Shown here: positions 1 to 40,000 of the stretch, piece after piece
How positions within the stretch are numbered: position 1 is the stretch's first letter
Layout: the number at the start of each line of letters is the position of its first letter
NCBI RefSeq assembly: GCF_032922745.1
Contig: NZ_CP136693.1
Span: 2,514,967 to 2,554,966 of the forward strand
DNA: 40,000 nucleotides
Origin: Marinobacter salarius
GTDB taxonomy: Bacteria > Pseudomonadota > Gammaproteobacteria > Pseudomonadales > Oleiphilaceae
Direction of reading: 5' to 3'
Made by a program: the position numbers and the translations under genes
The notes under the pieces: model-generated
The model's database searches: none
Told to the model about the DNA's origin: nothing
What the model saw: only the letters and a program-made list of their open reading frames with translations

Positions 1-1253
1 GGTGGTTGTTGCTCCGGCTCTTTTCCGATTTTAAACGGGTGGTGGGTACCCACGTTCAGCAGGGTGACCATCCACGGGCCGGGCTTCCTATCAAGCTGTC
101 GCAGGCGCTTTGCAACGTTGCTGAAATAGATCGGATCAGGTGGCCCCCAACCTTCCACTTCTTCTTCGGGGCCGTTGAAGATCTTTGCGCCGGTGACGTC
201 GATAAAACCGGCCTGCGGCATGAACTCACCCTTTTGCATATAATCCAACGGTGCGGCTTGCCAATAGGCCGTATGGTAGCCATGGTCCTTCAGGTGTTTG
301 GGCATGCAGTCCACCACAACGCGGCCTTCAGCTACATCAACCATTTTCCGCGATTGCCGGCGGAAGTCCGGGTATTCGCCACACAGGATGGCAAAGGTGC
401 CGCGATCTGTCTGGCGCTCCATGCTCAGCGAATTCCGGTAGATACGAAATCCATGACGGCGCAGGTTTTCTTCAAGGTTGGCCAGGGTAACGGTTGGGTC
501 GAGATCGTGATAGCGGCTCAGGCTTGGGAAATAGCCGCCGGACATACCCTCAATCATGACCAGCAGCACGTTGGGGTGGTCCCTCACAATGGGGGCGGCA
601 ACCTGGTGACGAAAAAAGCTCGCCGTCTGCAGGGTTTTCAGGGCTTTTTCAGACCCGTTGAGGTCCTCGTCTTCCGTGGATAGTGTTGGGGCGAGTGGCC
701 CGATGATCGCCCCTGGTATCTGGGCGAAAAAGCTGGCGACAACGTTGTTTGCGGGCGTTGTAAGGCTCTGGAACGACACGCCATAGACCGCGGCCACGAG
801 CACCGCAACCACCACCTGCCCGGTCCTGCCCGCCGGCAGTGCTTCGGTGTCGATACGACGGTGCTGCCAATGAAGAATCCAGGCAAGGGAAAGGTAGACG
901 GGAAGCCAAAGCGCGTGAATGTTGATCAGGCTGCCAGTCACAAAGGTCGGATCAACGCCCTTGCCAATCAGTGACAGCTGGAACAGGGTTCCGTGAACGG
1001 TAAGGTGCATGCCGGCAACAAACGTTGCGCATCCCAGGACCACGACCAGAATAACCCTGGAAATGCCTCTGGTGATGCACAGCAAAACAGCGAGAACAAA
1101 CGCACCGGCCAGGTCGCCGGCAATCATTGCCAGAGGATCGGGAACGACACCGCTTTGCAGCACATAGCTCGCCCTGACAACAACCAGCCAGCAGAAAGCC
1201 AAAACCAGTGTCTGGCGGAAATGTCTGGCCATGAGCCCAGAGAAAAATGTCAT
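1..1253 (-). CDS. Sulfatase-like (alkaline-phosphatase superfamily, LTA-synthase/phosphoglycerol-transferase type) membrane protein; 3' end lies outside the window
   Basis: My own minus-strand translation from the ATG at 1253..1251 reads MTFFSGLMARHFRQTLVLAFCWLVVV... It has several hydrophobic segments followed by a soluble domain with the motifs NVLLVMIEGMSGGYF, ERQTDRGTFAILCG and NVGTHHPF, which are typical of this family. The frame stays open to position 1, so it is absent from the ORF track. Track ORF 6..683(+) is its antisense shadow. Confidence 0.6.
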   Translation of the reverse strand, partial: MTFFSGLMARHFRQTLVLAFCWLVVVRASYVLQSGVVPDPLAMIAGDLAGAFVLAVLLCITRGISRVILVVVLGCATFVAGMHLTVHGTLFQLSLIGKGVDPTFVTGSLINIHALWLPVYLSLAWILHWQHRRIDTEALPAGRTGQVVVAVLVAAVYGVSFQSLTTPANNVVASFFAQIPGAIIGPLAPTLSTEDEDLNGSEKALKTLQTASFFRHQVAAPIVRDHPNVLLVMIEGMSGGYFPSLSRYHDLDPTVTLANLEENLRRHGFRIYRNSLSMERQTDRGTFAILCGEYPDFRRQSRKMVDVAEGRVVVDCMPKHLKDHGYHTAYWQAAPLDYMQKGEFMPQAGFIDVTGAKIFNGPEEEVEGWGPPDPIYFSNVAKRLRQLDRKPGPWMVTLLNVGTHHPFKIGKEPEQQP

Positions 1254-1352
1254 AGTGTGGTCCGGTATCGAGCGGCGGTTGAGGTCGTCAGCTTTGGCGT
1301 GAAAGGCCGGGCGCCAAACAAACAGGTTATCGCTACCGGCTGGAGGCTGGCA

Positions 1353-2234
1353 ATGTCGCGGAACGTTTATGAATCACTGGTAATCGGATGGCTGATCATT
1401 TTTACCCTGTCAGGGTGCTCCGATGAAAAGGATCCCCCGCCTGCGGGAGCAGAATCGACAAGCGTGCAGGACCCAAGCGCACCTACGATTACGCTAAGTG
1501 ACGCTGAACTCGACTGGGTAGGGCAGCAGATTTTTCGAAATGAATGTTCTGCGAAGAAAGCCTGCCTTGTGCACTGGAACAAAGGGGAAGCCTTTCCGTC
1601 GCTCGGTATCGGGCATTTTATCTGGTATCCGTCGGCAGTGGAGGGGCGGTTCGTAGAAAGCTTTCCCGCACTGATTCGGTACATGGCCAAGCGTGATGCA
1701 CCATTGCCCCGCTGGCTTGCACGGCTGGATCCATTTGACGCGCCATGGCCCGACAGGGCCGCTTTTCTCGAGGTGGCTGATTTTGCCCGTGTTGTCGAAC
1801 TGAGGGAGTTTCTGCTGACGACCCGGGATCTCCAGGCCGGCTTTATTGTCCAGCGGGCCAGTAGCTCCCTGTTACGCATCATACAGGTAGCTCCTGACGC
1901 CCAACGAGCACGTGTGAAGCGGCACCTTGAGGAACTGGTCAGCACGTCCGGCGGGGTTTATGCCGTCATTGACTACGTGAACTTCAAGGGGGAGGGGCTG
2001 TCCGCCACGGAGCAATACAACGGTGAAGGATGGGGGTTGTTACAGGTCCTTCTTGCCATGAAAGGCGATGACCGGCCGACCCTTGACCAATTCCGAAGCG
2101 CAGCCGCTGAAGTATTGACCCGTCGGGCCGGGAACGCCGACGCTCCGATCGAACGAGAGCGCTGGCTGGCGGGCTGGCTCAGTCGTTTGGAAAGCTATCG
2201 GGAGCCGGATCATACTTTGGTCGCACCAAAATAA
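1353..2234 (+). CDS. Predicted lipoprotein of unknown function
   Basis: An in-frame ATG at 1353 inside track ORF 993..2234 gives MSRNVYESLVIGWLIIFTLSGC, a signal peptide with lipobox LSGC. The 120 codons upstream overlap the divergent gene and look non-coding. I do not recognise the family. Confidence 0.6.
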   Translation: MSRNVYESLVIGWLIIFTLSGCSDEKDPPPAGAESTSVQDPSAPTITLSDAELDWVGQQIFRNECSAKKACLVHWNKGEAFPSLGIGHFIWYPSAVEGRFVESFPALIRYMAKRDAPLPRWLARLDPFDAPWPDRAAFLEVADFARVVELREFLLTTRDLQAGFIVQRASSSLLRIIQVAPDAQRARVKRHLEELVSTSGGVYAVIDYVNFKGEGLSATEQYNGEGWGLLQVLLAMKGDDRPTLDQFRSAAAEVLTRRAGNADAPIERERWLAGWLSRLESYREPDHTLVAPK

Positions 2235-2494
2235 TTCCTGAAAACTGGTTCAATTCGCGAACGCCTTCTACTTTATAGGGAAGTGGTTGAGAAATTGCCT
2301 GCCCTATGGTCTGTCAGCGCGTGCTGATGTGAGGCATTCGCTGCACAAAGTTGTGGCCCGTAGAGGTTGAAGACGGTATTCGAGGCTGCTTGCTTGATAA
2401 AACAAATACTATAAATCAACACGTTGGTATATCTGGCTCGTAAATTGCTCATATTCAGTGCACCTCTAACCAACGGAATTTTGGAGATAAAATA

Positions 2495-3520
2495 ATGAAG
2501 AACGCCAAGTCGATTGCCGTCGGCGCAGCTATGCTGTGTGGAGTTTTTACCGCTTCGGTTGCCAGTGCGGCTACGACGCTTGAAAGCGTCAAGGAAAAAG
2601 GGCATTTGCAGTGTGGTGTAACAAGTGGTCTTCCGGGGTTTTCACAGCCGGACGACAAAGGTAACTGGACCGGTATAGACGTCGACACCTGTCGTGCCGT
2701 AGCCGCTGCGATTTTTGGGGACGCCAAGGCGGTTGAATTCACGCCTTTGACCGCGAAAGAGCGTTTTACCGCACTCCAGTCGGGTGAAATAGACATGCTG
2801 TCCCGTAATACCACCTGGACACTTACCCGGGATGCGTCGCTGGGTCTCAACTTCGCCGGTGTTAACTACTACGACGGTCAGGGCTTTCTGGTGAACAAGG
2901 GCATTGGCGTGGACGATGCCACCCAACTGGACGGTGCGACTGTCTGTATCCAGGCCGGTACAACCACCGAGCTCAACCTGTCGGACTACTTCCGCGCCAA
3001 GGGCATGGAATACAAGCCCATTGTGTTTGACACTTCTGAACAGACGGTCCAGGGCTTTGCGTCCGGTCGTTGTGACGTGCTGACCTCAGACCGTTCACAG
3101 CTTGCGGCACTTCGCTCCAAACTGTCCGATCCCGATTCCGCCAAGATCCTTCCCAACACCATCTCCAAGGAGCCTCTTGGACCGGTTGTGCGCCAGGGGG
3201 ATGACCAGTGGTTCAACATCGTGAAGTGGGTATTGTCTGTGCAAATCAACGCGGAAGAGCTGGGTGTTGCCAGCGACAATGTTGATGACATGATGAAGTC
3301 TGACAACCCGAGTATCCAGCGCCTACTGGGCACTGACGGTGATATGGGGGCCAAACTGGGGCTGCCAGCTGACTTTGGTGCCAAGGCCATCAAACAGGTT
3401 GGTAACTATGGCGAGATGTACGATCGTAACGTAGGCCCGGACACTCCGCTTGGCCTGGATCGGGGCATCAATGCCCTGTGGACTGAAGGCGGTGTTATGT
3501 ACGCGCCTCCGGTACGTTAA
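2495..3520 (+). CDS. aapJ: General L-amino-acid ABC transporter, periplasmic substrate-binding protein (AapJ/BztA type)
   Basis: 341 aa with a signal peptide (MKNAKSIAVGAAMLCGVFTASVASA). It is the first of four genes whose sizes (341/395/362/268 aa) match the AapJQMP pattern. A GGAG Shine-Dalgarno lies upstream. Confidence 0.8.
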   Translation: MKNAKSIAVGAAMLCGVFTASVASAATTLESVKEKGHLQCGVTSGLPGFSQPDDKGNWTGIDVDTCRAVAAAIFGDAKAVEFTPLTAKERFTALQSGEIDMLSRNTTWTLTRDASLGLNFAGVNYYDGQGFLVNKGIGVDDATQLDGATVCIQAGTTTELNLSDYFRAKGMEYKPIVFDTSEQTVQGFASGRCDVLTSDRSQLAALRSKLSDPDSAKILPNTISKEPLGPVVRQGDDQWFNIVKWVLSVQINAEELGVASDNVDDMMKSDNPSIQRLLGTDGDMGAKLGLPADFGAKAIKQVGNYGEMYDRNVGPDTPLGLDRGINALWTEGGVMYAPPVR

Positions 3521-3536
3521 TACCTGAAAGCACCCA

Positions 3537-3565
3537 GTGGGCGCGCTCCTGATGGAGCCGCCCAC
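3537..3565 (+). promoter_or_regulatory. GC-rich intra-operon hairpin between aapJ and aapQ, with no T-run
   Basis: gtgggcgcgctcc-tgat-ggagccgcccac forms a 12-bp stem with one bulge, 17 nt after the aapJ stop. Such hairpins are common after binding-protein genes in ABC operons, where they stabilise the mRNA or partially terminate transcription. Confidence 0.35.
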
Positions 3566-3613
3566 CGACATCTGTGATTCGTTTCGTCGCGGGCTAGCTT
3601 TCCGGGAACATGC

Positions 3614-4801
3614 ATGAAAAAACAAACCTTTGATTCCAAACCTGCGGGGCCAAAGCCCTGGTACGACCCGCGGGTTCGCGCTATTTTTTTCCAGGTAGTT
3701 GCCATTGCCCTCGTCTTCTGGGGTGGCTGGGTTCTTATCGACAATACGCTTTCCAATATGGAAAGCCGTGGCATAAGCACCGGTTTCGGGTTCCTTGATG
3801 AATCAGCCGGGTTCGGCATCATCATGAGCCTGGTCCCCTACGACGCCACCATGTCGTACGGTCGAACCTTTTGGGTCGGCCTGACCAATACCCTTCTGGT
3901 ATCGGCAATGGGTGTGGTGACCGCCACTATCCTCGGTTTCATCATCGGTGTCGCCAGGCTTTCAAGCAACTGGCTGGTTGCCAAAGTCTCACTGGCGTAC
4001 ATCGAAGTGATCCGCAACATCCCTCTGCTGCTGCAGATTTTCTTCTGGTACTTTGCGGTGCTCAGTAGCCTGCCTTCACCGCGACAAAGCGTGGACGTCG
4101 GCGGCGCCTTTTTCCTCAACAACCGTGGCCTGTATGTGCCGGAGCCGGTGACTCAGGATGGCTTTGGCCTGGTGTGGGGAGGCATTCTCGCGGCCATTGC
4201 AACGGTCATTGGCATTCGTATATGGGCCAAGAAGCGCCAACTGGCGACCGGAGCGATTTTCCCGACGTTCAAGGTGGGCGTGGGAATTCTAGTTCTGGTT
4301 CCGATAATGTCGTACCTCCTCGCCGGTCAGCCCCTGGAATGGGATTTTCCAGCGCTGAAGGGCTTCAATTTCGGTGGTGGCATTTCCATCATTCCGGAAC
4401 TGGCGGCGCTATGGATTGCCTTGTCCCTGTACACCGCCAGCTTCATCGCGGAAATTGTGCGGTCTGGCATCCTCTCGGTCAGCAAGGGGCAGACTGAGGC
4501 ATCGAAGGCACTGGGCCTTCCGAATGGTCTTACGCTCAGGTTGGTGGTGATTCCCCAGGCGATGCGGGTGATTATCCCGCCGTTGACGAGCCAATATCTT
4601 AACCTGGTGAAGAACTCCTCACTCGCCACGGCCATCGGTTACCCCGATCTGGTCGCGGTGTTCATGGGAACCACGCTGAACCAGACCGGCCAGGCCGTGG
4701 AAGTTGTGGCCATTACCATGGCTGTTTATCTCACCATCAGCCTGTTGATCTCCCTGTTTATGAATATCTATAACCGGGCTGTAGCGATTAAGGAGCGATG
4801 A
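3614..4801 (+). CDS. aapQ: Amino-acid ABC transporter permease (AapQ/BztB type)
   Basis: 395 aa, multi-pass membrane protein carrying the EAS-loop-like motif TEASKALGLPNGLTLRLVVIPQA. Its stop overlaps the start of the next gene. Confidence 0.8.
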   Translation: MKKQTFDSKPAGPKPWYDPRVRAIFFQVVAIALVFWGGWVLIDNTLSNMESRGISTGFGFLDESAGFGIIMSLVPYDATMSYGRTFWVGLTNTLLVSAMGVVTATILGFIIGVARLSSNWLVAKVSLAYIEVIRNIPLLLQIFFWYFAVLSSLPSPRQSVDVGGAFFLNNRGLYVPEPVTQDGFGLVWGGILAAIATVIGIRIWAKKRQLATGAIFPTFKVGVGILVLVPIMSYLLAGQPLEWDFPALKGFNFGGGISIIPELAALWIALSLYTASFIAEIVRSGILSVSKGQTEASKALGLPNGLTLRLVVIPQAMRVIIPPLTSQYLNLVKNSSLATAIGYPDLVAVFMGTTLNQTGQAVEVVAITMAVYLTISLLISLFMNIYNRAVAIKER

Positions 4802-5886
4802 TGGCTGAGTCAACCATGAAGGCGCCGAAAAAACGCATTGATCCTGTCCGGTGGGCGCGGGAGAACCTGTTTTCAAGCTGGCACAACACGATTCTGACCC
4901 TGTTGGTGGGCTACCTGATCGTGACCAGCGTGGGTCCCTTGCTCAATTGGGTATTGCTGGATGCGAACTTCCAGGGCAGTGACCCGAGTGACTGTACCGG
5001 AGCGGGGGCCTGCTGGCTGTTTATCAATCAGCGGCTTAATTTCTTTATCTACGGGTTCTACCCCGAGGAATTCCAGTGGCGCGTGGACATTATGTTCGGC
5101 CTGCTGGCACTGTCTTTCGCGCCTCAGTTCATTGAACGCTTTCCGGGCCGTAAATGGCTGGGGTTGTTCGGACTGACCGGGCTGCCGATTGTCGGCTACT
5201 TCCTGGTTCCGGGTGGCGTATTTGGCCTGGAGGAGGTTCAGAGTTCGAAGTGGGGTGGGCTGATGTTGACGCTGATTCTGGCGTATATCGGCATCATTGC
5301 CTCGCTGCCGATTGGCACCTTGCTGGCACTGGGACGTCGCTCCGAGATGCCGATCATCCGTGGGCTTTGTGTGGTTTTCATCGAAGTGTGGCGAGCAGTT
5401 CCGTTAATCACGGTACTGTTCATGGCCTCGGTGATGCTGCCGTTGTTCCTACCGGAAGGTATGAACTTCGAGAAGCTGGCGCGCGCGCTCATCGGCATCA
5501 CGCTCTGGCAGTCCGCCTATATGGCGGAGGTCATTCGTGGCGGCCTGCAGGCCATTCCCCGTGGACAGTACGAAGCCGCCAGTGCGCTGGGCCTTGGGTA
5601 CTGGAAGAAAACGGGACTGATCATCCTGCCCCAGGCGCTCAAGCTCGTTATTCCTGGCATCGTTAACACGTTTATCTCGTTGTTCAAGGACACAACGCTG
5701 GTGCTGATTATCGGGCTGTTCGATATTCTCGGCACCGTTCAATCGACGGTTACGGACCCCGCCTGGCAGAACGTGGCTGTGGAGGGGTATGTCTTTGTGG
5801 CGTTCTGTTTCTGGGTGTTTTGCTTCGGCATCTCCCGATACAGCCAGAACCTTGAACGCAAACTCGATACCGGTCACAGAACCTGA
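4798..5886 (+). CDS. aapM: Amino-acid ABC transporter permease (AapM/BztC type)
   Basis: 362 aa membrane protein with [23 protein letters not shown]. The start is ATG 4798 or 4801 (ATGATG overlapping the aapQ TGA), which suggests translational coupling. Confidence 0.8.
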
Positions 5887-6692
5887 TGGGTAAACCAATG
5901 ACAGAACAAACGCAAACTCCTGAAACACAATCGTCACCGTCCTCAGACGTTGGCAAGTCCGACATTATTCGGGTGGAGGGCATGCACAAGTGGTACGGCG
6001 ATTTCCACGTGTTGCAGGACCTCAACCTGACAGTCCGCCACGGTGAGCGGATCGTTATATGTGGCCCATCCGGTTCGGGTAAATCCACGTTCATTCGCTG
6101 CATTAACCGATTGGAAGAGCATCAGCAGGGCAAGATCATTGTCGACGACGTGGAACTGACGGACGATGTGCGCCAGATCGACAGCGTCCGGCGAGAGGTT
6201 GGCATGGTGTTTCAGCATTTCAACCTGTTCCCGCATTTGACGGTGCTCGAGAACTGCTGCCTGTCACCGATCTGGGTGCGGAAAACGCCGCGCAAGGAAG
6301 CCGAGGCCACGGCGATGGAATACCTGGAGCGGGTAAAGATCCCGGACCAGGCCAACAAATTTCCAGGCCAGCTTTCCGGCGGTCAGCAACAGCGGGTGGC
6401 TATCGCCAGGGCGCTGTGTATGAAGCCGAAAATCATGCTGTTTGACGAGCCGACGTCCGCGCTGGACCCTGAGATGATCAAGGAGGTGCTGGACGTCATG
6501 ATTGAACTGGCCGGTAGCGGCATGACCATGTTGTGCGTCACCCATGAAATGGGCTTCGCCAAGACGGTGGCTGACCGGGTGATCTTCATGGACGGCGGTG
6601 AAATCGTTGAAGAGGCGCCGCCTCACGATTTCTTCAACAACCCGCAGGAACCCAGAACCCAGAAGTTCCTGAAGCAGATCCTGCAACACTGA
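5886..6692 (+). CDS. aapP: Amino-acid ABC transporter ATP-binding protein
   Basis: Walker [13 protein letters not shown] signature [15 protein letters not shown] and Walker [12 protein letters not shown] are present. The ATG overlaps the aapM TGA by 1 nt. Confidence 0.9.
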
Positions 6693-6716
6693 ACGGCCTG
6701 CAACACCGAACGGAAG

Positions 6717-6741
6717 GAGCCGGGCATCGCCCGGCTCTTTT
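6717..6741 (+). terminator. Intrinsic terminator after aapP
   Basis: gagccgggc-atc-gcccggctc (9-bp stem) is followed by tttt. It overlaps the stop of the convergent lpxH. Confidence 0.5.
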
Positions 6742-7465
6742 ACAGGGGGTGTTTGGTAAGAACCGGTTCCTTATCCGGCTCTACCTCCAGCCACCAGACG
6801 TTCTCGTCCCAGTCTCCCAGCACAATCCGCTTTGCCGGCTTACCGCCTGCCTCCAGCTCGTGAACCGCCGGACGGTGGGTATGGCCGTGGATCAGGCGTT
6901 GCACCCCGTGCGCCTCCATTTCCTTCACCACCTCATCCTCGGTGACGTCCATAATGAACTCTTCCTTGCCCTGGTTCTTGGCCATGCTGATTTCCCGTAA
7001 TTGACGGGCCATCTGCTGACGTTCGGCCAGGGGTCGTTGGAGGATCATCTGCTGCCATTGCGGGTTGCGCATGTTGGCACGAAACTTCTGGTACTCCACA
7101 TCCGCGGTACACAGACTGTCACCGTGCATCAGCAGGGTGGGCGTGCCGTAAAGGTCCACCACCGTCGGGTCGTCCAGCAAGGTGGCACCGATTCGGTTGC
7201 AGTACTCCTCGCCAATCAAAAAGTCCCGGTTTCCGTGCATCAGGAACAACCTGGTGCCCGAGTCGCTGACCGCGCGCAGTGCCGTCGCAATCTGCTCCTG
7301 CAGGGGCGTTCGTTCGTCATCGCCAATCCAGGCTTCGAAAAAATCGCCGAGAATGTAGAGTTGCTCCACCCCTCGGGCCTTTTCTTCAAGAAATCCCAGA
7401 AATGCAGTGGTGATGTCGGGGCGAGACTCTTCCAGGTGTAAATCTGAGATGAACAGCGTGGTCAC
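6740..7465 (-). CDS. lpxH: UDP-2,3-diacylglucosamine pyrophosphatase
   Basis: 241 aa. The N-terminus MTTLFISDLHLEESRPDIT and the GNRDFL and HGHTH metallophosphatase motifs are typical of LpxH. Confidence 0.9.
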   Translation of the reverse strand: MTTLFISDLHLEESRPDITTAFLGFLEEKARGVEQLYILGDFFEAWIGDDERTPLQEQIATALRAVSDSGTRLFLMHGNRDFLIGEEYCNRIGATLLDDPTVVDLYGTPTLLMHGDSLCTADVEYQKFRANMRNPQWQQMILQRPLAERQQMARQLREISMAKNQGKEEFIMDVTEDEVVKEMEAHGVQRLIHGHTHRPAVHELEAGGKPAKRIVLGDWDENVWWLEVEPDKEPVLTKHPL

Positions 7466-7971
7466 GCCGCGCCTCCATCCCCTGTGATCTCGGCTTTCTC
7501 GATCACCACGTCCTCAGCTGGCACATCCTGATGGCCTGAGCGCATAGTGGTACGCACAGCGCGAATGGCGTTTACTGTTTCCATGCCTTCCACAACCTTA
7601 CCGAAAACGCAGTAGCCCCAGCCTTCGGCGTTTTCCGCAGTGTGATCAAGGAAGCCGTTGTTCTCGACGTTGATGAAGAACTGCGCCGTGGCGGAGTGCG
7701 GGTCCATGGTTCGGGCCATGGCAACGGTACCCTGCATATTGCTGAGGCCGTTGTTGGCTTCGTTTTGAATGGGCTCGCGGGTCTTTCGCGGGGTCATGCC
7801 CGGTTCAAAGCCGCCACCCTGAACCATGAAGTTGCTGATGACACGGTGGAAAATCAGCCCGTCATAGAAGCCGTCACGAACGTACTGTTCGAAGTTTTTG
7901 GCGGTCTCGGGGGCATTGTCGTAATCCAGTTCCAGAGTGATGTCACCGTGGGAGGTTTTCAGCAGAATCAT
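7462..7971 (-). CDS. ppiB: Peptidyl-prolyl cis-trans isomerase B (cyclophilin)
   Basis: 169 aa with FHRVISNFMVQGGGF and other cyclophilin motifs. There is a 4-nt overlap with the lpxH start. Confidence 0.9.
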   Translation of the reverse strand: MILLKTSHGDITLELDYDNAPETAKNFEQYVRDGFYDGLIFHRVISNFMVQGGGFEPGMTPRKTREPIQNEANNGLSNMQGTVAMARTMDPHSATAQFFINVENNGFLDHTAENAEGWGYCVFGKVVEGMETVNAIRAVRTTMRSGHQDVPAEDVVIEKAEITGDGGAA

Positions 7972-8109
7972 CAGGGTTTCCTGTTCAAGTAGGTATTAAA
8001 AGCAACGTGGCTGTTATTGTACTGAAGAGTTTGTACGCGTGCATGAGTTAGGCAATGATTTGTGAGTATAATACGCGGTTTCAGATACACACCCTACGAT
8101 TGAGATTGT

Positions 8110-9786
8110 ATGAGCGCCGAGTCCAAGAAAGCCCATAACTTCATCCAGAGCCTGATCGAAGACGCCGTTGCCAAAGGCGAACACACGGGTAAGGTTGTGA
8201 CCCGTTTTCCGCCCGAGCCGAACGGTTATCTGCACATCGGCCACGCCAAATCCATTTGCCTGAATTTCGGCATTGCGGAAACCTTTGACGGCGAATGCAC
8301 GTTGCGGTTTGATGATACTAATCCGGAAAAGGAATCCCAGGAGTACATTGATTCCATCAAGAAGGATGTTCATTGGCTGGGTTGTGAATGGAGCGGAGAG
8401 GTTCGCTACGCTTCGGACTATTTTGACGCCATTTACGACTTCGCCGTTGAGCTGATTGAAAAGGGCAAAGCCTATGTGTGCGCGCTGACTGCCGATCAGA
8501 TGGCCGAGTACCGCGGCACGCTTAAAGAGCCGGGCCAGAACAGCCCCTATCGTGACCGTCCGGTAGAAGAAAACCTTCAGCTGTTCCGCGATATGCGCGC
8601 CGGTAAGTATCAGAACGGTGAGCTGGTGTTGCGCGCCAAAATCGATATGACCTCCCCGAACATCAATCTGCGGGACCCGATTCTGTACCGGATTCGCTAC
8701 GCCGACCATCACCAGACTGGCGATAAATGGTGCATCTATCCGATGTACGACTTCACCCACCCGATTTCCGACGCCATGGAGGGGATTACCCATTCCCTGT
8801 GCACCCTGGAATTCGAGGATCATCGCCCGTTGTATGACTGGGTGCTGGACAACATCTCCGCTCCCTGCCAGCCACGGCAGATCGAATTTGCCCGGCTGAA
8901 CCTCAATTACACCATCACCAGCAAGCGCAAACTCAAGCGTTTGGTGGATGAAGGCTTTGTGGATAGCTGGAATGACCCACGCATGCCCACCATCTCCGGC
9001 ATGCGCCGCCGTGGTTATACCCCGGAGTCCATCCGTACCTTCTGCGACATGATTGGTGTCAACAAGGCCGGCGGCACCGTGGATATGGGGATGCTCGAGC
9101 ACGCCATCCGTGAAGACCTGAACACCCGTTCGCCCCGCGCCATGTGTGTAATGCGGCCGTTGAAGGTGACACTGACCAATTACCCGGAAGACAAGACCGA
9201 AACCCTGGTGTTGCCGGTTCACCCCCAGAACCCGGACATGGGCGAGCGTGAAGTGACCTGGAGCCAGACTCTGTACATCGACAGGGAAGACTTCGCGGAA
9301 GAACCGCCCCGTAAATGGAAGCGTCTTGCTCCGGATCAGGCGGTGCGTCTGCGTGGCGGATACGTCATGACCTGCCGTGAGGTTATCCGTGACGACAGCG
9401 GTGAGATTGTTGAACTGAAATGTGAATACGATCCAAATACCCTGGGCGTTAACCCCGAAGGCTACAAACCGAACGGTGTCGTTCATTGGGTGTCGGCCAC
9501 TGACAGCGTTGAGACGGATATCAATCAATACGACCGCCTGTTCAACCATGAGTCGCCGGACAGTGATAAAGAGACTGACTTTGTGGACCTGATCAACCCG
9601 GAATCTCTGGTGGTCCTCAAAGGCGCCAGAGTAGAGAAGAGCTTGGCCCAGCCCCGTACTGATTTGCCATATCAGTTCGAGCGTGAGGGGTATTTTTTCT
9701 GCGATCAGGAACTGACTGCGGCAGCAGGACGTCCGGTCTTCAACCGCACAGTGACCCTCCGGGATTCGTGGGGCAAGGGCAAGTAA
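8110..9786 (+). CDS. glnS: Glutaminyl-tRNA synthetase
   Basis: 558 aa with class I HIGH (PNGYLHIGH) and KMSKS-like (TSKRK) motifs. It appears collinear with GlnRS throughout. Confidence 0.95.
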
Positions 9787-9826
9787 GTTCGGTGATACAT
9801 TTATTCAAACTTTTAACGAGCGTAGC

Positions 9827-11209
9827 GTGATTAGAATCTACAACACCCTTAGTCAGCAGAAGGAAGAGTTCAAACCGATAGAGCCGGGAAAGGTTCGCAT
9901 GTACGTCTGTGGCATGACGGTGTATGACTACTGTCATCTGGGCCATGCGCGGGTGTTGGTGGCGTTTGATGTGATCACGCGGTACTTGCGTCACAGCGGC
10001 TACGATGTCCATTACGTGCGCAACATTACCGACATCGACGACAAAATCCTGCGCCGGGCCGACGAGAATGGCGAAGTTTATAGTGACCTCACCAAGCGCA
10101 TGATCAAGGCTATGCACGAGGATGAGGCCAAGCTGGGTGTCCTGTCGCCTACCGAAGAGCCGTGCGCGACCGATTACATTAATGACATTGTGGCCATGAT
10201 CCACAAGCTCGTTTCAAGCGGTCATGCCTATGCCGCTGGCAACGGCGACGTCTATTTCTCCGTCGAGTCGTATTCCGACTACGGCAAGCTCAGCAAGAAA
10301 AAGCTTGAGGATCTGGTGGCCGGTGCCCGCGTAGACGTGCAGGAGGCCAAGCGAAGCCCAGCGGATTTTGTACTTTGGAAAGCCGCCAAAGAGGGTGAGG
10401 TAAGTTGGCCTTCACCTTGGGGTGACGGCCGGCCGGGCTGGCATATCGAATGCTCTGCCATGTCCAATCGCTGTCTCGGCGAGACCTTCGACATCCACGG
10501 CGGTGGGCCGGATTTGTTATTCCCGCACCATGAGAACGAAATTGCCCAGTCCGAGTGCGCCAATGGCCACACATTCGTAAACACCTGGATGCACGCCGGC
10601 GCTATTCGGGTGAACAAGGAGAAAATGTCCAAGTCCCTGGGCAATTTCTTTACCATCCGTGAGATCTTTGAGAAGTATGCGCCGGAGGTGGTGCGTTACT
10701 TCCTGGTGTCCAGTCATTACCGCAGTCAGGTGGATTACTCGGAAGACAATCTCGCGGAAGCAGGGCGTACGCTCACCCGGCTCTATCATGCCCTGCGTGG
10801 TCTGGTACCGGCCAAAAACGTGGCGGAAACGGTACACGACCAGCGCTTTGCTGAGGCCATGAATGACGACTTCAACACCGCAGGAGCCATTGCGGTTCTT
10901 CATGCCGTCGCTAATGAAATCAACCTGGACCGCAGGGAAGGGCGCGACGAAAAGGCTAACCAGCAAGCGGCGGTGCTTGTAAGGCTCGGTGGTGTTCTGG
11001 GTTTGTTGCAGCAGGACCCGGAAGCCTACTTTCAGGCCGATACTGGCGGCGAGCTCAGTGCAGACGACATTGAGGCGATGATCCAGGCCCGTGCCGATGC
11101 GCGAAAGCAGAAAGATTTCGCCGAGGCGGACCGTATAAGGGATGAGTTGGCCGATAAAGGCATTATTCTGGATGACAGTCGCGAAGGCACCAGTTGGCGC
11201 AGAGGATGA
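9827..11209 (+). CDS. cysS: Cysteinyl-tRNA synthetase
   Basis: 460 aa with a GTG start. The N-terminus [17 protein letters not shown] parallels E. coli CysS. HLGH and KMSKS motifs are present. Confidence 0.95.
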
Positions 11210-11352
11210 TGTCAACCAAAGGTCGTGTTGTTGGCGCGGGAATGACCTTGTAGGGAAATTCCCGTACAATACCGCCCTCGAATTATAACGGCCCTGGCGG
11301 GTAAATCCGTAAAAAGGGCAGGGAATACAGTAACCCACTGAGGCAAACAACG

Positions 11353-13533
11353 ATGACTGAACGCGTACAAGTCGGCGACCTCCAGGTCGCAAAGAACCTG
11401 TTCGATTTCGTTAATAACGAAGCAATTCCGGGCACGGGTGTCGACGCTGACAAATTCTGGGCCGAGTTCGACAAGATTGCTCACGAATTGGCTCCCCGTA
11501 ATAAAGAGCTGCTCGCCAAGCGCGACGACATCCAGGAGAAAATGGACACCTGGAATCGTGACCACAAGGGCCAGAAGCTCGACATGGCCAAGTACAAGTC
11601 CTTCCTGAAGGATATCGGCTACCTGGCTGATGAGCCCGGCGACTTCAAGATCTCCACCTCAAACGTGGATCCCGAAGTGGCCACCATGGCTGGTCCCCAG
11701 CTTGTGGTTCCGGTGATGAACGCCCGTTTTGCGCTGAACGCTGCCAACGCCCGTTGGGGTAGCCTTTACGACGCACTGTACGGCACCGATGCGATCTCCG
11801 AGGAAAACGGCGCCGAAAAAGGCCGTGGCTACAACCCGGTTCGAGGTGCCAAGGTCATTGAATTTGCGCGCAACCTTCTGGACAGTTCCGCTCCGCTGGC
11901 TTCTGGCAGCCATAAAAACGCAGCCCAGTATCTGGTTGAGGGTGGCAAGCTGGTGGTCAAGTTGCAGAACGGTGAGTCTACTGGTCTGAAAGACGAGTCC
12001 GGCTTTGTGGGTTACACCGGCGCCGCCGATGCACCTACTGGCGTACTGTTGGTCAAGAATGGCATGCACTTCGAGATTCAAATCGATGCCAGCCACCCGA
12101 TCGGAAAGGATGACGGGGCACATGTAAAAGATGTGCTGATGGAGTCAGCTCTGACCACCATCATGGACTGTGAGGATTCTGTCGCTGCCGTAGATGCGGA
12201 TGATAAGGCTCTGGCCTACCGCAACTGGTTGGGCCTGATGAAGGGCGATCTGGAAGAAACCTTCGAGAAAAGCGGCCTGCAAACCACCCGCACAATGCAC
12301 GATGATCGTGCCTACACCAAGCCGGAAGGCGGAGAGCTGGTGCTGAAAGGCCGCAGCTTGATGTTTGTGCGTAACGTAGGTCACCTGATGACCAACCCGG
12401 CCATCCTGCTGAAAGACGGCAGTGAAGTGCCTGAGGGGCTGATGGACGGTCTGATGACCTCGCTGATTGCGATTCACGACCTCAAGAGCACGGGCAAGCT
12501 TCAGAACAGCACTGCTGGCTCGGTTTACATCGTCAAGCCGAAGATGCACGGTCCTGAAGAAGTGGCGTTTACCAATGAATTTTTCGGTCGCGTTGAAGAT
12601 GCGCTTGGCCTGCCGGCTTTCACCCTGAAAGTTGGCATTATGGACGAAGAGCGACGCACCACCGTTAACCTCAAGTCCTGCATCCATGCCGCCAGGGAGC
12701 GTGCCGTGTTCATCAATACCGGCTTCCTTGACCGCACCGGCGACGAGATCCATACCTCCATGGAATTGGGGCCGTTTATCCGCAAGGGGCCGATGAAGCA
12801 GGCTGCCTGGATCCAGGCCTACGAGCAATGGAACGTGGACGTCGGGCTGGAAACCGGTTTCCGTGGTGTTGCCCAGATTGGTAAAGGTATGTGGGCCATG
12901 CCGGACCTGATGGCGGGCATGCTGGAAGCCAAGATTGGTCACCCGAAAGCCGGCGCCAATACCGCATGGGTTCCGTCACCAACAGCGGCTACGCTGCATG
13001 CCACCCATTACCATCAGGTGAGCGTTGCGGATATCCAGCAAGAGCTGGAAAGCCGCACCCGTGCCAACCTGGATGACATCCTGACCGTGCCCGTGATGGA
13101 CGATCCGAAATCCTTGTCGGCAGAAGAAATCCAGCAGGAGCTGGACAACAATGCCCAGGGTATCCTCGGCTATGTGGTGCGCTGGATCGACAGCGGTGTC
13201 GGCTGCTCCAAGGTTCCCGATATCAACGACGTGGGCCTGATGGAAGACCGTGCAACCCTGCGCATTGCTTCGCAGTTGCTGACCAACTGGCTTTACCACG
13301 GCATCTGCACCGAAGAGCAGATCAATGAAACCATGAGGCGCATGGCCGCGGTGGTTGATCGCCAGAACCAGAACGACCCGTCCTACCGCGACATGGCGCC
13401 GGAGTTTGAGGGCAGCATTGCCTTCCAGGCTGCCATGGATCTGGTTCTCAAGGGCCGCGAACAGCCAAATGGCTACACGGAGCCGCTTTTGCATGCCTAT
13501 CGTCTGAAGGCGAAAGAGAAGTACGGTCAGTAA
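11353..13533 (+). CDS. glcB: Malate synthase G
   Basis: 726 aa, the length of the G isoform. The N-terminus ...[18 protein letters not shown] resembles GlcB. Confidence 0.95.
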
Positions 13534-13547
13534 TCAGGGCCGGCGAT

Positions 13548-13576
13548 AAAAAAACCCCGCGAATGCGGGGTTTTTT
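13548..13576. terminator. Bidirectional intrinsic terminator between the convergent glcB and folD
   Basis: aaaaaaa-ccccgc-gaat-gcgggg-tttttt: a hairpin flanked by an A-run and a T-run. Confidence 0.7.
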
Positions 13577-13587
13577 GTGGGGTTAGA

Positions 13588-14445
13588 TCAATCCCTGTGT
13601 AACTCGTTCGCTGCATAGAGCGTGTTCTGTAGTAGCGTGGCAATGGTCATGGGCCCGACGCCACCTGGAACCGGGGTGATGTACGCAGCCCGCTCCGAAG
13701 CCGCTGCGAAATCCACATCCCCGCTCAGCTTACCGTCTTCCATTCGATTGATGCCCACATCAATGACGGTTGCACCGGGCTTGACCCACTCGCCTTTGAT
13801 CAGTCCTGGTTTTCCGACCGCGGCAATCAGAATGTCCGCTTCCCGCACAAATTTCTCAAGGTCGTCGGTAAACCGGTGGCATATCGTCACTGTGGCGCCT
13901 TTGAGTAGCAGTTCCATCGTCATGGGGCGGCCGACGATATTGGAGGCGCCCACGATTACGGCGTGTTGGCCCTTGTAAGGGGTGTCTACGCTGTCCAGTA
14001 GGGTGATGACGCCTGCGGGTGTGCAGGGTCTCAGAGCTGGCTTGCGCTGCATCAGGCGGCCGATGTTGTAGGGGTGGAAGCCGTCCACGTCCTTGTCTGG
14101 GCGAATCTTTACCAGAATGGGGTCTGCATCCATATGGTCGGGCAGGGGGAGTTGCACCAGGATGCCGTCCACATCAGGATTCTCGTTGAGCTCGTCAACC
14201 AATGCCTCCAGGGCTTCCTGTGACGTGTCTTCCGGAAGGTCGTAGGAGAGCGACATGATGCCCGCCTCATCACAGGCCCTGCGTTTATTGCCTACGTATA
14301 CGTGCGAGGCCGGGTCATTCCCTACCAGTACCACAGCCAGCCCAGGAGCACGAAGCCCCTGTTGCCTTCGGGCTTCAGTTCCTGCCGCAACTTGTTGTCG
14401 AACAGCAGCGGCGATATCTTTTCCGTTGATCAGTTTGGCGCTCAT
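13588..14445 (-). CDS. folD: Bifunctional methylenetetrahydrofolate dehydrogenase/methenyl-THF cyclohydrolase
   Basis: 285 aa. [13 protein letters not shown]..., the GRPM motif and [11 protein letters not shown] are typical of FolD. Confidence 0.95.
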
Positions 14446-14540
14446 GTCTTTGTCTTGTCGGTTGTGCGAAAATAAAGGCGCAGCATTGTCTCATGCTTGG
14501 GCTCCGTCGCCAATCAATGGGCGAAAACCCCAATTGCGTG

Positions 14541-14569
14541 TTGACGGACCGGTTCGGCGCCGGTAATAT
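14541..14569 (+). promoter_or_regulatory. Sigma70-type promoter of the tRNA operon
   Basis: TTGACG, a 17-nt spacer, then TAATAT, followed by the GC-rich discriminator gcgcgcc. It ends about 40 nt upstream of the first tRNA. Confidence 0.5.
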
Positions 14570-14609
14570 GCGCGCCAACTTTGCTGAGGTATCTGTTGTT
14601 CAGTTGAGA

Positions 14610-14686
14610 CGGGGTATAGCGCAGTCTGGTAGCGCGCCTGCTTTGGGAGCAGGATGTCGGGAGTTCGAATCTCTCTACCCCGACCA
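14610..14686 (+). tRNA. tRNA-Pro (anticodon TGG)
   Basis: Manual cloverleaf: acceptor CGGGGTA/TACCCCG, D-stem GCGC/GCGC, anticodon stem CCTGC/GCAGG with loop TTTGGGA, T-loop TTCGAAT, encoded CCA. Confidence 0.9.
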
Positions 14687-14736
14687 CTTTCTGGTCAGTC
14701 CAGGATATTGAACAGTCAGGTGGGCGAACGGTTTAT

Positions 14737-14813
14737 GCGCTCGTAGCTCAGCTGGATAGAGCATCGGCCTTCTAAGCCGGTGGTCGCAGGTTCGAGTCCT
14801 GCCGGGCGCGCCA
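14737..14813 (+). tRNA. tRNA-Arg (anticodon TCT)
   Basis: Acceptor GCGCTCG/CGGGCGC, D-arm GCTCAGCTGGATAGAGC, anticodon loop CTTCTAA, T-arm GCAGGTTCGAGTCCTGC, encoded CCA. Confidence 0.9.
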
Positions 14814-14906
14814 TACCGCAGACGGTTTGATCCGTCCCGGAGACACCGAATCAGCAAAGTTTACCTGAAGTGCCTGTTGGGGTCTGCCCGGCGGTAGTCT
14901 GGATGT

Positions 14907-14983
14907 GGTGGACGTAGCTCAGTTGGTAGAGCTCAGGATTGTGACTCCTGCGGTCGAGGGTTCGAACCCCTTCGTCCACCCCA
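14907..14983 (+). tRNA. tRNA-His (anticodon GTG)
   Basis: An extra 5' G(-1) pairs with the C discriminator. Acceptor GTGGACG/CGTCCAC, anticodon stem CAGGA/TCCTG with loop TTGTGAC, encoded CCA. Confidence 0.9.
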
Positions 14984-15038
14984 CTTTCCTGCTTGCAGTG
15001 ATCAATGGCTCTTTTAGGTTAAGAATTCCGATTTTTTT

Positions 15039-15123
15039 GCCTCGGTGGTGGAATTGGTAGACACGATAGGTTTAGGTCCTGTTGCCGCAAGGCGTGGGGG
15101 TTCAAGTCCCTCCCGAGGTACCA
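15039..15123 (+). tRNA. tRNA-Leu (anticodon TAG), long variable arm
   Basis: Acceptor GCCTCGG/CCGAGGT, anticodon stem ATAGG/CCTGT with loop TTTAGGT, a long variable arm, T-loop TTCAAGT, encoded CCA. Confidence 0.9.
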
Positions 15124-15132
15124 AATCAAAAA

Positions 15133-15163
15133 CCCTCTCAGATAGTCTGAGGGGGTTTTTTTT
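15133..15163 (+). terminator. Intrinsic terminator of the tRNA operon
   Basis: ccctctcaga-tag-tctgaggggg (10-bp stem including one G-T pair) followed by T8. Confidence 0.8.
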
Positions 15164-15439
15164 ATGGGTTATAAAAAGTGGTTGGAAAGTGATTCCCGTC
15201 GCATTGGAGTGCGCAACCCCCTTTCTTTTTATAGTTTAGTCCCCAAATCTCATTTCAGATGATAGGACGGTGAGGTTGCGTTCCCTGAAACTGCCTGTAA
15301 CTGGTGGATTCTCTCGGCACGGCAAACCGTGATAAACTACCCGCTTTTAAATTTACGTCCTTTTCAGGGAATTCGTCCTGAAATCGATTTTAGCTTTTAT
15401 TTTCATTCACATACCGAACCTGTAATTTGAGGATCTTCC

Positions 15440-16744
15440 ATGCAAGTGTCTGTTGAAACGACCTCCAACATCGAACGTCGGATGACAATCGGTGTGCCCG
15501 CCCAGGAAATCGACCAGGCGGTTCAGAAACGCCTGCAGGAAACCGCTCGCACGGTAAAGATGAACGGTTTCCGCCCGGGCAAGGTGCCCATGCGTGTGGT
15601 GAAGCGTCGTTTTGGTGACAGTGTCCGTCAGGAGATTGTCGGCGAGGTTATGCGCGACAACTACATCAAGGCACTGCAGGAGCAGGACATCAATCCGGCG
15701 GGGTGGCCGAAGTTCGAGCCGAAAACCATGGAAGAGGGCAAGGACCTCGAGTTCGTTGCCATTTTCGAAGTATTGCCGGAAGTGGAGCTGGGTGACTTCA
15801 GCAAGATCTCCGTGGAAAAGCCGAAAGCCGAGATTGCCGATAAAGACGTCGACACCATGATCGACAACCTGCGTCGCCAGCAGGCCACCATGAAGTCGGT
15901 CAAGCGCAAGTCCAAGAACAAGGACGTGGTGCTGATTGATTTTAAAGGCACTGTTGATGGTGAAGAGTTCGAGGGCGGTGCTGCCGAGAACCATAAGCTG
16001 ACCCTTGGCTCCGGCCAGATGATCCCCGGTTTCGAGAAGGGCATCGTTGGCGGCAAAGCCGGTGAAGAGCTTGAGATCGAAGTGACCTTCCCGGAGGACT
16101 ACCAGAACGAAGAGCTGGCGGGCAAGCCGGCTAAATTCGACATCAAGATTCACGAGGTTCAGGAGCCGCAGCTTCCGGAGCTGGATGCTGAATTCTTCAA
16201 GAAATTTGGTATCGACGCTGAAGACGAAGCCACGTTCCGTGAAGAAGTGCAGAAGAACATGGAGCGTGAGCTCAAGCAGGCGGTCTCCAACAAGGTCAAG
16301 AATGACGTGGTTGAAGGGCTTCTTGAAAGCACCGAGCTTGAAGTGCCCGCGTCCCTCGTGGATCAGGAGATCGATCGCCTGCGCCAGGACGCCGTACAGC
16401 GGTTCGGCGGCCAGGTAGACTTCCAGCAGTTGCCCAAGGAAATCTTCGACGAGCAGGCCCGCCGTCGTGTGAAAACAGGCCTTCTGTTCCAGGAAGTGGT
16501 CAAGCAGAATGACCTTAAGGCAGATGCTGCTAAAGTGGATGAAAAGATCCAGGAAATTGCGTCAACGTATGAACAACCTGAAGAGGTTGTGGCGCATTTC
16601 AACAGCAGCCCGGAGCAGAAGCAGCAGATCGAGTCGTCTGTTCTTGAGGATGCGGTTGTTGATCTGATTCTTGGCCAGGCCAAGGTCAAGGAGAAGAAGC
16701 TTAAGTACGAAGAGGCTATCCAGGCCGGTCAGCAGCAGCGTTAA
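15440..16744 (+). CDS. tig: Trigger factor
   Basis: 434 aa starting MQVSVETTSNIERRMTIGVPAQEID..., with an FKBP-type central domain. It holds the conserved position upstream of clpP-clpX-lon. Confidence 0.95.
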   Translation: MQVSVETTSNIERRMTIGVPAQEIDQAVQKRLQETARTVKMNGFRPGKVPMRVVKRRFGDSVRQEIVGEVMRDNYIKALQEQDINPAGWPKFEPKTMEEGKDLEFVAIFEVLPEVELGDFSKISVEKPKAEIADKDVDTMIDNLRRQQATMKSVKRKSKNKDVVLIDFKGTVDGEEFEGGAAENHKLTLGSGQMIPGFEKGIVGGKAGEELEIEVTFPEDYQNEELAGKPAKFDIKIHEVQEPQLPELDAEFFKKFGIDAEDEATFREEVQKNMERELKQAVSNKVKNDVVEGLLESTELEVPASLVDQEIDRLRQDAVQRFGGQVDFQQLPKEIFDEQARRRVKTGLLFQEVVKQNDLKADAAKVDEKIQEIASTYEQPEEVVAHFNSSPEQKQQIESSVLEDAVVDLILGQAKVKEKKLKYEEAIQAGQQQR

Positions 16745-16791
16745 AGATGTCCGGGCCATGACAGATTGGCCCTGGCATGCCTGGGAAGTAG

Positions 16792-16816
16792 AACAGCCGG
16801 TACGTCCGGCTGTTTT
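16792..16816 (+). terminator. Possible weak terminator after tig
   Basis: aacagccgg-tacgt-ccggctgtt hairpin followed by a short tt(c)at run. Confidence 0.35.
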
Positions 16817-16942
16817 CATCTTGGCCCGGTGCTGGCACAGTAATAGCTAATACAGTAGCGATAAGAAAAACGAGGCGTAGCTGATTTATAAGCGGTGGCG
16901 AAAAAACGCCACTCCATTGTCCAGAAGGAGTTCACGCGCATC

Positions 16943-17578
16943 ATGACGCAGACACCAATTGATGGTCCCGCAATGGTTACCAATTCCGGCCTGGTACCAA
17001 TCGTTATCGAGCAGACCGCACGAGGCGAACGTTCTTTTGACATCTTTTCCCGTCTGTTAAAAGAGCGGGTAATCTTCCTGGTGGGCCCGGTTGAAGACCA
17101 TATGGCCAACCTGATTGTGGCTCAGTTGCTGTTCCTGGAGTCCGAGAACCCGGACAAGGACATTCATCTGTACATCAACAGCCCGGGCGGCTCCGTTACT
17201 GCGGGTATGTCTATCTACGACACCATGCAGTTCATCAAGCCCGACGTGGCCACGCTGTGTGTGGGTCAAGCTGCCAGCATGGGCGCGTTCCTGCTGGCGG
17301 GCGGTGCAGAGGGCAAGCGTGCCTGCCTGCCGAATTCGCGGGTGATGATTCATCAGCCGTTAGGCGGTTACCAGGGTCAGGCAACGGATATTGAGATCCA
17401 CACACGTGAGATTCTGAAGATCCGCCACACCCTGAATTCCATCCTGGCTCATCACACCGGTCAGAAGCTGGACACCATCGCCAAGGATACGGACCGTGAT
17501 AATTTCATGGATCCTCAGCAGGCGAAGGACTACGGGCTGATTGATTCTATACTTGATAAGCGTGTACCGAATAAATAA
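16943..17578 (+). CDS. clpP: ATP-dependent Clp protease proteolytic subunit
   Basis: An internal ATG at 16943 of track ORF 16895..17578 gives [45 protein letters not shown]..., which is collinear with E. coli ClpP. The catalytic region [11 protein letters not shown] is present. Confidence 0.9.
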
Positions 17579-17655
17579 TACTGAAGGTAATCGCAACATT
17601 CCCTGCTGGCGTATTGAGGTGAGTGCGCCGGCAAACCAAGCTCAGAGGTATTTCA

Positions 17656-18939
17656 ATGGCAGATGAAAGAAACGGCAGGGGCGACGATAACGGCAAGTTG
17701 CTGTACTGCTCGTTTTGTGGAAAGAGCCAGCATGAAGTCCGTAAGCTCATTGCAGGGCCCTCGGTGTTCATCTGCGACGAGTGCGTCGATCTGTGCAACG
17801 ATATTATCCGGGAGGAAATCCAGGAAAATGCACAGGAAGAGGCCAGTGATCGTCTTCCGACACCCGCTGAAATCCGCGACACGCTGAATGAATACGTGAT
17901 CGGCCAGGACCGGGCCAAGGTGGTGCTATCCGTAGCGGTTTATAACCACTACAAGCGCCTTCGTTATGGTGAGGGCAAAGCCGAGGTAGAACTTGGCAAG
18001 AGTAATATTCTGCTGATCGGCCCGACGGGTAGTGGTAAAACCCTGCTTGCGGAAACGCTGGCTCGAATGCTGAATGTTCCCTTCACCATTGCCGATGCGA
18101 CCACATTGACCGAAGCCGGCTACGTCGGTGAGGACGTCGAGAACATCATCCAGAAGCTTCTGCAGAAATGCGATTATGATGTCGACAAGGCCCAGCGAGG
18201 CATCGTGTACATCGACGAAATTGACAAAATTTCCCGCAAGTCTGACAACCCGTCCATTACCCGGGACGTTTCCGGGGAAGGCGTTCAGCAGGCCCTGCTC
18301 AAGCTGATTGAGGGAACCGTGGCGTCGGTTCCTCCCCAGGGTGGCCGCAAACACCCACAGCAGGAATTCCTGCAGGTGGACACCGGCAACATGCTGTTTA
18401 TCTGCGGCGGCGCCTTTGCCGGCCTGGATAAGGTGATCCAGGAGCGCTCAGAGCGCAGCAGTATCGGTTTCTCTGCGCTGGTGAAGAGTCCGGACGACAC
18501 CAAGAACACGGGCGATATCATAAAGGATGTCGAAACCGAGGACTTGGTCAAGTATGGCCTGATCCCTGAGTTTGTCGGTCGTCTGCCGGTTGTGGCAACT
18601 CTGACGGAACTGGATGAAGAAGCGCTTGTCCAGATACTGACTGAGCCCAAGAACGCTCTGACCAAACAGTACCAGAAGCTGTTTGACATGGAAGGCGTGG
18701 AACTGGACTTTCGAGAAGACGCGCTGCGGGCTGTCGCTCGCAAGGCCATGGAGCGCAAAACGGGCGCCCGTGGTCTTCGTTCCATCATGGAGGCGACATT
18801 GCTGGATACCATGTATCAGATACCGTCTGAGCATGACGTCTCGAAGGTGGTTATCGATGAGAGCGTCATCAGCGGCCAATCCGAGCCCTTCAAAATTTAT
18901 GCGAGCAGCGACCACGCCAAGGCGGTGCCGGAAGATTGA
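17656..18939 (+). CDS. clpX: ATP-dependent Clp protease ATP-binding subunit ClpX
   Basis: An internal ATG at 17656 gives [44 protein letters not shown] (zinc-binding domain). Walker A is GPTGSGKT. Confidence 0.95.
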
Positions 18940-18965
18940 TTCTCCGGTTAGTCGGCGTTTAAAAA

Positions 18966-18986
18966 GGGCGGAAACGCCCTTTTTTT
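18966..18986 (+). terminator. Intrinsic terminator after clpX
   Basis: gggcg-gaaa-cgccc followed by T7. Confidence 0.75.
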
Positions 18987-19030
18987 ATGCCTGCACCGGG
19001 TCGGGAAATGGTGCCTGGGAGCGTAAAAAG

Positions 19031-19057
19031 ATTGCAATTTTTGCTGTCGCCCCAATG
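19031..19057 (+). promoter_or_regulatory. Candidate sigma32 (heat-shock) promoter of lon
   Basis: aTTGCAA, 12-13 nt, then CCCCAATG, compared with the E. coli sigma32 consensus CTTGAAA-N13-15-CCCCATNT. It ends about 40 nt upstream of the lon ATG. Confidence 0.4.
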
Positions 19058-19098
19058 AAGGGTGGTAAGCTGAATCAAACATCGTCAGAGGATTTTCT

Positions 19099-21516
19099 AT
19101 GACCCTGATACCTGAAGAGTCCGTGCAAGAATACCCGCTGTTGCCACTGAGAGATGTGGTGGTGTTCCCGCACATGGTGGTGCCGCTGTTTGTGGGTCGA
19201 GAGAAGTCCATACAGGCACTGGAAGCGGCCATGGAGGGCAACAAGGAAATCCTGCTGGTGGCCCAGAGAGATGCGTCAACGGACGAACCAGGCCCGGATG
19301 ATGTGTTTGCCATGGGTACTGTAGCCACGGTATTGCAAATGCTCAGGTTGCCGGATGGCACTGTTAAGGTCCTGGTGGAGGGCAACGCCCGTGCAACCAT
19401 TACCGGCATCGCTGATGACGAGTATCTCGCCGGTACGGCCATGCTGATGGATGAGGACTCGCTGCCGGCCAAGGAAGAGGAAGTACTGGTCAAAACCCTG
19501 ATGGACGAGTTCGAGAAGTACGTGAAACTCTCCAGGAAAGTGCCCTCGGAAGTCTCTAATGCGCTGACCGGCATCAATGAGCTTGAGCGCCTCGCAGATA
19601 CCATGGCGGCTCATCTGGAACTGAAGATTCCCGAGAAGCAGGAACTCCTCGAAGCCCTCGAGATTCGTCAGCGCGTTGACTTGCTTCTGGGCAAGCTGGA
19701 CGGCGAAATTGATCTGATCGAGGTCGAAAAACGCATCCGCGGCCGCGTCAAGAAACAGATGGAGCGCAGTCAGCGGGAGTACTATCTCAATGAGCAGATG
19801 AAGGCCATCCAGAAGGAGATGGGCAGCCTTGGTGAGGGCAACAACGATTTTGAAGAGCTTGAACAGAAGCTGGAAGAAGCCGGCCTGCCCGAAGAAGCTC
19901 GCAAGAAAACCGAAGCGGAATTGAACAAGCTCAAAATGATGTCACCGATGTCTGCGGAGGCAACGGTTGTGCGTGGTTACATCGACTGGATGCTTGCCAT
20001 TCCGTGGAAAAAGCGCAGCCGGGTTCGTCACGACATCGAGAAGGCCCGCGACATTCTGGATGAGGACCACTACGGTCTGGACGAAGTCAAGAAGCGGATT
20101 CTGGAGTATTTGGCTGTCCAGAGCCGCGTAAAGAAAGTGAAGGGTCCGGTTCTCTGTCTGGTAGGTCCTCCCGGTGTTGGTAAGACGTCTCTTGGCCAAT
20201 CGATCGCCCGCGCAACAAATCGCAAGTACACGCGTATGGCGCTGGGTGGCGTCCGTGATGAGGCGGAGATTCGTGGCCATCGCAAAACCTATATCGGGGC
20301 TTTGCCGGGCAAGTTGCTGCAGAAGCTGTCCAAGGTGGGGGTGAAGAACCCGCTGTTCCTGTTCGACGAGATCGACAAAATGGGCATGGACCATCGCGGC
20401 GACCCGGCATCAGCGTTGCTGGAAGTGCTCGACCCGGAACAGAATCACACCTTCAACGACCATTACCTGGAGGTCGACTACGATCTCTCCGATGTGATGT
20501 TTGTGTGCACGTCGAACTCGATGGACATTCCGCCGGCGCTGCTGGACCGCATGGAAATTATCCGTATTCCCGGGTACACCGAGGACGAGAAGGTCAATAT
20601 TGCGCTGAAGTATCTGTTGCCCAAACAGGTCAAGGCCAATGGCCTGCGGAAAAACGAACTGGACATGCCGGAGCAAACGCTTCGTGACCTGATTCGCTAT
20701 TACACTCGTGAGGCTGGCGTACGCGGCCTTGAGCGTGAGATCGCCAAGATCTGCCGTAAAGTGGTGCGTGATCATGTTGAAAGCGGTGACAAGGCCTCTG
20801 TGACGCTCTCGCCGGAGATGCTGGAAGACTATTCTGGTGTCAAGAAGTTCAAGTATGGCCTGGCCGAAGAGAAGAACCAGGTTGGACAGGTGACGGGTCT
20901 TGCCTGGACCCAGGTTGGTGGTGAGCTGCTGACTCTTGAATGTGCACTGACCAAAGGCAAGGGGCGGGTGGTCAAGACCGGCTCCCTGGGCGATGTGATG
21001 CAGGAGTCAATCCAGGCTGCCCTGACAGTGGTCAGAAGTCGTGCGTTGGGATTGGGTATCAGTGACGATTTCCATGAAAAACACGATCTGCACGTCCACG
21101 TTCCTGAGGGTGCGACGCCAAAAGATGGTCCTAGCGCCGGTATCGGCATGTGCACGGCACTGGTTTCTTCATTGACCCAGATTCCGGTTCGGGCCGATGT
21201 GGCGATGACCGGCGAGATCACCCTGAGGGGGCGCGTGCTGGCCATCGGAGGCCTCAAGGAAAAGCTTCTGGCGGCCCATCGAGGCGGCATCAAGACGGTG
21301 ATTATCCCGGATGAAAATGTTCGAGATCTCAAAGAGATACCGGAGAATATCAAGGAATCACTGGATATCCGACCTGCAAAATGGATTGATGAGGTGCTGG
21401 ACATTGCACTGGCCTATCCGCCCGAGCCACGTGCGGAAGATTCGTCCTCGAAACCGGGTGCTGGTACTCCCCGTGACGATGACGGCGACGCGGCTGAGCG
21501 CATAAATACACATTAA
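19099..21516 (+). CDS. lon: Lon protease
   Basis: 805 aa. The N-terminus ...[27 protein letters not shown] parallels E. coli Lon. Walker A is GPPGVGKTS and the protease serine motif is PKDGPSAG. Confidence 0.95.
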
Positions 21517-21531
21517 ACCCTCGTTGTATTG

Positions 21532-21561
21532 TTGACATGCGAGAGAGCCCATTGGTATAAC
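21532..21561 (+). promoter_or_regulatory. Candidate sigma70 promoter upstream of hupB
   Basis: TTGACA, an 18-nt spacer, then an extended -10 TGgTATAAC. This would imply a leader of roughly 190 nt. Confidence 0.35.
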
Positions 21562-21754
21562 TGTTTCGCCGTGAAGCAGCCAATATCAAGGGCTCCCGCG
21601 CAGTTAGTGCCTATTCCGAACGCCGGTTAGTAACCGAAAGGAATAAAAATAGTGAAGAATGGAATTCTCTGACCGCTTATGCGATAGTCGGGAACGTCCA
21701 GGAAACAACAAACCAACCTATAACATCTTCAACCTGAAATCGAAGGGGTTTAGT

Positions 21755-22027
21755 GTGAACAAGTCCGAACTGATCGATGCAATTGCAGAATCCGCAGATA
21801 TCTCCAAAGCCGCTGCTGGCCGTGCTCTGGATGCCATGACCACCTCTATCACCGGTGCCCTTAAAAAAGGCGATCAGGTAACCCTGATTGGTTTTGGTAC
21901 TTTCTCTGTTAAAGAGCGTGCCGCTCGTACTGGCCGTAACCCGCAGACGGGTGCCGAGATCAAGATCCCGGCCTCCAAAGTGCCTGGGTTCAAGGCAGGT
22001 AAGGCCCTGAAAGACTCCGTTAAGTAA
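21755..22027 (+). CDS. hupB: DNA-binding protein HU-beta
   Basis: A GTG at 21755, preceded by GAAGGGG, gives a 90-aa protein (M)[27 protein letters not shown]...[27 protein letters not shown], the canonical HU length and sequence. The upstream part of track ORF 21659..22027 is not HU-like. Confidence 0.9.
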
Positions 22028-22125
22028 CGGACTCTTTCATCTGGCAATGTCCGGGGTTCCCGGTCATTGTCGGAGCGGTTGGTCCGGTGGCGATACCGCT
22101 GCCAGCCTGCTCCAGATGAATTCAA

Positions 22126-22154
22126 GGCGCATTCCTGAAAGAATGCGCCTTTTT
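22126..22154 (+). terminator. Intrinsic terminator after hupB
   Basis: ggcgcattc-ctgaaa-gaatgcgcc followed by ttttt. Confidence 0.75.
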
Positions 22155-22200
22155 ACGTTAAGAGACCCTCACAGACTTTGATTAGGGATCCGGGAGAGAC

Positions 22201-24054
22201 ATGCTTCAAGATATTCGGGAAAATGCCCAGGGCACCATTGCCAAAATCATCATTGGCCTTCTGATTGTTTCACTTTCGATCTGGGGAATGGACGCGATTG
22301 TCGGTGGTTTTTCCGGCGAGCCTGAAGTGGCAACGGTCAATGGGGAAGACATCACCGAGAGGGAATTCCTCCGGGTTGTACAGATCGAGAGTCAACGCCG
22401 CCTGTCCGAGATGGAGAATCCGGATCCGTCGTTGCTGGATGAAGATCAGGTACGTCAGGATGTTCTCGATGCCCTGATCCAGCAAAAAGTGATGACCCTG
22501 AACGCCGAAGACCAGGGGTTGGAACTCTCCGATGCCGATATTGACTCCCTGATCACTCAGATGCCCCAGTTCCAGGTGGACGGTACCTTTAACCGCGACC
22601 GGTTTGTCTCTGCGGTCAGGAATATGGGAATGGGCGTTGCCGAGTTCCGCGAAACCATGCGGAAGCAGTATGTGGTTAACCAGATCCGTGCTGGTATCTC
22701 TCAAAGCGGCGTAGTGACGGATGAAAATGTGGCCCAGTTGCTGCGCATCCAGAACCAGACCCGTGACTTCCGTGTGACGACGCTCTCTGCAGACGCTGTG
22801 AGCGATCAAGTGGAGGTGACCGAGGCCGATGTGGAAGCGTACTACGATGAGAATCAGGACGCCTTCAAGCTGCCTGAGAGCGTGGATGCCAATTACATCG
22901 TTCTGTCATTGGCAGCACTTGCCGAAACCATCGATGTCAGTGATGACCAACTGCGAGACTATTATGAACAGCGGTCCTCTGAGTTGGCCCGCGAAGAACG
23001 ACGTGCCTCACACATCCTGATTGAGGATGGAGAGAACGCTGAAGAGACCATGGCGACGATTCAGGAGCGTCTGACAGGCGGTGAGTCGTTTGCAGCGCTG
23101 GCTGAAGAATTCTCTGTGGATACGGTTTCCGCAGAGCAGGGGGGCGATCTGGGTTTTGCTGAGCGCGGTGTCTACGATCCGGCCTTCGAAGAAGCTCTGT
23201 TTGCACTTGAAGAAGGGGAAGTATCCGATCCGGTGTCCACCAGCTTCGGTGTTCATCTCATCAAGCTTGAGGACGTGCAGAAAACCGAAGCACCCCCATT
23301 GGCAGAGCTGGAAGATCAACTCCGCCGTGAGCTTGCCCAGCGTGAGGCCACCGAGCGTTTTGCCGAAGTTCGCTCAGAGCTTGCGGACCTGGCCTATGCG
23401 GCTGACGATCTGTCCGGCCCTGCAGAGGAGCTGGGCCTTGAAGTGCGGGAAAAGAGTGGTATCACCCGGAACGGGGGTGAAGCGCCCTTTGATCACGCGG
23501 GTCTGATCCGCCAGTTGTTTTCCGAGGATGTATTGACCGAAGGCTTTAACACCGAGCTCATTGACGTCGGCGATAACATGTCCGTCGTGGCTCGGGTGGG
23601 TGAGTACCAGGAAGCACAACAGCAGCCGCTTGAAGAAGTGGCCGATGAAATCCGTGCGGCGCTGACCAGTCAGAAGACTCGCGAAGCGCTCAGCGAGCGT
23701 GCTGACGCGATCATCGCTGACCTTGAATCAGGCAAGAACATTGAAGAGTTGGCGCTTGAGGAGTGGCAATCCTATGAGGATCAGCCCAGGAGCAACTCAG
23801 AGCTCGGTGGTGCTGTCATGTCCCAGGTGTTTTCACTTCAGCGCCCTGGTGATGGTGGCAATGTCTACGGCTCGGTGGTGTCCAATGACAGCGCGACCAT
23901 CGTGGCCCTTGATGCGGTTAACGAGGGTGACGTGAACCGGGATGGTGGTGAATTCCGGCAGCTTCGCGGTTTCCTCGCGTCACTTGAGGGGCAGCGCGAG
24001 TATCAGGCATATCAGCAGTTCCTCAGGGAGAACGCCGAAATAGAGCGGCCGTAA
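22201..24054 (+). CDS. ppiD: Periplasmic chaperone / peptidyl-prolyl isomerase PpiD
   Basis: 617 aa with an N-terminal membrane anchor ([17 protein letters not shown]) and a parvulin domain (HILI...FGVHLIKL). It holds the conserved position after hupB. Confidence 0.9.
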
Positions 24055-24056
24055 AC

Positions 24057-24086
24057 AAAAAGGCACCCGTTATCGGGTGCCTTTTT
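24057..24086. terminator. Bidirectional intrinsic terminator after ppiD
   Basis: aaaaa-ggcacccg-ttat-cgggtgcc-ttttt. Confidence 0.75.
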
Positions 24087-24100
24087 GCACTGCACGAGAG

Positions 24101-24126
24101 GCCCGGGCAACGTCCCGGGCTTTTTT
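24101..24126 (+). terminator. Second, plus-strand-oriented terminator hairpin; target structure of the group II intron
   Basis: gcccggg-caacgt-cccgggc followed by T6. The intron 5' end lies 4 nt after the T-run. Confidence 0.65.
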
Positions 24127-24130
24127 AGTT

Positions 24131-26059
24131 GTGCGCCAGGCATGGCGCGTAGCGCCTTGACGGGCGCTGTTCCGGTACAGGTGGTGCTGGCCGGATGACT
24201 TGGGGGTGCAAGTCCCCTGTGGACCCGGCAAGGGGAACCACTAGCCGGACGGCAAGGGTGTCCATCGTGAGATGGAATCTGAAGGAAGCCGCAGGCAAAG
24301 CACTGGCCTGACGAACAGAAATCGCATATGAGGCGGTCACACCGGGTAAGGCGTCAACTATCGTCAAAGCCCTGTACTTGCACGGAAGGTGTGGACGTAA
24401 ATGCGGCTGGCATAAGTGTGAAGGTCACGCGTCTTACCCTGGGAAGTCTGGTTCTCTGCCGCTGTGCTACTCACTTCGCGAGAGGTGGGGATGGGGAGCC
24501 AGAACTCAGCCGAGGTCATAGTAGGTGCGTTACCGCGTACTGAAGGACCGAACATGGTTGGCCGTTAGTAGACGGTGAGTTCTCGTGATGTGCTTATGAA
24601 GACAGAAGCGACCCGGATGGGTCAGGGCATTCAGGAAGGGGTTGGGCGGAACCCGGCAGGTACTGAGGCCCGTGTCGAGGCAGGCGCGGGGGCTCACCCG
24701 TGGACGAACGCGGAGCCGAACGCGCTGATGGAGCAGGTGCTTGAGCGCCCGAACCTGATGCGTGCGTATCAGCGGGTGGTGTCCAACAAAGGGGCGGCTG
24801 GCGTCGATCAGATGCCGGTAACAGCCCTGAAGGGCCACCTGCAACAGCATTGGCCAACACTGCGCGAGCGGCTGTTGGCCGGAGACTACCATCCTCAACC
24901 GGTACGCCGGGTCAGCATCCCCAAGCCGCAAGGCGGGGAACGGATACTGGGTATTCCGACGGTGCAGGATCGCCTGATCCAGCAAGCACTTCACCAAACA
25001 CTGAGCCCGATGCTGGAGCCGACCTTCTCGGATCACAGCTATGGGTTCCGCCCCGGTCGAAGTGCCCACCAGGCGGTCAAGGCGATGCAGCAACACATCA
25101 ACGACGGCCACCGCTGGGTGGTCGATCTGGATCTGGCCCAGTTCTTTGACCGGGTCAACCACGATGTGCTGATGAGCCTGCTGGCTTGTCGCATAGCCGA
25201 CCGGCGGATACTCACCCTGATCCGGCGTTACCTGCAAGCCGGCATGCTCGAAGGAGGACTGGTCAGCCCGAGACGGGAAGGCACGCCGCAAGGCGGCCCC
25301 CTGTCGCCCTTGCTCTCTAACGTGCTCCTGACCGAACTGGATCGGGAGCTGGAGCGGCGGGGACACCGGTTCTGCCGCTATGCGGACGACTGCAACATTT
25401 ACGTCAGCAGCAAAAGATCCGGCGAACGGGTGATGGCCAGTATTACCCACTTCCTGGAAACGCGCTTGCGCCTGAAGGTGAATACGGTGAAAAGCGCCGT
25501 GGACCGCCCCTGGCGTCGGAGCTTTCTGGGTTACAGCGTGAGCTGGCATAAACGTCAGGTCCGGTTGAGAGTCGCGCCCAAAAGCCTGAAGGCCTTCATG
25601 GCCAAGCTTCGCCCCCTGCTGAAACGGTCACGGGGACAGTCGTTGACGACCACCATCCGGAACCTGAACCCGGTGCTGAGAGGCTGGGCAAATTACTATC
25701 GCCTGACCGCCTCGAAGCGTTCGGTCGAAGCCCTGGATGGCTGGATAAGACGGCGGCTTCGCCTGATCCTGTGGCAGCAGTGGAAGCGGACCCGCACGCG
25801 GGCCCGCAACCTGGTACGGCTAGGCTTGACTGAGATAAGGGCTTGGAGGAGCGCGACCAATGGTCGTGGACCCTGGTGGAACAGTGGCGCGACTCATATG
25901 AACGCGGCCCTGCCTAAGAGGGTATTCGACCGTCTGTCTCTGGTAAGCTTGCTGGATACGATGACTCGGCTTCAGAGCCGACCATGAACCGCCGTGGTAC
26001 GGAACCGTATGCCCGGTGGTGTGAGAGGACGGGGGAGGTAACTCCCCCTCCTACTCGAT
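24131..26059 (+). mobile_element. Group II intron, bacterial class C (IIC)-like, apparently intact (1929 nt)
   Basis: The 5' end is GTGCG at 24131. The RT/maturase ORF lies in domain IV. Domain V is at 25987..26020 (ACCGCCG.../...CGGTGGT lower stem with CGC at the triad position). Domain VI is at 26023..26056, with a GUAA tetraloop and a bulged A at 26053, 7 nt from the proposed ...CGAT 3' end. Non-ORF RNA totals only about 516 nt. The intron sits just after a terminator hairpin. Confidence 0.85.
24575..25987 (+). CDS. Group II intron-encoded reverse transcriptase/maturase, with no endonuclease domain
   Basis: RT motifs are present: RVVSNKGAAGVDQM, RRVSIPKPQGGERILGIPTVQDRLIQQA, SYGFRPGRSAHQA, TPQGGPLSPLLSNV and FCRYADDCNIYV. 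The maturase X region contains LRGWANYYR. The protein ends shortly after X with no HNH domain. The start may be GTG 24575 or ATG 24596. The stop codon overlaps the base of domain V. Confidence 0.9.
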   Translation: MSSRDVLMKTEATRMGQGIQEGVGRNPAGTEARVEAGAGAHPWTNAEPNALMEQVLERPNLMRAYQRVVSNKGAAGVDQMPVTALKGHLQQHWPTLRERLLAGDYHPQPVRRVSIPKPQGGERILGIPTVQDRLIQQALHQTLSPMLEPTFSDHSYGFRPGRSAHQAVKAMQQHINDGHRWVVDLDLAQFFDRVNHDVLMSLLACRIADRRILTLIRRYLQAGMLEGGLVSPRREGTPQGGPLSPLLSNVLLTELDRELERRGHRFCRYADDCNIYVSSKRSGERVMASITHFLETRLRLKVNTVKSAVDRPWRRSFLGYSVSWHKRQVRLRVAPKSLKAFMAKLRPLLKRSRGQSLTTTIRNLNPVLRGWANYYRLTASKRSVEALDGWIRRRLRLILWQQWKRTRTRARNLVRLGLTEIRAWRSATNGRGPWWNSGATHMNAALPKRVFDRLSLVSLLDTMTRLQSRP

Positions 26060-26482
26060 GGCCTCGTCGATGTAGATTTCGGGGGTCTCCCCGCGTACAT
26101 CGAAGTAGAACCCATAGGTACCGGTCTCGGGCGGGGTAAAGCGGAAGTTTTCGAAGACCGCGGAGCAATTAGTCTTTACCGGTTTGTTCAGCTGGACATC
26201 TTTGTCTTCTTCCGACAGATAGCCGCAATTGGTGCCTGACGTCCAGTTGGCATCACCAAACTTGAACTCGTAGGGTTGCCCGTCAGCCTTGAGTTCCACT
26301 TCCGTGCGATAGAGCCCGTTGTCCACTTTCTTGACCTTGTATTCCGGCAGTGCATCCCACCAGGCAAATTGCCCACGTAGATACAAGGATTTGCTGTAAT
26401 CGCGTTCACCACCGGTGGTGGCACAACCGGCTGTGATGGCCATAACCGAGGCCAAAGCCAGCGTTGTGAGTTTCCTGTTCAT
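26051..26482 (-). CDS. Small lipoprotein, possibly glycan/starch-binding (CBM-like beta-sandwich)
   Basis: ATG 26482 is preceded by AAGGAG and gives MNRKLTTLALASVMAITAGC (lipobox). The mature part, YLRGQFAWWDA...YKVKKVDNGLYRTEVELKADGQPYEFKFGDANW, has the pattern seen in carbohydrate-binding modules of amylolytic enzymes. It lies directly downstream of the pullulanase gene. The functional call is inference only. Confidence 0.55.
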   Translation of the reverse strand: MNRKLTTLALASVMAITAGCATTGGERDYSKSLYLRGQFAWWDALPEYKVKKVDNGLYRTEVELKADGQPYEFKFGDANWTSGTNCGYLSEEDKDVQLNKPVKTNCSAVFENFRFTPPETGTYGFYFDVRGETPEIYIDEAIE

Positions 26483-26558
26483 GATTGTCTCCTTTATGGT
26501 TGCTGGCCCCATGGGATCTGTTCCTCCACGGGGCCGCCAGGTGCCGTTGTCAGCGGCC

Positions 26559-29500
26559 TTATCGATTGAATACAGCCACTGACAGGGCGGGTACCGTGAA
26601 GGTGCCGTTCGCTGCCGCAGCGGTCTGTTCCGGGGAGGTGTCCGTCATCACTGAGAAGACCTCGTTAAGGCTGGTGTCCAGTGCCTGTTGGGTCCCTGTG
26701 CTGTTGATCACCACGACGATCTGATTCACGTCACTGTCCAGATCGGCCAGGCCGTTGTCGGGGCCATCGTCCAGACTGAAGGCGATCACGCCGGGTACCT
26801 GACTGGGGCCGGTGTTGTGGAACGACAGCCGTTCACTGACCTGTTCAGCGGTGCGTAGACGGAAGAGCTCGCTTTCGCCACGAACCGTCAACAACTTCTC
26901 GACCTGCTCGCGGGTGTAGTCGATCTCGCTTGGCGTTGGGCCGGCCTGGAACTGGCCGATGATCTCGGTGATCAGGTCCCAGTTCGCGCCGTCCTTGTCC
27001 TGACGGGGCAGGCCACGATTCCAGGCGGTTTCCTGGTAACTGAAGTCGACTTCATTAAACCAGTCCCCGGAATCGTAACTGTCCCTTTCCATGGATTTGG
27101 AACGCAGCAATTCCGAGCCCATATGGATGAAGGGAATGCCCTGGCTGAGAATGGGGACGGAAAGGCTCACCACCTGCATCTGGGCACGTTCCTGAAGCGT
27201 GGCGGCGAAATCCGCCTTGTACTGGTTGTTGTCCCAGAGCGTCTGGTTGTCGTGCTTGGAGACGTAGTTGATGATTTCCTGGGGATCGCTGGTATACCCG
27301 GCATTCTGACCGTTGTAATCGATCTCTCCGCCGGTTCTGGTGGTGCCATCAGCGGTGACCAGTGAATAGTCGCTCAAGCTGCCGGCAATGCCAACACGGA
27401 TCCAGTCGCTGATCTGCAGTAGTCGAGTTTTCTCAGCGTCGCTGCCGCTGTTTCGGTCGTTGGGAATGCTGAACAGACCATTGCTGAAGCCCTGGTTGGC
27501 GCGCAGTGCGTCGCCGCCATCGAAGGGGGCACCACCACGTACGGCGTCACGCAGGCGGTCGTTGAAGGAGCCGATGCCCGTTCCGGCCATGTTCGGCTGG
27601 ATGGCGTTGACACCACGAGCGTTATCGGCGACTTCACCGAAGTTCCAGCCCTCACCGTAGAAGTAGGTGTCTGGATCGACTGCAGTTACGGCGGCCAATG
27701 CCTTCTCCATATTCGACAGCATGTGATGCCCCATCAGATCGAAGCGGAATCCGGAAATGCCGTACTCCGATGTCCAGGTGACCAGGGAGTCGATCATCAG
27801 TTTTTCCATCATCCGGTGCTCGGACGCCGTATTTTCACAGCAGGTTGATTGCTCAACGACACCGGTTTCGGGGTTCTGGCGGTGGTAGTAGCCGGGGACC
27901 AGTTTGTCGAGGACCGACTTGTCGGCAAGCCCAGAGGCGTTGGTGTGGTTGTAGACCACATCCAGGACCACGTTCAGGCCCAGATTGGTGGCGGACTGCA
28001 CCATTTCACGGAATTCCCGTATCCGGGTTACGCCGTTGGCATCGGAGGCATAGCTGCCCTCGGGAACGGTGTAGTGGACGGGGTCATAGCCCCAGTTGAA
28101 GCTGTCGAGGCCACGAAAAGTGCCATACAGCGCCTGGGCGTCGCCGGTTGTCGGGTCGAAGGATGCCAGGACCGTGCGGATGGTATCGCCACTGCCGCAG
28201 AGGTCCGCATAGTTCGCTGCGGCTTCGTCGGACAGGTCGCACAGTTTGCTGAAGTCGTCGTTGATATTGACCACCTCGGCCGGGTCTTCGTTGATCGTTG
28301 CGATATCGAAGGACGGCAGCAGGTGGAGGTGGGTGATGCCAGCGTTCGCCAGGCTTTCCAAGTGGGTGACGCCATCGCTGGTGGATTCCGTAAAGGCGGC
28401 GTACTTGCCCCGATTGGCCGCTGCAACGGTTTCGTCGGTGGCGCTGAAATCGCGAATATGGGTTTCATACACCACGACATCCTCGGGTGCCTGCACTGTC
28501 GGTGGGGTCAGGCTGTCCCAGTTGGCCGGTTTCAAGTCGCTGTCAGCCAGGTCGACGACCTGCGCATACACCCCATTTTCGGAAAGGCTCAGGGCATAGG
28601 GGTCCGATGTCATAGTGGTTTCGATGGCATCGGTACGGGGGTGGTAGACCGTCACTTCATACTGGTAGAACTTACGGTCGACATCGGTGGTATTGCCGGT
28701 ATGCCTCCAGACACCATTCTCCCGAATCATGTCTACCGGATAGCCGCTCACCATGCTGCCGTCGGCATTGAACACGTGCAGGCGCATGCTCTGGGCGGTT
28801 GGGGCCCAAACTGCAAACCCGGTATCGGCGCCGCTAACGGTAGCGCCCAGAGTGCCGTCATAGGCATAGAGATCGTCGAGCACACCCGGGATCTGAAGGC
28901 GGGTAGCCGATATCAGCTCATCATTGCCATTGTAGGCGCCGGCAATCAGTTGGCCGCGCAAAGCGTCCATTTTGGTCTGACTGTCTGTGTCCACGCTATA
29001 GGCCGGCCAGCCCGCAAGATGGGGGAATGCCTCTTTCAGATCTGGCGAGAGGGTGGTTGCGCTCAGCTCAATAGCGGTGCCCCCGTTCAGAGTTTTATCG
29101 GAGTCATCGACAGTGATGCCGGCGCCAGCGTCATATCGAAGTTCGACTCGGGTTGCCGAGGCGGTGTCGGCAAAAACAAGCGTATTGGCATCCAGCCAGT
29201 GTGCCTTGGCGCCGTCGACGGCCAGTTCCTCGGCTTCGATCGGGTCGGGGGAGAGCAACTGACTGCCGCTGATCGTGAAGATCCGATTGCCCAGGGCGCC
29301 AAAATGCCAGCGTTTATCATTGTCACCCAGGTCTTTCTCATCACCCTTGTGCATGATGAAGTTCATGCAGTCTCCGCCATCGCGCATGGGAATGATGTAA
29401 TAGGCGCCGTAGGTGTCGTTCACACCACTGGAGGTGTGTGGGTCGGTCCACTCGGTAGGCACGCCTTCCGCCAGGCCATCGCAACCGGCTGCGGTGTCGT

Positions 29501-29717
29501 TCCAGAGATGGAGCCCCCAGCCGTCGTAGTCGCCGGCGGGGCGTTTGTAATAGAGGATGGCTTCGTTGTCGCCGGGTTCCAGCAGGGCGGTTGAGTCGTC
29601 GTTTCCACCGTTGTTGCCGGAATCGGGTGAAGAGTTGCTGCTATCGGAGTTACAGCCGACAAGGGCCAGGGAGAGTGCCAGGGCCCAGCCGCCGGCAACC
29701 CGTTTATGGTCAGGCAT
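26559..29717 (-). CDS. pulA: Pullulanase (GH13, type I), lipoprotein
   Basis: An internal ATG at 29717 gives [22 protein letters not shown] (lipobox). The pullulanase signature [18 protein letters not shown] is present. GH13 regions I-IV are [28 protein letters not shown] and YVSKHDN. Confidence 0.9.
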
Positions 29718-29899
29718 AACGTGTATCCTTTTGCCATTGTTTTTGTTTGGGGTGTTGCCTGCGAACCGGCAGGACCTGTACGCAAGCGTCACACGGTCAT
29801 AGTTGCGCGAAGCGATTCGGCACACATCCTTCGGCAACGGACTTTTGCAGGCGTAGTCCGCGGGGCGTACGGGGAGTAGAAAGTAAAGGGAGAGCGCAC

Positions 29900-29925
29900 A
29901 AAAAAGGCCGGCTGAAAAGCCGGCC
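29900..29925 (-). terminator. Intrinsic terminator after lamB
   Basis: The minus strand reads ggccggc-ttttca-gccggcc followed by tttttt, 37 nt after the lamB stop. Confidence 0.7.
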
Positions 29926-29962
29926 CAAGGAGGTCCAACGAGAGTGTGTGGGGTTTAGAGCC

Positions 29963-31297
29963 TTACCACCAGGTTTCGATCTGGGCACCGATCTGGATGT
30001 CGCCATCGATGCCCTCACTGCGAGCGGCTTCCGCCTGATCGCCAAAGAACGCTGCGGCGTAGGCGCGGATCACCGGGCGTGCCCAGTAACCGGGACCGGC
30101 ACTCCACTGCTGCGCAATGGCTACCTTCTGCAGATCGGTCTCTTCGTCGTTATAGGGCTGGTGCACGTCCTCGTAGCCAATTTCCAGAGCCGTGCTGGTC
30201 ACGGAGTTCCAGTTGTAGATCGGGCGAGCAACAACGCTCAGGCGGGTGGGTTCTTCTTCATTGATCGGGCCGTAGGTTTCACCTTTGGAATACAGGGCGG
30301 AGTAGCCAAGCTCCCACGGGCCACCGAGTTTGATTACACCATGGTTCAGAACCCGCCAGCTCTTCTCAAGCGTACCGGGGTAGTAGGGCCCATTGAGGCT
30401 TGAATTGCCACCCTGGTTATTGAATGCTGCTTCGCCCAGTGAGTCGGTCGCATACTGCAGGACGAACTTGTTAAAGCCGCCCATAAAGCCCGTCGCAAGC
30501 TCAACGGTACCAAAGAAACCATCCTCGTCCATGATGTCGGCCGCTTCCTGCTCATCGGTCAGGTCGGCCATGCCATAGATGCCCGCCAGTGTCAGCGTGC
30601 TTTCGCCAACCGGGAAGGCGTAGCGCAGGTCCAGCTTGTTGTTCTGAACGATGGTGTTGCTTTCCTGCTTGTCAAAGTTGATCCATGCAGCGGAGAACTG
30701 GCCAGCACCGGCCTGAATGTTTTCAACGCCGGCACCGTAGCCGGAGTTGTTAATATAGTACAGGTCCAGCTGGTGCACGTCGTGACGCTTGTAGTAGCGC
30801 TTGCCAGCCCAGAGCGTGGCGCCAGGCAGAGATTCGATGACGTTAGTGCCGGACACGTAAAGCTGACGCACCGCTACTTCGCCGCCGCTATAGGGGTTGC
30901 CGTTGTTGTGAGTGGTTTCCTCGCCGGCAAAATCGACGCCGTTGACATCGTCGGCGCCGTCAAATGCCTGGTAGTCGTTACCCTGGTTGATGGCTTCGTA
31001 GGAAACCATGGAATCGAAGCGGAACGTTTTACCGTCCTGGCTGAAGAGCTGGTCGCCAAAGGCCAGTTCAGCATAAGTGTCGCATTCGTCTGCAAGGCGT
31101 CCGACAAAGTGGCCGTTGGCACCGCTACCGAAACAGGTTTGTTCCCCGCCACTGCTGGTGTTGGTGGAAAGGCCTGAGCGGGCGTAACCGTGGAACTCAA
31201 CGGCGATGGCGGGCGTAGCCATGATGGCAGCTGTGACCGCAGCCGCAAGCGGGAGTTTGTTCGGGAAAAAGCGCTTATTGTTTTGCATCATCTGCAT
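29963..31297 (-). CDS. lamB: Maltoporin (LamB family outer-membrane channel)
   Basis: An internal ATG (31297, or 31291/31288) gives MQMMQNNKRFFPNKLPLAAAVTAAIMATPAIA (signal peptide) followed by VEFHGYARSG..., the typical maltoporin N-terminus. The aromatic C-terminus is ...IETWW. Confidence 0.85.
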   Translation of the reverse strand: MQMMQNNKRFFPNKLPLAAAVTAAIMATPAIAVEFHGYARSGLSTNTSSGGEQTCFGSGANGHFVGRLADECDTYAELAFGDQLFSQDGKTFRFDSMVSYEAINQGNDYQAFDGADDVNGVDFAGEETTHNNGNPYSGGEVAVRQLYVSGTNVIESLPGATLWAGKRYYKRHDVHQLDLYYINNSGYGAGVENIQAGAGQFSAAWINFDKQESNTIVQNNKLDLRYAFPVGESTLTLAGIYGMADLTDEQEAADIMDEDGFFGTVELATGFMGGFNKFVLQYATDSLGEAAFNNQGGNSSLNGPYYPGTLEKSWRVLNHGVIKLGGPWELGYSALYSKGETYGPINEEEPTRLSVVARPIYNWNSVTSTALEIGYEDVHQPYNDEETDLQKVAIAQQWSAGPGYWARPVIRAYAAAFFGDQAEAARSEGIDGDIQIGAQIETWW

Positions 31298-31482
31298 CCT
31301 GTGCTTTTTGTCTTTTTTGAATGTCAGGGAAGCGGAAGTTCCGACATCGTGTCGTGGACAGTCAGTTCCGGAACAGGCCTCCGGTTCCCTTGATTGCAGC
31401 TTCTGCCAATCAGACATTGGGAAACCGGATTTCATAGTCCTGTAACGGGTGGGGTAGTGCATCCTCCGCCCTGAAGAAAAAG

Positions 31483-31525
31483 GGGGGTGAGTTTTCAGGG
31501 GGAGGAGGGGCGTAGAGGGATGAGA
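31483..31525 (+). promoter_or_regulatory. Three tandem MalT-box-like decamers upstream of lamB
   Basis: GGGGGTGAGT (31483), GGGGAGGAGG (31499) and AGGGATGAGA (31516) are spaced 16-17 nt start to start, compared with the E. coli MalT box GGGGA(T/G)GAGG. An inverted GGAGGAT lies at 31461..31467. Confidence 0.3.
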
Positions 31526-31566
31526 TGCTAAATCAGTGGTTTTGCTACCTTTAGACTGTGTGGTGC

Positions 31567-32439
31567 TCAGGTCGTCGGGAAGCGAGTTGGTTTCAGGCTT
31601 TCCTTGATTTTTTTAAGGTGGCCCAGGAAGTCTGCACCGCGCTTGAGAGTCACGCCGGTCGCGAGGATATCGATCACCGTCAGGTGAATAATGCGGGAGG
31701 ACATCGGCATATAAACCTCAGTGTCTTCCGGCGCGGTTACCTCGATGACCACGGTGCAGACCTCCGCCAGCGGAGAACCGGGCATGGTGATGCCAATAAC
31801 GGTAGCGCCGTTGGTGCGCGCATGCTGCGCAATCTCGACGGTTTCGCGGGTGCGCCCGGTGTAGGAAATCAGCACGATGACATCGCCCTTGGTGGCCCCC
31901 GCGGCAACCATGCGCTGCATCAGGGCGTCATCGTACGACATGACCGGGATATTGAAACGAAAGAACTTATGCTGGGCATCCATGGCAACGGGTGCGGAGC
32001 CGCCCATGCCGAAGAAGTTGATCTGCTTGGCCTGGATCAGATAGTCGATAGCCGACGCCAGTGCTTTTGGGTCAAGGGCCTGACGTGCCTTGTCCAGGCT
32101 GGCGATGGTGCTGAGCATGATCTTGTCGGAAAACTCTGCGACAGTGTCGTCGGGTTCCACATTCTGGCCAATATACGGTGTGCCAGTGGCAATGCTCTGG
32201 GCCAGGCGTATTTTAAAATCAGGAAAGCCGGTGGCTGAAAAGCCGCGACAGAAACGATTAACGGTTGGCTCACTGACGTCTGCTGCCCTTGCCAGAGCGG
32301 CAATGCTGTATCGGGTGGCGGCACTTGGGTCGCGAAGAATCGCTTCGGCAACCTTGCGCTCCGATTTATTGAGCGTGTCCAGTCTTAGCTGGATATCTTC
32401 GAGCAGGTTGTCATCGCGTTGCGCCTGGTTCGCAGCCAT
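31567..32439 (-). CDS. hexR: RpiR/HexR-family transcriptional regulator of central carbon metabolism
   Basis: ATG 32439 is preceded by GGGAG and gives 290 aa: [35 protein letters not shown]..., with an HTH ([12 protein letters not shown]) and a SIS domain. It is divergent from zwf, as in Pseudomonas. Confidence 0.85.
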
Positions 32440-32566
32440 TTGGGATACTCCCTGAATCATCGGCGTTCTTGTGAAAATCCGCGCTGATTATAGCGTGTTT
32501 TTGGGAGGTTTGTGGTAGTAAAAGTGTCATTAATTCGAAAATATCCTTGGAAAACGTCATATTTGG

Positions 32567-32595
32567 TGTCATTATTTGCATAAAATTACTACATT
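32567..32595. promoter_or_regulatory. Candidate HexR operator in the hexR-zwf divergent region
   Basis: A 27-nt imperfect palindrome TGTCATTATTTGCATAAAATTACTACA. On the minus strand it reads AATGTAGTAA-N7-CAAATAATG, and the same two blocks recur at 38555..38582. Confidence 0.35.
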
Positions 32596-32653
32596 GATGC
32601 CTCGAGTCGTGCAGTAGTGCGCTGCTGCATGAAAACAAAGAGAGAAGGAACCG

Positions 32654-34129
32654 ATGGCTGATCCGATAAATACCCGCTGTGACCTGATGATGTTTGGTGC
32701 GCTTGGTGACCTGGCGCAACGCAAACTGTTTCCCGCGCTGTATCAGCTTGAGCGTGCGGGGCTGCTCCATAAGGGCACTCGTATTTTAGCAATCGCGAGA
32801 AACAAGGCAGACAGCAGCGAGGTTCGCAAGATCCTTCTGGGCAAGTTGAAAGAGCACGTCAAGAAAGTCGAATTTGACGCCGAGGTGGCTGAGCAGTTCC
32901 TGCGGCGCGTGGATTACCAGTTCCTCGATTTTGCCAACCCTGATGGCTACGGTGCCCTCAACGACTGGCGCAGCACTGAACCCAGCAACCTGATTGTCTA
33001 CATGGCGACACCACCAGCCATGTACGGCGAGATTTCGCGTAACCTCAGGGCAAACAACTGCTGTGATCACAACACCCGGGTGGTTGTCGAAAAGCCAATC
33101 GGTCACGACCTGGAGTCGTCCAAGGTCATCAACGATGAGTTGGGCGAAGTCTACAACGAAAACCAATTGTTCCGTATCGACCATTATCTGGGTAAGGAAA
33201 CGGTCCAGAACCTGATCGCGCTGCGATTTGCCAACAACCTCTTTGCCTCGCAGTGGGACCAGAATCATATTTCCCACGTCGAGATATCCGTGGCTGAGAG
33301 TGTAGGTATCGAAGGCCGATGGGGCTATTTCGACAAAGCCGGTCAGGTTCGCGATATGGTGCAGAACCACCTTCTTCAACTCCTGTGCCTGATCGCCATG
33401 GATCCACCGTCGGACCTGTCTGCAGACAGTATCCGCAATGAGAAGGTGAAAGTGCTGAAGGCGATGCGCCGCATCACTCCGGACATGATGGATACCCATG
33501 TGGTGCGCGGGCAGTACACCGCTGGCACCAGTGGCGGAAAGCCCGTGCCTGGCTACCTGGAAGAAGAGGGTGCGGCTCGCGGCAGCAAGACCGAAACCTT
33601 CGTGGCCCTGAAAGCCGAGATCGATAACTGGCGCTGGTCCGGCGTGCCGTTCTACATCCGCACGGGCAAGCGCCTGCCGGAAAAGCTGTCGCAGATCATT
33701 ATTCACTTCAAGCCGGCGCCACACTACATCTTTGATCCGGATCAGAAGCACCTGGCGAACAATAAACTCATCATCCGCTTGCAGCCGGACGAGGGCATGT
33801 CCCTGCAAATTCTGACCAAGGACCAGGGTCTGGATAAAGGTATGCGCCTGCGCCAGGGGCCTCTGGAACTGACGTTCTCGGAAACCTTCGAAACCGATCG
33901 TATCCCGGACGCCTACGAGCGCCTGCTCTGGGAGGTCATGAAAGGCAATCAGTATCTGTTCGTCCGTCGCGACGAAGTGGAACACGCCTGGCAATGGGTT
34001 GACCAGATCATGCGCAATTGGGACGACAGTGGCGTGCCGCCAAAACGTTACGCCGCAGGTACCTGGGGCCCGGTTGCCTCCATCGCCATGATTACCCGTG
34101 ACGGAAGGAGCTGGTATGAAGATGCGTGA
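32654..34129 (+). CDS. zwf: Glucose-6-phosphate 1-dehydrogenase
   Basis: 491 aa with the dinucleotide-binding N-terminus [18 protein letters not shown] and the active-site motif RIDHYLGKE. Confidence 0.95.
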
Positions 34130-34835
34130 CCTGAACCTGCCGGAGTCGGTGGATGCGTATTTTTTTGATACCCCCAACGACACCGCAGTTGCGTTGGCGA
34201 ATGCGGTCGCGAAGCACCTCTCGGAGCGGCTTCTGATCGCGCCGCGTGCCAGCCTTGTGGTGTCTGGTGGATCAACCCCGATGCCATTTTTCGAGGCCTT
34301 GCGGGAAAAGCCGCTGGATTGGGCGCGCATTGATGTATTGCTGGCGGACGAGCGCTGGGTGTCCGAAGACGATAAAGACAGCAATACCCGCCTGGTGCGG
34401 GAAAACCTGTTACAGGGCCCCGCCTCGGAAGCCCGATACCTGTCCCTCAAGCAGCCCGGCGATACGCCGGCCGAAGGTTTGGCGGCCGTGGAGTCGGCCC
34501 TGGAAGGGCTCCATCTGCCGCTGGATGTGCTGATCCTGGGCATGGGCAACGACGGCCATACCGCGTCACTGTTTCCCGATGCGCCGGAGTTGGATCAAGC
34601 CCTTGATACGGATTCGGCGGAAGTCGTGGCTCCGATGACGCCGCCTTCCCAGCCCCAGAAGCGAATTACGCTGACACTGCGGGCCTTGAGCCGCGCGGGT
34701 TTCACGGGGATGCACCTGAAAGGGGATGACAAGCTGAAAACCTTGCAGGCTGCCTGCAGTGATATCGGAAATATCCGCGAAATGCCCGTCCGCGCTTTCC
34801 TGAAACCGGGGCTGCAGGTTTATTGGAGCGCTTGA
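34116..34835 (+). CDS. pgl: 6-phosphogluconolactonase
   Basis: ATG 34116 follows AAGGAG and overlaps the zwf 3' end by 14 nt. The protein has LVVSGGSTP and [15 protein letters not shown] motifs. Confidence 0.9.
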
Positions 34836-34872
34836 AGCTGTTTGCCCGAGATTTGTTATACCGGAGATATGT

Positions 34873-35520
34873 ATGAACCAATTGTCTAATTTTCACCGCG
34901 AGCGCGTCCAGGCGGTCTTGAACGCTTCCCCGCTTGTTCCGGTGATTACCATTAACCACCCGGACGAAGCGCTGCCACTTTGCCGCGCCCTGGTTGACGG
35001 TGGCATCCGCGTGCTGGAAATCACCCTGCGTACGCCCCACGGCATGAAAGCCATCGAGCAGGTAAGGAAAGCCATCCCCGAAGCCTGGGTAGGGGCCGGA
35101 ACGGTCACCAGCATTGCCCAATACCGCCAGGTCGAAGCCGCGGGCGCCCAGTTCGTAATCACGCCGGGCGTCACCGAGGCGATTCTGGAGTTCGGTGTTA
35201 CCTCGGAAGCGCCGTTGCTGCCGGGCATTTCAACGATTTCGGAGCTGATGGTTGGCTACAACCTTGGCTACCGTGAATTCAAGTTCTTCCCAGCCGAAGT
35301 CGCCGGCGGTATCCCCGCCCTGAAGGCTTTCTCTGGCCCTTTCCCGGACGTTACCTTCTGCCCGACCGGCGGTATCCGCCGCAACACTGCCAAGGACTAT
35401 CTGGCCCTTAAGAACGTCTCGGCCGTTGGTGGCACCTGGTTGACCCCTGGTGATGCGGTTGCTTCCGGTGATTGGGGGCAGATTTCTGAGATTGTTCGTG
35501 GGAGCCTTGGTGACCTTTGA
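34873..35520 (+). CDS. eda: 2-keto-3-deoxy-6-phosphogluconate (KDPG) aldolase
   Basis: 215 aa. LEITLRTP, GAGTV and FKFFPA (Schiff-base lysine region) are typical of Eda. Confidence 0.9.
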   Translation: MNQLSNFHRERVQAVLNASPLVPVITINHPDEALPLCRALVDGGIRVLEITLRTPHGMKAIEQVRKAIPEAWVGAGTVTSIAQYRQVEAAGAQFVITPGVTEAILEFGVTSEAPLLPGISTISELMVGYNLGYREFKFFPAEVAGGIPALKAFSGPFPDVTFCPTGGIRRNTAKDYLALKNVSAVGGTWLTPGDAVASGDWGQISEIVRGSLGDL

Positions 35521-35565
35521 CCTGTGAGTTATCTGCGGGCTGTAGCCTGAGATATCGGGGTGTTC

Positions 35566-35673
35566 GCGGTTGGTGGCAGGGCCGTTCGGGAAACGCTACG
35601 AGCACATCCATGTGCGCTTGGAATTGGCCATCCTTGGCCAATTACATTCCCGAACGGCCCTGCCACCAACCGC
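35566..35673 (+). repeat. Structured palindromic repeat, copy 1: outer 26-27 bp perfect stem plus a 55-nt conserved core
   Basis: Arms are 35566..35591 gcggttggtggcagggccgttcggga and 35648..35673, its exact reverse complement. The core is at 35594..35648. Confidence 0.75.
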
Positions 35674-35825
35674 TTGTTCCGGTCTCAGAGGTGTCTCCCT
35701 GGCTGCTTGAAGTGCTTTGAGTCAATGTTTTGCGTGAAGAAGAGGGAGGCTAGCTTTGGTCATTCCGGCGAATAACGCGTTGTAAACAAGAGTGTGGTCT
35801 AGCGATATCCGATTGGTCTAAGCAA

Positions 35826-35933
35826 GAGGCTGCGGGGCGGGGCTTCCCAAAATGTAATTGGCCAGGGATGGCCAATTCCAAGCGCACATGGATGTGCTCG
35901 TAGCGGTTTTGGGAAGCCCCGCCCCGCAGCCTC
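35826..35933 (-). repeat. Structured palindromic repeat, copy 2 (inverted relative to copy 1)
   Basis: Arms are 35826..35852 gaggctgcggggcggggcttcccaaaa and 35907..35933, its exact reverse complement. The core at 35851..35905 is the reverse complement of the copy 1 core, identical at 54 of 55 positions. Confidence 0.75.
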
Positions 35934-35983
35934 AAGGCACCAAAACCATCAGGCTACAAAAGACGACACCTCCCAATTCCCGT

Positions 35984-37432
35984 CTAGCGAATATCAGCCC
36001 CAACACGAACAATCTTCATAGTGTTCGTGCCGCCCTGGGCATTCACATAATCGCCCTTGGTAATCACCACCAGGTCACCCTCTTTGACGGCCCCCATCCG
36101 AACCAGTTCAGCCACCGCGCGCGAGTTTGTCTGCTCGGGCGGAATCGTCGCCGAATCAAAAGGCACCGTCTGTACGCCTCGGAACATCGTCACCCGATGC
36201 TGGGTAGAATGATTGCGCGAGAAGGCAAAAATCGGAAGGCTGGATTTGATGCGCGACATCAGCAGGGGAGTGGCACCGGTTTCCGACATGCAGATAATCG
36301 ATGTCACACCGTCCAGGTGATTCGCCGCATACATAGCGGACAGCGCGATCGCCTCATCCACATGCTCCATGCTTTCATGGATGCGGTGCTTGGACTGATG
36401 CATCGACGGATGCTTTTCTGCGCCCATGCAAATTCGCACCATGGCTTCCACCGCTTCCGTGGGGTAGTCGCCGACCGCCGTTTCTGCAGACAGCATGACC
36501 GCGTCGGTGTAATCCATAACCGCGTTCGCCACGTCGGAAACCTCCGCCCGTGTGGGCATCGGGCTCTCGATCATCGATTCCATCATCTGGGTGGCGGTAA
36601 TCACCACTGTGTTCAGGGCGCGGGCGCGATTGATGATGTGCTTCTGAACGCCCACCAACTCGGCGTCGCCAATCTCAACAGCAAGATCACCCCTGGCCAC
36701 CATAACCGCGTCCGACGCATCGATGACCGCATCCAGAGCGGCGTTGTCGTGGGCCAGTTCCGCGCGTTCAATCTTGGCAACCAGGCGTGCTTCCGAGCCG
36801 GCTTCCTTCAGCAGGCGGCGGGCAACATGCATGTCTTCGGCTGTGCGTACAAACGACACTGCGACATAATCGGCACCCAGGCGGGCGGCGGTTTTGATGT
36901 CCTGCTTGTCTTTCTCGGTCAGGGCTTCGGCGGACAGGCCGCCGCCGCGCTTGTTCAGGCCCTTGTTGTTGGACAGGGGGCCGCCGATAAGAACGCGGGA
37001 GGAGATGCTGGTGCCGTCGACGGACTCGACCTCCATCTCGATGCGGCCGTCGTCCAGTACCAGGATGTCGCCTGGTTTGACATCTTCGATCAGCTGCTCG
37101 TAATCAATGCCGACGCGCTCTTCATTGCCGGCTTCCTTATCCATGCTGGCGTCCAGGATAAACTGTTGGCCGGCCTTGAGGGTCACCTTGTTTTCCGCGA
37201 AGCGCGCGATTCGAAGTTTCGGCCCCTGGAGGTCGGCGAGCAGGGCGACAAACCGGCCATTGGTGGCGGCAGATTCCCGCACCCGTCGGGCGCGTTGGAT
37301 ATGGTCCTCTGCGCTGCCATGGGAAAAATTCAATCTCGTAACATCGACACCTGCAGCAATAATGGCCGACAGTGATTCCGGTGAATCGGTGGCGGGGCCG
37401 AGAGTGGCGACGATCTTGGTGCGCCTTAGCAT
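35984..37432 (-). CDS. pykA: Pyruvate kinase
   Basis: 482 aa starting [19 protein letters not shown]..., with [12 protein letters not shown] and other PK motifs. Confidence 0.9.
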
Positions 37433-37502
37433 GGTTCCAGTTTCCTTTTGTTTTTCCGTGAAGCTTTCCGGTTGTGCTGGACGAAAGGGCGGACGAGCAA
37501 AG

Positions 37503-38510
37503 TTACTGGCTCGCCTTTTTCATCAGCGCCACAGCGTTATCGAGCATCCGGTTGGAGAAGCCCCATTCATTGTCGTACCAGGCCATGACTTTCGCGTGAC
37601 GGCCCATGGCCCGTGTGTGATTGGCGTCGAAAATGCTGGACAGGGCGTTGTGGTTGAAGTCCACACTAACCAGTTTCTCTGCGTTGTAGCCAAGGACCGG
37701 GTTGTTTTCCGCTGCAGCTTTCACGACCTCGTTGATTTCTTCCACGGTGGTGTCGCGGCTGGCAATGAAGCCGAAATCCACCAGGGAAACGTTGATAGTA
37801 GGAACCCGCACGGCCAGTCCGTCAAGTTTTCCGGACAGTTCCGGGATCACCTTGCCAATGGCTGCGGCTGCACCGGTTTTTGTCGGGATCATGGACTGGG
37901 TGGCCGAGCGCGCGCGATACAGGTCAGAGTGGTAAACGTCGCTCAGTTTCTGGTCATTGGTGTACGAGTGGATCGTGGTCATCAGGCCACTCTCAATGCC
38001 AATTTTCCTGTGCAATGCTTCAACAACCGGTGCCAGGCAGTTGGTGGTGCAGGAGGCGTTGGAGATGATGTTGTGTTCGGCGGTGAGAACGTCGTCGTTG
38101 ACTCCGTAGACAACCATCGCGTCGGCGTCAGAAGAGGGGGCTGAGATAATGACTTTGCGTGCGCCGGCCTTGAGGTGGCCCTCTGCCTTGTCACGGGCGG
38201 TAAACAGGCCAGTGCACTCGAAGACCACATCCACATGGTAGTCTTTCCACGGCAGTTCTTCGGGGTTACGGATGGCGGTGATGGCGATGTGGTCACCGTT
38301 GACGGAGAGTGACTCGGCATCGTGGTTCACAATGCCGTTGAAGCGACCGTGCACGCTGTCGTATTTGAGCAGGTGAGCGTTGGTTTCGGCGTCACCCAGG
38401 TCGTTTATGGCTACCACCTGAATCTGGTTTCGGTAGTCGTTTTCATAAAGTGCGCGGAGAACATTCCGGCCAATGCGACCAAAGCCGTTAATTGCGATAC
38501 GAATAGTCAT
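37503..38510 (-). CDS. gapA: Glyceraldehyde-3-phosphate dehydrogenase
   Basis: An internal ATG at 38510 gives [21 protein letters not shown]... (335 aa). The active site is [12 protein letters not shown]. Confidence 0.9.
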
Positions 38511-38554
38511 GTTCTGACTCCAGATTTGTCTGTTTATTGTTCGTTTGAGTGGGT

Positions 38555-38582
38555 AATGTAGTAAATATAACAACAAATAATG
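38555..38582. promoter_or_regulatory. Candidate HexR operator in the gapA-edd divergent region
   Basis: AATGTAGTAA-N9-CAAATAATG; the same two blocks occur in the hexR-zwf region. Confidence 0.35.
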
Positions 38583-38678
38583 GAAAAATGAATGGATGAC
38601 GGGTGAAAATAGCAAAAAAAGAAAGTAAACTTACGGGAATAAAAAAGTAATTAGATAACAAGTTTCAGGAGACCCACT

Positions 38679-40000
38679 ATGCACCCGACCGTAGACGCGG
38701 TTACCAAGCGGATTATTGAGCGCAGTCGCGCCACCCGGCAAGATTACCTGGACAGGATGGGAGAGCTCAAAGCCCAGTCACCCCAGCGCAGCACGCTGTC
38801 CTGCGGCAACCTGGCTCACGGCTTTGCCGCCTGTAACCAGTCCGATAAAGACACTCTCAAATTCATGAACAAGGCCAATGTGGCCATTGTCTCCGCCTAC
38901 AACGACATGTTGTCGGCCCACCAACCCTATCAGGACTTTCCGGATGTGATTCGCAAAGCGGCCAACGGAATGGGCTCGGTGGCGCAGTTTGCCGGTGGCA
39001 CTCCGGCCATGTGTGACGGTGTGACCCAGGGCCAGCCGGGCATGGAGCTGAGCTTGTTTTCGCGCGACACCATCGCCATGAGTGCATCGGTTGCCCTGAG
39101 CCACAATATGTTCGATGCGACAATGTTGCTCGGCATCTGTGACAAGATCGTTCCTGGTCTGCTGATTGGGTCGCTTAGCTTTGGTTACCTGCCGACCATC
39201 CTGGTGCCGGCCGGACCCATGCCGTCAGGGCTTCCCAATAAAGAGAAGCAGCGTATTCGTCAACTCTATGCCGAGGGCAAGATCGGCAAGGACGAGTTGC
39301 TGGAGGCGGAGTCCCAGTCCTACCACAGCCCCGGTACCTGCACTTTTTATGGCACCGCCAACAGCAATCAGCTTCTGGTAGAGGTGATGGGGCTGCACCT
39401 GCCAGGGTCGGCCTTCGTAAATCCGGGAACGCCGCTGCGTGAAGCGTTAACCCGCGAGGCGACTGAGCAGGTTATCCGGCTGTCCAAACCCCACGGAGGC
39501 ACGCTGGGCCTGGGCGATATGGTGGATGAAAAGAGTATCGTGAATGCGCTGGTGGCACTGCTGGTGACTGGTGGCTCCACCAACCACACCATTCACTGGA
39601 TCGCCATCGCCCGGGCTGCCGGCATCATTATCGACTGGAACGACTACTCCGAGTTGTCATCGGCGGTGCCTTCCATGACGCGTATTTACCCCAACGGCCA
39701 GGAGGACGTGAATGCCTTCCACGAAGCCGGGGGAACGCCGTTCCTGATCCGTGAGTTGCTGAGTGCGGGCCTGCTTCACAATGATGTCGAGACAGTTGTG
39801 GGGTATGGGTTGGAGCAGTACGCACGTATGCCGGAAATGGAGAATGATAGGCTGGTGTGGAAGCCGGCGCCTGAAAAAAGTACCAAGCCGGATGTACTGA
39901 GTACAGCCACGGAACCCTTTGCGCCGGACGGCGGGTTGCGGGTTTTGGATGGCAATCTTGGCCGTGGCGTGATCAAGGTATCGGCCGTTGCGGAGGAGCA
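38679..40000 (+). CDS. edd: Phosphogluconate dehydratase (Entner-Doudoroff); 3' end lies outside the window
   Basis: My own translation from ATG 38679 (Shine-Dalgarno CAGGAG) reads [27 protein letters not shown]...[11 protein letters not shown]...[21 protein letters not shown]...CDKIVPGLL...[14 protein letters not shown]. From memory this is collinear with E. coli Edd. The ORF has no stop in the window and so is absent from the track. Confidence 0.9.

Follow-up and report, generated by a model that had tools for sequence, protein, structure and literature searches.

TwoAYGGAY RNAs were described in 2010 by Weinberg et al. and are named for two AYGGAY loops (PMC2864571). The same authors noted that the P1 stem is "often very large (e.g. 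24 bp with only 2 mismatches)", and the seed alignment includes several copies in Psychromonas ingrahamii (PMC2864571). The family is listed in Rfam as RF01731 and belongs to the clan CL00106 (Csr/Rsm), which our scan of E. coli csrB confirmed to be the clan of CsrB. Gardner & Eldai proposed TwoAYGGAY as a CsrA-binding sRNA on motif grounds (PMC4333381). A CsrA sponge, derived from motif matching, is the only prior functional proposal for the family, and we found no CsrA-binding test of a TwoAYGGAY RNA in the literature on it. The SELEX consensus for CsrA, RUACARGGAUGU, has invariant ACA and GGA, with the GGA placed in a hairpin loop (PMC4347634), and csrA is expressed in Marinobacter (PMC10516948).

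The window analysed here is a 40,000-nt stretch of the Marinobacter salarius genome, in which eda (KDPG aldolase; 34873..35520, + strand; PF01081) and pykA (pyruvate kinase; 35984..37432, - strand; PF00224 and PF02887) converge on a spacer. We confirmed two elements of about 108 nt in this spacer, each with 27-nt arms enclosing 54 nt. In copy 1, which faces the 3' end of eda, the P1 arm GCGGTTGGTGGCAGGGCCGTTCGGGAA (35566..35592) is 100% complementary to its partner arm (35647..35673). The 54-nt apex between them (35593..35646, - strand), delimited by alignment to the Rfam consensus and by folding, is referred to as type A. It comprises hairpin H1 (35619-35646, - strand), with an AGGA loop whose GGA is the complement of 35631-35633, and hairpin H2 (35600-35617, - strand), with an AUGGAU loop whose GGA is the complement of 35607-35609. 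Copy 2, facing the 3' end of pykA, has the P1 arm GAGGCTGCGGGGCGGGGCTTCCCAAAA (35826..35852), which is 100% complementary to its partner arm at 35907..35933. Its apex (35853..35906, + strand), likewise delimited by the Rfam alignment and the fold, contains H1 (35853-35880, + strand; loop GGGA, with GGA at 35866-35868) and H2 CACAUGGAUGUG (35882-35899, + strand; GGA at 35890-35892). The two GGA motifs of copy 2 are 24 nt apart, and over both copies the distance is 24-25 nt. As RNA, the whole elements with 5' flank, P1, apex, P1' and 3' tail extend over 35547..35689 (- strand) and 35810..35952 (+ strand). They score 131.3 and 132.3 bits with our own covariance model R1, built from 38 distinct copies, and fold at -90.9 kcal/mol (z -12.1) and -87.5 kcal/mol (z -9.0), respectively; RNA folds of either strand lie far below those of shuffled sequences, with z between -9 and -12. 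The spacer between the divergently oriented elements (35674..35825) is poorly conserved in a five-species alignment and serves as a REP insertion site in other species. This separate, genuine Marinobacter REP family (GTAGGTCGGATTAGCGAAGCGTAATCCGAC) inserts beside the elements.

The geometry given in the original prediction was largely reproduced. The cores at 35594-35648 and the reverse complement of 35851-35905 are identical at 54 of 55 positions; the arms, claimed to differ at about half of their positions, are alike at 15 of 27 positions in the 5' arms (44% different); both pairs of arms form 27 bp with 0 mismatches, as claimed; and the eda ORF ends (35520) 45 nt before copy 1, whereas the pykA stop codon (35984-35986) lies 50 nt after copy 2. 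The length difference of about 2 bp that had been reported between the copies is unreal, because the arms measure 27 bp in both. Shuffled arms share only 8.6 +/- 2.1 positions (p about 0.005), and the arms of the two copies are therefore still homologous. A core 47-mer occurs twice in the 40-kb window, where 0 occurrences are expected. We regard the probability that the elements are a chance palindrome or an assembly artefact as negligible. Some element-bearing metagenome contigs are indeed chimeric or carry adaptor sequence (L016, L019, L025, L034 and L077), and the apparent 62-nt arms of L019 were treated as an assembly fold-back. However, the same two copies are found in isolate genomes of several Marinobacter species, and 0 of 100 shuffles gave even one core match.

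The elements had originally been assigned to no recognised family. At the gathering threshold, Rfam indeed gives no match at the elements; four tRNAs and a group II intron are all that it reports in the window. When Rfam is run by E-value instead, each copy matches the full TwoAYGGAY model (RF01731, positions 1-168), copy 2 at 35819-35940 on the + strand with 39.2 bits (E 8e-5) and copy 1 at 35559-35680 on the - strand with 33.2 bits (E 0.002), so that the idea of an unrecognised family was not borne out. Four features fall into place on the family consensus: a long outer stem, junction residues (AAUG / CAAG / CGG) and two hairpins whose loops read xGGA. The gathering score of RF01731 is 43 bits, and a copy with the second apex type described below (type B) reached 29.8 bits. 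Since none of the 15 related loci scanned gave a match at the gathering threshold, the Marinobacter subfamily stays unannotated, and convergent spacers such as that of eda and pykA are annotated as empty because the threshold misses the whole subfamily. The H2 loops of both window copies (CACAUGGAUGUG) read AUGGAU and conform to AYGGAY, and P1 is long, variable in sequence and free of mismatches. The H1 loops, CCAAGGAUGG and CCAGGGAUGG, are ARGGAU (AAGGAU and AGGGAU) as opposed to the AYGGAY of the family. H1 reads CCAUGGAUGG in three orthologs (L006, L011 and L013) and in every type B copy, and the GGA itself is invariant. By the description that its authors gave, a conserved loop with covarying stems is precisely the published signature of the TwoAYGGAY motif. 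Judged from sequence and predicted structure, both copies very probably belong with TwoAYGGAY. Because the gathering score is an operational cut-off and the copies, H1 loops apart, have the structure that defines the family, we file them as a divergent subfamily. What is known is thus the TwoAYGGAY family, listed since 2010, of which the Marinobacter copies are an unannotated divergent branch.

About 90 related copies were collected from Marinobacter genomes and metagenomes. They fall into at least 14 intergenic sites, the selected loci that were searched amounting to 555 kb. Neighbouring genes were called by codon usage and then checked with Pfam, and the sites were identified with Pfam and NCBIfam. 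In an exact 21-mer scan that covered a single genome of each species, the type A core was confined to Marinobacter, apart from one unrelated partial match elsewhere; a looser core pattern matched 66 metagenome contigs and 0 viral contigs, and the R1 model found further partner copies with other apex subtypes. The core therefore does recur at other sites, each time with different complementary arms, as expected from the original prediction. The type A apex of the window is also found between hisD and hisC, and a type B apex of 57-58 nt is nearly identical at a dozen sites with arms that differ per site. Elements lie at the 3' ends of eda, pykA, flhB and gatB; between hisG and hisD, hisD and hisC, glcE and glcF, purE and purK, thiC and a NUDIX gene, and an acyl-CoA dehydrogenase and an SDR gene; in the divergent promoter region of an M3 peptidase and a hexapeptide transferase gene; and in the divergent region between lysR and eamA. 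The neighbouring genes have no common function. A link to sugar metabolism or HexR as a general rule was rejected because copies also adjoin his, glc, pur, thiC, flhB and gatB genes. Type B copies with the flank AGCCTGATGG.. were considered as core-swapped orthologs of copy 2, and are paralogs instead, since Pfam places them downstream of flhB and not of pykA.

The alignments confirm that pairing itself is maintained, as had been proposed for the arms. P1 is paired at 96.9% in the alignment of 38 sequences and at 96.6-96.9% over this and the 39-sequence model alignment, which agrees with it, and 27 of 28 P1 pairs change on both sides across paralogs and orthologs (38 sequences). When the partner columns were slid as a control, pairing fell to about 40%. 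Compensated C>T/G>A changes in three eda orthologs (L006, L011 and L009) represent completed replacements of C-G by U-A pairs in P1, and the H1 and H2 stems also carry compensatory changes in the 39-sequence model alignment. Across the apex subtypes, the H2 stem varies while the GGA stays in the loop (CACAUGGAUGUG, ACCCAGGGAUGGGC, GCCCAUGGAGGGC and UACAGGGACGUA).

The rare deviations from Watson-Crick pairing in P1 reveal which strand is under selection. Besides 950 Watson-Crick cells, we counted 26 G.U against 4 A.C cells when reading the GGA-bearing strand (naive binomial p 6e-5, with some cells common to orthologs). Sites whose GGA strand is sense to the flanking genes show about 9:0, and those whose GGA strand is antisense about 15:4; the bias thus tracks the orientation of the apex rather than that of the flanking genes. 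Deamination of the non-template or the leading strand would drive the bias in the opposite direction. Each apex of 54-58 nt carries from two (type A) to five (type B) GGA motifs on this strand, in loops or unpaired as in Csr/Rsm RNAs, and 0-1 on the other. The wobble bias, the GGA counts and the retention of GGA in the loops together identify the selected molecule as the single strand bearing the GGA loops, most simply an RNA. A functional strand opposite to the one originally assumed, and antisense to eda and pykA, is indicated by the Rfam match, by the loops that carry GGA and by the 26:4 bias alike. The proposal that both mRNAs carry the same 3' module therefore used the wrong strand, and the fixed orientation relative to the upstream gene that it implied varies across sites and flips at orthologous ones.

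The sense strand nevertheless deserves consideration; its fold is very stable too. A long hairpin ..CAUCCAUG.. could end the eda and pykA mRNAs as a terminator substitute or as a barrier to 3' exonucleases, like the REP in malE-malF. Each copy starts 45-50 nt past a stop codon, the polarity directly after a stop codon (0-60 nt) recurs at about 10 of 14 sites, and the spacer has no other terminator where element-free species have an ordinary terminator hairpin. Yet the wobble pairs favour the other strand by 26:4, and a mere barrier needs no nucleotide-conserved 54-nt apex whose GGA loops belong to the opposite strand. Some of the sites (lysR/eamA, M3 peptidase, glcF and hisC) are 5' leaders or regions of divergent promoters, orientation flips at orthologous sites, and most of the seeming polarity bias follows from the divergent arrangement of the doublets. 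We consider a role as mRNA 3' hairpin quite improbable. That the elements are not plain intrinsic terminators, as first stated, was upheld: there are 0 terminator-like sites in 35300-36200 and no U-run.

The explanation that best accounts for the data as a whole is that each copy is a clamped two-site CsrA-binding RNA module of the TwoAYGGAY type, to which we assign a probability of roughly 0.5. RNA would be read from the GGA-bearing strand, - for copy 1 and + for copy 2, and the two RNAs would diverge from the spacer, each heading to the 3' end of eda or pykA. In each, a 27-bp P1 of free sequence, lengthened by a short outer helix, closes the strongly conserved 54-nt apex of two small hairpins, whose loops present GGA (H1 ..GCCA-NGGA-UGGC.. 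and H2 CACA-UGGA-UGUG). Most likely, one CsrA (RsmA) dimer would bridge the loops of H1 and H2, and P1 might serve as a clamp that holds the two sites in register and shields the module from exonucleases. Some 15 or more copies per Marinobacter genome could then titrate CsrA or put host transcripts under CsrA control. The GGA spacing of 24-25 nt reportedly falls in the range that a CsrA dimer can bridge, as Mercante et al. are said to have found in 2009. H2 (ACAUGGAUGU) nearly equals the CsrA SELEX ligand, matching it at all ACA, GGA and UGU positions, and H1 reads GCCAUGGAUGGC. The family resemblance, the structure, the covariation, the selected strand and the conservation of the loop GGA are shown by the sequences; that the RNA is produced and that CsrA is its ligand we infer. 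With five GGA motifs packed into 57 nt, the type B apex resembles an Rsm RNA in miniature.

Several observations count against a CsrA-binding RNA. The H1 loops of the window depart from AYGGAY, and both copies score under the gathering threshold. At many sites the GGA strand runs antisense to the neighbouring genes, a type A apex has only two GGA, and the core inverts between near-identical loci. In addition, the near-pure Watson-Crick pairing of P1 (950 Watson-Crick against 26 G.U cells) exceeds the needs of an RNA. Searches for transcription signals gave no sigma-70-like promoter in 35300-36200, no GacA box (TGTAAGN6CTTACA) near the elements and no shared promoter or -10 motif across 25 copies from different sites. 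Divergent promoters in the spacer were rejected as its function: it contains no promoter-like sites, is unconserved and shrinks to about 41 nt at glcE|glcF. We propose only tentatively, at slightly less than even odds, that the elements might act by binding CsrA. As to the location of csrA, the gene was not found beside the tRNA cluster of the window, whose neighbours resemble malate synthase and folD, names taken solely from their translations.

The elements also have a history at the DNA level, which bears on whether they are REP/BIME/REPIN-like palindromic repeats, selfish or structural, with hairpins serving as protein sites on DNA and any RNA role being secondary. Such a repeat would spread and be remodelled at the DNA level, perhaps through recombination or through an HUH-type enzyme acting on its folded single strand, and the one-strand bias, read as G.T, also fits a folded single DNA strand. 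The eda-pykA spacer measures 77 nt in M. nauticus, 35 nt in M. salinus, and -8 and 65 nt in two further Marinobacter genomes, and none of the four shows any trace of arms; that of M. nauticus contains an ordinary bidirectional terminator. Since these empty spacers lack arm traces, gain or loss affected the whole 418-nt composite at 35541-35958 at once. Its two ends are an exact 10-nt inverted repeat that includes GTAG, formed by TGTAGCCTGA (35541..35550, + strand; in the 3' tail of the - strand RNA) and TCAGGCTACA (35949..35958, + strand; in the 3' tail of the + strand RNA). The GTAG-containing flank motif is present at some sites only, and AGGCUA tails related to it were seen at the flhB, gatB and M3-peptidase sites. 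The six sites with tight pairs (eda|pykA, flhB, thiC, glcE|glcF, gatB and acyl-CoA dehydrogenase) are all divergent on the GGA strand, and so are the two his copies flanking hisD, an arrangement resembling REP doublets with a chance of about one quarter per site. At the M3-peptidase site, loci that otherwise hardly differ have apexes of opposing orientation, the switch being confined to precisely the stretch enclosed by the arms; the two states come from 2 and 3 independent assemblies and correlate with arm variants, and an assembly artefact is possible. At glcE|glcF, the whole element is oppositely oriented in different taxa. The pykA copy of M. denitrificans keeps the arms of the window and has its H1 replaced by a type-B-like H1, a mosaic core that indicates gene conversion between paralogs. 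Together, these observations suggest that the apex owes its uniformity in part to conversion. The pykA and flhB paralogs are alike in both arms and flanks, from which it follows that the copied unit includes the arms. The wide distribution over at least 14 unrelated intergenic sites by housekeeping genes (his, glc, pur, thiC, flhB and gatB) and the empty promoter and terminator searches would also suit a DNA repeat.

Other features do not suit a DNA repeat. The selected loci, 555 kb in all, contained about 14 sites rather than hundreds, and no copy in them has a transposase or RAYT gene as its neighbour. No target-site duplication is visible at the composite ends in five species, and the scan of viral contigs gave 0 matches. 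Copies derived from one master element by recent transposition would have conserved arms, and the reverse is found: the arms are about 50% diverged while the apex is nearly identical, which points to sequence-specific selection, or conversion, acting on the apex at each site. The conserved feature is, moreover, exactly the ACA..GGA..UGU of a CsrA ligand, placed in a loop. A primarily DNA-based identity is a serious rival to the RNA module, although rather unlikely in our view. The earlier suggestion of a BIME-like or mobile unit gained some support from the empty sites, the doublets and the inversions; the accompanying idea that the unit lands in palindromes did not stand. A core landing in a pre-existing terminator palindrome was rejected because the empty sites have no arms and the arms of different sites are homologous. 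The creation of arms from target sequence at insertion was rejected on the same two grounds, homology being evident from the 15/27 identity (p 0.005) and from conserved G-C columns. The RNA-module and mobile-repeat readings could be combined, in that TwoAYGGAY might spread in Marinobacter as a mobile doublet of the REPIN type, setting ready-made CsrA docking modules of high affinity beside housekeeping genes, with 27-bp inverted arms that let the asymmetric apex flip between the sense and antisense strands of a gene. This is a speculation that we consider very unlikely to be correct. If true, it would amount to a heritable and possibly reversible wiring of genes into and out of the Csr regulon, and it would explain why the arms are perfect Watson-Crick duplexes, as DNA recombination substrates, and the apex is conserved for RNA.

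For the CsrA-binding module that we favour, the Marinobacter copies represent a natural experiment, with many paralogs that combine unrelated stems and a nearly invariant apex. It yields the clear signal of the selected strand, the retention of the loop GGA while the loop-closing stems covary, and the evidence that elements move, pair up, invert and exchange apexes. The CsrA hypothesis is now directly testable in a culturable marine genus. Because the elements sit where related species have the ordinary eda/pykA terminator, they are also relevant to models of expression of the Entner-Doudoroff cluster.

Among known systems, intrinsic terminators share with the elements a GC-rich hairpin just past convergent genes, in the position that a terminator holds in related species, but the elements lack a U-run, their stem is three times the usual length and they carry a structured 54-nt apex. 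REP, BIME and REPIN sequences are likewise intergenic palindromes, often just past stop codons, with inverted doublets and species-wise gain and loss; all tight pairs at six distinct sites have the same divergent arrangement here. Conservation is distributed the other way round, however. A REP palindrome has conserved arms, headed by a 5' GTAG in REPs and REPINs, around a free loop; in the Marinobacter elements it is the apex that stays constant, and the arms vary freely, differing at about half of their positions between sites. Copy number also appears low in the selected loci, and the elements have no known RAYT. MITEs have conserved terminal inverted repeats, whereas these arms are not conserved between copies. 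Integron attC sites, conserved at their outer ends and free in the centre, are the reverse of the element and were rejected.

The sRNAs CsrB, CsrC and RsmX/Y/Z (CL00106) resemble the elements in presenting GGA within loops of hairpins that fit the ligand of CsrA, and they are members of the same Rfam clan. They differ in carrying 7-22 GGA, compared with 2-5 per unit in Marinobacter, and in having their own promoter, a GacA/UvrY box and a rho-independent terminator, none of which was found for the elements. They are also encoded by one to three dedicated genes, whereas the elements are many dispersed copies, each with a 27-bp stem. From typical TwoAYGGAY RNAs, the window copies differ by scores below the threshold (39.2 and 33.2 vs 43 bits), which is why standard annotation misses them, by an H2 stem much shorter than in the Rfam consensus and by the ARGGAU loops of H1. 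Type B apexes in Marinobacter contain an internal loop of GGA/GGA and three additional GGA motifs, and the divergent doublets, core inversion and presence/absence of the Marinobacter copies are absent from the published description of the family. Despite these differences, the window copies share with TwoAYGGAY the adjacent pair of hairpins with (A)YGGAY-type loops, the very long, near-perfect and variable P1, the conserved junction residues, and the occurrence in multiple copies in gamma-proteobacterial genomes with no fixed gene association.

In the TwoAYGGAY element (RF01731), the long P1 stem closes an apex composed of hairpins H1 and H2 with their GGA loops. Between 28-bp arms, the apex is flipped precisely in one related locus (L068, 806-919) compared with two others (L023, 4867-4980, and L017), despite otherwise near-identical flanks among the three. 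The strand bearing the GGA loops consequently runs towards a hexapeptide-transferase gene in one set and towards an M3 peptidase gene in the other. A mosaic apex was found in M. denitrificans at the true pykA site (L006, 1011-1153), where the arms and H2 are like those of the window and H1 resembles that of type B (GCGGAGCCATGGATGGCGGAGCC), the 57-58-nt apex kind found elsewhere. This patchwork suggests that paralogs have exchanged sequence by gene conversion.

Distinct from these elements, a genuine REP/REPIN family, consisting of GTAGGTCGGATTAGCGAAGCGTAATCCGAC and its inverted mate, was identified at L009 7720-7806, at L008 2538-2575 and in the spacers of L006, L011 and L031. In some species it has inserted into the spacer separating the two TwoAYGGAY copies, and it also adjoins the copy at hisD|hisC. 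In addition, two unrelated copies have the GGA loop of H2 interrupted by the same stretch of about 88 nt with three hairpins (88.5% identity), at L009 7911-8000 in the copy at the pykA site of M. iranensis and at L031 1163-1249 in the copy at the gatB site from a metagenome, with no further occurrence in the sequence examined. This stretch could be an insertion nested within the element, or H2 itself in an enlarged form. In M. nauticus, the hairpin within the 'empty' eda-pykA spacer (L080, 3149-3225) is that of an ordinary bidirectional terminator (CACAAAACCCACC..GGTGGGTTTTGTG), which is missing from the lineage bearing both elements.

Six metagenome contigs (L016, L034, L019 at 92-233, L025, L039 and L077) terminate in adaptor, double back on themselves at the palindrome or combine arms that belong to separate sites. 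The repeat has misled the assembly in these cases, and our counts leave these artefacts out. On contig L015, a TPP riboswitch (5108-5221) lies 5' of thiC and a TwoAYGGAY doublet lies downstream of the same gene.

Elsewhere in the window, a perfect 14-bp terminator-like hairpin (CAAAAAGGCACCCG/CGGGTGCCTTTTTG, 24056-24087) is followed about 170 nt downstream by group II intron domains at 24261-24548, matching the Rfam models group-II-D1D4-3 with 148 bits and D1D4-1 with 65.7 bits. An RVT_1+GIIM ORF is present on a related contig (L003). The intron in the window may be a terminator-targeting one. The tRNA cluster Pro(TGG)-Arg(TCT)-His(GTG)-Leu(TAG) at 14610-15123 is preceded upstream by ORFs resembling malate synthase G and folD, and no csrA gene was found at this cluster.

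The H1 hairpin of type A, the 54-nt apex kind of the window, reads TGTAATT-N14-AATTCCA (35853-35880 and 35619-35646), which resembles two half-sites of HexR drawn apart, and the Entner-Doudoroff cluster in the window is headed by a hexR-like gene (HTH_6+SIS). The likeness to a HexR site is probably coincidental, because type A is also found at hisD|hisC.
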